Counted from the stretch's first letter, positions 1 through 64,000 are shown. The stretch is DNA of 64,000 nucleotides from Gemmatimonadaceae bacterium (GCA_040901985.1 JBBDYC010000017.1:96001-160000); one strand, 5' to 3'. Notes: generated from the sequence alone by a model not told the origin. Numbers and translations: made by a program.

Positions 1-972
1 CGGGTTCTCGTGCTCGATGCACGCGATCGCGCACTCTTCCTTGCGGATCTTTCGGCTGACGCGGTGCAAACCGTCGGCCGCACGGGAAGCGGTCCGGCTG
101 AGTACAGGAGGCCGTTGCGCCTTGTGCCGCTGGCTGGTGACAGCACGCTGCTCGTCGATGAGGGAAATCAGCGGTGGCTGATGCTCGCGGGCCCTCACAT
201 CGCGGTCACAGTTCCTCCGAGCGATTCTGTTCTCGCTCTCACTGGACTCAGAGTATTCGCCGTCGGTCACCCCGACCAGTTTCTTGGCGTTGTCCTAGTC
301 GACCGTGAACGGCTGACCGGCGATCGCCAGCGCAACAGGCTGGCTGTCGTGCGGGTTCAGAGGCGCGCCTTGTCAGTTGACACCGTCGCGGCGCTCAAAG
401 GTGTGGAGGTACACGTGCGTACAGAGGGCACTGCTCAGGCTCGTGGCATTCACGTGCTCGAGGTAATGTACTCGGTCGCTGAGCAGGCGCTGCTGTTCGC
501 TGACGGATGGATCGCCCTGGCGCGGCAGAATCCCTATCGCGTCGACTGGCTGACCCCGGACGGAGGATTGTTGCGAGGCCCGAACCTCCCGTGGTCCAGT
601 CCTACGATTGGCGCAAGCGAAATCGAGTGGTTCAGAAAACGGATGGAGCGTCGCCTTGGTCGCCCTATCCCGGCGCCACTTGAGGGTCTGGCGTTCGCCA
701 CAGTTGTTCCTCCGTTTCGAGAGAACGGTTTGAATGCGCTTCCCAGCGGTCACTTGCTCATCGCTCGTTCGGAGTGGTCCGGATTACGCGGGACCGAGTA
801 TGACGTCGTTAATCGTCGAGGGCGGCTCGTCGCGCGGATGAGCTTGCCGAGTAACGTGCGAATCGTCGACGTCGGCGCACAACACGTTTTCAGTGTTGCC
901 GTCGACGATGACGGTATCGAGACGCTTCGACGGCACCGCTGGCATTGGAGTGCCACCGGCAACGAAATGTGA
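1..972 (+). CDS. Hypothetical beta-propeller-like protein, 5'-truncated by the window; paralog of 2321..3562
   Basis: The frame is open from base 1. It shares motifs with the 2321..3562 protein: GRTGSGPAEY/GREGSGPGEF, YRVDW, PPFR, YDVVNRRG/YDVINRQG, DDDGIETLRR/DEDDLVYLQR. Codon usage is less GC3-biased than the core genes. Confidence 0.7.
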   Translation, partial: RVLVLDARDRALFLADLSADAVQTVGRTGSGPAEYRRPLRLVPLAGDSTLLVDEGNQRWLMLAGPHIAVTVPPSDSVLALTGLRVFAVGHPDQFLGVVLVDRERLTGDRQRNRLAVVRVQRRALSVDTVAALKGVEVHVRTEGTAQARGIHVLEVMYSVAEQALLFADGWIALARQNPYRVDWLTPDGGLLRGPNLPWSSPTIGASEIEWFRKRMERRLGRPIPAPLEGLAFATVVPPFRENGLNALPSGHLLIARSEWSGLRGTEYDVVNRRGRLVARMSLPSNVRIVDVGAQHVFSVAVDDDGIETLRRHRWHWSATGNEM

Positions 973-1217
973 GAAGAATTGGCTGCTGGAATAGTCGCTT
1001 GCAGGGCTATTCCTCGGCGATTTGCGGTCGTTGGGCTCTTCAGCGGGTAGAGCCCGAGGTGCTTAGAACGGCCACGCGCATTCGCGTGCGCCTGCGTGGG
1101 ATGCGGGGAAGGTGAGCCCCATGGCGGCCCTCAGTATCGGGGTGACGCGCGAGCTTGGTTGCTCGCGCCAGGTTACCCTGGAACGCATCCTGGCCGGCCT
1201 CGCTCGTCCGCTGCCTA

Positions 1218-2082
1218 GAACCTATCTCGTAAACGAGTAATGCCCGGGTGAGGTCATTCGTCTATGGAGGACGCGCGTGGTGCGTGTCCCCTTCGGAGTT
1301 GACGAATGGACCGCACCGATGCCCAGTGGTGCCGCCTCGAACCACTCGTCCCGCGACCGCGGGTGCGCCCCGATGGGAAGGGCCGGCCGTGGCGCGATCC
1401 GCGCGATGTGCTGCATGGCGTGCTGTGGGTGATGCGCACCGGCGCACCGTGGCACGACCTCCCGGATCGCTACCCGCCCTATAAAACGTGGCATCGGCGG
1501 TTCCAGCTCTGGGCGCGGAATGGCACGCTGTACCGGGTGCTCGCCCTGCTGGCGCGGGAACTCGCCGCGGCGGGTGGCTACGATTTCACCGAGGCCTTCA
1601 TCGATGCGACCTTCGCGGGCGCGAAAAAAGGGGCGGCGCCGTCGGACTCACCCGCAAAGGCAAAGGCACCAAGATCATGGCAATCACAGACGGTGCTGGT
1701 CTTCCTCTCGCCGTTACTGTCGCAAGTGCGAATCCCGGGGACATCTCCCTCGTCGAGGACACGCTGAAGGCGCGCTTTCTCCGGCCGCTGCCGAAGCGAA
1801 TTATCGGCGACCGCGGCTACGACAGTGACGCCGTGGATGCCCGGATGGCCAAGCGCGGGATAGCGTTCCTCGCGCCGCACCGCTCCACCCGGAGATACAT
1901 GACCCAGGACGGCCGGCAACTCCGGCGCTACTGCCGCCGCTGGAAGATCGAGCGCTTCTTCGCGTCGTTGCAGTACTTCCGCCGCCTGGTGACCCGCTAC
2001 GAATGCCATGCGGAGAACTTCCTCGCGTTCGTGCAGTTGGCTTGCATCATTATCCTCTCCCGGCAGTTTACGAGATAGGTTC
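1218..2082 (+). mobile_element. IS5-family insertion sequence (IS427-like, two ORFs)
   Basis: Perfect 17-bp terminal inverted repeats GAACCTATCTCGTAAAC (1218-1234) / GTTTACGAGATAGGTTC (2066-2082). TA flanks both ends (CTAG context at 1215-1218 and 2082-2085). Length is 865 bp and it encodes a DDE transposase. Confidence 0.93.
1306..2078 (+). CDS. IS5-family transposase, OrfA (1306..1767) + OrfB joined by a -1 frameshift
   Basis: OrfA carries GRPWRDPRDVLHGVLWVMRTGAPWHDLP and FIDAT. OrfB, in the -1 frame, carries GTKIMAITDGAGLPL, IGDRGYDS and RWKIERFF. A slippery AAAAAAGGGG run lies at 1624-1633. Confidence 0.9.
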
Positions 2083-2292
2083 TAGGGCGAAACACACCGT
2101 CACATGCTGGGGGCAGTCAGCCGGCAAGAGCGACTCTGGACTAGACTCGCAGAAGCTGAGATTCTCGGCGCGGCGGTATCGGCCTAGGGGGCGCGCGCGG
2201 ACCGGAATGCGGCGTCAGAACTGATGTCGCCGCAAATTTCCGGGTGACGATGGATAAGCAGCGATGTCATTGGCCGAGCCACTTCGCCGCGA

Positions 2293-2322
2293 AGTCCGTA
2301 TAACTCCCATCTTAGTCTGACT
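2293..2322. other. Putative tyrosine-recombinase (Xer/cer-like) site
   Basis: Imperfect inverted 11-bp arms AGTCCGTATAA / TTAGTCTGACT (8/11 match) around an 8-bp spacer, at the junction between atypical and core DNA. Confidence 0.35.
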
Positions 2323-3562
2323 ATCCCCGCAACGCCTGCTCCGGCACCGCGTGCCGCTGCAGGTACACGAGATCGTCCTCGTCGAGCGTCGTCGTGTAGA
2401 TCGTGCCGTTCCCGAATCCGACCAGCGTGAGTCCCTCGCCCAACCGCACCTGATGCGTCACGACACCCTGTCGGTTGATCACGTCGTAGAGCGTCCCCTT
2501 CGCGCCGGCGGGCTCCGTCCGCCGCACCCAGAGCTCGCCATTCGGGCGCGCCCAGACGCTCGCCATGCCGGGACGGAAGGGTGGCTTGACGTCCGGCCAG
2601 TCGGTGAGTGGCGGAGGAGGAGGCGCGTTCGCGCCGGGGCCCACGGACGCCGAGCGCCGCGTCCCGCCCGGTCCGGCATCCATCGACACCGTCATCTGAT
2701 TCGCCCTTGCGCGTAGCCGAAGCGCCTCCTCCTCCCGCTTGTCGGCGTCGGTGATCCGGATGGGCGTGTAGCGGATCGGCCCCGACGACTGGCGCGTGCC
2801 GTTCGGCTGGATCCAGTCCACTCGATAGCCGTCCGCGCGCACCACCGCCACGCGTCCGTCGGGGAAGACCGCCCACTCGTCGCGCGGCGTCAGCGGATTG
2901 GAACCGCCGATCATCATCCGCATGTTCCCCTGCCCGCCACTCACCTCCACGTTTTGTTTCTGAAGCTTCACCCAGGTGAGCGTGTCCGTCCGCTTGGTGA
3001 CGCGGTCCCAGCGAATCAACGCCGACGAGTCGGCCGACTGCGGCCGCCCGTCCGGACCCATAGAGAATCCCGGCGTCTCGGCGTACAACCGGCCGTCGCC
3101 ATCGCTGCCGCGCGCGAAGATCATCCCGCGCATCCGAACCCCGCCGCCACTGCTCGACTCCTCTTCGACCCGGAAGGTCGTCACCGGCTTTCCGTCTGGC
3201 CCGATCACCAGGTAACGTGTATTCAGCGGGTCGAACAGGAAGGTCGTGTCGTTTGCCGCCGGGAAGAGCCGCATCGGCATCCCGAACTCGCCTGGACCGC
3301 TCCCCTCGCGACCGATCGCCGTGGCGCTTCCGGTCCGGAAGTCAATCAACTGCACGACCTTGTCGCGTGCGTCTGCGACGATCAGGCGACCGTCCCGAAG
3401 CTCCCGGATGGTCCCCGGGGCGATGGAGCTGAACGGCTCCTCGAACGTGGCGTCGGGAGCTGGCAACGAGCGCGCAGGCTGCACCGGCGGCTGGGCAACC
3501 AGCGGCGCCGCCGCGGCGCAGAGCGCGACGGCGAGCGGGACAAGGCGTGGTGACGGGAGCAT
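2321..3562 (-). CDS. Secreted beta-propeller-like hypothetical protein
   Basis: 413 aa with a signal peptide (LAVALCAAAAPLVAQ) and an NHL-like IGREGSGPGEFGMP motif. Confidence 0.8.
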   Translation of the reverse strand: MLPSPRLVPLAVALCAAAAPLVAQPPVQPARSLPAPDATFEEPFSSIAPGTIRELRDGRLIVADARDKVVQLIDFRTGSATAIGREGSGPGEFGMPMRLFPAANDTTFLFDPLNTRYLVIGPDGKPVTTFRVEEESSSGGGVRMRGMIFARGSDGDGRLYAETPGFSMGPDGRPQSADSSALIRWDRVTKRTDTLTWVKLQKQNVEVSGGQGNMRMMIGGSNPLTPRDEWAVFPDGRVAVVRADGYRVDWIQPNGTRQSSGPIRYTPIRITDADKREEEALRLRARANQMTVSMDAGPGGTRRSASVGPGANAPPPPPLTDWPDVKPPFRPGMASVWARPNGELWVRRTEPAGAKGTLYDVINRQGVVTHQVRLGEGLTLVGFGNGTIYTTTLDEDDLVYLQRHAVPEQALRG

Positions 3563-3676
3563 CGGGAAACTCAGCGATGAGGTTGGAGACGCCGCAGCGC
3601 ACCGGCGGCCGGCAGATGACTCGATGGGTGAGTCACCGGCCGGCCGCCAGTGGTTGCCTCCGGACCCGCAGTTGCC

Positions 3677-5044
3677 CTACCGGCGGTCCTTGTGCGTCTC
3701 GTAAAGGACGGTGTGACGCGTGTCGAGCGGCACCAGCCGCCCGTCAATGAACAGGTGCTTCACCAACGTCCGCGCCTCCAGCAGGTCGCCGTCCGTCACC
3801 ACCACATTCGCCACCTTCCCTGCCTCAAGCGTGCCGAACCGGTCGGCCAGCCCGAAGATCTGGGCTGGCCAGAGCGTCACGCTGCGCAGTGCGTCGTCGC
3901 GACTCAGGCCGAACGCCGCCGCCATCCCGGCCATCGAAGGCAGGTCGCGGACCTGCGCCCCGTTGTTCCCCGTCGAGATCGCGAACCGTACGCCGGCCGC
4001 GGCGAGCTGCCCAGGCATACTGAAATAGACGTCGTACGGATCGTCCTCACGCGGCGGCATCTGGCGCAGCCGCGTGAAGATCACCGGCACGTCCTTCTCC
4101 TTGAGGAGATCGGCCACGGTGAGCGCGTCACGCCCGCCGAGGATGATTGCCTTGAGTCCCTCCGTCCCGGCAAACTCCACCGCCGTGCGGATGTCCGCCG
4201 CCAGGTCGGCCTCGAAGATCACCGGGAGCTCGCCCTTCACGTACGGGACCAGCGCGGCCAGTCTCACGTCCGGCGTAGGCCGCGGGAGCGCCCGATCGCG
4301 CGAGGCGGCGTTCATCGCCTGGTCGTACGCCTTGGCGTCGGCGAGCATCGCGCGCAGCGAATCAAGCTGCGCCTCGCGCTGGCGCTGCGCGGCCGCCGCA
4401 TTGGGGCCGCCCCCGCCGCCGCCGAACTGCGCGGCGAACCCGAACCCACCCCCGCCGGCACGCGGCAGCGACACGATCAGCGCCGCCTTCTGGCGGATCG
4501 TCATCGCTGCCGGCGTCCACCCGGCGAGGTTGGCCAGCGTCCCCTGCCCCGCAATCACGCCGCTCGACGGCCGCGAGAGCACGTGCGTCACGCCCACCAC
4601 CCGCGTCACCCCAACGTGCGAGTTGTGCGGGTTCATCGCGTAATAGGCGATGGCGTTCGGGTTGAAGCTTCCGACCTCAGTATTGTCCATCGTCGGCGTC
4701 GCACCTTGCGTGATCTCGGCAAGCCCCATCTGGGTCGCGGCGTCCATCATCCCGGGATAGACCGAGAGCCCGGTGCCGTCAATCACGTGTGCATCAGGCG
4801 GCACGGCCACGTTCGCCCCGACGGCGGCAATCCGACCGCCGCTGATCACCAACGTGCCGCCGGCAATCTCGGGGCCGGAGACCGGCACGATCCGCGCATT
4901 GCGGATCGCGAACGTCCCCTGCGCACCGGGCAGTGGGTTCGGCGAGCCAAGCTGCGCCGCGGCGTCAGCGGGCGGGAGGATCGCGGCGCCGGACAGGCCA
5001 AGCGCGGCGATGATCGAGTGAAGAAACTTGGGTTGGCGCGACAT
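3677..5044 (-). CDS. Amidohydrolase-family protein, metal-binding HxH absent
   Basis: Amidohydrolase scaffold (VYPGMMD ... GTLEAGKVANVVV) with a signal peptide. DAATQ replaces DxHxH. Confidence 0.85.
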   Translation of the reverse strand: MSRQPKFLHSIIAALGLSGAAILPPADAAAQLGSPNPLPGAQGTFAIRNARIVPVSGPEIAGGTLVISGGRIAAVGANVAVPPDAHVIDGTGLSVYPGMMDAATQMGLAEITQGATPTMDNTEVGSFNPNAIAYYAMNPHNSHVGVTRVVGVTHVLSRPSSGVIAGQGTLANLAGWTPAAMTIRQKAALIVSLPRAGGGGFGFAAQFGGGGGGPNAAAAQRQREAQLDSLRAMLADAKAYDQAMNAASRDRALPRPTPDVRLAALVPYVKGELPVIFEADLAADIRTAVEFAGTEGLKAIILGGRDALTVADLLKEKDVPVIFTRLRQMPPREDDPYDVYFSMPGQLAAAGVRFAISTGNNGAQVRDLPSMAGMAAAFGLSRDDALRSVTLWPAQIFGLADRFGTLEAGKVANVVVTDGDLLEARTLVKHLFIDGRLVPLDTRHTVLYETHKDRR

Positions 5045-6447
5045 CAGCGGTTCCCTCCAATGGATGCGCCCGGACGGCCGCCAGGTCCGCCGCGTGGTGC
5101 CGGCGCCTGGTTCGGTTCGGCACGTTCGAGCTCGGCACGCTCGGTGGCCATCGCAGCGCGGGCCGCCGCATCCTGCGCCCGGTCGAAGTACGTCTCGCCA
5201 TCAATGATTGTCCGCTCGACGCGGCTGTAGACGCTGAACGGATGCCCGTTCCAGATCCCGATGTCGGCATCCTTCCCGACCTCGATGGACCCGGTGCGCG
5301 CCTCGAGTCCGACCTGCCACGCGCCGTTGATCGTGATCGTCGCCAGCGCTTCGTCCTCGGTCAGGCCGCCGTACCGCATCATCTTCGCGGCATCAATGTT
5401 GAGTCGCCGGATCCGCTCGTCCGAGTCAGAGTTGATCGTCGAGACCACGCCGTTCCGCACCGTGATCGCCACGTTGTGGGGAATCGCGTCGAACGCCTCG
5501 ATCTTGTACGACCAGCTGTCGGCAAAGGTGGACATCCCCGCCCCGGCCTCACGGATCTCCGGAGCGATCTTGTACGCCTCCAGCGCGTGCTGCAGCGTCC
5601 GCACCTTGAACCCGAACTCGGCGGCGAGCTCCAGCAGCATCAACGTCTCGTCGGCGCGGTAGGTGTGGGCGTGGATGAAGCGGCGCCCATCGAGAATCTC
5701 GACCAGCGGCTCGAGCTCGAGGTCTCGACGCGGCGCGATCGCGGCCGGGGCGTTCCGTCCGGACGGCTGCGCGCGGTACGCATCCCACTCCGCCTTGTAC
5801 GCACGGGCGCGCGTGAAGGCGTCGCGGATGATTTCCTCCTGTCCCATCCGGCTCGTCGGGTAGCGCGGTGGCGGCGCACCGGGGAAGTTCGCCCGGTTCT
5901 TCCGCGTCACGTTCTCGCCCAGCGCGAACTTGATCCCCGGCGGCGCGTTCGGCACCAGCATTTCCGCCGTCGAGCGCCCGACTTTCAGCTTCACCGTCGC
6001 GCTCTGGCCGCCGATCGTGTTGGCCGATCCGTGCAGGAGATTCACCATCGTCACGCCACCGGCGACCGCCCGATAGATGTTCGGCGCCGTCGGGTTGAGC
6101 ACGTCGTGCACCCGCGTCATTGACGTCACCGAGAGCGAGCCCTCGTTGATGCCATCCATCATCATGTGCGAGTGCGGGTCAATGATCCCGGGCATCACGT
6201 ACTTGCCCGTCGCATCATAGACCTCGACGCCCGCCGGAGCCGAGAGGTTCTGGCCAATCCGGGCGATCTTCCCGTTCTCGACCAACACGTCGGTGTTCTG
6301 CAGCGTGCCGCGGGTGACGGTGAGCACCGTGCCGTTGCGGATCAGGATCGAGGCGCGGCGGGCCCCCTGCGCCGCCAGCATGGACGCGGCCGCGGCGACC
6401 AGGAGCGCCGCGCCAAGCGCCCGCGTGGTGTGCGAATGAATGGACAT
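5044..6447 (-). CDS. Metal-dependent amidohydrolase (secreted)
   Basis: VMPGIIDPHSH, KFALGEN, HAH, QHALE, NSD and GSIEVGKDAD motifs are present. Confidence 0.9.
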   Translation of the reverse strand: MSIHSHTTRALGAALLVAAAASMLAAQGARRASILIRNGTVLTVTRGTLQNTDVLVENGKIARIGQNLSAPAGVEVYDATGKYVMPGIIDPHSHMMMDGINEGSLSVTSMTRVHDVLNPTAPNIYRAVAGGVTMVNLLHGSANTIGGQSATVKLKVGRSTAEMLVPNAPPGIKFALGENVTRKNRANFPGAPPPRYPTSRMGQEEIIRDAFTRARAYKAEWDAYRAQPSGRNAPAAIAPRRDLELEPLVEILDGRRFIHAHTYRADETLMLLELAAEFGFKVRTLQHALEAYKIAPEIREAGAGMSTFADSWSYKIEAFDAIPHNVAITVRNGVVSTINSDSDERIRRLNIDAAKMMRYGGLTEDEALATITINGAWQVGLEARTGSIEVGKDADIGIWNGHPFSVYSRVERTIIDGETYFDRAQDAAARAAMATERAELERAEPNQAPAPRGGPGGRPGASIGGNR

Positions 6448-8186
6448 CAGCGCTCCTCGTGGTTGGTGGTGATCGCGCGCAACCCGGCGAAGCGGCCAGC
6501 GTCGTGACCGACGATCTCAATACGGCCGGCAAAGACCCCGGCCTCGAGCTTGCCGCGGAACCGCGCCTCCTCGGTCCCCTCGGGGAGCGTCACGCTCGCG
6601 CTGAAGGCGATCGTGCCGTCGGGCTCGACCTCGACCGCGGTGATCTCCGACGCGCCGAGGTCCCCTTCGAGCGTCCCACGCAGTCGGTCATCCTCACCGC
6701 GCAGGTGCAGTGTGACGAACTGTTCGCCGCCGTCGAGCGCGATCTGCAGCGCCCACGCGCCTTCGAGCCCCGGCCGCGCCGCTGGTCGTCCACCCGGCCC
6801 ACCGGCGGTCGTCGGCGCCGGAATGGCGTGCGGCCGACCGTCCACGTAGACCGTGGCCACCCGCGCGTCAGCGGCAAGAATGTCGCCGCGGACAACGGTG
6901 AGATTCGCGATCTTCCCCACCTCGAGCGAGCCCAGCCGATCCGCCGCGCCGAGCAACTCTGCCGCGCCGAGGGTGACCGCGCGCACCGCCTGATCCGCCG
7001 GCAACCCGCCATCCACGGCGCGCCGCAGGTTGGGAAGGAACTCAGTGTAGTTCGCCCCGCCCGAGTGGAACGCAAACCGCACCCCGGCGCGCGCCAGCTC
7101 GCCCGGCGTCTTCGGCGCCTGCACTCGGTCGCGCAACACGCGGAGCGGCTCCGGTTCGGCGGTTGCCGCCCCCGCCGCCCCCGCCGCCCCCGCCGCCCCC
7201 GCCGCCCCCGCCGCCGCCGGCGCGGCGGTGCGACGCGGGAAGTTCAGCGACAGCAGCACCGGGACGTTGTCCGCCCTCAGGCGGCCCGCCACGCGGTACG
7301 CCTCGCTCCCGCCGCCGATCATCGCCTTCAGGCCGAACTCCTTCGCGAGGTCCAACGCGCGCTCAATCTCGCGCTGGCTCGTCGCCCGAAATACCACCGG
7401 CATCGTGCCCGCCAGGACGGGCTGCAGCGCCTCCAGCGACGGATCGAACGCCGGACGCCGCATCCCGCGCGAATTCCGTGCGTACGCCGCCTGCACCTCG
7501 CGGTACCGCTGGGCGTCGAGCAGCGACTGCCGCAGCGCCGCCATCACGCCGAGCAGCGAGCCCGGATACTGGCCGCCGCCGATGCCCTGGAAGCCGACGT
7601 GCAACGCCACCGTCGGACGGACCACCATTGTGCTGAAGTCGGCACCGTCGAGTGTGATCAATGCGCTCTGCCCTTCATACGTGCGTCCGCTCGGCGCCGT
7701 CAGTGCCGCGGTCACGCCAGCGGCGTGCGCCGCCGAGAAATCGGGGTTCTCCACCAACTGGTCCACCGCCCGCACCTCGGGCTGGAGACCGACAGGCATC
7801 GTGGAGTTCGGGGAGCCGGCCGGACGCGCAGGCGCCGCGCCACCACCGAACCCGCCTCCGCCGAAGCCACCCCCGCCGCCTGTGGGTGCCGCGCGGAGGC
7901 CGAGCGACGAATAGGCGTCAATCAGCCCCGGATAGACCGTGAGACCGGTGCCGTCCACCACGCGGGCGTCCGCCGGCGCGGTGACATTGGCGCCGATTGC
8001 GACGATGACGCCGTCGCGGATGACGATTGTGCCGCGTGCAATTGGCGCCGACGAGACGGGCACCAGGCGCGCGTTGGTGATGGCGTACGTGCCTGGGGTG
8101 GCGCGCTGCGCCGAAATCGGCGGCGCGAGGGTGGCGACGAGTGCTACGGTCGCCAGCGTCTGGGCGGCGCGGGAGCGAAGGGGCAT
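6447..8186 (-). CDS. Amidohydrolase-family protein, HxH absent, with extra C-terminal beta domain
   Basis: VYPGLIDAYSS and GSLEVGKIAN motifs, a signal peptide, and a 1-bp stop/start overlap with the next gene. Confidence 0.85.
   Translation of the reverse strand: MPLRSRAAQTLATVALVATLAPPISAQRATPGTYAITNARLVPVSSAPIARGTIVIRDGVIVAIGANVTAPADARVVDGTGLTVYPGLIDAYSSLGLRAAPTGGGGGFGGGGFGGGAAPARPAGSPNSTMPVGLQPEVRAVDQLVENPDFSAAHAAGVTAALTAPSGRTYEGQSALITLDGADFSTMVVRPTVALHVGFQGIGGGQYPGSLLGVMAALRQSLLDAQRYREVQAAYARNSRGMRRPAFDPSLEALQPVLAGTMPVVFRATSQREIERALDLAKEFGLKAMIGGGSEAYRVAGRLRADNVPVLLSLNFPRRTAAPAAAGAAGAAGAAGAAGAATAEPEPLRVLRDRVQAPKTPGELARAGVRFAFHSGGANYTEFLPNLRRAVDGGLPADQAVRAVTLGAAELLGAADRLGSLEVGKIANLTVVRGDILAADARVATVYVDGRPHAIPAPTTAGGPGGRPAARPGLEGAWALQIALDGGEQFVTLHLRGEDDRLRGTLEGDLGASEITAVEVEPDGTIAFSASVTLPEGTEEARFRGKLEAGVFAGRIEIVGHDAGRFAGLRAITTNHEER
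7165..7209. repeat. 9-bp tandem repeat (GCCGCCCCC)x5 encoding a Gly-Ala-Ala linker
   Basis: Five perfect copies read directly from the sequence. Confidence 0.9.
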
Positions 8187-8295
8187 GTTCGACTTTCCTC
8201 GTTGAAGGAGGGACGCCGAACATACGCGGTCGGGCGGCGGAGCGCTGGCGGCGGCCCGTGGGCGCGCCCCCGCCGTCCCCGCCGCCCCCGGGACA

Positions 8296-10839
8296 TCACT
8301 CCCCCGTGCTCAGCTCAATCTGCTCGTCCGGCCCGCCGTCGCCGCCATTCTCGCCGTTCTCGCCGTTCTCCCCTACGCCCGCCTCGTCCTTGTCGTCCGA
8401 GACCACCCGCGCGATCGCCGCCACCACGTCGCCGAGCTCGAGGTCCTTCAGCTTCACGCCCTGCGCCACCCGGCCCGTCTCGCGGATGTCCTTCACCGCA
8501 CAGCGCAGCGACTGGCCTCCGCGGGTGATCAGCATCAGCCCGTCCTCCGGGAGCACCTCGAGCAGCCCGACGACGTCCCCGGTCCGGTCGGTCCGCTTTA
8601 CCGTCAGGATTCCCTTCCCGCCGCGGCCCTGGACGCGATACTCGTCCACATTGGTGAGCTTGCCGAGCGCGAGCTCGGTGACGACGAGCAGTGCCGCGTC
8701 GCGCTTCACGACGACCATCCCGACCACCCGGTCGGAGGCGGCAAGACTGATCCCCCGCACCCCGGTCGTGTCGCGCCCCATCGCACGCGCATCCTGCTCG
8801 TGAAAGCGGATGCTCAGTCCGTGTCGCGTGACGAGGACGACGTCGTTGGTCCCCGTCGTGATCTGCACGTCCACCAGCTCGTCCCCTTCCTCGAGCTTGA
8901 TCCCCTTGATGCCCGTCGAGCGCACGTTGGAGTAGTCGGAGAGCGCGGTCTTCTTCACCGTGCCGTTGCGCGTGCAGAACATCAGGAACTCGGAGTCCGT
9001 GAACTGCTTCACCGGCACGATCGCCTTCACCGTCGTGTCCGGCGAGACGTTGATCAGGTTGACGATCGGCTTCCCCTTCGTCGCCCGCCCTGCCTCGGGG
9101 ATCTCGTGCACCTTGAGCCAGAAACAGCGGCCATCGTGGGTGAACACGAGGAGATAGTCGTGCGTCTGCGCGACGAAGAGATGCTCGACGAAGTCGTCGG
9201 TGCGCAGCTCCGTCCCCTTCGTCCCCACGCCCCCGCGGCGCTGTTTGCGATAGGTCGAGATGTTGGTGCGCTTGATGTAGCCGGCGTGCGAGATGGTCAC
9301 CACCATCTCCTCGTTCGCAATCAGGTCCTCGATCGAGAACTCGCCCTCGTTGCTCACGATCTCGGTCCGCCGCTCGTCGCCGTACGCGTCCACGAGGCTC
9401 GCCAGCTCTTCCTTCATCGCCTTCATCCGCTTCGGCTTCGACGCCAGCAACGCATCGAGTTCCTTGATCGTCCCGCGGACCTCGCCAAGCTCTTCCTCCA
9501 ACTTCTCGATCTCGAGTCCGGTCAGCTTGGCGAGGCGCATGTTGAGGATCGCCTCGGCCTGCCGCTCCGAGAGTTTGAACCGCGACTGCAGCTGCGTGCT
9601 CGCCGCCGGCGAGTCCTCGGCCGCCCGGATGACCTTGATCACCTCGTCGATGTTGTCAACGGCAATCTTCAGGCCCTCGAGGATGTGCTCGCGCTCCTTC
9701 GCCTTGTCGAGGTCGAACTGCGTCCGGCGGACGATCACCTCGTGCCGGTGGGCGATGTAGTGCTGCAGCACCTCGCGCATCGCCATCACCTTCGGGACGA
9801 GCCGCTTGCTCGTCGGGTCCGGCACCAGCGCCAGCATGATCACGCCGAAGGTGCTCTGCATTGACGTGTGCTTGTAGAGCTGGTTGAGCACCACCCGCGG
9901 GATGGCGTCGCGCTTGAGCTCGATCACGATCCGCGTCTGCGCGTCCGACTCGTCGCGCAGGTCGGAGACCCCCTCGACCTTCTTGTCACGCACCAGATCG
10001 GCGATGCTCGTGACGAGCGTCGCCCGGTTCACCTGGTAGGGGAGCTCGGTGACGACGATCTGCGACTTGTTGGAGGACTCCTTCTCCTCGATCACCGCGC
10101 GGGCGCGCATCACTACCTTGCCGCGTCCCGTCTCGATGTAGTCCTTGATCCCCGCACGGCCATAGATGAACGCGCCGGTCGGGAAGTCGGGACCCTTGAT
10201 GAGGGCGTGGATCTGTTCGGGCGTGAGGTCGGCGTTGTCAATCATCGCCGTCACCGCCGCCGCCACCTCGCGGAGATTGTGCGGTGGGATGTTCGTCGCC
10301 ATTCCCACCGCGATCCCCGACGACCCGTTCACCAGCAGGTTCGGGAACGACGACGGAAGGACCGTCGGCTCCTCGAGCCGGTCGTCGAAGTTCGGCGCGA
10401 AATCGACGGTGTTCTTGTCGATGTCGGTCAGCATCTCCACCGCGATCCGCGTCAGCCGCGACTCGGTGTAGCGGTACGCCGCCGCCGGGTCGCCGTCCAC
10501 CGACCCGAAGTTCCCCTGCCCGTCCACCAGCGGATAGCGCAGCGAGAAGTCCTGCACCATCCGCACGAGCGCGTCGTACACCGACTGGTCGCCGTGGGGA
10601 TGGTACTTGCCGAGCACGTCGCCGACCACCGTTGCCGACTTCTTGTACGGCCGCCCCGGGACCAACCCGAGCTCGTTCATCGCATAGAGGACGCGCCGGT
10701 GCACCGGCTTCAGTCCGTCGCGCACATCAGGCAGCGCGCGCGAGACGATGACACTCATCGAGTAGTTGATGAACGATTCCCGCACCTCGTCCTGGATCAG
10801 CCGGGGGAGGATCCGCTCACGGTTGTTCGGTGCGGTCAT
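8296..10839 (-). CDS. gyrA: DNA gyrase subunit A
   Basis: [22 protein letters not shown], active-site YRYTE, GyrA-box QRRGGVG, and C-terminal pinwheel repeats. Confidence 0.97.
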
Positions 10840-10936
10840 GGGAGGGGCAGGGGGGTGTGGAATTGCGCGCCGCGCAGACCCCGAAATCTAGCCCATTGCC
10901 GGGCGTCCAACAACGCATTTTCCGCTCTGCCGAACG

Positions 10937-11629
10937 TCAGGTCTGGTCCCGATTCTCCCGCGCGACCGCTTCCCGCTCGGACGTCCACCGGTCGTACCAT
11001 CGGCGCGTGACCTCGCCGGCCAACTCGCGGTTGCCGAGCCCGAACGAGAGCGCCAGCGCCAGCGCGACCGCGCCGAAGATGATCGCGAACGCCGTCGTCA
11101 CGATCCCCGTCGCCACCCCCAGTTCCTGGAGCGCCATGAAGACCGCGAGCACCACCACGCCCGCCTTGCCGAGCCGTGCCAGCGTCGCGCCGCCATAGAG
11201 CGCGCCGGTGGACGCCGCCACGAGCGCCGCCACCAGGTCGCCCAGCACGAGGCCGAGGATCACGATCACCACCGCGGCAATCACGCTCGGCACGTAGCTC
11301 AGCAGCTCCGAGAACGCCCGCCCGAGGTAGTCGATCCCGAGCGTGTCCGCCGCGACCAGCATCGCCGTGAAGAGGATGAACCAGAACACCACGTTCGCGA
11401 TCACGCGCGTCGGATTCAGCGGCGTGCCGTGCGCACCGAGCGGCGGCCGCACCCCGCCCTTCTCCAGCGCTTCGTCGAGGTGGACGCGTTGCAGCAGCCG
11501 CTGCACCGTCCGCTGCCCGAGTCGGGCGAGGAAGAAACCCACCGTGAGCACCACCGCCGCACCGAACAGCGACGGCGCGAACTCCCAGAGACGATAGAGA
11601 CTCTCCCGCAGGCGATCGAAGAACGTCAT
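10937..11629 (-). CDS. Mechanosensitive-channel-associated TM-helix protein (CmpX/MscS-like)
   Basis: Multi-TM protein with YVPSVIAA and ALALSFGLGNRELAG motifs. Confidence 0.75.
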   Translation of the reverse strand: MTFFDRLRESLYRLWEFAPSLFGAAVVLTVGFFLARLGQRTVQRLLQRVHLDEALEKGGVRPPLGAHGTPLNPTRVIANVVFWFILFTAMLVAADTLGIDYLGRAFSELLSYVPSVIAAVVIVILGLVLGDLVAALVAASTGALYGGATLARLGKAGVVVLAVFMALQELGVATGIVTTAFAIIFGAVALALALSFGLGNRELAGEVTRRWYDRWTSEREAVARENRDQT

Positions 11630-11658
11630 CGGGTCAATGGCCCTCGGCAGGCCGGAGG

Positions 11659-12807
11659 CTAGAAGGTGAACCGCACGATCGAATGTGCGCCGGGGGCGCG
11701 CGCCGCCACCGCGGCCGCCCCCAGCGGGTTGAACTCGACGCGCCCGAGCAGGTACTGCCGCCCCTCGTCACGCCGCGGGGCCACGTACCGCTCGGTGAGG
11801 ATGACGCCTCCGAGTCCGCCCAGCGACGCGAGGGCGAGGGTCAGCGACGCGCCTCGCTCCGCCTCCCCGGCGATCAAGACGCCCACGCCGATGCCCATCA
11901 GGCCACCCGCCAAGCTGCCGAGCGACACCAGCGTCCCATCGGCCGTCGTGTGATCGTATTGGCGGACGAGCCAGCGGTCGGCCGCCCAGATCCCGCCGAG
12001 CCCGCCGACGAGAATCGTCGCCGCCACCGCCTGCCGGCTCGGTTCCGCCTCGGCGATGATTGCCCAGACCGTCGTCGTGCCGAGCGAGGCGCCCACCCAG
12101 AGCAGCATCGCGTCGCCCGGAGTCACTTCGTAGAACGCAGTCGCCGCGTAGCGGTTGCCCAACGCGTATCCAACCCAGCCGAGCGCCGTGGAGGCCAACC
12201 GACGCGTCTGTCGGCTGATGCCGCGGCCATCATAGTCTGTCGGGTCGATGATGTAGCCAATCAGCAGCGCCGAAACATAGGCGACGTCGTGACCGACGAC
12301 CATCGAGACCGCCTCTCCCTCCGTGCGGCCGCGACCGAGCACCAGCCCCGTCGCCGTCCCGCCAACGCCGCCGAGCAGCGTCAACGCCGCGGCCGGTCGC
12401 CGGTCCAGGTCGAGCACACTGGCAAGCTCGAGGCCGTTGAGCGTGCCGCGCCAGGCCATCCGCGACGAGAGGAACTGGCGCGACGGCGTGATCACCGCCC
12501 GCCGCGCAATCTCGTTCGCCGCAAAGAACGACCCGCCCGCCAGCACGAAGTACGCCGCGGTCGCGGTCACCGCATCGTCCGCCACCATCGCCGAGAATGC
12601 CGGCCCGTACACCGTGAGGCCCAAGATGGTCTGGGACCGCACGAACGCCGTCCGCAGCTCGCGGGAGGTCACGGTCGCGGTGTCGCGCGGCGCCTGGCGT
12701 TCGACGCTGTCGGTGCCGAAATCGAGCCGGCGCGGCGGCTCCTCCTGCGCCATCGCCGCCGGGGCGATGCAGAAGAGGACCGCGAGCGCGCGGAGGAGTG
12801 GTCGCAT
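11659..12807 (-). CDS. Gly/Ala-rich membrane or outer-membrane hypothetical protein
   Basis: Signal peptide from ATG 12807 (alternative 12816), many glycine-zipper-like helices, and a C-terminal RFTF. Confidence 0.7.
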   Translation of the reverse strand: MRPLLRALAVLFCIAPAAMAQEEPPRRLDFGTDSVERQAPRDTATVTSRELRTAFVRSQTILGLTVYGPAFSAMVADDAVTATAAYFVLAGGSFFAANEIARRAVITPSRQFLSSRMAWRGTLNGLELASVLDLDRRPAAALTLLGGVGGTATGLVLGRGRTEGEAVSMVVGHDVAYVSALLIGYIIDPTDYDGRGISRQTRRLASTALGWVGYALGNRYAATAFYEVTPGDAMLLWVGASLGTTTVWAIIAEAEPSRQAVAATILVGGLGGIWAADRWLVRQYDHTTADGTLVSLGSLAGGLMGIGVGVLIAGEAERGASLTLALASLGGLGGVILTERYVAPRRDEGRQYLLGRVEFNPLGAAAVAARAPGAHSIVRFTF

Positions 12808-12833
12808 GTTCCTCATAATGTACTTGGGCCCCT

Positions 12834-13058
12834 TCAGTTCCGCGTGCCGCGCTTCAGGTCGAACAGCACGCTCCGCCGGCAGGTCGGGCAGAGGAGCCAT
12901 TCGCGCTTGCGCGCGTAGCCGAGCCCGAAGCTCCCGCCGCCGATCGCGCGCTCGTGCATCCGCACCGCGCAGCGCGGGCACTCCGCGTGCCCGTCGCGCG
13001 CGTACGCCTCGCGCACCGCGCGTTCCTCGTCGGCGTCGAACCGGGCGCGCTCAGTCAT
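12834..13058 (-). CDS. Small zinc-ribbon protein (74 aa)
   Basis: MTERARF...CPRC...CPTC. The start overlaps the stop of the upstream dehydrogenase. Confidence 0.7.
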   Translation of the reverse strand: MTERARFDADEERAVREAYARDGHAECPRCAVRMHERAIGGGSFGLGYARKREWLLCPTCRRSVLFDLKRGTRN

Positions 13059-14094
13059 CGCCAACCGCCAGCACAAGCTTGCCGAACTGCTCGCCCCCCG
13101 CCAGTCGCTCGAACGCCGCGCGTCCCTCGGCGAGTGGCCGCACTGAATCCACCGGCGGGAACAGGCGCCCCGCCGAGAGCTCGGCGACGATCGCGTCGAA
13201 CTCGGCGTCGTTCCCCATCGTCGAGCCGAGAATGGACCATTGGTTCCAGAACAGGCGTCGGACATCCATCTCCAGCGTCGTCCCCGACGTGCCGCCGCAC
13301 GTCACCAGCCGGCCGCCGCGCGCCAGCGCGTGCAGCGACTGCCCCCAGGTGCGTTCGCCCACCGAGTCGAGCACCACGTCCACCCCGCGCTTGCCGGTGC
13401 GCTCGCGCACCGCGCGCCCGACATCGAGCGCGCCGTGGTCGAGCAACTCGTCGGCGCCGAGCGCGTGCGCCCGCTCGAGCTTCTCGGCGCTCGACGATGT
13501 CACCCAGACGCGCGCGCCGCGCGCCTTGCAGATCTGCAACGCCGCCTGCGCCACCCCGCCGCCGATCCCCCAGATCAACACCTCGTCTCCGGCACGGACC
13601 TTGGCGCGCGTCACGCACATCCGCCACGCGGTGAGCGTCACCAGCGTGAACGCCGCCGCCACCGCGTCCGGCACGTCGGCGGGAATCCGGCGCACATTCG
13701 CCGCTGGTACCACCACGAACTCGGCGAAGGTGCCCGCTCGGTGCTCGCCGAGGAGCAGGTAGCGGATGCAGAGCGAGTGCTCGCCGGCGCGACAGAACTC
13801 GCAGGCCCGGCAGGAGATCCCGCCGTTGATCACCACCCGGTCGCCGACGGCGACGCCCGTGACGCCCGTCGCGACCGCCTCGACCTCGCCGGTACCGTCG
13901 GCGCCGAGAATCCAAGGCGGTGTGATCGTGATGCCTGGCAGGCCGCCGACCGTCCAGAGGTCGAGTCGGTTGAGCGCCACCGCCCGCAGCCGGACCCGCA
14001 CGTCATCCGGCGCGCGCAATGCGGGGACCGGAACGTCCTCTCGATATCGCACCTGCTCCGGCCCGCCGTGCGCTTCAATGGTCAACGCTCGCAC
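13051..14094 (-). CDS. Zn-binding MDR alcohol dehydrogenase / quinone oxidoreductase
   Basis: CRACEFC..C structural Zn site, GIGGGV Rossmann motif, and a strong SD (GGAGGAGG). Confidence 0.9.
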
Positions 14095-14122
14095 CGCTAC
14101 CTCCTCCCGCTATATTTGCAGC

Positions 14123-15355
14123 ATGATCGAGATCAAGGTGCCGCCACTCGGGGAATCGATCACCGAAGCGACCGTGTCCCGCTGGCTCAAGCAGGAGGGC
14201 GAGGCCGTCGCCGTCGGCGATACCCTCGTCGAGCTGGAGACCGATAAGATCACCGTTGAGGTGCCCGCGCTCAATGCCGGCGTGCTCGTGAAGCGCCTGA
14301 AGGCCGAGGGGGACGTCGTGCATCTGGCCGAGCCCCTTGCCCAACTCGATGATACTGCCGGCGCGACCGCAACGGTGAAGCCGGTTGCAGCACCAGCGCC
14401 CGCCGCACCAACGCCCGCCGCACCAGCGCCCGCCGCACCAGCGCCCGCCGCGTCGGCGCCGAGCACCGACGTCCGTGCCGCGCCTTCCGCGACCAAGCTG
14501 GCCGCCGAGCAAGGCGTGAACGTCGAGCAGGTCGCCGGCACCGGCCGCGGGGGCGTGGTCAGCAAGCCCGACGTGATTGCCGCGATGGACGCGCGCCGAG
14601 CCGCGCCCGCCGCCCCGCCACCCGCCGCCCCCGCCGCACCGCCGCGGCCCGCCGGTGAGCGCGAGACACGCGAGAAGATGACGACGCGCCGCAAGCGCAT
14701 CGCCGAGAATCTTCTGCAATCGCAGCACGCCACCGCGCGCCTGACGACCTTCAATGAGATTGATATGTCGGCGGTCTCGGGCCTCCGTGACCGGATGAAG
14801 GAGAAGGTGGAGAAGGAGCACGGCGTGAAGCTCAGCTACATGCCCTTCTTCGCCAAGGCGACCTGCATCGCGCTCAAGGCCTTCCCGGTGATCAACGCGC
14901 AGGTGGATGGCGAGGAGATCCTTTACAAGCACTACGTCAATCTCGGGATTGCCGTCGCCAGCGAGGCCGGCCTCGTCGTCCCGAACATCAAGGACGCCGA
15001 TCGCCTTGGGATGATCGGCTTCAGTCGCGCCATCAGCGCCGTCGCCAAGCGCGCCCGCGACGGCAAGCTGACGATGGACGACCTTACCGGCGGCTCGTTC
15101 ACGATCACCAACGGCGGCGTCTTCGGCTCGCTCCTGTCAACGCCGATCATCAACTATCCGCAGGTCGCGATCCTCGGGCTCCACAAGATCCAGGACCGCC
15201 CGATCGCGCTCGACGGACAGGTTGCGGTCCGGCCGATGATGTACGTCGCGCTCAGCTACGACCATCGAATCATTGACGGCCAGCAAGCGGTCCTCTTCCT
15301 CGTCCGCCTCAAGGAGCTGATGGAAGACCCCGCGACGATGCTGATCGACGACTGA
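14123..15355 (+). CDS. sucB: 2-oxoglutarate dehydrogenase E2 (dihydrolipoamide succinyltransferase)
   Basis: Lipoyl domain ETDKI, E3-binding [16 protein letters not shown], and DHRIIDG. Confidence 0.95.
14390..14449 (+). repeat. 15-bp tandem repeat x4 (APAPA linker of SucB)
   Basis: GCACCAGCGCCCGCC occurs four times, with one substitution. Confidence 0.85.
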
Positions 15356-15356
15356 G

Positions 15357-16772
15357 ATGACCGCCACCCCGCTGACCCCCGACGTCGTCGTCATCGGCGG
15401 CGGTCCGGGCGGCTACGTCGCCTCGATCCGCGCCGCGCAGCTCGGCCTCTCCGTCGTCTGCGTCGAGTTCGAGCGGACCCTCGGCGGCACCTGCGTGAAT
15501 GTCGGGTGCATCCCGTCAAAGGCGCTGCTCGGCTCCTCCGAACATTACGAGTGGGCGCAGAAGCACGCCGGCGCGCACGGCGTCAAGCTCGAGGGCATCG
15601 GCCTCGACCTCGCGCAGATGATGAAGCGCAAGGACGATGTCGTCGCGCAGAACACCCGCGGCGTCGAATTCCTCTTCAAGAAGAACAAGGTCACCTGGGC
15701 GAAGGGAGTCGGCACCTTGCGGCCGGGGAACGTCGTCGAGGTGAAGGCGATGGACGGCACGCTGACGACCTACCGGCCGCGACACGTCATCATCGCCACC
15801 GGATCGGTGCCGGTCACGCTCCCCTTCTTCCCGTTCGACGAGGAGCGGGTCCTCTCGAACGTCGGCGCCCTGCGAATCCCCGAGGTGCCCCAGCACCTCG
15901 TCGTGATCGGCGGCGGCGTGATCGGCCTCGAGCTCGGCTCGGTCTGGCGACGGCTCGGCACCCAGGTCACCGTCGTCGAGTTCATGCCGACGATCCTGCC
16001 GGGGAACGACGACGACATCATCAAGGAGGCGGCGAAGGTCTTCGCCCGGCAAGGCCTCGAGCTGCACACGGCGACCAAGGTCGTGGACGGACGCCGGGAC
16101 GGCAGGCGCGTCATCGTCGAGACCGAGCGGTTGGCGGACGGCGGAAGGCAGACCTTCGAGGCCGACTACCTGCTGGTCTCGATCGGTCGCCAACCGGCGC
16201 TGACCGGCGTGGATGCCGCCGCACTTGGGCTCGCGCTCGGCCGCCGCGGCGAGATCGTCGTGGACGACCAGATGCGGACCAACCTGCCGAACGTCTTCGC
16301 CATCGGCGATGCCGTCGGCGGAAAGCTCCTCGCGCACAAGGCGGAGGAAGAGGGCGTGATCGCCGCCGAGGTGATTGCCGGCCGGGCCGCGCATATGCAC
16401 TACCACAACATGCCGGCGGTGGTCTACACCTGGCCCGAGATCGCGACCGCCGGCATAACCGAGGCCGAGGCAAAGGCCGCCGGCCGCGCCGTGAAGATTG
16501 GCAAGTTCCCCTTCTCGGCCAACGGCCGCGCGCGCACGATGGCGAACACCGACGGCTTCGTGAAGTTCGTGACCGATGCGCGCACCGACGAGATCCTCGG
16601 CTGCCATATGATCGGTCCCAACGTCAGCGACCTACTGGCCGCGGTCGTGCTGGCGATGGAGTACCGCGGCACCGCCGACGACATCGGCGAGACGGTCCAC
16701 TCCCACCCGACGTTGGGCGAAGCGGTGAAGGAAGCCGCGCTCGGCGCGCTCGGCCGCGCGATACACCTCTAG
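15357..16772 (+). CDS. lpdA: Dihydrolipoamide dehydrogenase (E3)
   Basis: GGGPGGY, GGTCVNVGCIPSK and HPTLGE motifs. Confidence 0.96.
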   Translation: MTATPLTPDVVVIGGGPGGYVASIRAAQLGLSVVCVEFERTLGGTCVNVGCIPSKALLGSSEHYEWAQKHAGAHGVKLEGIGLDLAQMMKRKDDVVAQNTRGVEFLFKKNKVTWAKGVGTLRPGNVVEVKAMDGTLTTYRPRHVIIATGSVPVTLPFFPFDEERVLSNVGALRIPEVPQHLVVIGGGVIGLELGSVWRRLGTQVTVVEFMPTILPGNDDDIIKEAAKVFARQGLELHTATKVVDGRRDGRRVIVETERLADGGRQTFEADYLLVSIGRQPALTGVDAAALGLALGRRGEIVVDDQMRTNLPNVFAIGDAVGGKLLAHKAEEEGVIAAEVIAGRAAHMHYHNMPAVVYTWPEIATAGITEAEAKAAGRAVKIGKFPFSANGRARTMANTDGFVKFVTDARTDEILGCHMIGPNVSDLLAAVVLAMEYRGTADDIGETVHSHPTLGEAVKEAALGALGRAIHL

Positions 16773-16777
16773 GAACG

Positions 16778-17302
16778 TCAGAGGTAGCGTTCCTGGATGA
16801 TCCCGAGATGGTGAAGCAGGTGGCCCGCACTGATCCAGGCGAGCGCGCGCACGCTGACCTCGGCGCCACTCGCGGTGCCGCGCCGCGTCCACGCCCCGGC
16901 CGGCAGGCCGCTGAAGAGCGTCACGGTGGACTCGCGGACGGACTCAAACTCGTCGAGGATGGATTCGAGCGGCCGCACCGCGGCGCCGCTCATCGGCGCG
17001 TAGGCATTCTCGTCCCAGCCGGGCAGCGGCGTCGCGTCGCCGCGCCCGATCCGCAGCGCGCGGTAGGCGAAGATTCGCTCGGCGTCGGCGCAATGGAGGA
17101 CAACCTCCTTGAGCGTCCACTTGCCCGGCGCGTAGGCCCGCCCGGCGACGCTCTCGCTGAGGTCGCTGAGCAGCGCCGCCGCGATCTCGGCTCCACCGAT
17201 CAGCGCCTCGACGACGTCCCCGTCCGGCACTTGCGCGATGTAGCCGGCATAGAACGGCGCGAACTCGTCGGCGCTGGGACGGATCCTGCGGTGGGCGCTC
17301 AC
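16778..17302 (-). CDS. DinB/YfiT-family protein
   Basis: YAPGKWTLKEVVLH and GHLLHH motifs. Confidence 0.85.
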   Translation of the reverse strand: MSAHRRIRPSADEFAPFYAGYIAQVPDGDVVEALIGGAEIAAALLSDLSESVAGRAYAPGKWTLKEVVLHCADAERIFAYRALRIGRGDATPLPGWDENAYAPMSGAAVRPLESILDEFESVRESTVTLFSGLPAGAWTRRGTASGAEVSVRALAWISAGHLLHHLGIIQERYL

Positions 17303-17367
17303 GGGCGGGGCTCAGGGAGGGGAGGTGCCCGAAGAATCTATCCTCCCGGCCGGCGACCCGCCCAACG

Positions 17368-17399
17368 AAAAAGGCCGACCCCCGCCTGGGGGCCGGCCT
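17368..17399 (-). terminator. Intrinsic terminator after the ECF sigma operon
   Basis: GC stem AGGCCGACCCC/GGGGCCGGCCT (one G-U pair) followed on the minus strand by a U5 run. Confidence 0.7.
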
Positions 17400-17416
17400 C
17401 GGCGCGGTCGCGGCGG

Positions 17417-17716
17417 TCAGTCGTCGGCCAGCTTCGCCAGGATCTGCCTGGTCACGTGCGCCGGTGTCACCATCTTCCGGCGCTTCCCGGCCTCGGCGCT
17501 GATCCGCTTCCAGAGCTCGAGTTCGCGCTCGGCACCCGAAAGGGCCGAGTCCGACACCTGATCTCCGTCGAGGTACGCGTGCACGGCCGTCGAGAGCTCG
17601 CTCGCCGGGAGCGGCACCTCGCGGTCCGCAGCCGACGGCTCGGCTGGCGCCGGGGGGCGCGTCTCGGCCGCGCGCTCGGGAGCCGCGTCACGCGGGTCTT
17701 GGGGATCAAGCTTCAC
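17417..17716 (-). CDS. Small soluble protein, putative anti-sigma factor
   Basis: GTGA overlap with the sigma gene. The AVHAYLDG motif resembles the N-terminus of anti-sigma domains. Confidence 0.65.
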   Translation of the reverse strand: MKLDPQDPRDAAPERAAETRPPAPAEPSAADREVPLPASELSTAVHAYLDGDQVSDSALSGAERELELWKRISAEAGKRRKMVTPAHVTRQILAKLADD

Positions 17717-18285
17717 GAGTACCGTTCCTCCAGGAGCTTTTGCAGCGCCTCACGGGCGCGGTGGACACGCATCTTCAGGGCACCGACTGTCGCGTCGAGC
17801 AACACGGCCATCTCTTCGTACGACCGTCCCTCGACGTGCTTCATCACAAACGCTTCCCGCAATGAATCCGGCAGGGCCAACAGCGCCGCGTCCAGATCGT
17901 CCCGCAACTCCCCCCGGTCCAACTCCTCATCCGGCGTCTCGAGCGCCGAGGGCTGATCGTCCTCTTCGTAGCTCAAGTGCGTGCGCCGGATGTTCTTGAG
18001 CCAGTCCTTGCACCCATTCGCCACGATCCGGAACACCCACGCATCGAACCGGCCGCGCACCTCGGCGAGGTGATGGAACGCCTTGATGAACGACACCTGC
18101 AGGATGTCCTCCGCGACATCCGCGCTGCCGGTCATCCCGAGGGCGTGGCGGTACAGCGGGTCGCTGTAGCGCTCGATCAAGAGACTGAAGGCGTTGCGGT
18201 CCCCGGCGAGCACGCGGTCAATGACCGCCTGATCGGCATCGAGAAGGTCGTCCTGCGGCGCTGGCTCGGTCGATTTCAGGGGCAC
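17713..18285 (-). CDS. ECF-type RNA polymerase sigma factor
   Basis: Region 2 (AEDILQVSF, WVFRIVANGCKD) and region 4 (SYEEMA..GALKMRVHRAR). GTG start lies 6 nt after TACACT. Confidence 0.9.
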   Translation of the reverse strand: MPLKSTEPAPQDDLLDADQAVIDRVLAGDRNAFSLLIERYSDPLYRHALGMTGSADVAEDILQVSFIKAFHHLAEVRGRFDAWVFRIVANGCKDWLKNIRRTHLSYEEDDQPSALETPDEELDRGELRDDLDAALLALPDSLREAFVMKHVEGRSYEEMAVLLDATVGALKMRVHRAREALQKLLEERYS

Positions 18286-18394
18286 GTCGCTAGTGTAATC
18301 CAACACTCGCGTCGCGGACAGGGCTGAAGCACTGCAGCACGCCCGGCTCGAACCCGGGTCGTCGCATATGAGGGACGAGTAAAAGCGAGCGCCG

Positions 18395-19513
18395 TCACGT
18401 TGCGGCCGCGGCCCCGTTGCCGTCCGACCGAAGGAATGCCACCCAGCCGTCGGCGCGCACCGCGGCGCCGTGCGCATCAAGCCGCGGCGGAGGCCGTCGC
18501 ACGGTGCCCGGCGCCTGGGGCGCGACCCCGGTGAGCGCCGACGCGCCGACCGCCTCCAACGCCTCGAGCACCGGCTTCACCACGCCGCACGGAACGCCCA
18601 CCGCGTCCAGGCGTTCCACCCACTCCGCCGCCGGCCGTGCGGCCACGGCATCGGCGATCGCCGAGACCACCGACTCACGCGCCGCGAGGCGACCGGCGTT
18701 CGTCGCCAGCGCCGGATCCGCCGCCAGCGCCGCGAGGCCCAATGCACGCGCACACGCCGTCCACTGTCCGTCGCTCCCCACCGCGATCACGAGGGGACGG
18801 TCGGCCGCCGCGAAGAGCTGGTACGGCACGAGACTCGGATGCGCGTTCCCCCAGCGTCGGGCGTCGCGCCCGGTGACGAGCGCATTCTGCGCGACATTCG
18901 TGAGTGCCGCCGTCGCCCCGTGGAGCAGCGAGACCACCAAGTGCCGATTCCCGACCCGACCGCCCGCGAGCGCGGCAAGGATGGCGATTGCGGCGTCCTT
19001 GCCGGCAAGCACATCCACCAGTGCGACCCCCGACTTCATCGGCGGGCCCGCCGCTTCGCCCGTGATTGCCATCCATCCGCTCTCGGCCTGCACCACGACG
19101 TCGTAGCCCGGCCGGTTGGACGAAAGGCCGAAGCCAGTGATCGTGCACCAGAGGAGCCGCGGGTGTCGGCCGAGCAACTCGCGGGGGTCGAGACCGTGCC
19201 GTTTGAGCACTCCGGGGCGGAAGTTGTCAATGACCACGTCCGCCTCGCCGATCAACTGCGCCACGAGCGCGCGGTCGGGTGCGTCCCCGAGGTCGGCCGC
19301 GACGCTCAACTTGTTGCGATTCGAAGCCAGGAAGTACGCGCTCTCGCCGCGCGCGTCGAAGGGCGGACCCCAGCCGCGGGTCTCGTCGCCGGTGCCCGGG
19401 CGCTCGATCTTGATGACATCGGCACCCAGATCGCCAAGAATCATCCCAGCGAGCGGCCCGGCGAGAACTCGGGAAAGATCCACTATTCGTACGCCTTGCA
19501 GCGGTAATGGCAT
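18395..19513 (-). CDS. CaiB/BaiF family III CoA-transferase
   Basis: DLSRVLAGP, LGADVIKIE, NRNK, DNFRPG and RPGYD motifs. Confidence 0.92.
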   Translation of the reverse strand: MPLPLQGVRIVDLSRVLAGPLAGMILGDLGADVIKIERPGTGDETRGWGPPFDARGESAYFLASNRNKLSVAADLGDAPDRALVAQLIGEADVVIDNFRPGVLKRHGLDPRELLGRHPRLLWCTITGFGLSSNRPGYDVVVQAESGWMAITGEAAGPPMKSGVALVDVLAGKDAAIAILAALAGGRVGNRHLVVSLLHGATAALTNVAQNALVTGRDARRWGNAHPSLVPYQLFAAADRPLVIAVGSDGQWTACARALGLAALAADPALATNAGRLAARESVVSAIADAVAARPAAEWVERLDAVGVPCGVVKPVLEALEAVGASALTGVAPQAPGTVRRPPPRLDAHGAAVRADGWVAFLRSDGNGAAAAT

Positions 19514-19677
19514 TATGGTCGCTCGATAGTGTCTTTATGTTGTTCTAACAACGCCGAACGAAAAACCCGAAAAATGGGCTAAATTCCTATCGTTCAGTCA
19601 CTTGCGTAGCTCACAAAAAATCATATACTTGCGCCCGTTCATCTCGCGCAGCACCTCGCAACAGGACAGCCCTACTA

Positions 19678-20166
19678 ATGCCAACCACCGCGAAGCCGGC
19701 TGAAGCCGCCGCTGAGAAGCCCCCCGTCGTCCCCCCCAAGCGCAGCCCCGGGCACCGCGGCGCCGACGTCCGCGACACCGTCGCCGAGATGGCGGCCAAG
19801 GCGCACGAGATCTCGCTCGAGGCCGGTAGCAAGATGGCAGCCGCGATGAAGGAAGTCATCGGCGCCGCCGCCGGTCTCTCCGCCTTTGCCATCGAGAGTG
19901 CGCGTGACCTCGTCCAGTACATGGTGCGCCGCGGACAGATGACGCAGGACGAGGCGGACAAGCTGATCCGCGAGGCGGAAGAGGCGTGGAGCAGGAAGCA
20001 CAAGGGCAGGTCGCCGACCGCGAAGTCCGGCGCCACCAAGGGCGCCAAGCCGGCGTCGCGTGCCGCGGCGGCCAAGAAACCGGCGGCCAAGAAGAAGCCT
20101 GCCGCCAGGAAGCCGGCGGTCAAGAAGAAGAAGCCCGCCGCCAAGAAGCCAGCGCCGAAGAAGTGA
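19678..20166 (+). CDS. Phasin-like protein with histone H1-like AAKK tail
   Basis: Helical core ..ARDLVQYMVRRGQMTQDEADKLI followed by KKPAAKK repeats. Confidence 0.75.
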   Translation: MPTTAKPAEAAAEKPPVVPPKRSPGHRGADVRDTVAEMAAKAHEISLEAGSKMAAAMKEVIGAAAGLSAFAIESARDLVQYMVRRGQMTQDEADKLIREAEEAWSRKHKGRSPTAKSGATKGAKPASRAAAAKKPAAKKKPAARKPAVKKKKPAAKKPAPKK

Positions 20167-20181
20167 CGTCCGGGGGCTCCC

Positions 20182-21369
20182 GTGCGGCGTGAAGCGAGCG
20201 CACCGCGCGGCGATGCCCTCGCGCTGACGCGCGCGCTCGTCGCCATCGACTCCCGGAACCCCGCCCTCGCCGACGACGGGCCGGGGGAGCGCGCCGCGGC
20301 CGAGCATCTTGCCGAGGTGCTCACAGCGTGGGGCTTTGCCGTGGATCTCCTCGAGGCGCTCCCCGGACGTCCCTGCGTCGTCGCCCGCATCGGCGGCGGC
20401 CACGGCGGCCGCTCCCTCCTGCTCAATGGCCACCTCGACACGGTCGGCGTCGAGGGGATGACGCATCCGCCCTTCACCCCCGCCGAGCGCGACGGACGGC
20501 TCTACGGTCGCGGGTCGGCGGACATGAAGGGCGGCATCGCCGCGATGTGCGCCGCCGCCGCCCGCGCCGCCGACCACGACCTCGGCGGCGAGGTCGTCCT
20601 CGCCATCGTCGTGGACGAGGAATGGGCCAGCGCCGGCACCAAGTTCCTCCTCGAGGCCGGCATCACCGCCCACGCCGCGATCGTCACCGAGCCGACGCGG
20701 CTCGCAATCTGTCCCGCCCACCGCGGATTCGCCTGGGCCGACGTCACGGTCCACGGGCGCGCCGCCCACGGCTCGCGCTACGACATCGGCGTGGACGCCA
20801 TCACCCACGCGGCGCACCTGATTGCCGAACTCGACGCCTTCCAGGCGAGGACGCTCGCCGCCCGGACGCATCCGCTCCTCGGCCACGCCTCACTCCACGT
20901 CGGCACGATCCAGGGCGGGAGCGGGATCAGCACCTACCCCGAGCGCTGCACCTTCAGCGTCGAGCGCCGCACCCTCCCCGGCGAGCGCGGCGCCGACTTC
21001 TTCGGCGAGCTCGACGCCGCCATCCAACGGGTCGGCGCGCGCGTCCCCGCGTTCCGCGCCGACGTCACGCCGCAACTCGTGCAGGAGCCAAACGACGTGC
21101 CACCCGACCATCCCCTCATCGCCGCGCTCTCCGACGCGTCGGCGAAGCACGGCGGGCGGGCGCCGATCGAAGGCCTCTCCTGCTGGACCGACGCCGCCCT
21201 CCTCAGCGCTGCCGGAATCCCGGCGCTCTGCTACGGACCCGGCGACATCGCGCTCGCCCACGCCGCCGAGGAGTGGGTTCCGGTCGCCGAGATTGTGCGG
21301 GCAACCGACGTGCTGACCGAGACGATCATCGCCTGGTGCGGGCCGAAGGGGGTCGCGTGGGGCAGTTGA
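20182..21369 (+). CDS. ArgE/DapE-family M20 deacylase
   Basis: NGHLDTV, GRGSADMKGG, DEE, TEPT and AHAAEE motifs. Confidence 0.9.
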   Translation: MRREASAPRGDALALTRALVAIDSRNPALADDGPGERAAAEHLAEVLTAWGFAVDLLEALPGRPCVVARIGGGHGGRSLLLNGHLDTVGVEGMTHPPFTPAERDGRLYGRGSADMKGGIAAMCAAAARAADHDLGGEVVLAIVVDEEWASAGTKFLLEAGITAHAAIVTEPTRLAICPAHRGFAWADVTVHGRAAHGSRYDIGVDAITHAAHLIAELDAFQARTLAARTHPLLGHASLHVGTIQGGSGISTYPERCTFSVERRTLPGERGADFFGELDAAIQRVGARVPAFRADVTPQLVQEPNDVPPDHPLIAALSDASAKHGGRAPIEGLSCWTDAALLSAAGIPALCYGPGDIALAHAAEEWVPVAEIVRATDVLTETIIAWCGPKGVAWGS

Positions 21370-21575
21370 CGGTGGCCGAGTACGACGCCCTCGAGCGCGC
21401 CATCACCGACGGCGCGCGAATCCTCGTCCAGCGGCGCGGGACGGACTTCCTCGTCATCCCGCAGAAGCTCGCCGTGATCAAGGGCCGCGAGGCAATCCAC
21501 GCGCGGCATCCCTCCACCGGCGCCGCGCTGGTGCTGTACCTGGACGAGGCCGACCGCGTGACGGTCGTGCGATGA
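21357..21575 (+). CDS. Small hypothetical protein (72 aa)
   Basis: GTG start with overlaps to both neighbours (ATGA coupling to rnhA) and high-GC3 codons. Confidence 0.65.
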   Translation: MGQLTVAEYDALERAITDGARILVQRRGTDFLVIPQKLAVIKGREAIHARHPSTGAALVLYLDEADRVTVVR

Positions 21576-22189
21576 GCGACGACTGGCCGCTGGTCGCGAT
21601 CTTCGCCGATGAGTCGTGCCTCGGCAACGGCCGCGAGGGCGACAATCCCGGCGGCGCAGGGGTCCTCCTCGAGTACCGGCACGCCGATGGCCGGATCACC
21701 CGCCGCGACCTCTGGATCAGCGAGCCCGCGACGACGAACAACCGGATGGCGTTGCGATCGGTGACCGAGGCGTTTCGCGCGCTCGGCGGCAAGGACGGGC
21801 GCTTTCGTGCCGTCTTCACCAGCGACTCGCGCTACATCGTGGACGGGATGACCAACTGGGTGCACGGGTGGGCCCGCGCCGGCTGGAAGCGGCGGACCGG
21901 CCCGATCGAGAACCTCGCGCTCTGGCACGACGCGCTGCGCGCCGCCGGCCCGCACGAGATTGCCTGGCGGTGGGTGAAGGGTCACGCCGGCCACCCGCAG
22001 AACGAGTATGCCAACGACCTCGCGACGCGCGCCGCCGCCGATCAGACGGCGTCCGACGGCGCCGTCCCGTCCGGCTTCGACGCGTGGCTCGCCGCGCGGC
22101 GCGCCAAGGGCCGCATTCGTGACGTGGTCGCCGCCTTCCCCGATGGCGAGGCGTTCCGCGCGTCCGCATCTTTGCCACGAGTGGAGTGA
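21572..22189 (+). CDS. rnhA: Ribonuclease HI
   Basis: ADESCLGN..PGG, TTNNRM, TSDSRY and WVKGHAGHPQNEYANDLA motifs. Confidence 0.92.
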   Translation: MSDDWPLVAIFADESCLGNGREGDNPGGAGVLLEYRHADGRITRRDLWISEPATTNNRMALRSVTEAFRALGGKDGRFRAVFTSDSRYIVDGMTNWVHGWARAGWKRRTGPIENLALWHDALRAAGPHEIAWRWVKGHAGHPQNEYANDLATRAAADQTASDGAVPSGFDAWLAARRAKGRIRDVVAAFPDGEAFRASASLPRVE

Positions 22190-22195
22190 ATCATC

Positions 22196-22870
22196 GTGGA
22201 TGCGCTTGATCTCCTGTTCCGTCGCGTTGTCCTCGCGGCCCGCGCGGCCGACGCCTTGGCGCGCCCGCTCGACGTCGGCGAGGTGCTGGAGAAGCTCGTC
22301 CCCTATCGCGCCGCGCGCCGCGACGGACTCCTCGAGACCAACGACGACTACCTCCACGCGCTGATGCGGCTCTTCTCCGGCGAACGCGACCTCATCTACG
22401 CCGACGAGTTGCTGCAGGACGACTTCAAGGCCGAGCTCGCCTCGCCGAATCCCGACCTCGGTCTCCTGCGCACCTACGTCAACGCGAGTCTCCGGCTCTC
22501 GACGACGGCGGTGCAGAAGGTCCTCGCCGGCGACACCGAGATTGACCTCCGCCCACCGACGCCGATCGCCACCGCGGCCGCCGTGCGCGCCGCCGCCGCG
22601 GCGACGGCCGAACCGCCGGCGTCGGAGCGGGTACCGTCATCCCAGCTCTTCGACGCGGTCGCCGCCCAAGCGCCCAAGGCCGCGCCGCCGCCCGCTGTCA
22701 CCGGCGAGGGCGGATGCCCGTACTGTGCCCAGCCGCTCCCCGGCGACCGCACCGTGAAGTATTGCCCCAGCTGTGGCCTCAACCTGCTCATCCGACGCTG
22801 CGCCGGATGCAGCGCGGAGATCGAATCCGGATGGAAATTCTGCGTCACCTGCGGCCGTTCTTCCTCGTAG
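22196..22870 (+). CDS. Double zinc-ribbon domain protein
   Basis: C-terminal CPYC/CPSC/CAGC/CVTC. Confidence 0.82.
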   Translation: MDALDLLFRRVVLAARAADALARPLDVGEVLEKLVPYRAARRDGLLETNDDYLHALMRLFSGERDLIYADELLQDDFKAELASPNPDLGLLRTYVNASLRLSTTAVQKVLAGDTEIDLRPPTPIATAAAVRAAAAATAEPPASERVPSSQLFDAVAAQAPKAAPPPAVTGEGGCPYCAQPLPGDRTVKYCPSCGLNLLIRRCAGCSAEIESGWKFCVTCGRSSS

Positions 22871-23925
22871 TCGCCGCCGCGGCGCTCGCGCTCCCCGTCG
22901 AGGCCCAGCGACGCGCTCCGGACCGGCCGGCCGCCCAGCCGGCCGCGCACTGGCCGGTGAAGACGCGCGAGCACGTGGACCTCTGGCTCCACGGCTTCGC
23001 GCTGATCCAGCCGGACACCGCCACCGTGCCGCTCTTCGACCGCGGCTACCGCGAGCGGATCACGATCCTCAAGAACTCGCGTGCCCTCGTCACCGAGTTC
23101 GACACGGCCAGCGTCGCGCTCGCCACGCTGGCCGCCGCGCGCCCCGATCTGGTCAACGCCCATTTCCTCGCCCTCTACTTCGGCTCGTGGGAGGAGCTCG
23201 TCCAGGCGTTCGACTACTTCTTCCGCGCCGACGGCGACCCGCGTCGCACCAACAACCGCGAGGTGCAGGGGATCGTCGCCTTCCTCGCCCAGTATTTTCC
23301 CCGTCCCGCCGATCGCGACTTCGCCCGTCGCTTTGTCGCCGGCCTCGCGCGCGAGCGCGCGCAGTTCCATCACGAGTGGTGGCTGGCCGAGCGGCGCGCC
23401 CGCGATGCCGGCCTCGCCGCCGCCGATTCGCTCTGGCAACACCGCTGGCGGCCGGCCCTGCAGCGCTACCTCAACCACACGCAACAGCCGAGCGGCGACC
23501 TGATCCTGACGCTCACCCTCGGCGGCGAGGGGCGCGCGCTCCCGGTGGGGAAGAGCACCAATCAGTACGCCGTCGCCTGGCCCGCCACCGCCGACTCCGC
23601 CGAAATTGTGCTGTTCACCTTCGCGCACGAGGCGATCGGCAGCGTCGCGCAGGTCGCGGTGGACGACCACCTGACGCCGGCGCAGAAGCGACTCGGCGCC
23701 GGCGCCACTTACGGGAGCGCCGGACTCGTCCGCGGCGGCGCCCTGCTCGTCGAGCGCGTCGAACCGGGGATGGGCGAGCGCTACGCCCGATGGTATCTCG
23801 CGCAGATGGGACGCCCGGTACCCGTGGGCGGCGCCCTCGCCGCGCTCTGCGAGGCCTTCCCGATGCCCGACGAGATGATTGCGTCAATGCAGCGCCAGAT
23901 TGACATCTCGTTCGGCGGAATCTGA
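22831..23925 (+). CDS. Secreted hypothetical protein
   Basis: Signal peptide (FFLVVAAAALALPVEAQ) and operon context. Confidence 0.75.
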   Translation: MEILRHLRPFFLVVAAAALALPVEAQRRAPDRPAAQPAAHWPVKTREHVDLWLHGFALIQPDTATVPLFDRGYRERITILKNSRALVTEFDTASVALATLAAARPDLVNAHFLALYFGSWEELVQAFDYFFRADGDPRRTNNREVQGIVAFLAQYFPRPADRDFARRFVAGLARERAQFHHEWWLAERRARDAGLAAADSLWQHRWRPALQRYLNHTQQPSGDLILTLTLGGEGRALPVGKSTNQYAVAWPATADSAEIVLFTFAHEAIGSVAQVAVDDHLTPAQKRLGAGATYGSAGLVRGGALLVERVEPGMGERYARWYLAQMGRPVPVGGALAALCEAFPMPDEMIASMQRQIDISFGGI

Positions 23926-23927
23926 CC

Positions 23928-24701
23928 GTGACCGACGTCCCGCCGCCCGTCCTCCACCGCGCCGCGCTCGAGCGCGTGCTGCTCCGCGCCGCCGAGTTGC
24001 AGGCCGCCAGCGCCGACGTGCCGGAGACGCTGACCGAGGCCGAGCTTTCCGAGCTCGCCGCCGAGGTCGGGATCACCCCCCTCGCGCTCCGGCAGGCGCT
24101 TCTCGAGGAGCGGATGCGCGTCGTCCTGCCCGAGGAGAGCGGGGCGCTCGCATCGCTCGCCGGCCCGGCGACCTTCGTGGCCAATCGCGTGCTGACCGGG
24201 ACGCCGAAGGAAATCCTCGCCCGGATGGACAGCGACCTGCTGCGGGAGGAGAACCTCAAGGAGCGTCGGCGATTTCCCGATCGCGTGGTCTGGGGGCCGC
24301 GCGGCGGTTTCGCCGGCGCAATCCGCGAGCTGACGCGGCTCGACGGGCGCGGCTTCCCGCTCGCCCGCGCCGATGAGGTCAGCGCGGTCGTCGTGGCCGC
24401 GGAAGGCGGCCGCGCGTATGTGCGGGTCGAGGCCACCCTCCACGGCCGTCGCGTCGGGGCCGCGCAGTCCGCCGCCGCCGGAATCGTCAGCGGTGCCCTG
24501 CTCGCCGCCGTCGCCATCGCGCTCTCGGTGATGACGCCCTTGGCCGTCGCCGGGGGTGCGGGAATCGCCGCCCTCGCCATCTGGACGTCCCGCCGCAACT
24601 ACCGGCGCGACGCCCGCTTCGCCCAGCTCGCGATCGAACAGACCCTTGACCGGATCGAGTTCGGCGAACCCAAACGACGAACGCTATTTTCCGGGCTATG
24701 A
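23928..24701 (+). CDS. Hypothetical membrane protein
   Basis: N-terminal helical LERVLLRAAELQ..LAAEVGI and two C-terminal TM segments. Confidence 0.75.
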   Translation: MTDVPPPVLHRAALERVLLRAAELQAASADVPETLTEAELSELAAEVGITPLALRQALLEERMRVVLPEESGALASLAGPATFVANRVLTGTPKEILARMDSDLLREENLKERRRFPDRVVWGPRGGFAGAIRELTRLDGRGFPLARADEVSAVVVAAEGGRAYVRVEATLHGRRVGAAQSAAAGIVSGALLAAVAIALSVMTPLAVAGGAGIAALAIWTSRRNYRRDARFAQLAIEQTLDRIEFGEPKRRTLFSGL

Positions 24702-25774
24702 CCAGCGCCCCGGCCCTCGCGACATCGGCGGATTCCGCCACCCGCATCCGCGAGGCCGAGCGCTTTGGACACGAGATCCTCCCCGACGTCTCGCGCACGT
24801 TCGCGATCAGCATCCGCTTCCTTCCCGGTACGTTGGGCCGGGCGGTCCGCACGGCGTACCTCCTCTGCCGGATCGCCGACACGATCGAGGACGACGGCGC
24901 CACGCCACCGACGCGACGCGCCGAGCTGCTCGACGAGTTCCTGCGGACGCTGGCCGACCGAGACGCCGCCGATCGCTTCCCCGCACTCGCCGCGTCGCTC
25001 CACGGCGACGCCGCGCACCTCGCGCTCGTTGCGCGGACCGACCTCGTCCTCGTGACCTTCCGCACCCTCCCGCCGCGCACGCGAGAGCGCGTCGCCCACT
25101 GGGTGCGCGAGATGGGACGCGGGATGGCGAAATTCGTCCGCACCTACCCGGCCGGCATCCGCATCCAGACGCTGGCCGAGTACAAGGAGTACTGCTACTA
25201 CGTCGCCGGCACCGTCGGCTGCCTGCTCACCGAACTCTGGCACGAGCACGCCAGCGCGATCGGGACGCGTGAGTTCGACCGGCTCTGGGTGAAGTGCCAG
25301 GCGTTCGGCGAGGCGCTGCAGACGGTGAACATCCTGAAGGACATCGCCTGGGACGCCCAGCACGAGAACGCCATCTACATCCCAGCGAGCGACCTCGCCG
25401 CGGAAGGCAGCGGGCACGACACCCTCCTCTCACCGGCGCACGTCGAGCACAATCGGAAGGCGGTCGCGCACTTCATCGAGCTCGCCCAGACCGATCTCGA
25501 CGACGCACTGGAGTACCTCCTGATGATTCCGCGGCGCGCGCTGGCGGTCCGCGCCTTCTGCGTCCTCCCCCTCCTCTTCGCCTTCGCCACGCTGCGCGAC
25601 CTTTCCGGCTCGCGGGCGATGCTCACCGTCGGCGGCACGGTGAAGATCTCGCGGCACGAGGTGAAGGCGTTGATGGTCGCCGGCCTGCTGGCGCTCGTCA
25701 GCAATACCGCGCTCCGTCGGCTCGTCCGCCGCGTGAAGGCCCGACCCTTCACGCTCGTCCCCGTCGGCACCTGA
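24698..25774 (+). CDS. Squalene/phytoene synthase family protein
   Basis: SRTF, DTIEDD, YCYYVAGTVG and LQTVNILKDIAWD motifs. Confidence 0.9.
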   Translation: MTSAPALATSADSATRIREAERFGHEILPDVSRTFAISIRFLPGTLGRAVRTAYLLCRIADTIEDDGATPPTRRAELLDEFLRTLADRDAADRFPALAASLHGDAAHLALVARTDLVLVTFRTLPPRTRERVAHWVREMGRGMAKFVRTYPAGIRIQTLAEYKEYCYYVAGTVGCLLTELWHEHASAIGTREFDRLWVKCQAFGEALQTVNILKDIAWDAQHENAIYIPASDLAAEGSGHDTLLSPAHVEHNRKAVAHFIELAQTDLDDALEYLLMIPRRALAVRAFCVLPLLFAFATLRDLSGSRAMLTVGGTVKISRHEVKALMVAGLLALVSNTALRRLVRRVKARPFTLVPVGT

Positions 25775-25788
25775 GCGCGCGCGTCCCG

Positions 25789-27435
25789 GTGAGCGCCGGC
25801 CTCTCCGTTCCGCACCGATTCCGGGGCGACTTCCGCACCGACGACGTGGCGCGGGCCGTCTACAGCGAGGCCGCCGGCGTCGGGCGGATCATCCCCGCCG
25901 CCGTTGCCGTCCCCGCGACCGTGGACGACCTCGTGACGCTGGTGGGCTGGGCCACCGCGTCCGGCCACTCCCTCGTGATGCGCGGGTCCGGAAGCTCGAT
26001 GGCCGGCGGCGCGATCGGCCCCGGCGTGATCGTGGACCTCGGTCGCCTCGACGCGTTCGGCCCCGTGCGCGCCGACGAGCGGCGGATCACCGTCGGTCCG
26101 GCGGTCACGCGTGACCGTGTGGAGGCCGAGGCGGCCCAGCACGACCTCATCTTTCCGGTGGACCCGTCGAGCGGTGCCTTCGCGACAATTGGCGGGATGT
26201 GCGCGACCAACGCCGGCGGCGTGCGCACCGTCCGTTACGGCCCGATGCGGCGCTGGGTGGCCGGCCTCGAGTGCGTCTTCGCCGACGGCTCACGCGGCTG
26301 GCTCAGGCGAGGCGCCGAGGCGCACGACCTCGCGCCGGTAAAGCGGTTCCTGAACGACGTCGCGCCGGGAGTGCGCCGCGCCGGTGCCGACGCCCTTCGC
26401 CACACCGACGTCCGCAAGGAGTCCTCCGGCTACGGCCTCGCCGACTGGCTCGAGAGCGGCGATGCGCTCGACCTGGTCATCGGCAGCGAAGGCACGCTGG
26501 CGTGCATCGTCGGCGTGGAACTGATGCTCGCCCCGTTGCCGATCGCCACCGCGTCGCTCGTCGCCGGGTTTCCCGACCTCGAGGGCGCGGCGGCGGCGGC
26601 GGGGAGGCTCGCCGCCGCCGGCGCCAGCGCGGTCGAGCTGCTCGATCGGAGCTTTCTCGAGATCGCCGCCAGCGCCGGCGAGCCGCTTCCCGTCGCGCTT
26701 CCTGCCGGTCTTGAAGGGGTCCTGGTGGTCGAGGTCGAGGCGACCACCGCCGCCCTCGCCGCGAGTGCCCTCTCCGAGCTTGCCGGCTGGTGCGACGCCG
26801 GCGGCGCGACCTTCATCACGCGAGCCGTCGAGCCGCACGAGGAGACGTTGCTCTGGACATTGCGCCACGCGGCGAGCCCGATCCTGACCCGACTCGCGCC
26901 GCGACTCCAGAGCCTGCAGCTTGTCGAGGATGGCTGCGTTCCGCCGGCGCGATTCGCCGAGTATGTGCGCGGCGTGCGGAGCGCGCTCGCCGACGCGCAA
27001 TTCCGCGGCGTGATATTCGGCCACGCGGGCGACGGCCACGCGCACGTGAATGTCCTCCTGGACGTGCACGAACCCGACTGGCGCGTGCGAATCGAGCGGC
27101 TCCTCCTCGACGTCACCGTGCTCGTCGCGCGACTGGGGGGCACCCTCGCCGGCGAGCACGGCGACGGCCGCCTGCGCGCGCCCCTTCTGCCGCGCGTCTG
27201 GCCCGCCGAGGCGGTGGCGCTCTTTGCCGCGACCAAGCGCGCCTTCGACCCCGCGGGAATCCTCAATCCCGGCGTGATCGTCGCTGCGGCCGGCGCCGTG
27301 CCGATTGACCACGTGAAGTACGACCCCGCGCTCCCCGCGCTCCCCGCCGCCGCGCGCGCCGCCCTCGACCTCGTCGTGCGGGAAAAGGCGTGGGCCCGCC
27401 ACCGCCTCGACCTCCTGCCTCCGTCATCGCAGTAG
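25789..27435 (+). CDS. FAD-linked oxidase (GlcD/D-lactate dehydrogenase-like)
   Basis: RGSGSSMAG, PVDPSS..TIGGM, GSEGTL, GHAGDG.H, GEHGDG and FDPAGILNPG motifs. Confidence 0.88.
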   Translation: MSAGLSVPHRFRGDFRTDDVARAVYSEAAGVGRIIPAAVAVPATVDDLVTLVGWATASGHSLVMRGSGSSMAGGAIGPGVIVDLGRLDAFGPVRADERRITVGPAVTRDRVEAEAAQHDLIFPVDPSSGAFATIGGMCATNAGGVRTVRYGPMRRWVAGLECVFADGSRGWLRRGAEAHDLAPVKRFLNDVAPGVRRAGADALRHTDVRKESSGYGLADWLESGDALDLVIGSEGTLACIVGVELMLAPLPIATASLVAGFPDLEGAAAAAGRLAAAGASAVELLDRSFLEIAASAGEPLPVALPAGLEGVLVVEVEATTAALAASALSELAGWCDAGGATFITRAVEPHEETLLWTLRHAASPILTRLAPRLQSLQLVEDGCVPPARFAEYVRGVRSALADAQFRGVIFGHAGDGHAHVNVLLDVHEPDWRVRIERLLLDVTVLVARLGGTLAGEHGDGRLRAPLLPRVWPAEAVALFAATKRAFDPAGILNPGVIVAAAGAVPIDHVKYDPALPALPAAARAALDLVVREKAWARHRLDLLPPSSQ

Positions 27436-27445
27436 TTTTGTCGCA

Positions 27446-27490
27446 CCTCTCCCATCTCACCTCTCACAGCTCACGTCTCCCATCTCCCCC
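27446..27490. repeat. Degenerate 7-mer pyrimidine-rich tandem repeat (TCTCMCN) upstream of thyX
   Basis: tctccca tctcacc tctcaca gctcacg tctccca tctcccc. Confidence 0.65.
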
Positions 27491-27494
27491 CAAG

Positions 27495-29339
27495 ATGCCC
27501 GAGTTTTTCTCCGAGCCCCGAATCACCGTCCTCTCGCGTCCGGCCTTTGCCGAACCCAGCCACCTCCCCGTGAACTGGCTGGGCCCGAGCACCGACGGCG
27601 AGCGGCTTGCCGAGTTCGCCGGCCGGCTCTGCTATATGAGCCAGAAGAATCCTGCCAGCCGCGAAACGCGGGAGTATCTCGAGAACATCAAAAAGCAGGG
27701 GCACGGCTCGGTGCTGGAGCACGCCAACTACTCACTGCTGCTTGAAGGCGTCTCACGGTCGCTCACGCACGAGTTGGTGCGGCACCGGGCGGGATTCGCC
27801 TACTGCTTGGACGGCGACACGTTGATTTACAGCGAACGGAAGGCATCAGGGCGGCGCAATGGCCCGACCAAGCGTCGCCTCAAGGATCTCTTCGCGATGA
27901 CGCTGAGTCCGCACGGACGTTCACGCCTCAAGCTCCTGCGACTGCGGTGTCTTGATGAAGCGACCGGGACGTTCACGACGGGGAAGGTGAAGGCGGTCAT
28001 CCGGTCGGGAATGAAGCCCGTCTTCACGGTGACACTCGAGGACGGCAAGACGATCACCTGCACGAAGGACCATCGTTTCCTGACGCCTGAGGGATGGCAG
28101 CGGCTCGAGGACGCGGTCGGCGGTCTTCGGATGAGCGCCGGCGGACTCGCAGTGGCTGGCCGGCTCGGGGGCGAACTGCTCGTCAACGGGGAGCTTGCGT
28201 ATCGCGACCGCGCCTGGCTGGAGGAGCAGTACGTCGCGCGTGCGTTCAGTCAGGAGAGCATCGCCCAGATGGCGGGCGTTTCAGCGCATACGGTCCGCGC
28301 GTGGATCAGGAAGCACGGACTGCAGAAGCCGCCGGGCTCGTGGTCGCGCGGACGGCGCCCGTGGAACGCGGGTATTCGGTATGTAGCCGGCTGGCGGCAC
28401 TTGTCGGTCACGAAGGCACTGCTCGCTGCCGCCAAGCGAGGCGAGAACAATCCGCAGTGGAGGGGCGGGATCACCCGGCACGCGGTGCAGCTTCGACAGG
28501 CGACGAACAGCCTCCGTGCCGAGGTGTTTGCGCGCGACGCGCACGCCTGCCGGCTTTGCGGTGTACGCGGTGGCCGCCTGACCCTGCACCACATCCTTCC
28601 ACTCTGGTCACGTCCCGACCTCGCAGCCGACGCGGCCAACCTCGCGACCGTGTGCAGCCGTTGCCATTCGGGCCGGGTGAACGGGCACGAGCTGGAGTTT
28701 GTCGAACGGCTCGGCCGTTCCCTCTCGGAGCTTGCTGCCCTGGGCGCCCGGGCGCGCGGTGGCGGACGCGTCCTCGTCCCGCGGCGACGGCGGATCGTAT
28801 CCGTGGAATACGCCGGCGAGCGCGACACCTATGACATCGAGATGGATGGGTCAAACCACAATTTCGTGGCGAATGGAATCGTCACCCACAACTCCCAGCT
28901 GAGCCAACGCTACGTGGACGAGTCCCACGCCGCGTTCGTGATTCCGCCGGCCATCCTCGGCGACGACGCCCTCGTCGCCGCGTGGACCGCGCAGATCGAG
29001 GCGGCGCAGGCGACGTATGTGGCGCTCGTCGAGAAGCTGATGGACCGCTACAAGTGGGTGGACGACAAGGTCCACCGGCGGAAGATGGCGCGCGAGGCGG
29101 CGCGCGGCGTGCTGCCGAACTCGACCGAGACGAAGATCGTCGTGACCGGGAACGCGCGCGCCTGGCGCACGATGCTCGAACTCCGGTCGAGCGAGGGAGC
29201 CGAGTTCGAGATCCGACGGATGGCGATTGCGGTGCTGCGGGTCCTGCAGGCGGAGGCGCCCGGATTCTTCAGCGACTTCGAGTTCTATATGGCCGCCGAC
29301 CGCGCAGAAGCCGCGCGGATCGCGTACCACAAGGTGTGA
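27495..29339 (+). CDS. thyX: Flavin-dependent thymidylate synthase precursor containing an intein (spliced product about 251 aa)
   Basis: GHGSVLEH, the motif HELVRHRAGFAY|SQLSQRY reconstituted after intein removal, REAARGVLP and EIR. Confidence 0.93.
   Translation: MPEFFSEPRITVLSRPAFAEPSHLPVNWLGPSTDGERLAEFAGRLCYMSQKNPASRETREYLENIKKQGHGSVLEHANYSLLLEGVSRSLTHELVRHRAGFAYCLDGDTLIYSERKASGRRNGPTKRRLKDLFAMTLSPHGRSRLKLLRLRCLDEATGTFTTGKVKAVIRSGMKPVFTVTLEDGKTITCTKDHRFLTPEGWQRLEDAVGGLRMSAGGLAVAGRLGGELLVNGELAYRDRAWLEEQYVARAFSQESIAQMAGVSAHTVRAWIRKHGLQKPPGSWSRGRRPWNAGIRYVAGWRHLSVTKALLAAAKRGENNPQWRGGITRHAVQLRQATNSLRAEVFARDAHACRLCGVRGGRLTLHHILPLWSRPDLAADAANLATVCSRCHSGRVNGHELEFVERLGRSLSELAALGARARGGGRVLVPRRRRIVSVEYAGERDTYDIEMDGSNHNFVANGIVTHNSQLSQRYVDESHAAFVIPPAILGDDALVAAWTAQIEAAQATYVALVEKLMDRYKWVDDKVHRRKMAREAARGVLPNSTETKIVVTGNARAWRTMLELRSSEGAEFEIRRMAIAVLRVLQAEAPGFFSDFEFYMAADRAEAARIAYHKV
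27804..28892 (+). mobile_element. Intein (363 aa) with HTH, NUMOD3-like motif and HNH homing endonuclease
   Basis: N-terminal CLDGDT, block B ITCTKDHRFLT, C-terminal TYDIEM..HNFVANGIVTHN followed by Ser+1. Internal CRLC..HHILP..NL..CSRCH. Confidence 0.95.
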
Positions 29340-29370
29340 GGTCACGCGGCGGCAAGCCGTCCTGACCCGT

Positions 29371-31458
29371 CTACTCCGCCCCCAGCTCCTTCGTCACCTT
29401 CGCCACCACCTCCGCCGGCGCCTGCTCGAATCCGTGCATCCGGTAGCGCACCGTCCCGTACCCGTGCGTGAGGCTCTGCAGGCGCGTCGCGTAGAGATGC
29501 AGCTCGGCCATCGGGACCACCGCCTTGACCACCGCGCCCGACGTTTCCTCCGCCGGCTCGGTCCCGATGATGTGTCCGCGGCGGCCGGAGAGATCCCCCA
29601 TCACGTCGCCGAGGTAGGCGTCGGGCGTGAACACCTCCACCGTCATCAGCGGCTCCAGCAGCACCGGCCGGGCCTTCGGCGCCAGCGTCTTGAAGGCGAG
29701 GATTCCCGCCATCCTGAACGACGCCTCGTTCGAGTCCACCGAGTGGTATGAACCGTCGAAGCATTCGACCTCGAAGTCCACCATCGGGTAGCCGGCGAGC
29801 ACCCCGCGTTCGGCCGCCTCCTGCACGCCCTTGTCCACCGCCGGGACGTACTGCCGCGGGATGACGCCGCCGGTGATCTTGTCCACGAACCGGTACCCGG
29901 TACCGCGCGCAGCGGGGCGAATGCGGATCCAGCAGTCCCCGAATTGCCCCTTGCCGCCGGTCTGCTTCTTGTGCCGCCCCTGTCCCTCGGCCGCACCGAG
30001 GAGTGTCTCGCGATACGGCACGCGCGGCGCCCGGAGCGCGGCCTTCACGCCGAACTGCCGTTCGAGCCGCGCCAACGCCACCTCGAGATGTCGCTCCCCC
30101 ATCCCCTCGATGATTGTCTCGTGGGTCTCGGCCTCGAAGTGGGTCTGGATCGTCGGGTCCTCGTCGTGCAGGCGATGCAGCCCGGCCTGGAGCTTCTCCT
30201 CGTCGGCCCGCGCGGTGGCCTCGATCGCGAACGATACCAGGGGATCGGGGAACGGGACCGGCGCCATCCGCACCGGATGCTCCTTGGTCGAGAGCGTGTC
30301 GTTGGTGTGCGTATTGCGCAGCTTCGCCACGCAGCCGATGTCGCCCGGATGCAGGCACGACACCTCGATCCGCTCCTTCCCCTGCGTCACCGCAAGGTGC
30401 GACAGCTTCTCCGGCGTCGAGCGGGTGGCGTTGAAGACCTCCTGGCCGTTGTTGACGGTTCCGCTGAACGTCCGGAAGTACGACACCTCGCCGACGTGCG
30501 GCTCGTTGGTCGTCTTGAAGACCAGCGCCGTGAAGGGCGCGTCGGGGCGCGGGTGCACCTCGACGAACTGGTCGCCCTCGGCGCCGCGGAGTCCCTGCTG
30601 CTCCTCCATCTCGTAGGCGTTCGGCATCAGCTGCACGAGCATATCGAGCACCGCCCGTACGCCGTACGTGAGCTGCGACGAGCAGCACATCAGCGGGAAG
30701 AGCTCGGCCCGCTTCATCGCCTCCTTCATTGCCTGCATCTCGTCATCGCCGGCAATCTCCTCGCCGGCAAAGAAGCGCTCGAGCAACTTGTCGTCCGTGG
30801 CCGCGACCGCCTCGACCAGTTCGGCGTGGTAGCGCTCGAAGCGCTCCTGCTCGGCCGCCGGGATCGGCACCTCGTCGTATTCGCCCGCTTTCGTCCCCGG
30901 CCGGAAAAGGTGCGCCTTCTTGGTGAAGAGGTTGATGATCCCGTTGAAGTTGGAGCCGGAGCCGATGGGGATCTCCACCGGCACCACGTTGGGCGTCAGC
31001 CGCTCCTTGATCGAGGCGTATGCCTTGTCGAAGTCGGCGTACTCCTTGTCCATCATCGCGACGACGAAGAGCACGGGGTCCTTCCGCTTGATGGCCTCGC
31101 GGAACATCCGTTCGGTACCGACCTCCACCCCGCCGGTCGCGCCGACCGTGACCAAGGCCCCGTCGGCCGCGACGAGGCCGGCAATCGCGTCGCCCGCGAA
31201 GTCGGCGTACCCAGGGGTGTCGATGAGATTGATCTTGGAGTCGCCCCACTCGGCAAAGGCGCAACCGACGGCGATTGAGTACCCGCGGGCGATCTCCTCG
31301 GCGGAGGTGTCGGTGAGGGTGGTCCCGTCCTTCACCGTGCCGTGTCGTCGCGAAGACCCCGAAACAAAAGCGAGCGCGTCGACCAGTGTGGTCTTCCCGC
31401 TCGCTCCGTGACCGACGACCGCGACGTTCCGGATCTCGGCGCTCTTATACTCCCGCAT
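29371..31458 (-). CDS. fusA: Elongation factor G-like protein (EF-G2 type paralog)
   Basis: Five-domain EF-G with HKKQTGGKGQFG and DGSYHSVDS. G motifs are divergent (GHGASGKTT, RGYSI, DTPGY, MMD). It is not in a str operon. Confidence 0.88.
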   Translation of the reverse strand: MREYKSAEIRNVAVVGHGASGKTTLVDALAFVSGSSRRHGTVKDGTTLTDTSAEEIARGYSIAVGCAFAEWGDSKINLIDTPGYADFAGDAIAGLVAADGALVTVGATGGVEVGTERMFREAIKRKDPVLFVVAMMDKEYADFDKAYASIKERLTPNVVPVEIPIGSGSNFNGIINLFTKKAHLFRPGTKAGEYDEVPIPAAEQERFERYHAELVEAVAATDDKLLERFFAGEEIAGDDEMQAMKEAMKRAELFPLMCCSSQLTYGVRAVLDMLVQLMPNAYEMEEQQGLRGAEGDQFVEVHPRPDAPFTALVFKTTNEPHVGEVSYFRTFSGTVNNGQEVFNATRSTPEKLSHLAVTQGKERIEVSCLHPGDIGCVAKLRNTHTNDTLSTKEHPVRMAPVPFPDPLVSFAIEATARADEEKLQAGLHRLHDEDPTIQTHFEAETHETIIEGMGERHLEVALARLERQFGVKAALRAPRVPYRETLLGAAEGQGRHKKQTGGKGQFGDCWIRIRPAARGTGYRFVDKITGGVIPRQYVPAVDKGVQEAAERGVLAGYPMVDFEVECFDGSYHSVDSNEASFRMAGILAFKTLAPKARPVLLEPLMTVEVFTPDAYLGDVMGDLSGRRGHIIGTEPAEETSGAVVKAVVPMAELHLYATRLQSLTHGYGTVRYRMHGFEQAPAEVVAKVTKELGAE

Positions 31459-31576
31459 GGGACACCCTCCTCCCGCCAGCTGACGGGCGTATCAGGGGCA
31501 TCCACCATGCCACCCGGAACGGGGAGCGTCATGTCAGGGCCGGCTGCCGTCCGGAGCCGGCTCCGGGTCCGAGCCC

Positions 31577-31609
31577 CGGCCGACGTTCGGCCGACGTTCG
31601 GCCGACGTG
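31577..31609. repeat. 11-bp tandem repeat CGGCCGACGTT x3
   Basis: Read directly; intergenic. Confidence 0.8.
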
Positions 31610-31610
31610 C

Positions 31611-32129
31611 CTAGGCCTCGTCGGAGAAGTTGTCGGCGTCGGCCTCGCGGAGCATCGCCAGCATATCGGACGTCCGCGTTGCCACGGCGCAGGCGAGCTG
31701 GAAGGTCAGCGCCCGGCGGGTCCCCTCGGGCCAGTCCGGCATCAGGAGGCCGGCGAGCAGCCGCCGGATTCCCTGGCCTCCCTCGGTCAGGAGGTCGGCG
31801 GCGGTCTCGCGCAGCACCGTGAAGGGGATCGAGAGCTCGCGGCGGATCAGCTCCCCGGTGTCCCGGTCGCGCCACGCCGTGTCGCCCACCGCTCCAGTCG
31901 CCTCGGACACCGTCAGCTCACGCGACGCGCTGGCGACTCCGGCGGCCACCTTGCGGGCCTCGAGCGCGGCCGCCAGCGCGAGGGCGAGCGACTCCGGCGT
32001 CGGGGTTCCATAGAGCGTGACAACGTCGCGCGACGGCGACTCGTGGGTGTCGGGAGACGCCACCGAACTCACCCGGGCAAACGACGACGACCCGGTCGTC
32101 GACTCATCCAACTGCACCATCACGTCCAT
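31611..32129 (-). CDS. Hypothetical protein divergent from the TPR gene
   Basis: 172-aa ORF with SD GAGGA upstream and GC3-biased codons in the C-terminal half. No family recognised. Confidence 0.6.
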   Translation of the reverse strand: MDVMVQLDESTTGSSSFARVSSVASPDTHESPSRDVVTLYGTPTPESLALALAAALEARKVAAGVASASRELTVSEATGAVGDTAWRDRDTGELIRRELSIPFTVLRETAADLLTEGGQGIRRLLAGLLMPDWPEGTRRALTFQLACAVATRTSDMLAMLREADADNFSDEA

Positions 32130-32314
32130 CGAATCCTCAAGCCAACCAGCGAAGTGTGAACCAACCCTGCAATCATTACCCCACAGCGTCTCTTCGGTGT
32201 CACCGACGTACGCGGTGACTGCAATCCGGTCAGGAGTTTCGTGTCACGAAGTGCGGTTCCGCTTGCGGCACTTGGCACGGAACGCCATGTTCAGGCCATA
32301 ACCCCAGACCTTCT

Positions 32315-33571
32315 ATGCCAATCCGACGCCCCCGCGGTCCCAAGCCTGCCCTCCGGCATCTTCCCTTCCTCGAGGCCACCGCCCAGGCGAAGGAGGACTC
32401 CGGAGATCGCCGCGCGCTGCAGGCGGCCTTTCTCACGCTCCGGCTGCTGGACCATTGGATGGCGCTTGGCGCCGAGATTGCCGACCCAAGCGGCCAGGCT
32501 TTCAGGGCGACGCGCGTTGCCATAGATGCTGTGGATGACGATTCCGAGTCCCGGAGCGCGCTCGCGGGAATCGTGGACGCGATTGCGATGCTCCAGGACC
32601 CCGATGCGCAGCCGCTCCTGCCGCGCGTCTTCGCCTACGGGGGCCTGATTGAAAACCGAGGGGCCCTCCCGCTTGCCGCGGACGTCTATGAGACCGTGAC
32701 GAGATACGTGGACTCGCGTACGCACTTCGATCTCGCGTTCGACGCCCATATGCGACAGGGCTATTGCTTCCGGACAATCGGCGAATTCGACCGCGCGGAA
32801 CGCGGCTACGAGACCGCCGGTGCGCTCGCCGCGCGGACGCGCGATCGCGGGCGCGTGCTCTACTCGCGGATCGGCGGCGCCAAGGTGGCGTGGTCCCGCG
32901 GGAATCTTCCCGAGGCAGACACCAACTTGCGCGCCATCGCCGCCGAGGCGGAGACGCTCGGTGATGCCCGGCTCCACGCGATTGCGCTGCACGACTGCGG
33001 CGCCATCGCACGCCTGCGCGGCGACCTGCCGCGTGCGGTACGCCAGGTGTTCGAGGCGTTCAAGCGGACCACCGACGAGTCGGAAAAGGAACGCGTGTTG
33101 ATGGACCTCGGCGCCTACCTCGGCGAGTCGGGTGCGTTCCGCACGGCGCGCGCGGCGCTGTCCATCCTCGAGACCGGCGCCCGGACGCAGGAAATGCGTT
33201 GGCACGCACAGGTCAACCTGCTCGACCTGGCGGTCCTCGAGCGCAGCGAACCGCTCTTCGAGATGTACCTGCGTCAGTTGGAGTCGAGTGCGCTTCCGAC
33301 ACGCCTCCAGCTCTCGTTCCTGCGGGACGGCGCGCGGGGTCTCGCGCGATTCGGGCGCACTCGCGACGCCCGGGCCTTCGTGAACCGCGGCGCCGAACTC
33401 GCGGAGGCGACCGGTACGCAACAGCTGCGGTTCCAGTTCGAGACCCTCGCCGCCGAGCTGGATCAGGTGGCGGAGGAGTACAAGCGCAATCGCCCGACGC
33501 CAACGCCGGCGCCGGACGACATCGCCACGACAATCGAGGAGCTACTCCGGGGGACTGCCGTGCCCGCGTGA
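32315..33571 (+). CDS. Cytoplasmic all-helical TPR-like protein (418 aa)
   Basis: Repeated TPR-like units (GYCFRTIGEFDRAERGY, AKVAWSRGNLPEA, GAIARLRGDLPRA, LARFGRTRDARAF). No signal peptide or TM segment. Confidence 0.85.
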   Translation: MPIRRPRGPKPALRHLPFLEATAQAKEDSGDRRALQAAFLTLRLLDHWMALGAEIADPSGQAFRATRVAIDAVDDDSESRSALAGIVDAIAMLQDPDAQPLLPRVFAYGGLIENRGALPLAADVYETVTRYVDSRTHFDLAFDAHMRQGYCFRTIGEFDRAERGYETAGALAARTRDRGRVLYSRIGGAKVAWSRGNLPEADTNLRAIAAEAETLGDARLHAIALHDCGAIARLRGDLPRAVRQVFEAFKRTTDESEKERVLMDLGAYLGESGAFRTARAALSILETGARTQEMRWHAQVNLLDLAVLERSEPLFEMYLRQLESSALPTRLQLSFLRDGARGLARFGRTRDARAFVNRGAELAEATGTQQLRFQFETLAAELDQVAEEYKRNRPTPTPAPDDIATTIEELLRGTAVPA

Positions 33572-33587
33572 ACCGCTGGCGGGCACG
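33559..33587. terminator. Hairpin between the convergent TPR and micropeptide genes
   Basis: CGTGCCCGC / GCGGGCACG 9-bp stem. No U tract. Confidence 0.45.
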
Positions 33588-33592
33588 TCGGC

Positions 33593-33712
33593 TCAGACGC
33601 CTGAGCTGGCGGTATCGCCCGTCGGCGCCGGTCCGGTCGGGTTGGTGCAGGCGCTGGCCGAGACGGCGAGGGCGGCAAGCACGACGAAGATCGAGAGGCG
33701 GATGGCGCGCAT
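33593..33712 (-). CDS. 39-aa secreted micropeptide with lipoprotein-type signal (MRAIRLSIFVVLAALAVSASA-CTNPTGPAPTGDTASSGV)
   Basis: Not in the ORF track (<60 aa). ATG with GGAG 8 nt upstream, basic n-region, hydrophobic h-region, ASA-C lipobox-like motif, and almost all codons GC3. Confidence 0.8.
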   Translation of the reverse strand: MRAIRLSIFVVLAALAVSASACTNPTGPAPTGDTASSGV

Positions 33713-33762
33713 TGTTGGGACTCCGAGAGGGAGGGGTGACTACCTAACTGTCTGGAAGCTAA

Positions 33763-33819
33763 GCATTTCTGAGATGTTTGTTCCTGCTGTTTTGAGTCGC
33801 TAAACAGCTATTTTGAGAC
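33763..33819. promoter_or_regulatory. Direct repeats, candidate AraC-family operator
   Basis: GCTGTTTTGAGTC (33786) and GCTATTTTGAGAC (33807) are exactly 21 bp apart. A weaker third copy, GCATTTCTGAGAT, starts at 33763. Confidence 0.55.
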
Positions 33820-33860
33820 TTTCGACGCCTAATTACACCCCCCTGAACCCTTTTCTTCAT

Positions 33861-34673
33861 ATGATTGTCGCCGCCTGCGTCGAACCGCCCAAGCTCGCCC
33901 GACTCCGGGGCGCCGTTGGCGAGAACCACCGTCTCCACGTGGCGCTCGACTGGTCGCACGCGGATTCCATCATCCGCCGCCAGCCCATAGACGTCCTCGT
34001 CGTTGATCCGCATTTCGGATCGACTACGCAGCCGCGCACGCAGCCGATCCGCGACCTGCGCGCCGAATTCCGCTCGGTACCATTCGTCGTCTATTCCGTG
34101 CTCGCCGCGCAGACGCTCCAGCCGCTGATTGAGCTCGGCCGCGAGGGGATGGAACAGCTTGTCCTTTACGGCGTGGACGACGACCCCAGCCAGCTCCGCC
34201 GCGTCCTCGAGCGCCAGCCGGGCGTCGGGCTCGCCGAGAGGCTGATCGGCAAACTCGGCCCGCGCCTGCGGACGCTGCCGGCAGACGTCGGCCGCGCCAT
34301 CGAGCGGGTGATCCACACCCCGGCGGCCTTCCGCGGCGTCCCCGACCTCGCGGCCGCGGCCAACGTCTCGCGTCGCACCATCTACCGCGAGTGCGAGCGC
34401 GCCAACCTCTCGTCACCGCGCGAGTTGATTGCTGGCGCCCGTGTCCTTCGCGCCTACGCCTTCCTCCGCGAATCCGACTACGCGATCGAGGATGTGGCGG
34501 ACCACCTTCGCTTCTCGAGTCCGCACCATCTCACCAAGACGATGCGCTGGGCCTGTGGGCTGACGACGGCACGGGCGCGCGACCGCCTGGCCCCCGACGA
34601 TTTCGTCGCCGTACTCGCACAGCGCCTGATGCCCAACGCGGACGCGGTTCCGCTGGCCGATGCCGTCAACTGA
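33861..34673 (+). CDS. AraC-family transcriptional regulator with degenerate receiver-like N-domain
   Basis: Double HTH (LAAAANVSRRTIYRE; IEDVADHLRFSSPHHLTK). The N-terminal DVLVVDP resembles a receiver strand. Confidence 0.88.
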   Translation: MIVAACVEPPKLARLRGAVGENHRLHVALDWSHADSIIRRQPIDVLVVDPHFGSTTQPRTQPIRDLRAEFRSVPFVVYSVLAAQTLQPLIELGREGMEQLVLYGVDDDPSQLRRVLERQPGVGLAERLIGKLGPRLRTLPADVGRAIERVIHTPAAFRGVPDLAAAANVSRRTIYRECERANLSSPRELIAGARVLRAYAFLRESDYAIEDVADHLRFSSPHHLTKTMRWACGLTTARARDRLAPDDFVAVLAQRLMPNADAVPLADAVN

Positions 34674-35067
34674 CGCCATCGCCCCTCACGTCCTCCTGGT
34701 GGACGATGACCCCGCCGTCGCGAACGTCCTGGCGATGGTGTTGCGGCGCGCGGGCTATCGCGTAACCACCGCCGGGTCGGGGCATCAGGCCGAGCAGTTG
34801 CTGGGCGAGCGCTTCGACGCGATGGTACTCGACCTCCGGTTGCCCGGGATGCGCGGCGACGCGTTCTACTTCCTGGCCAGCACACGCCAGCCCTGGCTCG
34901 TCTGCAGGGCGCTCTTCCTCACCGGCGACATCACCGAACAGGCTGAGGAGTTGATTGCCGTCACCGGGTGCCGCTGGCTGCGGAAGCCGTTTCACCTCCC
35001 GGACATGCTGGACGCCGTGGCGGCAATGGCGCCGCTGCCGCTTGAACGGATGCCGCGCGTCAGCTGA
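34660..35067 (+). CDS. Single-domain response regulator (receiver)
   Basis: LLVDDD, VLDLRLPGM, FLTG and RKPF motifs are all intact. Confidence 0.9.
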   Translation: MPSTDAIAPHVLLVDDDPAVANVLAMVLRRAGYRVTTAGSGHQAEQLLGERFDAMVLDLRLPGMRGDAFYFLASTRQPWLVCRALFLTGDITEQAEELIAVTGCRWLRKPFHLPDMLDAVAAMAPLPLERMPRVS

Positions 35068-35085
35068 CGGTCGGCCGTACCGACT

Positions 35086-35682
35086 TCAGAAGCTCCACTT
35101 CCGCAACGTGCTGAGCGCGCCCGCGAGCGCACTGCGCTCGCCGTCGTCGGTGGCACCGGCCAACAACATCTCATAGGTCCCCACTGCCAGCTTGAGCGCC
35201 ACCGGGTCGTTCTCGGCGCTCGCCACGCTGGTCGCGTTGTCGGCGAGCGCGGCGTGGGCGAGCTTGTCGTCGGGGAAGCGCGTGGCCACCTGGTGCCAGC
35301 GGGTCATCCGCCCGCGCGGCGATGGCTCGGTCAGCGCCCAGAGGTGCCAGGCCGCCCGATTGGATGGGTCGGCGGTGAGCGCCCGGGAGGCGAGCGCCCC
35401 CACGACGTCGGGACCGCGCCCGGTGAGCCAGTACGCGTTGGCGAGCGCGACGAGGGCGGTCGCGTTCTCCGGCTCGCGCTCGACGACCCGCTCGTACACG
35501 GGGCCTGCCACCTCGTGAAGCTCCCGGTAGGGCTCGACGGCCTCGACGAGCGCGGCGGCGCTGGTCGTCTCGGCGCAGATCGTGTCGAGGCGCGTGAGGA
35601 GTCTCGCAATGTCGGCGTCGCCCCGATATGCTTTCACGGCAGCGGCGACTGCACCGCGCGCGTCGGATACGGATCGGGCCAT
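35086..35682 (-). CDS. Helical-repeat (TPR-like) hypothetical protein
   Basis: EPENATALVALANAYW and ALTADPSNRAAW motifs. TAACTT-N6-ATG start. Confidence 0.75.
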   Translation of the reverse strand: MARSVSDARGAVAAAVKAYRGDADIARLLTRLDTICAETTSAAALVEAVEPYRELHEVAGPVYERVVEREPENATALVALANAYWLTGRGPDVVGALASRALTADPSNRAAWHLWALTEPSPRGRMTRWHQVATRFPDDKLAHAALADNATSVASAENDPVALKLAVGTYEMLLAGATDDGERSALAGALSTLRKWSF

Positions 35683-35728
35683 CGCCCAAAGTTATCGGCT
35701 CGCTGAGACCCGTGGCACCGGAGATGTC

Positions 35729-35917
35729 GTGGAATCGACCGACCCGAAGAAAGGCCTCCTGCACGCGCTGAACAACCCGCTCGGAGGCCTCCTCGCCGAG
35801 CTGCAGCTCCTGGAGATGGAGGACCTCGCCCCGGCGCACCGGGAGGGGGTGGAGCGTTCGATTGCCCTCTGCCGCCGAGTGATCCAGCTCGTGAAAGAGC
35901 ACGTCTCGCCCAATTAG
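35729..35917 (+). CDS. Stand-alone HisKA/DHp-like protein (62 aa)
   Basis: GTG start after GGAG. H-box-like LHALNNPLGGLLAELQLL followed by a second helix; no ATPase domain. Confidence 0.7.
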   Translation: MESTDPKKGLLHALNNPLGGLLAELQLLEMEDLAPAHREGVERSIALCRRVIQLVKEHVSPN

Positions 35918-35921
35918 AGGG

Positions 35922-35950
35922 TTGCGCGGAAGGGCCGAACGGCCCATACT
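35922..35950 (+). promoter_or_regulatory. Putative sigma70 promoter of rho
   Basis: TTGCGC-N17-CATACT, about 200 nt upstream of the rho start. Confidence 0.4.
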
Positions 35951-36153
35951 CCATACAACCGCCCGTCACGGTGAGGCCCTTGCCCACCCGGACGGCTGCG
36001 TTCCCAGACGCTCCCCCGTTGCGCCGATGCGCAGCGCTCGCCCGGCACACTGGCCGGGATTCGGTCGGAACCCGTCAGGACGCTTTGTTCAGACATCGCT
36101 GGAAAGCGGCACACGCTTTCGCCACGACCCCCGTGGTCCTAGAACCCAACTGA

Positions 36154-37698
36154 ATGACCGATCGTCAACGTCCGCCCCGTCGTGGGCGTGGTGTGCGCCC
36201 ACGTGGCTCAGACGCGCCCGACGCACTCGCTGAAGCGGATCCCTACCGCGACACTCCTGCCTCTTCCGATATGGACGGCTCACCACCGCCTCCCTCCGAT
36301 TTCGATGACGTCCCCGCGGCGTCCTCCCCCCCGATGACCGATGGTTCACCGGCGGGCGCCCAGCCGGGTCCCGACGGCGCGCCGCGCGAGTCGCCGAACG
36401 GCCGACCCGGATCTGACCGCGGGGAGCGCGGCGACCGCCCTGAACGCAATGGACGGGGCCGGCGTGGCCGGCGTCAGCGCGGCCGCGGCCGCGATCGCGG
36501 CGACCAGCCCCGCGGTGAGCCGCGCGAACCACGCGAGTCGCGCGCACCGATGGACTCGTCGCCGCCGGTCATCCTCGTCGTGGACGGCGAGGCCTCCGGA
36601 TGGTTTGATCCGGCACGCGACGCCGGCTTCATCCGGCGGGCCGAGTTCAGCTACCTGAATGAGCAAGGCGACGCGTGGGTCCCCGCGCATCTCGTCCGCC
36701 AGTACGGACTCCGTCGCGGCGACGCGATTGACGCCCGGACCGGCATTGACCAGCGCGGACGGACGGCGGTCGCCGAGATTGTCGCCATCAACGGGAACGT
36801 GCCGGACGAGCAGCTCCGCCGTCCCGACTTCCAGACCCTTACCGCTTCATATCCTGAGCGGAAGCTCACGCTCGAGACCGGCCAACCCGCCAAGGGCGGC
36901 CCGGAACTCACCCGTCGTGCGATTGACCTGATTGCCCCGATCGGCTACGGCCAGCGCGCCCTCATCGTCGCCCCCGCGCGCGCAGGCAAGACGATGCTGA
37001 TGCAGGCGATCACCGAGGGGATCGCGATCAACCACCCTGAGGCGACGCTCTTGATCCTGCTGGTGGACGAGCGCCCCGAGGAAGTGAGCGAGGCCATCTC
37101 CTGGGGCGTCGGCGAGGTCGTCGCGTCGAGCTTCGACCAGCCCGCCAAACGTCACGTCGAGGTCGTCGAGATGGTCCTCGAGCGCTCGCGCCGCCAGGTC
37201 GAGATGGGAAAGGACGTGGTGATCGTCCTGGACTCGCTGACCCGTATGGCGCGCGCCTTCAACACCGCCGAGCGCGGCACGGGGCGCACGCTCTCGGGCG
37301 GCCTCGACACCTCGGCGATGGCGCGTCCCAAGGCGTTCTTCGGCTCGGCGCGGTCAATCCTCCCCGAGAACGGCGGTGGCTCGCTGACGATCATCGCCAC
37401 CGCGCTGGTCGAGACCGGGTCGCGGATGGACGACGTGATCTTCGAGGAGTTCAAGGGCACCGGCAACTGCGAGATCAAGCTCGACCGCTCGTTGGCCGAG
37501 AAGCGCATCTTCCCGGCGTTCGACATCGCCACCTCGGGAACGCGGCGTGAGGAGAAGCTCTACAAGGCCGAGCAGATTGACGCGATCTACACGCTCCGCC
37601 GCGGCCTCCAGCAGATGCCCCCACAGGCAGCGATGGAATGGCTCATCAAGCGGATCGCGGGGACCACGTCGAATGACGCGCTGTTGGCAGGGCTTTGA
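36154..37698 (+). CDS. rho: Transcription termination factor Rho with disordered N-terminal extension
   Basis: PIGYGQRALIVAPARAGKT, LVDERPEE, LDSLTR, TALVETGSRMD and EFKGTGN motifs. Confidence 0.95.
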   Translation: MTDRQRPPRRGRGVRPRGSDAPDALAEADPYRDTPASSDMDGSPPPPSDFDDVPAASSPPMTDGSPAGAQPGPDGAPRESPNGRPGSDRGERGDRPERNGRGRRGRRQRGRGRDRGDQPRGEPREPRESRAPMDSSPPVILVVDGEASGWFDPARDAGFIRRAEFSYLNEQGDAWVPAHLVRQYGLRRGDAIDARTGIDQRGRTAVAEIVAINGNVPDEQLRRPDFQTLTASYPERKLTLETGQPAKGGPELTRRAIDLIAPIGYGQRALIVAPARAGKTMLMQAITEGIAINHPEATLLILLVDERPEEVSEAISWGVGEVVASSFDQPAKRHVEVVEMVLERSRRQVEMGKDVVIVLDSLTRMARAFNTAERGTGRTLSGGLDTSAMARPKAFFGSARSILPENGGGSLTIIATALVETGSRMDDVIFEEFKGTGNCEIKLDRSLAEKRIFPAFDIATSGTRREEKLYKAEQIDAIYTLRRGLQQMPPQAAMEWLIKRIAGTTSNDALLAGL

Positions 37699-37768
37699 AC
37701 TACAGGTGAAAGATCCAAGGTGAAAGGAGGCCGCCCGCCTTTCACCTTTCACCGTTCACCTGTAGTTC
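37697..37768. terminator. Long inverted repeat between the convergent rho and peptidase genes
   Basis: Outer 14-bp perfect stem GAACTACAGGTGAA/TTCACCTGTAGTTC and inner 11-bp stem AAGGTGAAAGG/CCTTTCACCTT. Confidence 0.65.
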
Positions 37769-39145
37769 GTCCCATAGCGCCGCCACCGCCCGCATTCCCT
37801 TGCGGAAGTTCTCCTGGCTGATCCACTCGTCCGGCGCGTGGGCGTTCTCGCCGGGGAGGCCGAAGCCGATCAGCAGCACCGGGGCGCCGAGGATGCGCGC
37901 GAAGTCGTTCACGACCGGGATCGAGCCGCCCTCGCCGATGATCACCGGCGCGCGGCCAAAGGCCGCCGTCAGGGCACGCGCCGCGGCGTCGTAGAGCGGG
38001 CCCGAGAGGTCGGCGCGCCAGGGATGGCCGCCGTGCAGATGCGTCACCTTCACCGTGACGCCCTTCGGCGCCACCGAGCGCACGTGCGCCTCGAGCTGGC
38101 GGCCTACCTCCGCCGGGTCCTGGTCCGGCACGAGCCGACAACTCACCTTGAGCATCGCCTGGCCGGGGAGCACGGTCTTCGCCCCTTCGCCGGTATAGCC
38201 GGAGAGCAGCCCGTTGACCTCGCAGGTCGGGCGCGTCCAGAGTTTCTCGAGCGTCGTGAAGCCGGGTTCGCCGCCCAGTGCATCCACGCCGAGATGCCTC
38301 GCAAACTCCTTCTCGTCGAACGGGAGCGCCCGCATCCCCTTCCGCACGGCGTCGGGAAACGGCCTCACCGGGTCGTAGAATCCGGGAATCGCCACGCGAC
38401 CCTCGGCGTCGTGGAAACTCGCCACGATCCGCGCGAGCGCGGTGGCCGGATTCACCACTGCGCCGCCGTACATCCCCGAGTGGAGGTCGGAGCCCGGGCC
38501 GGTGATGTCCACCTGGAGATACGCGAGCCCGCGCAGCGAGGAGAGGATGCTCGGGATGCCCGGCGCAAACATCGTCGAGTCGGAGATCACGACCGCGGCA
38601 CAGGCGAGCCTCTTCTTGTGTCGCTCGACGAACGCCGGCAGGTGTTCCGATCCGACCTCCTCCTCGCCCTCGGCCATCAACACCACGTTGATCGGGAGCG
38701 CGCCGCGGGTCGCGAGATGGGCCTCGAGTGCGGCGACGTGCAGCCAGAGCTGTCCCTTGTCGTCCACGCTGCCGCGGGCAAAGATCTTCCCGTCGCGGAT
38801 GGTCGGCTCGAAGGCCGGCGTGGTCCAGAGCTCGAGCGGCTCGGCGGGCTGCACGTCGTAATGTCCGTACACGAGAACCGTCGGCGCGCCGGCAGGAGCC
38901 TTCCGCCACTCCGCCAGCACCACCGGGTGGCCCGGCGTGTCGAGCGTTTCGACGGTGAAGCCGATGCGCGCGAGACGTTCGTGTAGCCAGCTGGCCGCGC
39001 GGCGCACATCAGGGGTGTGCTCGGACCGGGCGCTGACGCTCGGGATGCGCAGGAAGTCAAAGAGTTCGTCGTGCAGGCGCTGGTCATTTGCGTCCAGCCA
39101 GGCCGCGAGCGCCGGGGCCAGCTGGACGGGGGTGGGCGTGGTCAT
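37742..39145 (-). CDS. M20 dipeptidase
   Basis: YGHYDVQP, RGSVDDKGQ, EGEEEVGS, DLHSG, GGSIP and HAPDE motifs. Confidence 0.92.
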   Translation of the reverse strand: MTTPTPVQLAPALAAWLDANDQRLHDELFDFLRIPSVSARSEHTPDVRRAASWLHERLARIGFTVETLDTPGHPVVLAEWRKAPAGAPTVLVYGHYDVQPAEPLELWTTPAFEPTIRDGKIFARGSVDDKGQLWLHVAALEAHLATRGALPINVVLMAEGEEEVGSEHLPAFVERHKKRLACAAVVISDSTMFAPGIPSILSSLRGLAYLQVDITGPGSDLHSGMYGGAVVNPATALARIVASFHDAEGRVAIPGFYDPVRPFPDAVRKGMRALPFDEKEFARHLGVDALGGEPGFTTLEKLWTRPTCEVNGLLSGYTGEGAKTVLPGQAMLKVSCRLVPDQDPAEVGRQLEAHVRSVAPKGVTVKVTHLHGGHPWRADLSGPLYDAAARALTAAFGRAPVIIGEGGSIPVVNDFARILGAPVLLIGFGLPGENAHAPDEWISQENFRKGMRAVAALWDELQVNGER

Positions 39146-40653
39146 CGCACTCGGGGTGGTGTGGGGACGTCGCGAGCAGGAAGGGTGCCGGACCAGCCGG
39201 CGAGATACCAGAGGCGGCGGGCGCCGATGATGGCGTCGCCGCGCTTCAGCTGGAGCACGGGGCCGGCGGTGGCTGCCGCAAAGTGCGGGGCGAGCACGGC
39301 GATTTCCTTCTGCGCAACGATTGTCGTGTCGTTGAGCAGGAGGAGCAACGTCGCGCCGGACGCGACGGCGTCCGCGAGCGGCGGCCAGAGATCATACTGG
39401 TTGCGGCGTCCATTCACGTTGAGCGAGTACACGGTCGGGCGGTCACTCAGGTGCCACGCCAGCATCGCCGCGTCCTGATAACGGTTGGCGACGACCACGA
39501 CGGGCCCGGAGTCCGCCGGAACCCACCGACGCGTGCGCTCGACGGTCCAGGTCACCGCCGGCCAGCCGTGCGCCCTCAACGTCGGGTCGCGTCCGGCCGC
39601 AATCGGTACGAAGGGCCGCAACGCGTGCAGGAGAACCATCGCCGAGAGTCCACCAGCGAGCCAGACGCCCCGGTGCTCCCAACGCGTACGCAGCGCCGGC
39701 CGCAGTGAGGCGAGGAGCGCGATGCCGGGAATCCAGACAATCACCGGCCAATTCGGCTCCACCGGCCGGCGAGTTGCGCTGAACGCCAGGACGGCGAGAC
39801 ACAGTGCGGCGACCACGGCGAGCGTGAAGCGGAGCGGTTCGCGCGGGGCGCGAAGGCCCCGCGCCAGCGCGGCCAGGATCAGGACCAGCAGGATCGGCGT
39901 CACCAGTCCAAGCTGGCCGCCGAGCAGTTCCAGTTCGCGCATCCACCAACTGCCGCGCGCCGCCACACCGAATCCGTGGTCCAGCTGGAATCGGAACGCG
40001 ATCCAATCGTGCTGCACATTCCAGCGGAGCACAGGGATCATCATCACCGCCGCCAGCGCCGCGGCGATCCAGGGTCCGGCCGAGCCCAGATGCCGACGGA
40101 GCACTGGGTGCGCGGCGAGCGCGAGCCCCACGCCGGCGGGGACGAGGACGCCGGTGAACTTTGACGCCATCGCCAGGCCCGCCGCCACGCCGGCGAGTGC
40201 CCAGTGACGCGTGGCCACCGCCGGGTCCCCGGCGTCGAGCGCGCGCACCACGCCGTACAGCGCGAGGGCGAGCGCAGCGACCAACGGTGCGTCCGGCGTC
40301 GCGAGCACGAGGCCTGCGGCGAACACCGGGAGTACGGCGAAGACGAGCGCGGCGAAGCGGGCCGCAGACGGGCCCGCGAGATGGCGCGCGGTGCCGGCGA
40401 TGGCCAATCCGGTGACACTCCCGCAGAGGATCGGGAGGACGCGCACGCCGAATGTCGAGTCGCCGAAGAGTGCCGTGCCGCCCGCAATCAGCCAGGCAAT
40501 CATCGGCGGATGGTCGAAGTAGCCGGCCGCGAGCCGCCGTGACCACTCCCAGTAGTACGCCTCGTCATCGTAGAGCGGGACGACGGCCCCGAGGAGCAGC
40601 CGCACCACGGTGGACGCCGCGATGATCCAGAGCGCCTGTCGCCAGTGTGTCAT
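39142..40653 (-). CDS. GT-C glycosyltransferase (family 39/83, PMT/ArnT-like)
   Basis: DEAYYWEWSR..GYFDHPP, TPDAP and SKFT motifs; multi-TM. Confidence 0.88.
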   Translation of the reverse strand: MTHWRQALWIIAASTVVRLLLGAVVPLYDDEAYYWEWSRRLAAGYFDHPPMIAWLIAGGTALFGDSTFGVRVLPILCGSVTGLAIAGTARHLAGPSAARFAALVFAVLPVFAAGLVLATPDAPLVAALALALYGVVRALDAGDPAVATRHWALAGVAAGLAMASKFTGVLVPAGVGLALAAHPVLRRHLGSAGPWIAAALAAVMMIPVLRWNVQHDWIAFRFQLDHGFGVAARGSWWMRELELLGGQLGLVTPILLVLILAALARGLRAPREPLRFTLAVVAALCLAVLAFSATRRPVEPNWPVIVWIPGIALLASLRPALRTRWEHRGVWLAGGLSAMVLLHALRPFVPIAAGRDPTLRAHGWPAVTWTVERTRRWVPADSGPVVVVANRYQDAAMLAWHLSDRPTVYSLNVNGRRNQYDLWPPLADAVASGATLLLLLNDTTIVAQKEIAVLAPHFAAATAGPVLQLKRGDAIIGARRLWYLAGWSGTLPARDVPTPPRVR

Positions 40654-40679
40654 GCTAGACTGAATGTAACGTCACGCCA

Positions 40680-42740
40680 ATGCCCAACCGACTCGCTGCC
40701 GAAACCAGCCCGTACCTCCAGCAACACGCGGACAATCCCGTGGATTGGCATCCGTGGGGGACCGCCGCCTTCGACCTCGCCCGCGCGTCGAACCGGCCAG
40801 TCCTCTTGAGCATCGGGTACGCGGCCTGTCACTGGTGCCACGTGATGGCGCACGAGTCATTCGAGGATTCGGCGACTGCCCGCCTGATGAACGACCTCTT
40901 CGTGAACGTGAAGGTGGACCGCGAGGAGCGCCCCGACGTGGACTCCATCTATATGCAGGCGGTGCAGGCGATCTCCGGCCACGGCGGCTGGCCGATGACG
41001 GTATTCCTCACGCCGGACGGCGTGCCGTTTTTCGGCGGCACGTATTTCCCGCCCGACGACCGGCACGGCTTGCCGTCGTTCCGTCGCATCCTTGGGTCGG
41101 TGAGCGATGCGTGGCGGACCAAGCGCGACGAGGTCCTCACGGGCGCCGAGTCGCTCCGCGGGATTTACGCGGCCGCGTCGGCGCCGACCGCCGCCGGCCA
41201 TCCCCTCACCGGCACGCAGTGGCGCGACGCGGTCACCGCGCTCGGCCAGTGGTACGACGCGCGCGAGGGCGGATTTGGCGGCGCACCGAAGTTTCCCCAG
41301 CCACAGCTGCTCGACACGCTGCTCCGGCACTGGGCGCGCACAGGGGACGAACGGTCGCTGACGATGGTCCGGCACTCCTTCGCCAGGATGGCGGGCGGCG
41401 GCCTCCACGATCAGGTCGGCGGTGGATTCCACCGGTACACGGTGGACGGCATCTGGCTGGTGCCGCACTTCGAGAAGATGCTCTACGACAACGCCCTGCT
41501 CGCGCGCCTCGCCGTGCACCTCTGGCAGGCGACCGGCGACGCCGACGCGCGTCGGGTGGCGCTCGACACCTTTGCCTGGGTCCGCCGCGAGATGACCCAT
41601 CCCGGCGGCGGATGGTTCGCCTCGCTCGACGCCGACAGCGAGGGCCACGAGGGCCTCTTCTACGTCTGGACGGAGCGCGCCTTCCGCGACGCCGCCGGCG
41701 ACGACGCCGACCTCGCCGGTCGCCACTGGGGGGTGACGCCGGCGGGGAACTTCGAAGGCGCGAACATCCCCCACGTCAGCGTGCCGATCGCCGAACTCGC
41801 CGCGGAGACCGGGCGCACGGAGGAGGACGTGCGCGCGACCATCGCCCGTGCGCGCCACCGGCTGCTCGCCGCGCGCGCCTCGCGCACCCGGCCGGCGCGT
41901 GACGAGAAGATCCTCGCGTCGTGGAACGGCTTGATGCTCCGCGCAATCGCCGAGGGCGCCCGCGCGTTCGGCGACGCGGTCCTCGCCGACGCCGCCGTCG
42001 CTGCCGGAACCTTCCTGCGCCGTGCGCTGGTGCGTGACGGCCGCGCGCTCCGGAGCTGGCGCGACGGGGAGGTGCGGATCCCGGGCTTCCTCGAGGACCA
42101 CGCCGCGCTCGGACTCGGCTTCCTCTCGCTCTATCAGCTGACCTTCGGTCGCGCCTGGCTCGACGAGGCGCTCGCCCTCGATGCCCAATGCGTCCGTTGG
42201 TTCTGGAGCGACGAGGTCGGCGCCTTCTTCGACACCGCGCACGACGCCGAGCCGCTCGTCACGCGCCCACGCGACGTCGCCGACAACGCGATACCCTCCG
42301 GCACGTCGCTGGCGGTTGAGCTGCAGCTGGCGGCGAGCGTCCTCACCGGCGACGACGCGCGGCGCCGGCGCGCCGAGTATGTGATTGGCACGCTCGCCCC
42401 GGCGCTGCAACGTAGCCCGCTCGCGTTCGGTCACCTGCTGGGCGCGGCGGACCTCGCGGTGCACGGAGCCATCGAGCTCGCAATCGCCGGGAATCCGGCG
42501 GATGGAGCGTTCCGGGCGCTTGCCCAAGCGGCGGCTGGCGTCTACGTGCCCTCGGTGGTCATCGCGGGGGGCCAGGGCGACGACCGAAAGGGACTCCCGC
42601 TCCTGGAGCACCGTGCGGCAGCGCGCGGCGGGGCGCTCGCCTTCGTCTGCCGCAGCTACTCCTGCGACGTCCCCGCGAGCGACCCGGCGATTCTGCGGTC
42701 CCAGCTGCTCGGCGCGAGATCCGCCCCCGCCGCGCCCTGA
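40680..42740 (+). CDS. Thioredoxin-domain protein (YyaL/SSP411-like)
   Basis: [28 protein letters not shown] and [10 protein letters not shown] motifs. Confidence 0.93.
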
Positions 42741-42822
42741 CCACGCCGCACCCGCCTTGCGGCTCCGCGGGGCGCGGACCGCTCCACGAACTCGCGCGGC
42801 GCACGGAGCGCGCAGAAACGCC

Positions 42823-43032
42823 CTAGAGATCCGCGCACGACTTGTTGATCTGTCGGCAGTTCTCGCAGATCTGCTTGCAGTTCCGCCAGACAAGGCGGTC
42901 GTCGCCGCAGCTGTCGCAGGTCTCGCCCACGTCTGGTGCGGCGCGCAAGGCAGGGAGCGCGAGGCTCCTGTCCTTGCCGCCGCTCCAGCTCAGGATGACC
43001 TGGTCACGCGACACGGGCAATGATGCTGGCAC
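42823..43032 (-). CDS. Small Cys-rich protein with an N-terminal PP-loop-like fragment
   Basis: VILSWSGGKD followed by CDSC..CKQICENC..SCADL. The start is uncertain (43032 or 43014). Confidence 0.55.
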   Translation of the reverse strand: MPASLPVSRDQVILSWSGGKDRSLALPALRAAPDVGETCDSCGDDRLVWRNCKQICENCRQINKSCADL

Positions 43033-43035
43033 GCC

Positions 43036-44727
43036 TCAATAGAACCACACAGCCGAGCGTTTGGTACTCGGTGCACTCACGTCGTCTCCGCCGAGCACGA
43101 GGACCCGGGACACACCGGTGGCGTCCACGTAACTGAGGACGGCGTGGTTGAACAGGTTTCCGCCGCCGCTCGACACAATCGTGTTCGACCCGGTCGCACC
43201 GGCGAACGCGCCGACGCTCCCGTCGGAATTGAAGACCGCGTAGGAGTTCTCCGACGAGCCGGTGTTGGCCGCGCTGTAGAGCCCGCCGTTCATGAAGATC
43301 GTGCCGCCGGCCGCCACGACGCCCTGCTTGGCCGTCGTCTTGGTCAGCGCGTTCGCGTTCACCGTCCACGCGGTCTGCGCGAGCTCTCCCGTCCGAAGAT
43401 TGATGGCGGCGTACAACACCTCGTCGGTGCGTGCGTCGGTCAGGCTCGCGCTGTGTGGATTCACCGCGGCCCTCGATCCGCCGACCGTGTACAGGAACCG
43501 CCCGAAGACCACGAAGCCGTGCTGCGCCCTCGCCGAGGGGAGCGACGGCAGCGCCTGCCAGGCCCCGAGCGCCCCGGTCGAATCAATACGGGCGCGATAC
43601 ACCCCCGTCACCGGCGCGTTCGCCGCCGTCGCGCCGCCCGAAATATAGATCTCGCCGCGGAAGATCACGGCGCCGAGGGAGTGCAGCGCCACCGGGAGCG
43701 GCGTCGTGGTCACCCAGCTACTCACCGTGCCGTCGGTATTCAGGCGGCCCCGATAGACGGTCGTGCTCGGCGTGCCGACGACGTCGATTGCGCCACCCAG
43801 AACGTAGATCGAGGCGGAATCCGCGAGGACTCGCGAGTTGTGCGGGGTCGCGACGGCAAGCGCATGGAACGCCCGGGCCGTCGGCAACGCCGTCGTTGCC
43901 GACCAGGCGCCGACACCGCCGGCTGGCTCGATGGCGGCGAACTGCACACCGGTGGTCGGCACACTGTCGTTGCCGGCGCCACCGGTCACGTAGACCAGGT
44001 TTGCTCCGCCCCTGACCGCAAACGACGCCTTATGTCCGCTCAGCACCGCAGGAAGCGCCGTCGAGCTCGTCCACGCGATGGTCGAGGGACTGAAGGTCGC
44101 CGCGGTCGATACCGTGAAGGTCAGCGCGTTGCTCGATCCGGTTCCCGTCGTGACCACTACATTGCCCGTGGCCGTTCCACTCGGCACCGTGGTCACGATG
44201 AATGTGTTCGTCCAGTCATTGGACGGGTCCACGATGGTCGCAGCGATCGTGCCGCCCGCCCCGTCGGAGAAGAGCACCGAGCCGCCGCCCTGGAGATCGC
44301 CGAAGGCATCGCCCTCGAGGATGACGGTACTGCCGATGCTGCCCGAGGGGAGCGTGGCGCCATTCACGAAGCGGAGGCTCGGCGCAACCGCCGTGAACGC
44401 AGCCGCCAGCTGAACCTCGGAGCCGTCCGAGTTGTGCACGCGCACGGCATAGGCGATCCCGACGCTCAAGCCGGACGGAACGCGCGCGTAGATCGTCGTC
44501 CCGCTCGAGACCTCGACCTCGGTCGCCGCGATCGCACCGACGAACACCGTTGCACCAGCGCGGAAGTTGGCTCCGGTGATCGTCAGTTCCGTCCCGACTG
44601 TCCCAATCGCGGGGAAGACGGTGGAAATCGTCGGTTCCGGGTCACCCGGTCCGGTGCTCTTATCGCCGCCGCAAGCAACAACGGCAAGGCCAAGGGCGAG
44701 GCCCAGAGTCCACAGGCGCGTCCGCAT
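43036..44727 (-). CDS. Lipoprotein with IPT/TIG domains and Kelch-like repeats
   Basis: Lipobox VVAC, PAIGTVGTELTITGANF, and repeated YVxGG/LP.AR..H motifs. Confidence 0.85.
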   Translation of the reverse strand: MRTRLWTLGLALGLAVVACGGDKSTGPGDPEPTISTVFPAIGTVGTELTITGANFRAGATVFVGAIAATEVEVSSGTTIYARVPSGLSVGIAYAVRVHNSDGSEVQLAAAFTAVAPSLRFVNGATLPSGSIGSTVILEGDAFGDLQGGGSVLFSDGAGGTIAATIVDPSNDWTNTFIVTTVPSGTATGNVVVTTGTGSSNALTFTVSTAATFSPSTIAWTSSTALPAVLSGHKASFAVRGGANLVYVTGGAGNDSVPTTGVQFAAIEPAGGVGAWSATTALPTARAFHALAVATPHNSRVLADSASIYVLGGAIDVVGTPSTTVYRGRLNTDGTVSSWVTTTPLPVALHSLGAVIFRGEIYISGGATAANAPVTGVYRARIDSTGALGAWQALPSLPSARAQHGFVVFGRFLYTVGGSRAAVNPHSASLTDARTDEVLYAAINLRTGELAQTAWTVNANALTKTTAKQGVVAAGGTIFMNGGLYSAANTGSSENSYAVFNSDGSVGAFAGATGSNTIVSSGGGNLFNHAVLSYVDATGVSRVLVLGGDDVSAPSTKRSAVWFY

Positions 44728-44904
44728 ATCATAGCTCCGATCCGAAGGTGAGACCTACACAAGGACACGACTCGCGCGTTCCTCACCCTCGTCACATCGG
44801 CTTTCGCCGCCATCGGTCGGGACGGATATATCTGTGTCGCCACGCACAGTGGTCCGGTGACGCAGGTCCGAGCACCGCCGCCCGTCCGCCCGTCCGCCCG
44901 GTGC

Positions 44905-45825
44905 TTACTCGAAGTCCAGGGCCAAGTCGAGACTCGGCGCACTGTGCGTGAGCGCGCCAATCGAGATGCGGTCAACCCCCGTGTCCGCGATTGCCCGGAC
45001 GGTCGCCAGTGTCACGCCGCCCGACGCCTCGGTCCAGCAGTGCCCCGCCGCCAGCTTGACGCATTCGCGGAGCGCGTGCTCGGGCATGTTGTCGAGCAGG
45101 AGCGCGTCGGCACCTGCGGCAATCGCCGCGCGCGCCTGGGCGACGGTGTCGCACTCGACCTGGATGGTCAGGCCCACGTCGGCGTGTGTCCGGGCTCGCT
45201 GGACGGCCACCGTCACGTCGTCGTCGCAGGAGGCGATATGATTGTCCTTGATCAGCACCGCGTCGGCCAGCGTGGCGCGATGATTGACGCCGCCGCCACA
45301 ACGCACCGCGTACTTCTCCAGCGTTCGCCATCCCGGGGTCGTCTTGCGCGTGTCAACGATCGCCGCGCGCGTCCCCTGGACCGCCGCCACGTACTGCGCG
45401 GTGAGGGTGGCGATCCCGGAGAGACGCTGGAGGAAGTTGAGCGCGACCCGCTCGGCCGAGAGCATCCCCCGCGCCTGACCGGAGAGGAAGAGGAGCGTTT
45501 CGCCCTCGCCGACGCCCGTCCCGTCCTCGACGTCCACCCGGATCTCGACGCGGGGGTCGAGGAGGTGAAAGGCGGCGAGCGCGAGCGGGATCCCGGCGAT
45601 CGTGCCAGCGGCGCGGGCGACGAGCGAGGCCCGGGTGCGCCGCGTTGACACGACCGTCGCGATCGTCGTCACGTCGTCGAAGGCCTGGTCCTCGTCCAGC
45701 GCCGCGCGCACCAGCGCGCGCAGTGTCTCGTCGGCGAGGGGAAATCCGAGGGCGGCCGGCGCGAAGACGGGGGTCGCCAGCGGTGTGATGCGCCGCGGCG
45801 GCTTCGGCCCGCGCGCCGGCGTCAC
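44905..45825 (-). CDS. nadC: Nicotinate-nucleotide diphosphorylase (carboxylating)
   Basis: ERVALNFLQRLSGIAT, DTRKTTPG, LIKDNH, LLDNM and EASGG motifs. GTGA overlap with nadA. Confidence 0.93.
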   Translation of the reverse strand: MTPARGPKPPRRITPLATPVFAPAALGFPLADETLRALVRAALDEDQAFDDVTTIATVVSTRRTRASLVARAAGTIAGIPLALAAFHLLDPRVEIRVDVEDGTGVGEGETLLFLSGQARGMLSAERVALNFLQRLSGIATLTAQYVAAVQGTRAAIVDTRKTTPGWRTLEKYAVRCGGGVNHRATLADAVLIKDNHIASCDDDVTVAVQRARTHADVGLTIQVECDTVAQARAAIAAGADALLLDNMPEHALRECVKLAAGHCWTEASGGVTLATVRAIADTGVDRISIGALTHSAPSLDLALDFE

Positions 45826-46844
45826 TCGCCGGGATCCACTCCGGGGCCGGCCGGCATCGCCTGGCTGCCGCCGATCGCGACCATCCGCTCGATGGCCTGC
45901 CGCGCCCGTCCGGCGACCTCCTCCGGCACGGTGATCCGGTGCTGCATGTGCTCCAGCGCGGCAAGCACCTTCGGGAGGGTCGTCACCTTCATGTAGGCGC
46001 ACGACGCGCGCTCGTTGGCGGCGTGGAACGTCTTCGTCGGATGCGCCTTCCGCAGCCGATGGAGGATCCCCACCTCGGTCGCCACGATGAAGGTGTCGCC
46101 CGCCGACTCCCCGGGGCGCTTGATCATCCCCTCGGTGGACAGGATGTGCACACCCTCCGGATCGACGTCCCCGGCGCTGATGGCCTCGACGACGCTGGTC
46201 GTGCACCCGCATTCGGGATGGATCAGGAACTCAGCGCCCGGATGCAGCGCGCGTTGCAGGCGGATGTTCTCGGGGTCAATTCCCGCGTGGACGTGACACT
46301 CGCCCATCCAAACGTGGATGTTCTCGCGGCCGGTCACGCGGCGCACGTGCGCGCCGAGGAACATGTCGGGGAGGAAGAGGATCTCCTGGTCCGCCGGCAC
46401 CGCGTTGATGACGTCCACGGCGTTGCCCGAGGTGCAGCAGTAGTCGCTCTCCGCCTTCACCTCGGCGGTGGTGTTCACGTACGACACCACGACCGCGCCG
46501 GGGTGTTCGGTCTTCCACTCGCGAAGCTGGTCGGCATCAATCGTTGCGGCGAGCGAACAGCCAGCGGCCATGTCAGGGAGGAGCACGGTCTTGGCGGGCG
46601 AGAGGATCGCCGCGGTCTCGGCCATGAAGTGCACGCCGCAGAAGACGATGACCTCGGCGTCGGTGCGCGCCGCCTCGCGGGACAGGCCGAGCGAGTCGCC
46701 GACGTAGTCGGCGACGTCCTGCACCTCGGGGCGCTGGTAGTTGTGCGCGAGGATGACCGCGCGGCGTTCCGTAGCCAGCGCGCGAATCCGCCGCTGGAGC
46801 TCGGCGGTCTCGCGGGCGGCTGCGTCCTGTGGGGGTCTCGCCAT
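45822..46844 (-). CDS. nadA: Quinolinate synthase
   Basis: LAHNYQ, FCGVHFMAE, GCSLA, CHVH, HPEC and CAYMK motifs. Confidence 0.96.
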   Translation of the reverse strand: MARPPQDAAARETAELQRRIRALATERRAVILAHNYQRPEVQDVADYVGDSLGLSREAARTDAEVIVFCGVHFMAETAAILSPAKTVLLPDMAAGCSLAATIDADQLREWKTEHPGAVVVSYVNTTAEVKAESDYCCTSGNAVDVINAVPADQEILFLPDMFLGAHVRRVTGRENIHVWMGECHVHAGIDPENIRLQRALHPGAEFLIHPECGCTTSVVEAISAGDVDPEGVHILSTEGMIKRPGESAGDTFIVATEVGILHRLRKAHPTKTFHAANERASCAYMKVTTLPKVLAALEHMQHRITVPEEVAGRARQAIERMVAIGGSQAMPAGPGVDPGE

Positions 46845-46873
46845 CGTTGGAACCTAGCGGCTGCGCCGCTGCC

Positions 46874-48385
46874 TCACCACTCGATGTGCTTGCCGCGGAA
46901 CTTGTTGCGGGGCCGCGGGAAGTCGCTCCGGAAATGGCCGCCGCGCGATTCGCGTCGGAGCAGCGCGCTCTCGACGATCAGGCTGGCCGTCTCCACCATG
47001 TTCGCCTCCTCGGTGGCGCCCGGGTCGAGCCGCGCCCGCACGACCTCGAGCGCGCGCCGGGCCGTCCGCAGCCCCTTCGCATTGCGGTCAATGCCGACGT
47101 GCGTCCACATGATCCGCCGGATCTCGTCGGCCGCGACCTGCGCCGCGCCGCGGTCCAGCAGCGGCGCAACCTTCCACTGCGTGGCGCGGGGGACGCGCGG
47201 CAGGGGCGACCGGTTCACCGCGTCGCGGGCCACCCGCTCGGCAAAGACAAGGCCCTCGAGGAGCGAGTTCGAGGCGAGGCGGTTGGCGCCGTGCACCCCG
47301 GTCCGCGACACCTCGCCGCAGGTGTAGAGCCGCTCGAGCGACGAGCGTCCGGCGAGGTCGGTGACGACGCCCCCCATCATATAGTGGGCCGCCGGCGTCA
47401 CCGGGATCAGGTCGCGGCGCGGATCAATGCCGCGGGCCAGGCAGATCGCGAGGATTCCCGGGAAGCGGCGGGCAAAGGTGCGGCTCAACCGCCGGGCGTC
47501 GAGCGACACCTGGCCGTTCTCCTGCTGCTCACGGAAGATCTCGCGGGCCACGATGTCCCGCGGGGCGAGTTCGGCGAGCCGGTGACGTCGCGTCATGAAG
47601 CGTCGGCCGAGCGCGTTGACGAGGATCGCGCCCTCGCCGCGCACCGCCTCGGAGATCAGGGCGAGCGGATTCTCCGGCGTCTCCAGCGCCGTCGGATGGA
47701 ACTGCACGAACTCGAGGTCAGCCAGCCGGGCGCCGGCGCGGTGCGCGATCGCGTAACCATCGCCGGTCGCGACGAGTGGATTCGTCGTGTACCGATAGAG
47801 CTGCCCGCACCCGCCGGTGGCGAGGATCGTCGCGTCGGCGATGATCTCGACCGCCCGGCCGGCGACGTTGGCCCGGACGCCGCAACACCGTCCACCGGAG
47901 ACAACGAGGTCGAGCGCACGGGCGGTCTCGAGCACCGTGATCCGGCGGCGTGCTGCCACCCGCTGGATCAGCGACCGCGCCACCTCGGCGCCCGTCTGGT
48001 CGCCCATCGCGTGCACGATCCGCTTGCGCGAGTGCGCGGCCTCGCGGCCGAGCGTGAACCGGCCGGTGAGATCGGTGTCGAACTGCGCGCCCGCGTCGGC
48101 CAGCTCGCGCACCCGCGCCGGTCCCTCGGCGACGAGCACCTCAACCGCCGCCGCGTCGCAGAGCGCGGCGCCGGCGGCGAGCGTGTCTATCCTATGAAGT
48201 TCGGGCGAGTCCCCCGCCCCGAGCGCGGCGGCAATCCCGCCCTGCGCGTAGGCGGTCGCCGAGTCCTTCAGGGTGCGCTTGGTCAGGACGACAACATCCC
48301 CGTGGTCCGACGTCCGGAGCGCCGTGTGCAGTCCGGCGATCCCCGAGCCGATGACGAGAAATCGGGTCCGGACGCGCTCGGTCAG
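46874..48385 (-). CDS. nadB: L-aspartate oxidase (probable CTG start)
   Basis: FLVIGSGIAG, YAQGGIA, EAAHS, QFHPT, SEAVRGEG and HGANRLASNSLLE motifs. The frame is open to CTG 48385. Confidence 0.92.
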   Translation of the reverse strand: MTERVRTRFLVIGSGIAGLHTALRTSDHGDVVVLTKRTLKDSATAYAQGGIAAALGAGDSPELHRIDTLAAGAALCDAAAVEVLVAEGPARVRELADAGAQFDTDLTGRFTLGREAAHSRKRIVHAMGDQTGAEVARSLIQRVAARRRITVLETARALDLVVSGGRCCGVRANVAGRAVEIIADATILATGGCGQLYRYTTNPLVATGDGYAIAHRAGARLADLEFVQFHPTALETPENPLALISEAVRGEGAILVNALGRRFMTRRHRLAELAPRDIVAREIFREQQENGQVSLDARRLSRTFARRFPGILAICLARGIDPRRDLIPVTPAAHYMMGGVVTDLAGRSSLERLYTCGEVSRTGVHGANRLASNSLLEGLVFAERVARDAVNRSPLPRVPRATQWKVAPLLDRGAAQVAADEIRRIMWTHVGIDRNAKGLRTARRALEVVRARLDPGATEEANMVETASLIVESALLRRESRGGHFRSDFPRPRNKFRGKHIEW

Positions 48386-49392
48386 AAGATGCTCAGGCTG
48401 ACGTAGCGCTTGGGGTTCCGTCGCACGTCCGCAATCAGGCTCCGCAGGTCAATCATCAGCGAGTCGGAATTGTGATAGAGACTCGGGTCGTTGAGCAACA
48501 TCCCGAGCGACCCCTGGCCCCGCTCGACCCGGCTGAAGAGCGAGTCGGCCTTCACGAGCACGGCGCGGACGGAGATCTCGGACCGCTCGAGCGACATCGT
48601 GAGTGAGTTGATGCGCACCGCGGCCTCGCGGATGTTCTGCGCCGCCCGATCGGCCTCGGTGACGATCCGCTGGATTTCGCCACGCGACGTCGCCGAGTCG
48701 ATCCGTCCGATGGACACCTGGAGCGCATTCGCCCCCGCGACAAGGTCGGTCACGCCGGCGTGTACCTGTACCGCCAGCGAGTCCAGGTTGCGCGACTGCG
48801 CGCGGACAGTGCGCGCGAGCTGCTCGGAGACGGTATTGAAGTTGCGGATCGAGACGCGCAGGTCGCGGGCGGCGGTGTCGTCGAACGCGGTTCGCACCCG
48901 CTCGGCCACCGACGCGACATTTCCGGCGATTCCACCGGCCACCGACGTCAGCTGGGCGATATCCGGCAGGACGGCGCCCGGAAGCGCGCCAACCGGGGCT
49001 AACACGGTGTCGTTCAGCTGGAACGCCACCTCCCGGATCGCCGGCGCCGACTCCCGCCGCATGATCACCGCCTGGAACTCGCCGAAGAGCGTCGCCGCCT
49101 GGACCAGCACCACCGGATCCGGCGGCAGCGTGATGCCCTCCTCGAGCGTGAACTCGACCACGACCCAGCCCCCGGGCGCCAGGTCCACCGCCCGCACCCG
49201 TCCGGTCTGCACGCCACGGATCACGACGGCGTTGCCGACCTGCAGGTTGCCGACGTCGCGGAACCGCGCCGTCACCGACTCGCGTTTCCGTCCAAGATCG
49301 GTTTGCTGCAGGAACAGGGTCGCGGCGATGATGACCGCCATCGCGCCGAGCACCACGCCGCCCACGATCCAATCATTTGACCGACTTTTCAT
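48382..49392 (-). CDS. mlaD: MlaD/MCE-family protein
   Basis: N-terminal TM, GNLQVGNAVVIRGVQTGRV, helical tail, and GSLGMLLND..NPKRY. Confidence 0.88.
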   Translation of the reverse strand: MKSRSNDWIVGGVVLGAMAVIIAATLFLQQTDLGRKRESVTARFRDVGNLQVGNAVVIRGVQTGRVRAVDLAPGGWVVVEFTLEEGITLPPDPVVLVQAATLFGEFQAVIMRRESAPAIREVAFQLNDTVLAPVGALPGAVLPDIAQLTSVAGGIAGNVASVAERVRTAFDDTAARDLRVSIRNFNTVSEQLARTVRAQSRNLDSLAVQVHAGVTDLVAGANALQVSIGRIDSATSRGEIQRIVTEADRAAQNIREAAVRINSLTMSLERSEISVRAVLVKADSLFSRVERGQGSLGMLLNDPSLYHNSDSLMIDLRSLIADVRRNPKRYVSLSIF

Positions 49393-50165
49393 GTTGCTCT
49401 CCCGAGAAGCCAGACCATCGCCCAGAACGCATCGAGTACCAGGATCATCACGGCCGACTGGACGACCGCACTCGTCGCGGCGGCCCCCACGCCCTGCGCG
49501 CCACCCCGCGTCTTCAACCCGGCCGAGCAGGCAAGGATCGTCACCACGAACCCGAAGCTCGCCGACTTCACCAGTCCGTACCGCACGTCGAACGAGTCGA
49601 AGAAGAGCCGGGCGCCCTTCATGAACTCCGAAGTGGACAGGTCGAGCAGGTAGAGCGACGCGAACCACCCCGCCCCAAGCCCGATGAACATCGCGACGCC
49701 GACCACCACCGGGAACATCAGGGTCCCGGCAAGCACACGCGGGACCACGAGGTAGGCGATCGGGTCGAACGACAGGGTCTCGAGCGCATCCACCTGCTCG
49801 GTCACCCGCATCGTCCCGATCTCCGCGGCGATGTTCGCGCCGACGCGCCCGGCGAGCGCGAGCCCCGTGAGCACCGGCGCCAGTTCCAGCATCACCGTCT
49901 TCTGCACCAGCGTGCCGACCAGATAGCGCGGCACGGCGCCGGTAAAGCTATAGCTCGCGAGGAGGGCCAGCACGACGCCCGTAAAGAGCGCAATCAGGGC
50001 GCCGATCGGAAGCGAATCCACGCCCAGTTGCCGGGCCTGCTGCGAGAAGTTCGGGACCCAGGTACGCACGTCGCGAAGCGACCGGCCGGCCTCGACGGTG
50101 AGGCGGCCAGCGGCGCCGAGTTGCGCGAGCGCCTCGCGGACTGGGCGTCCGATACTCTCTAGCAC
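49389..50165 (-). CDS. mlaE: MlaE-family ABC permease
   Basis: ELAPVLTGLALAGRVGANIAAEIGTMRVTEQVDAL motif. TATACT-N6-GTG start. Confidence 0.92.
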   Translation of the reverse strand: MLESIGRPVREALAQLGAAGRLTVEAGRSLRDVRTWVPNFSQQARQLGVDSLPIGALIALFTGVVLALLASYSFTGAVPRYLVGTLVQKTVMLELAPVLTGLALAGRVGANIAAEIGTMRVTEQVDALETLSFDPIAYLVVPRVLAGTLMFPVVVGVAMFIGLGAGWFASLYLLDLSTSEFMKGARLFFDSFDVRYGLVKSASFGFVVTILACSAGLKTRGGAQGVGAAATSAVVQSAVMILVLDAFWAMVWLLGRAT

Positions 50166-50299
50166 GCCCGGAGTATACCGCTTTGCCGCACTGCGCCAGT
50201 AGGCCGGGGTGTTATCTTCCCCCACCGCCGACGGCCTTACGCCGACGGCCGTTCGCCGTCGGCCGCTCGCCGTCGGCCCACGCACCGCGAGGATCGCCC

Positions 50300-51541
50300 C
50301 TGGGCAAGCTCGTCGTCCTGATGGTCACCGCGTTCATGGACATGGTGGGGCTCCTCATGGTGCTCCCCCTGCTTCCGTACTATGCGACGCGGTTCGTCGG
50401 CCACGGGCCCCTCTGGCGCGCGCTCGATAGCCTCGGGATGGGGGGCGAGGGCGCGGTAATCGCGCTCCTGGTCTCGTCGTTCGCCGTCGCCCAGCTGATC
50501 AGCGCGCCGGTCTGGGGACGGGTCTCCGACCGCTTCGGCCGGCGACCGGCCCTCCTCGTCGGACTCGCCGCGAGCGGCATCGCCTACATCGTCTTCGCGT
50601 TCGCCGGCAGTCTCGAACTGCTCTTCCTCTCCCGGCTGGTCCAGGGTGCCGGCGGCGGCACGGTGAGCGTGATCCAGGCCTACGTCGCCGACGCCACCGA
50701 ACCGTCGGACCGCGCCAAGGCGCTCGGCTGGCTCTCTGCCGCCACCAATGCGGGGGTCGCGCTGGGCCCGGTGATAGGCTCGTTCGCCGCCCGCGTCAGC
50801 TTCGCCGCCCCCGGGCTCTTTGCGGCTGCGCTCACGATCGTCAACATCGCCTTCGCCTGGAAGTACCTCACCGAATCGAATGTCCACGCCAACGCGAAGA
50901 CGTCGGAGCGGCCGGTGGTCTCGGGGTCACGCGAGACCCTGCGGCGCGTCGTCACGCATCCCGGCCTCCCGGCGAGCCGCCTGATCTGGATCTACGCCAT
51001 CGGGATGGGCGCCTTCCAGGGGATGACCGCGATCCTCGCGCTGTTCCTGTTCGACCGGTTTGCGATTGACGAGACGAGCATCGGCTGGGTGTTCATGTAC
51101 ATCGGCATCCTCTCGGTCGTCGCGCGCGCGCTCCTGCTGGGGCCGGCGGTGGACCGCTTCCGCGAGCCGCGGCTGTCGCGCCTCGGAACCGTCCTCCTCG
51201 CGCTCGGACTCGCGGCGATCCCGTTCTCCCACGACTACTTCACCCTCGCCATCGCAATCGGGCTCATCCCGCTCGGCACTGCCTTCACCTTCCCCTGCGT
51301 CACCGGGATGCTCTCGCAGGTGATCCCCAACCACGAACGCGGCCTGTATATGGGCGTGCAACAGACCTTCGGCGGGCTGGCGCGCGTGATTGGCCCGATC
51401 TGGGCGGGATTCGCCTTCGACTATCTCGGGAAGGGCGTGCCCTTCTTCACCGGCGCGGCGCTCGCCCTCGGGACGATCTTCCTCGGCCTTGGCATCGAGG
51501 CGCATCTCACGCCGCCCAAGCCGCGCCCCGTCGCGGCCTGA
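50300..51541 (+). CDS. MFS transporter (DHA1/TetA-like)
   Basis: GRVSDRFGRRP motif A and about 12 TM segments. The start is uncertain (CTG 50300, ATG 50321 or TTG 50183). Confidence 0.88.
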   Translation: MGKLVVLMVTAFMDMVGLLMVLPLLPYYATRFVGHGPLWRALDSLGMGGEGAVIALLVSSFAVAQLISAPVWGRVSDRFGRRPALLVGLAASGIAYIVFAFAGSLELLFLSRLVQGAGGGTVSVIQAYVADATEPSDRAKALGWLSAATNAGVALGPVIGSFAARVSFAAPGLFAAALTIVNIAFAWKYLTESNVHANAKTSERPVVSGSRETLRRVVTHPGLPASRLIWIYAIGMGAFQGMTAILALFLFDRFAIDETSIGWVFMYIGILSVVARALLLGPAVDRFREPRLSRLGTVLLALGLAAIPFSHDYFTLAIAIGLIPLGTAFTFPCVTGMLSQVIPNHERGLYMGVQQTFGGLARVIGPIWAGFAFDYLGKGVPFFTGAALALGTIFLGLGIEAHLTPPKPRPVAA

Positions 51542-51559
51542 CGCGCGCTCCCGCCGCGC

Positions 51560-54208
51560 CTACGGCGGCGTCAGGCCGGCAGAGAGCAGGTTCACGACGA
51601 GACGCGCCGCGCCCGGCACACCGGCCGGCAACTGCCGGAAGAGTGAGAGCGTGGTGTACACGTAGCGCCCCTGCCCGAGCGTCGCCTCGAGGATCGCGCC
51701 GCGATTCTCCGGCTCGTCGGGGTCGTTCATCCCGAGCGGCGTACGGTAGCGCCCGTCAATCTCGCCCGGCATATAAAGCGCGCGCTCCTGCACCCAGTCG
51801 GCCCAATCGTCGTCGGCGATCCGGTTCGGCCAGCGCAGCAGCCGCGACTGCGGATCGAGCACACGCACCGGCGCGTCCTCGAGCGTCACCCGCGCGGCCG
51901 GGCGCCGCAGACCAACCGGAAAGGGCATCATCCCCGGCTGCGCCATCTCGAACTGCCCGTACTGCACCAGCAGCGTGCCGCCCGAGCGCACCCACTCGAA
52001 GAGCCGCGGATTCGCCGCGCGCAGGTCCGCGCTCGCCTCGTACGCCCGCGGCCCGATGACGACCGTCGTGTACTGCGAGAGGTCGAGGAGCGGGACCTGC
52101 TCGGGACTGAGCAGCGTCACCGGGATGTCGAGCTGGCGGAGGGCGGCCGCCATTGCATCCGAGACCCCGGTCACGTACGCCACGCGCAGGGCGCGCGGCA
52201 CCGTCACCGGTACCGCCTGGAGATACATCGCCGACTGGCGGTAGAGGCGCAGGGGGCGGATGTGCGGATATTCGATCGCCGTGAAGCCCTCCACATACGT
52301 CACGCCGTCGGAGACGGCGCCGATGCCGAACTCGTGGCGTCCGGCGCCCAGCTGCCCGGCCAGCGAAACGTAAATCTCCCGCGCCGCGCCGGCCGCGAGG
52401 ACGAGCGAATCGGGAACGCCGGTGGCGCGGACGCCCGCGGGCAGCAACAGGCGAAAGCGGAGCGTGCGTGGCTGCGTCGTGTGCGATTGCAAGGTCACAC
52501 GGAGCCGTCGGTCGAGCGGCTGGCCGGCGCGTACGTACTCGAGGCCGCGATCGAGCGCGATCGTGATCTGCGGCACGCCGCCGACCGGTCGGTTCTGCTC
52601 ACCGAGCACGGGATCGGCGAAGCGCCGGATCACGCTCCCGCCCTCGGCGACAAACGCAACCCCCGCCACCTCGATCCGGGCGCGCACCGTCGAGACGCGT
52701 CGCGCGTCCTCGGCCAGCGACACGCTCGGCACCAGCTCCGTGGAGACGCCGTACGACACTCGCGACTCGGCGTCGGCCGGTGACCGCGAGTCGGGGAACA
52801 TCCCACCGCCGGCGCGGCCGCCGATCCACCACGGTCGCAGGTCCACGAGCCCAACCACCCAGGCCTGGAGCACCGTGTCGGCGCCGGCGGGGATGATCAC
52901 CGGCTGCGCCGGCTCCCGCGGAGGCGACCCCGTCAGGCGAAGCTCGTGGAGTGTCACCGGATGCGCACCGCGGTTGTAGATGTGGACGCGCACGTTCAGG
53001 GAGTCGCCGAATGCGACGAGTTCCTGTTGCGCCACCGCCTCGATGAGCACGCCGGCCGCCTGCGCGAGCGCGGCGCGGGCGCGACCGTGGAGCCGCTCGA
53101 CCACCGCGTCGAGCGCAATCTCCTCGGCGTCGCAGGTCGGCGGCGGCCTGTTGATGCTCTGATACGTCGTGATCGGCACCAACTCGCAGCGCATCACCGC
53201 GGCCCGGGCTTCCTCCGTGAGCGCCACCACGCGGGCGAGTCCCGGCACAAGCGCCGATGGCCGCCGCAGGTCTGCCGTGCGGCGGAGCGAATCCACCACC
53301 GGCGCCACTGCCGCGAGCATCGCGGCGCGCCCACCGGTGAGCGTGGTGAGTCGCGCAAAGCTCGTGTCAATCCCGTCGAAGAGCGACCGCTCCTCGGTCG
53401 CCGGTGTGGACTCGTTCACCAACGAGAGTTCGCGCGTCAACCGCGTCTGGGCGGCACCGCGCCGCTGCAGCACGCCGAAGCCCTGCGAGCGATGCTGCGA
53501 CCGGCTCTCGCCGGCGATCTCCGCCGGGCTCCGTCCGAGCACCGCGTCGTACGTCCCGACTTCCATCGTCAGCGTCGCCGGCCGGTTCCGGCTCCAGGCA
53601 CCGCGGTAGAACTTCGACGGCCCCCACGGCCGGCCGTGGGTGCTCACCGGAAAACGCACGGTGTCCATCGCCGCTTCGAAGCCGGCGCGCGCAACGATTC
53701 CCGCCGCCTGGTGATGACCGTGCCCGTCCGCCGGCGTGCCGGAGAACACCGAGACGACCACCTGCGGCCGGAAGGCGCGGATCACCCGCACGACGTCGCC
53801 AGTGAGCTGCTCGCGGTCCCAGTGTCGGAAGGTCTCCTCGGCCGACTTGGAGAATCCGAAGTCGTAGGCGCGGGTGAAGAACTGGTGCGCGCCATCCACC
53901 CGCCGCGCCGCCAGCAGTTCCTCGGTGCGAATCGCGCCGAGCGCCTCGCCGAGTTCGTTGCCGATCAGGTTCTGCCCGCCATCGCCGCGGGTGAGCGAGA
54001 GATAGGCGGCGTGTACCTGATGCCCGCGCACCAGTTCGGCGAGCAGTTGGGTGTCCTCGTCGTCCGGATGGGCGCCGACCATCAGGACGCGGCTGGTGAC
54101 CGTCAGGCCGCGGAGGAGTTGGTCCAGCGCCGGTGCGCCACGTTCCTGCCCGGGGGCAAGGCGCGGCGCGAGGACCAACAGCAGGAGGGCGAACGCGCGG
54201 ACGCTCAC
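51560..54208 (-). CDS. Secreted PIG-L/LmbE-family deacetylase, multidomain
   Basis: AHPDDED, TRGDGGQN, HGHH and RSQHRSQGFG motifs. GTGA overlap with sucA. Confidence 0.9.
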   Translation of the reverse strand: MSVRAFALLLLVLAPRLAPGQERGAPALDQLLRGLTVTSRVLMVGAHPDDEDTQLLAELVRGHQVHAAYLSLTRGDGGQNLIGNELGEALGAIRTEELLAARRVDGAHQFFTRAYDFGFSKSAEETFRHWDREQLTGDVVRVIRAFRPQVVVSVFSGTPADGHGHHQAAGIVARAGFEAAMDTVRFPVSTHGRPWGPSKFYRGAWSRNRPATLTMEVGTYDAVLGRSPAEIAGESRSQHRSQGFGVLQRRGAAQTRLTRELSLVNESTPATEERSLFDGIDTSFARLTTLTGGRAAMLAAVAPVVDSLRRTADLRRPSALVPGLARVVALTEEARAAVMRCELVPITTYQSINRPPPTCDAEEIALDAVVERLHGRARAALAQAAGVLIEAVAQQELVAFGDSLNVRVHIYNRGAHPVTLHELRLTGSPPREPAQPVIIPAGADTVLQAWVVGLVDLRPWWIGGRAGGGMFPDSRSPADAESRVSYGVSTELVPSVSLAEDARRVSTVRARIEVAGVAFVAEGGSVIRRFADPVLGEQNRPVGGVPQITIALDRGLEYVRAGQPLDRRLRVTLQSHTTQPRTLRFRLLLPAGVRATGVPDSLVLAAGAAREIYVSLAGQLGAGRHEFGIGAVSDGVTYVEGFTAIEYPHIRPLRLYRQSAMYLQAVPVTVPRALRVAYVTGVSDAMAAALRQLDIPVTLLSPEQVPLLDLSQYTTVVIGPRAYEASADLRAANPRLFEWVRSGGTLLVQYGQFEMAQPGMMPFPVGLRRPAARVTLEDAPVRVLDPQSRLLRWPNRIADDDWADWVQERALYMPGEIDGRYRTPLGMNDPDEPENRGAILEATLGQGRYVYTTLSLFRQLPAGVPGAARLVVNLLSAGLTPP

Positions 54209-57030
54209 CGCGGCGGCGACGCCATTGCTGAGGCACGCCGCGCGCCCGTCTGCCGCACCGGGCCCTGCAGCGCCTCGGCGACGATGCGCGCCTGTTCCTC
54301 GCCGTGCGCGTCGGCAAACCCCTCGGCGGGACTCGCGCGCTCGGGCCGGCCGTAGTAGCGGATGACGAGCGCGTTCCCGGTCGAGACGCGTAGCCGCGGC
54401 GCGACGAAGCTCCAGGCACCCATATTCTTCGGCTCCTCCTGCACCCACGCCACCTCGTCAATCTGCGGATAGAGGTCAACGATCCGCTCAAGTTCCTCGT
54501 GCGGCCACGGATACAGCTCCTCGACGCGCACCACGGCGACGCTCTCGGGGACGCCCGGCGCGATGAGGTCGTAGTAGACCTTGCCGGTGCAGAAGATCAG
54601 GCGCTTCACCTTGTCGCGCTTTTCCGCGCCCGCCGGATCGTCAATCGCCGGACGGAACGTGCCCTGCGAGAGCTCGGCCACCGCCGACGCCGCCTGCGCG
54701 AGCCGGAGCAGCGACTTGGGCTGCATCAACACGAGCGGCCGCCGCCGCTTCAACCGTGCCTGCCGCCGCAGGATGTGAAAGTACTGGGCCGGCGAGCTGG
54801 GATACGCCACCCGCAGGTTCCCCTCCGCGCAGAGCTGGAGGAAGCGTTCGAGTCGGGCGCTCGAATGTTCCGGCCCCTGCCCCTCGTAGCCGTGCGGCAG
54901 GAGCAACACGAGCCCCGAGTCCTGCGCCCATTTCGCGCGGTCGGACGCGATGAACTGGTCAATGATTGGCTGCGCGACATTCCCGAAATCACCGAACTGC
55001 GCTTCCCAGAGCGTCAGCGTGTCCGGTGTTGCCACGCTGAACCCGTACTCGAAGCCAAGCACGGCCATCTCCGAAAGCGGTGAGTTGAAGATCTCGAACC
55101 GGCCAACGGCGCCCGGGAGATGGGCGAGCGGCACGTGCGTCCGGGCGTCCTTCACGTCGTGGAGCACAGCGTGGCGGTGCGAGAAGGTCCCGCGCTCCAC
55201 GTCCTGCCCGGAGATCCGGATGGGCGTCCCCTCGGCGACGATTGACGCGAACGCGAGCTGCTCGGCGTGCCCCCAGTCAATCGCCGGTTCGGCGCCGAGC
55301 GCATCGCGGCGGCGCTCGAGCTGCTTGGCCAGCCGCGGATGCGGCGTGAAGTCGCTCGGGTAGGTCAGCAACGCGGTGTTCCACGCCGCGAGCCGGTCGG
55401 CGGGGACCGCCGTCGCCGCCGTGGACGAGGCTGGCTCGGCCGACGCCGCGGCTGGTGCCGCGGCTATAGTTGCGGCTGCAGTCGCCGCGTGCGGCTCGTC
55501 CGGCGCCGCCTTCGAACGCTCGTACGCCGCCTGGTACCCGGCGGCCACTTCCTTCTCGAGCGCCTCGACCTGCTCGGCAGTGACCACGCCGGCCTTCACG
55601 AGCCGCGCACCCCACACCTGGCGCGCCGTCGGGTGGGCCTTCACCCGCTCATAGAGGCGCGGTTGCGTGTAGGTCGGCTCGTCGCCCTCGTTGTGGCCCC
55701 ATCGCCGGTAGCCGACGAGGTCCACCAGGAAGTCCTTGCCGAACGCCGTGCGGTATGCCACCGCGATCCGCATCGCGATGACGCACCCCTCGGCGTCATC
55801 GGCGTTGACGTGGATGATGGGTGTCTCGAATCCCTTTGCCACGTCGCTCGCGTAGCGCGTCGAACGCGCGTCGGTGGGGTCGGTGGTGAAGCCAATCTGG
55901 TTGTTGGTGATGACGTGGAGCGTGCCGCCGACGCGGTAGCCGCGGAGACGCGAGAGGTTGAACGTCTCGGCAACGACCCCCTCACCGGGGAACGCCGCAT
56001 CGCCGTGGATGCAGATCGGGACGACCGCCTTCTCGTCGCGGACCGACGCGTCCGACGCGTTCCGCTGGCGGGCCCGCACGTTGCCCTGCAGCACCGGGTT
56101 CACCATCTCGAGGTGGCTCGGGTTCGGCATCAGCGAGACGCGCACTTCCCCGCTCGGCGTCGCGTGCGTGCCTTCGAAGCCGAGGTGGTACTTCACGTCA
56201 CCGGTCGACGCCTCCGCGAGATGCCCGTGCCGCCCCTGGAACTCGCCGAGGATCGTCTCGATCGGCTTGTCGAGCACGTGTGCGAGGACGCTGATCCGCC
56301 CGCGGTGCGCCATCGAGATCGCGATTGCCCTGGCGCCCGCGGCGGCGGCCGCGTCAATCGCCGTGTCGAGCATCGGCACGAGTGCGTCGAGTCCCTCGAT
56401 CGAGAAGCGCTTGTAGCCGACGAACGTCCGGCCGAGGAAGCGCTCGAACCCGTCCACCTCGGTCAGTCGCCGCAACACCGCGCGGTTCTCGTCCGCGGTG
56501 AGGGGGCGCGTCAGCTGCTCCTCGGTGAAGAGCCGGCGGAACCACATCCGCTCCTCGTCGCTCCCGATGTGTCCCATCTCGACCGCGAGGTTGGTGCAAT
56601 AGCGCTTGCGAAGGCGTTCGGCGACGTCGCGCGCCGTGGCGAGATGCGGAAAGCCGATTGACGCGCCGCTGACCGTCGCCAGGTCGGCGTCGGTGATCCG
56701 ATGAAACTCCTGCGTCAGCTCACGCGCGCCCGGCGGTGGCGATCCGAGCGGGTCGAGCGGCACCGAGAGGTGGCCGTACGCCCGGATGGCCGAGGTATAG
56801 CGGGCAGCGTTGGCGACGACGCGCGCGTACTCCGCGCTTCCGGCGCCGCCGGCCGTGGCAGGCGCGGCCGGGTCGGCGGAGGCGGCCGGGTCGCGCCCCA
56901 TCACCTGCTCGGCGAATCGGAAGAACTGGCGCCACGACTCCTCTACCGAAGCGGGATTCCGACGATAGGCCTCGAACTGTTCCGCGGCATAGGCGTCGTT
57001 GAAGACGCTCGCGATCGGCTCCTGGGGCAT
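54205..57030 (-). CDS. sucA: 2-oxoglutarate dehydrogenase E1
   Basis: KRFSIEG, MAHRGR, GDVKYHLG, HGDAAFPGEG, WEAQFGDF and GPEHSSAR motifs. Confidence 0.96.
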   Translation of the reverse strand: MPQEPIASVFNDAYAAEQFEAYRRNPASVEESWRQFFRFAEQVMGRDPAASADPAAPATAGGAGSAEYARVVANAARYTSAIRAYGHLSVPLDPLGSPPPGARELTQEFHRITDADLATVSGASIGFPHLATARDVAERLRKRYCTNLAVEMGHIGSDEERMWFRRLFTEEQLTRPLTADENRAVLRRLTEVDGFERFLGRTFVGYKRFSIEGLDALVPMLDTAIDAAAAAGARAIAISMAHRGRISVLAHVLDKPIETILGEFQGRHGHLAEASTGDVKYHLGFEGTHATPSGEVRVSLMPNPSHLEMVNPVLQGNVRARQRNASDASVRDEKAVVPICIHGDAAFPGEGVVAETFNLSRLRGYRVGGTLHVITNNQIGFTTDPTDARSTRYASDVAKGFETPIIHVNADDAEGCVIAMRIAVAYRTAFGKDFLVDLVGYRRWGHNEGDEPTYTQPRLYERVKAHPTARQVWGARLVKAGVVTAEQVEALEKEVAAGYQAAYERSKAAPDEPHAATAAATIAAAPAAASAEPASSTAATAVPADRLAAWNTALLTYPSDFTPHPRLAKQLERRRDALGAEPAIDWGHAEQLAFASIVAEGTPIRISGQDVERGTFSHRHAVLHDVKDARTHVPLAHLPGAVGRFEIFNSPLSEMAVLGFEYGFSVATPDTLTLWEAQFGDFGNVAQPIIDQFIASDRAKWAQDSGLVLLLPHGYEGQGPEHSSARLERFLQLCAEGNLRVAYPSSPAQYFHILRRQARLKRRRPLVLMQPKSLLRLAQAASAVAELSQGTFRPAIDDPAGAEKRDKVKRLIFCTGKVYYDLIAPGVPESVAVVRVEELYPWPHEELERIVDLYPQIDEVAWVQEEPKNMGAWSFVAPRLRVSTGNALVIRYYGRPERASPAEGFADAHGEEQARIVAEALQGPVRQTGARRASAMASPPR

Positions 57031-57086
57031 ATCGGAAATCTAATCGAGCGCCCTCTGCCAGCGGCCGTCCGCCGCGCGGCGCGCCG

Positions 57087-59114
57087 TCAGCCGATGCCCG
57101 CCAGCCGGTCGTGGACGGCGAGGGCGTTGGCCGGCCGGGCGGCCGGCTCCTTCGCGAGCATCTCGACGATCAGCGCGTCGAGCGCCGGCGGCACATCCGG
57201 GTTGAGCGTGCGCGGCGGCACGGGAACGTCCTCCAGCAGTCGGGCAATCAGCTGGTACGGCGTCTCCGCGGTGATCGGCGGCTTGCCGGTCACGCATTCG
57301 TAGAGCACGCAGCCGGCCGAGTAGATGTCGGCGCGCGCATCGAGTTCCTTCCCCATCACCTGTTCGGGCGACATGTACTCCGGCGTCCCGACGATCATCC
57401 CCGCCTGCGTGACGCCGGACTGTTCGGGGCGCGTCGCCAGCCGCGCGATGCCGAAGTCCATCACCTTCAGCACACCGTTTGGCTCGACGACCATGTTGTG
57501 CGGCTTGATGTCGCGGTGGATCACCCCCTGCTCGTGGGCGATCTCCAGCGCACGGGCGAGCTGCTTGCCGACCGAGAGGGCGACCGCCACCGGCACCTTC
57601 CCCCGCAGCTTGATCAGGTCCCGCAGCGAGCGCCCTTCGACGTACTCCATCGTGATGTAGTAGATGCCCCCGCTCTCGCCGAGGTCGTGCGTCCGCACGA
57701 CGTTCCGGTGCGAGATTCGCCGGGCCAGCCGGATCTCACTCTTGAAGCGTTCGAGCGCCGTCGGATCCTGGTCGAGGAAGTCGCCCTTCAGCGTCTTGAT
57801 CGCGATGACCTCGCCGAGTTCGGTGTCCACCGCCTTGAACACGGTGCCCATTCCGCCCTCGCCCAGGATCTCCTTCACCTCGTAGCGGCCGGCGAACCGA
57901 CTCCCCGGCACCAGGCCCTCGGCGGCGATCCGCTGTTGGCTCGTCCCCGTCATTGCCGGAAGTTGGACCGTCTTCGCCTGCTCGGCGCCGCTGAGGAACT
58001 CCACCAGCTGCTGTTTCTCGCGCAGGTCGGCGAGCAGCTGGCGGAAGGCGGAGGCCAGCGCGCCGATCTCGTCCCGTGACGTGGCGGTGATCTCGGCCGC
58101 GTAGTCGCCGTCCGACGCACGGCGCGCGGCGGCGGCAAGCTTGGCCACCGGGCGCGTCACCCAGCGCGCGACGAGGAGCGAGAAGAGGGCGGCGAAGACG
58201 ATTCCCAGCCCGCCGCTGAGGAAGATGGTCCGCTGCAACTGGTTGAAGGCGGCGAACTCGGCCGCCCGATTGCGCAGCAGGACGAAGCCGCCCAGCGGGA
58301 AGCCTCCCGCCGACCGGAGGATTCCTCCGGCCGCGACGTTCCGCTGGCCGGCGAGCTCGATCTCGATCAACGAATCGGTCGCCATCGAGGACAGCGCGGC
58401 GTGGAGCGGTTCGAGCGCCGCGTCGAGTTCCGGTCCACTTGGCACCGTCGAACCCGAGACAAGCGGCGCGTCGTGCTCATCGAGGAGGTAGAACAGTACG
58501 TCAATCTCGGTCGCCGCCTGCTGCCTGATGATTCCGGCGAACGCCGCGTCCACGTTGCGCGCCGCCATCAGCGCGCCATAGACCCGACTGTCGTCGGCGA
58601 TCGGAACGACGGCCACCTGCACGAGCATCGTGTCGCCGCTGACGCCGAACCCGGTGACCAGCGAGCCCTCGAGCGCATTGCCGAACGCCGGCGAGTGCGC
58701 GAGCGTGTCCGCCTCCGCCTGCGGTTCGTCGCTCTTCGCGAGGCGAATCCCCTCGGCGTCAACGATCTGCACCCAGTCGGCGCCGATCTGCTCGGTCGCC
58801 ACGACCGACTGGTCGAGGACGTCGCTGAACCGCCGCTGGCGGACAACGTCGCGGAAGTTCGGGTTGCTGGCGAAGACGTCGGCCGAGTTGAGCAGGCCCT
58901 CGACCCGCCCGCTGAGCTGCGCGTTCAGCGCCTCGCGCGCCGAGCCAAGCACGCGGTGCACCGACGCGTCCGCCGCCGCCGTCGCCGAGCGCGCTGTGAC
59001 CGCCAGCGTCACGCCGAGAATCACCACGACGACCACCGCCGTGCCGACGAAGACCTTGAGTGTGAGACTGAGGCCGCGCGAACTCACGTGGGTGGGGTCA
59101 GAATGACGGGGCAC
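57087..59114 (-). CDS. Membrane sensor Ser/Thr kinase: TM - periplasmic domain - TM - HAMP - Hanks kinase
   Basis: HAMP (TRPVAKL..SRDEIGALASAF), GEGGMG, AIK, HRDIKPHN, DFG and GTPEYMSPE motifs. Confidence 0.93.
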   Translation of the reverse strand: MPRHSDPTHVSSRGLSLTLKVFVGTAVVVVVILGVTLAVTARSATAAADASVHRVLGSAREALNAQLSGRVEGLLNSADVFASNPNFRDVVRQRRFSDVLDQSVVATEQIGADWVQIVDAEGIRLAKSDEPQAEADTLAHSPAFGNALEGSLVTGFGVSGDTMLVQVAVVPIADDSRVYGALMAARNVDAAFAGIIRQQAATEIDVLFYLLDEHDAPLVSGSTVPSGPELDAALEPLHAALSSMATDSLIEIELAGQRNVAAGGILRSAGGFPLGGFVLLRNRAAEFAAFNQLQRTIFLSGGLGIVFAALFSLLVARWVTRPVAKLAAAARRASDGDYAAEITATSRDEIGALASAFRQLLADLREKQQLVEFLSGAEQAKTVQLPAMTGTSQQRIAAEGLVPGSRFAGRYEVKEILGEGGMGTVFKAVDTELGEVIAIKTLKGDFLDQDPTALERFKSEIRLARRISHRNVVRTHDLGESGGIYYITMEYVEGRSLRDLIKLRGKVPVAVALSVGKQLARALEIAHEQGVIHRDIKPHNMVVEPNGVLKVMDFGIARLATRPEQSGVTQAGMIVGTPEYMSPEQVMGKELDARADIYSAGCVLYECVTGKPPITAETPYQLIARLLEDVPVPPRTLNPDVPPALDALIVEMLAKEPAARPANALAVHDRLAGIG

Positions 59115-59813
59115 TCAGTAGCGGTCGCGACCGGTTCGGTCGTACTCGCGGCCGAACTTGTTCTTGTGTTGGGCAAACCGGAATCCGCGCGCGTCGAGTT
59201 GCGCGTCGGCGCCGCTCCGCCCGCCGGTGGCCACCACGAGCTCCTGCACCACTTCGCTCGCGCGTTCGTGCCATACGTGCAGCGCGTACGTCCCCGCCGG
59301 CACGTTCTCGATGGTCCAGCGGCCGTCATTTCCCGCCTGCGTATACCAGGGCGTCGGCGCCACCACGACGTATGCCGTCATCCGTGGATGGATGTTGCAG
59401 TACACGGGGTACGCCCCGCCGCGCCGGAACAGCGTCTCCTCGGACCGCCCCGACGGATAGAGCCCGAGGTCGAACACCGCGCCCGGCGTGGTCGAGAAGA
59501 TGTTGTGGCTGAACGGGTCCTGGTTCGGGAACTCCACGCGGCTCCCCGGCGTGACCACGATCACGCGCGGCACGAAGGCGCGGCCGTTCATCGCGATGGC
59601 CGCGCGGCCCGCGCGCGTGCGCGGACTCGCGCTATCGGTCCGTACAAGGTAAATAATGGTGGTGCCGAGGTCGGTGGTCTGTTCGCCCGGCCGCTCCTGG
59701 AGCGTCACACGACCGGCCACGGCGCCCTGCGCCAACGCCGGCGCCGGCGCCCAGAGCGCGGCAATCGCGACAGTGCCGAAGATCAGAACTCGGTGGCTGC
59801 GGTCCATCGTCAA
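59115..59813 (-). CDS. Secreted cupredoxin-like / carboxypeptidase-regulatory-like domain protein
   Basis: Signal peptide, FVPRVIVV..FPNQDPFSHNIFS, YCNIHPRM and VPAGTY..VWHE motifs. Confidence 0.82.
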   Translation of the reverse strand: MTMDRSHRVLIFGTVAIAALWAPAPALAQGAVAGRVTLQERPGEQTTDLGTTIIYLVRTDSASPRTRAGRAAIAMNGRAFVPRVIVVTPGSRVEFPNQDPFSHNIFSTTPGAVFDLGLYPSGRSEETLFRRGGAYPVYCNIHPRMTAYVVVAPTPWYTQAGNDGRWTIENVPAGTYALHVWHERASEVVQELVVATGGRSGADAQLDARGFRFAQHKNKFGREYDRTGRDRY

Positions 59814-59866
59814 CGCTCCCCCTCGTTTGCGGCGTATCCGGCGCCGACCTTCCTCAGGATACCCTT

Positions 59867-61153
59867 ATGCCGAATGTTTCGCAAAAACCGCATCGCCGAC
59901 TCATCGCCGCACTCTTCCTCGGGGTGATCGCCGTTGCGCCGGCCGGCGCCCAGACGCCGACCCGCAACGAGGTGGATTCGCTGACGATGCGCCTTGAGGA
60001 CGCCGAGGCGATGATCCAGATGCTGCGCACGCAGCTCGGCACGGAGGCCGCCAGCACGGTCCGCAGCCGCTCGCGGATGACCGTCGAGCTCTCCGGCCGC
60101 GTCCTGATGAACGTCTTCCAGAACTCCAAGGAGACGAACAACGCCGATGTGCCGATGTACCGGAAGCAGGTCCCCGACGGCAGCCCTAAGGGCGGGATGG
60201 GCATGGCAATCCGCCAGACGACGCTCGGCCTCGCCGTCTCGGCGCCTGACGTCCTCGGTGGGCACTTTCTGGGCGACCTCGACGCGGATTTCTTCGGCGG
60301 CCAGTTCCTGAGCCCCGGCGGCCGCACGCACCCGGTGCTCCGGATCCGCACCGCCCGCGCGATCGTTGAGTGGCAGCAGTCCCAGCTGTTGATCGGGCAG
60401 GAGCAGCCGCTGATCGCCGGGTTGAATCCGGTCAGTCTCTCGGCCGTCGGCGTACCGCTCTTCTCCTACTCGGGAAACCTCTGGCTCTGGTTGCCGCAGA
60501 TCCGCGCCGGCTGGCACACGGAGGGCCGGATGCGCGTCGGCGTCCAGGCGGCGGCGTTGGCGCCGACCACCGGCGACACCGTCGGCGAGTTCAACACCTT
60601 GGTGGATCAGGCCGAGCGCTCGGGGATGCCGTTCCTGCAGGCGAGAGCGCATCTCTCGTGGGGCAGCGACGAAAATGCGGGAGAGTTCGGCATCGGCTAT
60701 CACACCGGCCAGATACACGACGTCAACGAGGACGCGCACCCGAGCACGGCAATCGCCGCCGACTTTCTCGTGCCGTTCGCCTCGCGGTTCGAGCTGCGCG
60801 GCGAGTTCTACAGCGGCCAGCTCCTCAAGGGCCTGGGCGGCGGCGCCATCGGACAGAACTTCGGTGTCGGTGGCACGACGCCCGTCCGTGCCATCGGCGG
60901 CTGGGCGCAGGTCAATGTCCGGTTGACGCCCCGGCTCCTCGTCGGCGCTGGGTACGGCCTCGACGACCCGAATGACGATGACCTCGACCCCACCGGCACC
61001 CGGTTCCTGAACACGACCACCGAGGCGCACCTGCATTGGCGGCCGGCCGGCCCGCTGGTCTTCGGGCTCGAGTACCGCACGATCCGCACGCGCTACGACG
61101 CCAGCGACTACCCCAACACGCACATCAACCTGGCGTTCGGCTTCGAGTTCTAG
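59867..61153 (+). CDS. Outer-membrane porin-like protein (DcaP-like)
   Basis: Signal peptide, N-terminal coiled coil, amphipathic strands (DADFFGG, LRIRTA) and a C-terminal FGFEF. Confidence 0.75.
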   Translation: MPNVSQKPHRRLIAALFLGVIAVAPAGAQTPTRNEVDSLTMRLEDAEAMIQMLRTQLGTEAASTVRSRSRMTVELSGRVLMNVFQNSKETNNADVPMYRKQVPDGSPKGGMGMAIRQTTLGLAVSAPDVLGGHFLGDLDADFFGGQFLSPGGRTHPVLRIRTARAIVEWQQSQLLIGQEQPLIAGLNPVSLSAVGVPLFSYSGNLWLWLPQIRAGWHTEGRMRVGVQAAALAPTTGDTVGEFNTLVDQAERSGMPFLQARAHLSWGSDENAGEFGIGYHTGQIHDVNEDAHPSTAIAADFLVPFASRFELRGEFYSGQLLKGLGGGAIGQNFGVGGTTPVRAIGGWAQVNVRLTPRLLVGAGYGLDDPNDDDLDPTGTRFLNTTTEAHLHWRPAGPLVFGLEYRTIRTRYDASDYPNTHINLAFGFEF

Positions 61154-62363
61154 TTTTCGTTTTTTCGTTCTCGAGGTCGGCGACGACAAGGCGGACGGCG
61201 ATCCCGCCATTGCTCGTCTGCAGGATCTCACGGAACGGAAGTGCCGTCGCGGCATCGAGGGCGCGGTCGGCGGAGAGGAGCGCCACGCGCCAGCCGGCGC
61301 ACCGCTCGCGCGCGACCTGCCCGAAGCGCGCAAAGAGGTCGCGCAGCGCGGCTGGGTCGCCGACGCGCACGCCGTACGGCGGATTCGCGACCAAGAGCCC
61401 CGGCCCCTCCGGCACCTCGAGCGCCGAGAGCGCGCGCTGCGCGAAGGCAATGTCGGCGGCGACGCCGGCCCGCTCGGCGTTCGCCCGCGCCGCCTCGATC
61501 GCGCCCGCATCGCGGTCCGACCCGAGGATCGGCGCGGGCGCCGCCGGGAGGATCCGTCGGCGCGCCGTCGCGCGCGCCGCTGCCCAATCGGAGGCGTCGG
61601 ACTCCGGCCAGCGCTCGGCGGCAAAGCGTCGCCCGAGTCCCGGGGCAATCCGCCGCGCGCGCGTCGCCGCCTCGATCGCGATCGTCCCGGCGCCACAGAG
61701 CGGGTCCACCAGCGGCGTTTGCGTGTCCCACTCGACGGCCGCAAGCATCGCCGCGGCGAGTGTCTCCCGCAGCGGCGCGCGCCCGACGGCCTGACGATAG
61801 CCGCGGCGGTGCAGCAGCTCGCCCGACGCGTCGGCGCTGATCGTGCACTGGTCGTGATCGAGACGGATCACGAAGATCTGCGGCGGTTCGGCGGCGGCCG
61901 CGGCGGCAATCGGCGACTGGGAATCGTCGCCCAACTCCGTGTCTTCGTCCCCGTCGGCCGATTCGAGTCGCGCCGCCGGCACGGCGCGCGCGATCGCCGC
62001 CCCCACGCGCTCGGCCACCGCATCGGAGTGATACAGCTTCGACTTGCGGCAGGTCACGCGCAGCCGCACCGCCGCGCCCTCGGCGCAAAAGCGTCCCCAT
62101 TCCACTCGCCGCGCCTCGCGCTCGAGTTCGCGGAACGTCGTCGCACGGAAGCTCGCCAGTCGCACGACCACACGGCTCGCGACGCGCAGCGAGAGCTGCG
62201 CGCGCGCCAACCCCAGCGCATCACAGCGAAACGACACGCCGCCCGTCTCCGGCGCGATCCGCGACACGCCGAGCTGTCGGAGTTCGGCGGCGACGAGCGG
62301 CTCGAGTCCGGGCGCCGCAACGGCCCAGGCGTCGTACGGGAGGGCGGCGCGCGCGGTGGACAC
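61125..62363 (-). CDS. THUMP-domain RNA methyltransferase (RlmL-like)
   Basis: PGLE, SGELLHRRGYR, APLRETLAAA, DPLCGAGT and NPPYG motifs. Confidence 0.9.
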   Translation of the reverse strand: MSTARAALPYDAWAVAAPGLEPLVAAELRQLGVSRIAPETGGVSFRCDALGLARAQLSLRVASRVVVRLASFRATTFRELEREARRVEWGRFCAEGAAVRLRVTCRKSKLYHSDAVAERVGAAIARAVPAARLESADGDEDTELGDDSQSPIAAAAAAEPPQIFVIRLDHDQCTISADASGELLHRRGYRQAVGRAPLRETLAAAMLAAVEWDTQTPLVDPLCGAGTIAIEAATRARRIAPGLGRRFAAERWPESDASDWAAARATARRRILPAAPAPILGSDRDAGAIEAARANAERAGVAADIAFAQRALSALEVPEGPGLLVANPPYGVRVGDPAALRDLFARFGQVARERCAGWRVALLSADRALDAATALPFREILQTSNGGIAVRLVVADLENEKTKTRTRSRTPG

Positions 62364-62383
62364 CACCGCAATCTATGGCGCGC

Positions 62384-63076
62384 TCAGCGCGCGGCGGGTG
62401 TCGGCGGCGGCGGTGTCGCCGCAACGGCGGCGCGGCGGCGCGACTCCCGCCACCGCCAGCCGAGCAGCGCCGCGAAGATCAGCGCGAAGACCAGCGGCTC
62501 CCGCACGTCGAGCTTCACCGCCATCCAGAAGTGCACGACCCCGAGCGCGGCGATCACGTAGATCGCCTTGTGCAGCTGCTTCCATCGCTTGCCGAGGCGC
62601 GCCATCATCTTCTTCGTTGACGTGACTGCGAGCGCGCTCAACAGGAGGAACGCCGCCATCCCGATCGTGATGAACGGACGCTTCACGATGTCCGTCCAGA
62701 TCTCGTCCCACCCGACGAGGTCGTCAATCACCACCTGCATGTCGAGCAGCGCCCAAGTCAGGACGTGGAGCACCGCGTAACTGAAGGTGAAGAGCCCGAG
62801 CGTCCGGCGGTGCCTGGCGAGCCAGTTCCATCCGGTGATCCCCCGCAGTGGCGTCACCGTCAGCGTCAGGACCAGCATCCGCAGCGTCCAGTTGCCGAAG
62901 AGGTGCTCGGCCTCCTTGATCGGATCCGACCCGAGGTGGCGCGTGCCGCCAACGAAAAAGAGGTCGGAGAGCACGGCGTAGGCGATCCAGGACGCCGGCA
63001 ACAGCGCGAGGACGAACAGCACGACGCCGAAACCGCGCGGCTGGTGGTCGAGACCCCCCAGCGGCGAGCGCGCCAT
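62384..63076 (-). CDS. msrQ: Heme-binding membrane subunit of the Msr system
   Basis: TVTPLR, RRTLGL..Y..LH, KRPFITIG and WKQLHKAIY..H motifs. Confidence 0.92.
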   Translation of the reverse strand: MARSPLGGLDHQPRGFGVVLFVLALLPASWIAYAVLSDLFFVGGTRHLGSDPIKEAEHLFGNWTLRMLVLTLTVTPLRGITGWNWLARHRRTLGLFTFSYAVLHVLTWALLDMQVVIDDLVGWDEIWTDIVKRPFITIGMAAFLLLSALAVTSTKKMMARLGKRWKQLHKAIYVIAALGVVHFWMAVKLDVREPLVFALIFAALLGWRWRESRRRAAVAATPPPPTPAAR

Positions 63077-64000
63077 CAGTAGTTGCGGCGGAGATCCAGT
63101 CCCGAGTACAGCGACGCCACCTGATCCGCGTAGCCGTTGAACATCAGTGTCGGCCGGCGGCGGAATTCGCCGATCCGCCGCTCCGTCGCCTGGCTCCACC
63201 GCGGGTGGTCCACCGTCGGGTTCACGTTCGCGTAGAACCCGTACTCGTTTGGCGCGGCAATCGCCCACGCCGTGCGCGGCATCGTCTCCACGAAGCGCAT
63301 CCGCACGATGCTCTTCACACCCTTGAAGCCGTACTTCCACGGCACCACGAGGCGGAGCGGCGCGCCGTTCTGGTTCGGAAGATCCTTGCCGTACACGCCC
63401 GTGGCGAGGAGCGTCAGCGGGTGCATCGCCTCGTCGAGCCGCAGGCCCTCGACGTACGGCCACTCAAGGATCGGGAGCCGCTGGCCGGGCATCTGCTGCG
63501 GATCGTGGAGCGTCGTCAGCTCCACGAAGCGCGCCCGCGACGTCGGCTTGGCCCGCGCGATCACGTCGGCCATCGGGATCCCGCGCCAGGGGATGACCAT
63601 TGACCACGCCTCCACGCACCGCATCCGGTAAATCCGATCCTCCATCCGCGACGGCTTGAGGAAGTCCTCCAACGCGTAATCGCCGGGCTTCTCGCAGAGG
63701 CCCTCCACCTTCACCGTCCACGGCCGCGTGCGGAAGCTCTGCGCGTTTGCCTTCGGGTCGTCCTTCCCGGTGCCGAACTCGTAGAAGTTGTTGTAGCCGG
63801 TGACGTCCACTTCCGGCGTCGGCGTGTCGTTCGGCTGGAGGCCGTACGGCGTGCCGAGCGATCCCTGCGCCGCGCCCTGTCCCTGCGCGGCCACCGCGTC
63901 GTGGGCGTAGAGCAGCCGCGCGCCGACAATCCCCGCGCCGAGCACGCCCGCCGCGGCGAGAAACGTGCGTCGGTCGAAGTACGCCGACTCCGGCGTGATC
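63076..64000 (-). CDS. msrP: Molybdopterin protein-methionine-sulfoxide reductase catalytic subunit (5' end beyond the window)
   Basis: Tat motif [26 protein letters not shown] and [15 protein letters not shown] motifs. Confidence 0.95.

Follow-up and report, generated by a model that had tools for sequence, protein, structure and literature searches.

Organization of the locus

The window, meaning the whole 64,000-nucleotide stretch of DNA analyzed here, comes from a Gemmatimonadaceae genome of 2,641,575 bases with a GC content of approximately 70%. An earlier interpretation made from the DNA alone (the sequence-only reading) had placed a Rap/Phr-like peptide-signaling cassette in this window, and every gene that it described was found by ORF calling (Table 1). 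The peptide ORF lies tail-to-tail with the gene of the larger TPR protein and head-to-head with the gene of a receiver-like AraC regulator, and the claimed convergent distance of 21 nt between the end of the peptide ORF and the TPR stop codon was confirmed. An inverted repeat, read directly from the sequence, lies across the TPR stop codon, where the two genes converge, and is possibly a bidirectional terminator hairpin; it has no T-run, and a terminator scan made no call there. We excluded orf172, which the sequence-only reading had included in its span, from the cassette: the gap between it and the TPR gene is 0.2 kb in this locus and in the relative closest to the window, and 1.1-4.7 kb for its orthologue in the nine same-genus loci holding both.

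Table 1. Genes and sequence features of the cassette region (positions within the window)
Feature	Position	Strand	Description
orf172	31611-32129	-	inside the span of the sequence-only reading, outside the module
TPR protein gene	32315-33571	+	418 aa; ORF call
Inverted repeat	33560..33586	.	8-bp GC-rich arms, 11-nt loop
Peptide ORF	33593-33712	-	39 aa; lipobox; ORF call
Direct repeat TTTTGAGNC x2	33790..33819	+	21 bp start to start; peptide/AraC spacer
AraC-type regulator gene	33861..34673	+	270 aa; ORF finder start, 33813
Stand-alone receiver gene	34660..35067	+	135 aa; Response_reg
Small TPR protein gene	35086..35682	-	198 aa; TPR_19
DHp-only gene	35729..35917	+	~62 aa; ORF finder start, 35582

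Conservation of the cassette

Micro-ORFs were identified by a lipobox rule that requires a Cys. Of 79 other TPR homologues, 76 had a convergent micro-ORF of 39-60 aa with a signal peptide and the invariant Cys next to them, as did all 8 distant ones; an exported micro-ORF thus almost always adjoins the TPR gene, and the refuting condition named by the sequence-only reading did not arise. The same rule gave 24 micro-ORFs in the scanned genome (0.0022 per strand per 490 nt), 5 in 600,780 bases elsewhere, and none in the equivalent interval upstream of the TPR genes (0/79) or on the sense strand downstream of them (0/79). The adjacency of the peptide and TPR genes is beyond chance.

The trio of TPR protein, peptide, and receiver-like AraC regulator was kept across five families with one rearrangement of gene order. 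In family f2, it was present in 8/8 loci despite changed flanks and TPR proteins only 26-31% identical, and in family f4 the order was rearranged to AraC-TPR-peptide. Genomes carried up to five copies of the cassette, with TPR paralogues sharing 29-64% identity and each having its own peptide tail. Most paralogous copies consisted of the TPR, peptide, and AraC genes alone, without a receiver or DHp gene, suggesting that the minimal working unit does without phosphorelay parts. No membrane protein was conserved in the cassette across the compared loci, and neither a processing protease nor an importer gene was found in it at the window locus or the compared loci. With regard to re-import by an oligopeptide permease, as in the RRNPP mechanism, the genome has one SBP_bac_5 gene, which is unlinked to the cassette and shows the presence of such a family only.

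Features of the micro-lipoprotein

The 39-aa product is probably an exported, lipid-anchored peptide, judging from its sequence features. With basic residues at its N-terminus, a hydrophobic stretch, and an A-S-A-C box, the window precursor passes a rule-based signal test; residue -3 of its lipobox is Ala, compared with the classical Leu. Its signal peptide is followed by the invariant Cys22, a conserved T-N-P-x-[GA]-P-x-P head, and a variable 10-residue tail that ends in S-S-G-V. Family searches returned no match to any family. The ORF was present in 13/13 same-genus loci containing a full-length TPR gene with its downstream flank, and GGAG precedes the ATG by 7-10 nt in 12 of these 13. Pairwise differences at the three codon positions were 0.351/0.241/0.418, the third positions varying most.

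The peptides of 76 relatives are 39-60 aa long, and the family as a whole combines a C-x(1-6)-T-[AG]-P head with a tail that varies, the mature head being the most conserved part of the peptide. This head motif occurs in 65/76 peptides, compared with 6/116 long lipoprotein-like ORFs of the window genome. In three of five loci of family f7, the tail consists of 2-4 tandem repeats of a 6-7-residue unit. The +1 Cys is present in all 84 passing peptides, as the selection rule itself required. Beyond it, peptides carry either no Cys (28 peptides) or exactly two (48 peptides), suggesting that the +1 Cys takes no part in disulfide bonding and that the paired Cys would form a disulfide loop functioning in an oxidizing compartment. 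Lipoprotein maturation enzymes are represented in the genome by two LspA matches and one Lgt match. Taken together, the precursor features point to an SPII-type lipoprotein with predicted lipidation. The invariant +1 Cys would thus provide a lipid anchor, so that the peptide would stay in the membrane unless a protease frees it.

The TPR protein

The sequence-only reading described the 418-aa product as a cytoplasmic TPR-like protein lacking a signal and an obvious HTH, and the ORF, Pfam, and structural results agree. The protein lacks a hydrophobic stretch at its N-terminus, and the Pfam search detected no HTH. Its Pfam matches to TPR_MalT (25.8 bits) and TPR_12 (18.8 bits) are both below the curated cut-offs, and Pfam TPR models exceed the cut-off in its relatives. 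The AlphaFold2 model is all-helical with approximately 10 repeats (pLDDT 91.9). Homologues were found in 182 of 401 Gemmatimonadota genomes.

In comparisons with VIA-align, whose own notes describe middling-to-high Z scores as frequent among helical repeats, the best matches of the model were LGN (Z 24.6) and Pins (24.5), and the best bacterial matches were RapH-Spo0F (20.3), Rap of pLS20 (20.1), and RapI (20.1), the Rap matches covering residues 31-370. Lower scores were obtained for MalT domain III (1hz4, 19.5), NprR (18.2), AimR (15.0), and PlcR (14.4), and Foldseek placed Rap of pLS20 at rank 17. The fold is Rap-like, with higher scores for LGN and Pins. A profile of 30 homologues compared with PDB sequences matched OGT and LGN at approximately 1e-9 to 1e-8, whereas NprR reached only E 0.045 and no Rap was among the matches; a sequence relationship to Rap, NprR, PlcR, PrgX, Rgg, or AimR, the RRNPP/RRNPPA protein family, was thus not detected. 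The fold is predicted to be a superhelix of the peptide-binding type, and the protein is a candidate cytoplasmic receptor or co-regulator.

Co-folding of the TPR protein with the precursor scored 0.59, compared with 0.00 for the best of three controls. The mark applied to such scores is reached by 116/157 solved complexes and 2/215 mismatched pairs; at values of 0.60 or less, it covers 18 of the 157 solved complexes and both passing mismatches. The runs shared at least 48% of contacts with a partner pLDDT of at least 39, the input being the whole precursor including its hydrophobic signal peptide, with a peptide pLDDT of ~40 and an interface that was not reported. The model lends weak support to contact between the TPR protein and the precursor.

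The AraC-type regulator and a candidate operator

The sequence-only reading of an AraC regulator with a pseudo-receiver N-terminal domain was borne out, with a corrected start. The HTH_18 match scored 42.4 bits (Pfam cut-off 33.6), and the alignment with relatives begins only at residue 17 of the ORF starting at 33813, making ATG 33861 the more likely start. Profiles of the N-terminal domain matched the CpaE receiver-like domain (1.8e-5) and the HupR receiver (2.9e-4), and the AlphaFold2 model (pLDDT 90.3) gave it a (beta-alpha)5 topology. Foldseek matched the model to FixJ, NtrX, RcsB, the PhoP receiver, and the AdpA DNA-binding domain (TM 0.77 on target). Asp49, which occupies the acceptor position, is conserved in at least 90% of sequences, whereas 35 aligned sequences lack the acidic pair expected to follow strand 1 and the Lys expected to follow strand 5. 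The domain has no Pfam Response_reg match, and hhalign against true receivers gave a probability of only 45%. The domain was therefore rejected as a canonical receiver: the fold is kept, and the acidic pair and Lys are missing.

The spacer between the peptide and AraC genes is AT-rich and contains the direct repeat, which has a single match in the window (0.00 expected) and a single match in the whole genome. The repeat region is a conserved block in 10 same-genus sequences, and the best repeat in the spacer has an offset of 21 in 50/76 loci. The 21-bp-spaced repeat is a candidate operator of the AraC-type regulator, and the recurring offset is consistent with autoregulation.

Receiver, small TPR protein, and DHp-only protein

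As claimed before, the 135-aa protein is an intact single-domain receiver (Response_reg, 57.7 bits). Its acidic pair, phospho-acceptor Asp, and Lys are conserved in 30/30 aligned homologues, in which D15, D16, D58, and K109 show little or no variation. The gene overlaps the AraC stop codon by 14 nt, suggesting translational coupling, and accompanies the main cassette copy but not most paralogous copies. The second helical-repeat protein next to it was likewise upheld (TPR_19, 26.0 bits; cut-off 25); its gene adjoins the receiver gene across genera of the window's family, f1, and none was found in f2 loci using the window protein as a query.

For the DHp-only protein, the domain assignment is tentative, and the start was corrected. 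The HisKA match (23.6 bits) falls short of the 26.9 cut-off; across f1 genera, the H-box (His, then N-N-P-L) and the following helix are conserved, with no catalytic ATP-binding domain after them. The N-terminal extension contains stops in two relatives, and in distant genera the alignment begins only at about residue 57, so the start at 35582 is probably wrong. GTG 35729, preceded by GGAGA, gives a protein of 62 aa.

A possible peptide circuit and its alternatives

The reading we prefer, tentatively and at slightly less than an even chance, is that the cassette is a self-contained peptide circuit, Rap/Phr-like by function and RRNPP-like either by convergence or by divergence too great for homology to be detected. 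The receiver-fold AraC regulator would bind the 21-bp-spaced repeat, as its conservation suggests, and drive the peptide gene. The precursor would be exported by Sec, lipidated at Cys22, and cleaved by signal peptidase II, for which its sequence and the Lgt and LspA genes provide a basis. The C-x-x-P-T-[AG]-P head may serve as a tether and processing site at which a protease frees the variable C-terminal piece, and this piece would be taken up and sensed by the cytoplasmic TPR superhelix, a step for which the in silico support is weak. By analogy with Rap-ComA/Spo0F, the TPR protein may then alter its hold on the AraC receiver-fold domain or on the stand-alone receiver. The main copy would tie the circuit to a phosphorelay through its receiver, DHp-only protein, and small TPR protein.

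Counting for the circuit are the tight directional linkage, the survival of the trio through flank change, rearrangement, and duplication, the propeptide-like architecture of kept head and variable tail with tandem units in f7, the Rap proteins as best bacterial fold match, the weak support from the co-fold, the offset-21 operator candidate, and the relaxed RRNPP signature described below. Counting against it are a lipid anchor without a cassette protease to free the peptide, the lack of an importer in the cassette, a fold no closer to Rap than to eukaryotic LGN and Pins, profiles without a link to RRNPP, and a co-fold made with the signal peptide in place and a peptide pLDDT of only ~40. The paired Cys, pointing to an oxidizing compartment, fit poorly with a cytoplasmic receptor; together with the lipid anchor, they suggest activity outside the cytoplasm, which a re-import model has to explain. 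The linkage, fold likeness, receiver-fold regulator, and relaxed signature fit the RRNPP-like system originally proposed, and RRNPP sequence homology was not detected.

The same lipid anchor and paired Cys would suit an envelope-resident protein, and the micro-lipoprotein may be a regulated lipopeptide of the envelope or surface, with a possible protective or antagonistic role, that is switched on without feedback by the AraC regulator with a TPR co-regulator sensing another cue. The divergent regulator-target layout with a conserved 21-bp-spaced repeat in the shared spacer and the absence of an importer and processing protease from the cassette also favor such an output. Nevertheless, a dedicated TPR and AraC pair kept for each 18-39-residue peptide through up to five duplications would be lavish for an output, the tandem 6-7-residue tails suggest the release of short units, and the co-fold lends weak support to TPR-precursor contact; we regard this explanation as unlikely, though a real contender. 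The anchor and paired Cys are also in keeping with a disulfide-looped peptide acting in the periplasm or at the surface on an unlinked membrane sensor kinase, which would feed the receiver and DHp-only protein, while the TPR proteins, as cytoplasmic adaptors between receiver-fold proteins, never meet the peptide. The main copy, having a receiver and a DHp-only protein without a kinase domain, would need an outside kinase, and Rap-like folds bind receiver domains, RapH-Spo0F being among the best fold matches. This scheme is quite unlikely, given that most paralogous copies lack the receiver and DHp genes and that the cassette has no conserved membrane protein.

A very unlikely possibility is a secretion-coupled partner switch of the SicA/InvF or IpgC/MxiE type, in which the TPR protein would hold unexported precursor and, once export drains it, would be free to co-activate the AraC regulator, so that transcription reports export capacity. 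Known chaperones of this type are much smaller, have three repeats, and are tied to type III secretion; to our knowledge, Sec substrates do not need such partners, and the switch leaves the variable tails and tandem repeats without a role. In its favor, the co-fold that gave weak support was run on the complete precursor, signal peptide included, and TPR chaperones as AraC/XylS co-activators are an established kind according to the available text of PMC10761746 and bioRxiv 10.1101/2022.04.20.488988. That the micro-ORF is not a gene but a chance open frame in GC-rich spacer DNA is hardly credible: it is short and without a family match, but in 84/87 homologous loci of five families it retains its position, strand, signal peptide, and +1 Cys despite sequence divergence, against a background of 0.002 per window, and the GGAG before its ATG and the excess of third-position changes also speak for a gene.

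A bolder version of the preferred peptide circuit, which we consider doubtful but not far-fetched, is that Gemmatimonadota evolved their own peptide-pheromone system with an anchored pro-pheromone, a tail that is cut loose, a Rap-shaped cytoplasmic TPR reader, and a miniature phosphorelay. The pro-pheromone tail would be disulfide-looped, linear, or tandemly repeated, and signaling in the main copy would run from the stand-alone receiver through the DHp-only phosphotransferase to the receiver-fold AraC regulator. Such a system would parallel Rap/Phr-Spo0F-Spo0B-Spo0A of Bacillus part for part, but in a diderm, and through its paralogous copies a cell would have several private channels. Peptide circuits of this kind have so far been described only in Gram-positive bacteria, and our literature search found no paper on the TPR-lipopeptide-AraC cassette.

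Comparison with known systems

The available text of PMC10075063 gives an operational five-point RRNPP signature, including a propeptide of 10-100 aa, a receptor of 250-500 aa harboring TPRs, and direct adjacency of the two genes, with Sec/SPI signals at the strict level and Sec/SPII also accepted at the relaxed level. The cassette has a 39-aa propeptide (39-60 aa in 76 relatives), a 418-aa protein modeled as a TPR superhelix, and genes 21 nt apart that are adjacent in 84/87 homologous loci, and it thus appears to match the signature at the relaxed level, the signal being judged by the rule-based test. Rap-Phr of Bacillus and its plasmids and phages, the HTH-less branch of RRNPP/RRNPPA, likewise pairs an HTH-less TPR protein of 250-500 aa with a Sec-exported propeptide. 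The likeness extends to a variable C-terminal propeptide end, multiple diverged copies per genome, nearby receiver-domain proteins as plausible targets, Rap proteins as the best bacterial fold matches, and tandem tail units in some relatives, tandem duplication being reported also for Rap propeptides in the available text of PMC11343458. In contrast to Rap-Phr, the cassette occurs in diderm Gemmatimonadota rather than Bacillota and has no detectable sequence homology. Its peptides have a lipobox/SPII signal and an invariant +1 Cys where Rap-Phr has SPI, and many of them carry a Cys pair; the peptide and TPR genes are convergent and not co-transcribed, the partner is the adjacent receiver-fold AraC protein, and peptide binding and import are proposals for the cassette.

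In SicA-InvF and IpgC-MxiE, a TPR chaperone of about three repeats joins an AraC/XylS activator in type III secretion. The cassette similarly encodes a separate TPR protein together with an AraC-family regulator, with a plausible link to an exported product, but it has no type III secretion genes, its TPR protein has approximately 10 repeats, its AraC protein has a receiver-fold N-terminal domain, and the exported partner is a Sec/SPII micro-lipoprotein. The TPR sensor domain of MalT (PF17874) resembles the TPR protein as its best Pfam match, although below the cut-off, and in the 1hz4 comparison; unlike MalT, the cassette protein is a stand-alone TPR module without a STAND NTPase or LuxR HTH.

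In Rgg-SHP and PrgX-PrgQ, TPR and HTH are combined in one protein, the peptide and regulator genes diverge from a common control region, and the active peptide derives from a hydrophobic or signal-peptide segment. The cassette has the same divergent arrangement and shared control region, but its TPR and HTH are in separate proteins, and its mature head is conserved while the tail varies. Enterococcal pheromones are cut from lipoprotein signal peptides and provide a precedent for a lipoprotein-type precursor in peptide signaling, as in the cassette.

Gene content of the locus

The gene group lies between the genes for EF-G and Rho in a window of about 70% GC, and the public relatives of the window's proteins were all uncultured MAGs, labelled Gemmatimonadaceae, Gemmatimonas sp. 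or Gemmatimonadota. None of the seven proteins exceeded any curated cut-off in NCBIfam, and matches of the peptide to DIM and PG1828 in that database (E 0.03) were dismissed as chance-level likeness to signal peptides. An Rfam search of 31000-36500 with E values up to 1 returned zero matches and so lends no support to any structured RNA within the spacer. Consensus scans of 32100-36200 for sigma-70 promoters and intrinsic terminators gave 0 and 0, which is uninformative for a non-model phylum of 70% GC.

Features of the locus, with positions counted within the window
Feature	Position	Strand	Remarks
ThyX-like ORF	27390-29339	+	649 aa
EF-G	29371-31458	-	left flank of the gene group
orf172	31611-32129	-	no meaningful Pfam/NCBIfam match
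418-aa TPR protein	32315-33571	+	Pfam 25.8 bits vs cut-off 45, sub-threshold
Peptide ORF	33593-33712	-	39 codons; no meaningful Pfam/NCBIfam match
Leader of peptide gene	33713-33737	-	
Direct repeat in spacer	33790-33819		
AraC-type regulator	start most likely 33861	+	Pfam AraC HTH 42.4 bits
135-aa receiver	34660-35067	+	Pfam 57.7 bits; canonical receiver
198-aa TPR protein	35086-35682	-	Pfam 26.0 vs cut-off 25, narrow pass
HisKA-like DHp ORF	start most likely GTG 35729	+	~62 aa; Pfam 23.6 vs cut-off 26.9, sub-threshold
Rho	36154-37698	+	right flank of the gene group
Rho N-terminal extension	36154-36600	+	long, Arg/Gly/Asp/Pro-rich

The sequence-only reading had described these genes correctly overall, and we amended the starts of the AraC and DHp genes and the membership of orf172, which falls inside the range it gave. 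In the 10 same-genus loci whose stretch extends that far, an orf172 orthologue (54-85% identical) adjoins EF-G. In the window and its closest relative, orf172 and the TPR gene are only 0.2 kb apart, compared with 1.1-4.7 kb in the nine same-genus loci that contain both, and we therefore place orf172 outside the cassette on this comparative evidence.

Two flanking genes showed features of their own. Same-genus relatives match the ThyX-like ORF only at residues ~27-138 and 477-649, which are contiguous in the relatives' DNA; therefore, the window copy holds an insertion of ~340 aa, which contains HNH-like motifs rich in Cys/His and is probably an intein without a counterpart in the relatives. 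The N-terminal extension of Rho produced many spurious low-complexity tblastn matches across GC-rich loci.

A lipobox micro-ORF adjoins the TPR gene

In the same genus, 14 of the 20 loci first retrieved bear a lipobox micro-ORF on the opposite strand just past the TPR stop, and the six loci without one are contig ends or partial TPR matches. The 13 same-genus peptides align readily; all share their initial Met, a pair of Arg, the Cys, and a conserved head, T-N-P-x-[GA]-P-x-P, and GGAG precedes the ATG by 7-10 nt in 12 of the 13 loci. Pairwise differences among the 13 genes by codon position were 0.351/0.241/0.418, highest at the third, and those within the head motif alone were 0.084/0.188/0.305. 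The coding strand of the leader is strikingly pyrimidine-rich save for the GGAG box, likewise in 12 same-genus relatives.

A family profile built on 30 TPR homologues had matches in 182 of the 401 Gemmatimonadota genomes sampled, a tally that takes in three genomes flagged unpublished, with up to five matches per genome. The family occurred in 69 of 94 genomes of the window's own family (f1) and, in other families, in 94/166 (f2), 7/70 (f7), and 3/7 (f4). We inspected 86 loci, consisting of automatic best matches and 40 hand-picked loci (20 top other-genus and 20 secondary paralogue loci), and the sample is therefore non-random. Under a fixed signal-peptide and lipobox rule for convergent ORFs at most 450 nt from the TPR stop, a passing ORF of 39-60 aa lay beside 76 of 79 distinct TPR genes after removal of duplicate places. 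The three misses were a truncated TPR gene without a receiver (genome G027), a second copy in locus L072, and a copy without AraC in locus L098. In ten genomes from distant families, all 8 full-length TPR loci (E 2e-38 to 4e-55) had a rule-passing ORF 13-24 nt from the TPR stop, and five weak generic TPR matches had no adjoining rule-passing ORF.

As controls, the same rule returned 24 ORFs in the whole 2.64-Mb genome of the window (0.0022 per strand per 490 nt), none upstream of the 79 TPR genes, none downstream of them on the sense strand, and 5 elsewhere within 600,780 bases of the same loci. These comparisons indicate that the micro-ORF is a real gene, linked to the TPR gene about as tightly as comparison can reveal, bearing out the exported micropeptide gene that the sequence-only reading had proposed beside the TPR gene.

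The G027 locus (L040) occupies the syntenic place and holds a decayed cassette, in which the TPR gene is truncated to residues 1-286, the peptide ORF and receiver are absent, and identity of the AraC gene is down to 60%; the cassette parts seem to have been lost together.

Features of the peptide family

The mature parts of the 76 peptides comprise 18-39 residues, with abundant Thr, Ser, Pro, Gly, and Ala. A C-x(1-6)-T-[AG]-P start was present in 65 of the 76, compared with 6 of 116 longer lipoprotein-like ORFs of the window's genome; the head is therefore family-specific, and its reading as a generic lipoprotein linker was rejected for this genome. After the +1 Cys, the peptides have either no further Cys (28 peptides) or exactly two (48 peptides), never one or three, and the pairs lie 7-13 residues apart. 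This parity speaks for a disulfide within the pair and for a +1 Cys that is occupied in another way, in line with lipidation. Genes for Lgt and for two LspA homologues are present in the genome. In three of five f7 loci, the tail is built of 2, 3, or 4 repeats of a 6-7-residue unit; according to PMC11343458, the active unit of Rap propeptides can be duplicated in tandem. A reading of the peptide as a RiPP was rejected, as no modifying enzyme, protease, or transporter was conserved next to the trio, and a HaaT match had an E value of 0.075.

Predicted folds of the TPR protein and the regulator

The TPR model was all-helical and confidently predicted (pLDDT 91.9, pTM 0.83). Among 48,161 chains compared by VIA-align, LGN (Z 24.6) and Pins (24.5) matched best, followed by RapH with Spo0F (20.3; 309 residues aligned, model 31-370), Rap of pLS20 (20.1), and RapI (20.1), and at lower scores MalT domain III (19.5), a phage Rap with peptide (19.1), NprR (18.2), AimR (15.0), and PlcR (14.4). 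Foldseek gave the same picture at TM ~0.5. Sequence profiles of the TPR protein showed no connection to RRNPP, and its ESM Atlas neighbours were all unnamed Gemmatimonadota TPR clusters. The protein as modelled is shaped like peptide-binding TPR superhelices, with Rap proteins as the best bacterial matches. In the comparison with Rap, PlcR, and AimR that the sequence-only reading had called for, Rap proteins scored highest, though below LGN and Pins.

The model of the AraC regulator (pLDDT 90.3) has a (beta-alpha)5 N-domain, and its Foldseek matches were response regulators and isolated receivers, namely FixJ, NtrX, RcsB, and, with a TM of 0.71 on the target, the PhoP receiver. Profile matches of this domain included the CpaE receiver-like domain (1.8e-5) and the HupR receiver (2.9e-4), and hhalign against true receivers reached only 45% probability, so that the assignment of a receiver fold draws on the model, the structural matches, and the profile matches. 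The domain keeps an Asp at the acceptor position and lacks the acidic pair and the Lys; it is therefore an atypical receiver, in agreement with the pseudo-receiver proposed earlier.

A candidate operator between the peptide and AraC genes

The start-to-start spacer of these divergent genes is AT-rich and 148 bp long, and contains TTTTGAGNC twice, 21 bp apart. This direct repeat is the sole such site in the window (0.00 expected) and in the genome. The best 9-mer direct repeat in the spacer had an offset of 21 in 50 of 76 loci, against 1-11 loci for each of the other six offsets tested; it matches at 8 or more of 9 positions in 60/76 loci and beats shuffles at 0.05 or better in 29/76, and its sequence varies by lineage. 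An AraC-type protein would use direct half-sites two helix turns apart, and we infer that the 21-bp repeat is a candidate binding site of the regulator.

Conservation and variants of the cassette

In nearly all loci, the TPR and AraC genes run in this order on one strand, and the peptide gene lies between them in antisense orientation. The f2 loci have flanks unrelated to those of the window and TPR proteins only 26-31% identical, and TPR, peptide, AraC, and receiver genes were retained in 8 of 8; in f4, the order is AraC, TPR, and convergent peptide. Within f1, the receiver, small TPR protein, and DHp gene accompany one main copy, and most extra copies are TPR-peptide-AraC only; thus, the minimal unit is three genes. 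TPR paralogues within one genome are 29-64% identical, and every one has its own peptide tail; because genes that are linked diverge together in any case, this says only that the tails differ between paralogues.

A narrower-alignment search returned 21 related loci, all from uncultured MAGs, of which 20 were labelled Gemmatimonadaceae, Gemmatimonas sp., Gemmatimonadetes, or Gemmatimonadota, and one Polyangiales. The last, L125, is a 1585-bp contig binned as 'uncultured Polyangiales' whose TPR gene is 61% identical to that of the window, and faulty binning is a more probable source of this label than transfer. A search of viral contigs for relatives that might point to a mobile or phage origin found none.

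Other arrangements were also observed. In one genus (L060 1-1500 of G401, and L063 of G305), the AraC gene is missing and a canonical receiver directly follows the peptide gene, itself followed by a 239-aa ORF that looks MerR-like by eye; therefore, the TPR-peptide pair can be wired to another regulator. In f7 (L110, L111, L113, L116, and L118), the TPR ORFs carry a conserved extra N-terminal domain of ~170-200 aa, perhaps a fused domain through which the TPR module senses small molecules. An HTH-TPR fusion was rejected, since this extension has neither a Pfam match nor an HTH.

How the cassette may work

The reading that we favour tentatively, at slightly under even confidence and as the simplest, is an autoregulated peptide circuit working like Rap/Phr. 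The regulator would drive the peptide gene, the precursor would be exported and lipid-anchored, and cleavage after the conserved head would free the tail, which would reach the TPR protein; the latter could then alter its grip on the receiver-fold regulator or the stand-alone receiver. We propose this because a dedicated TPR and regulator pair for each exported peptide, a conserved head with a variable and sometimes repeated tail, a shared candidate operator, and a cytoplasmic TPR protein of peptide-binding type all need explaining. The proposed pairing of TPR protein and peptide was co-folded with the whole precursor and scored 0.59 (best control 0.00), with contact agreement of at least 48% and partner pLDDT of at least 39. 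Of 157 solved complexes, 116 attain the mark used, as do 2 of 215 mismatches; passes with a score of 0.60 or below came from only 18 of those 157 complexes and from both passing mismatches. Since the precursor still had its signal peptide and the output gave no interface, this result shifts the odds little, giving the pairing weak support.

Against the peptide circuit are the predicted lipid anchor, the predicted disulfide loops, and the lack of a protease or importer within the cassette; the genome has one SBP_bac_5 gene, unlinked to the cassette. A search of sequencing runs for the stretch listed a single DNA run, which may be the source sample, and no RNA run. The peptide could instead be a plain regulated output, simply the product of the regulator, which we consider rather unlikely. 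It is improbable that the peptide is a periplasmic cue for an unlinked kinase, the TPR proteins serving as adaptors, and a secretion-coupled partner switch resembling SicA/InvF appears a long shot. That the ORF is spurious is hardly credible beside its recurrence and the controls.

Comparison with known peptide-signalling systems

PMC10075063 gives RRNPP systems a five-point operational signature, in which the propeptide is small and bears a Sec tag, the receiver is 250-500 aa long and contains TPRs, and the two genes adjoin. The cassette shows these features, the Sec tag being a predicted one at the 'relaxed' SPII level of that source, and homology to RRNPP was absent from the sequence profiles of the TPR protein. 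The likeness to Rap/Phr (RRNPP) cassettes put forward by the sequence-only reading stands at the level of this signature but not of homology. Propeptide-based systems are stated to be a Bacillota trait (PMC10075063), and the literature assigns genetically encoded peptide signals with cytoplasmic TPR receptors to Bacillota and their mobile elements (PMC10075063, PMC9765709, PMC11343458). In the literature outside subscription journals, we found no description of a cassette of this kind from Gemmatimonadota.

If true, the circuit would extend peptide/TPR communication to Gram-negative-type cells, in a diderm phylum widespread in soil and sediment, and would add a new signal route through a lipoprotein-type precursor. 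Even if the peptide is a mere output, it represents a large uncharacterised family of micro-lipoproteins, mostly missed by gene callers. The cassette is small and defined, with three genes and one candidate operator, and offers a testable way into how Gemmatimonadota regulate their genes and behave socially, of which almost nothing is known. In design, it is like peptide-plus-TPR signalling, whereas it is unlike the known systems in its phylum, its lipoprotein-type precursor, and its split receiver-AraC output.
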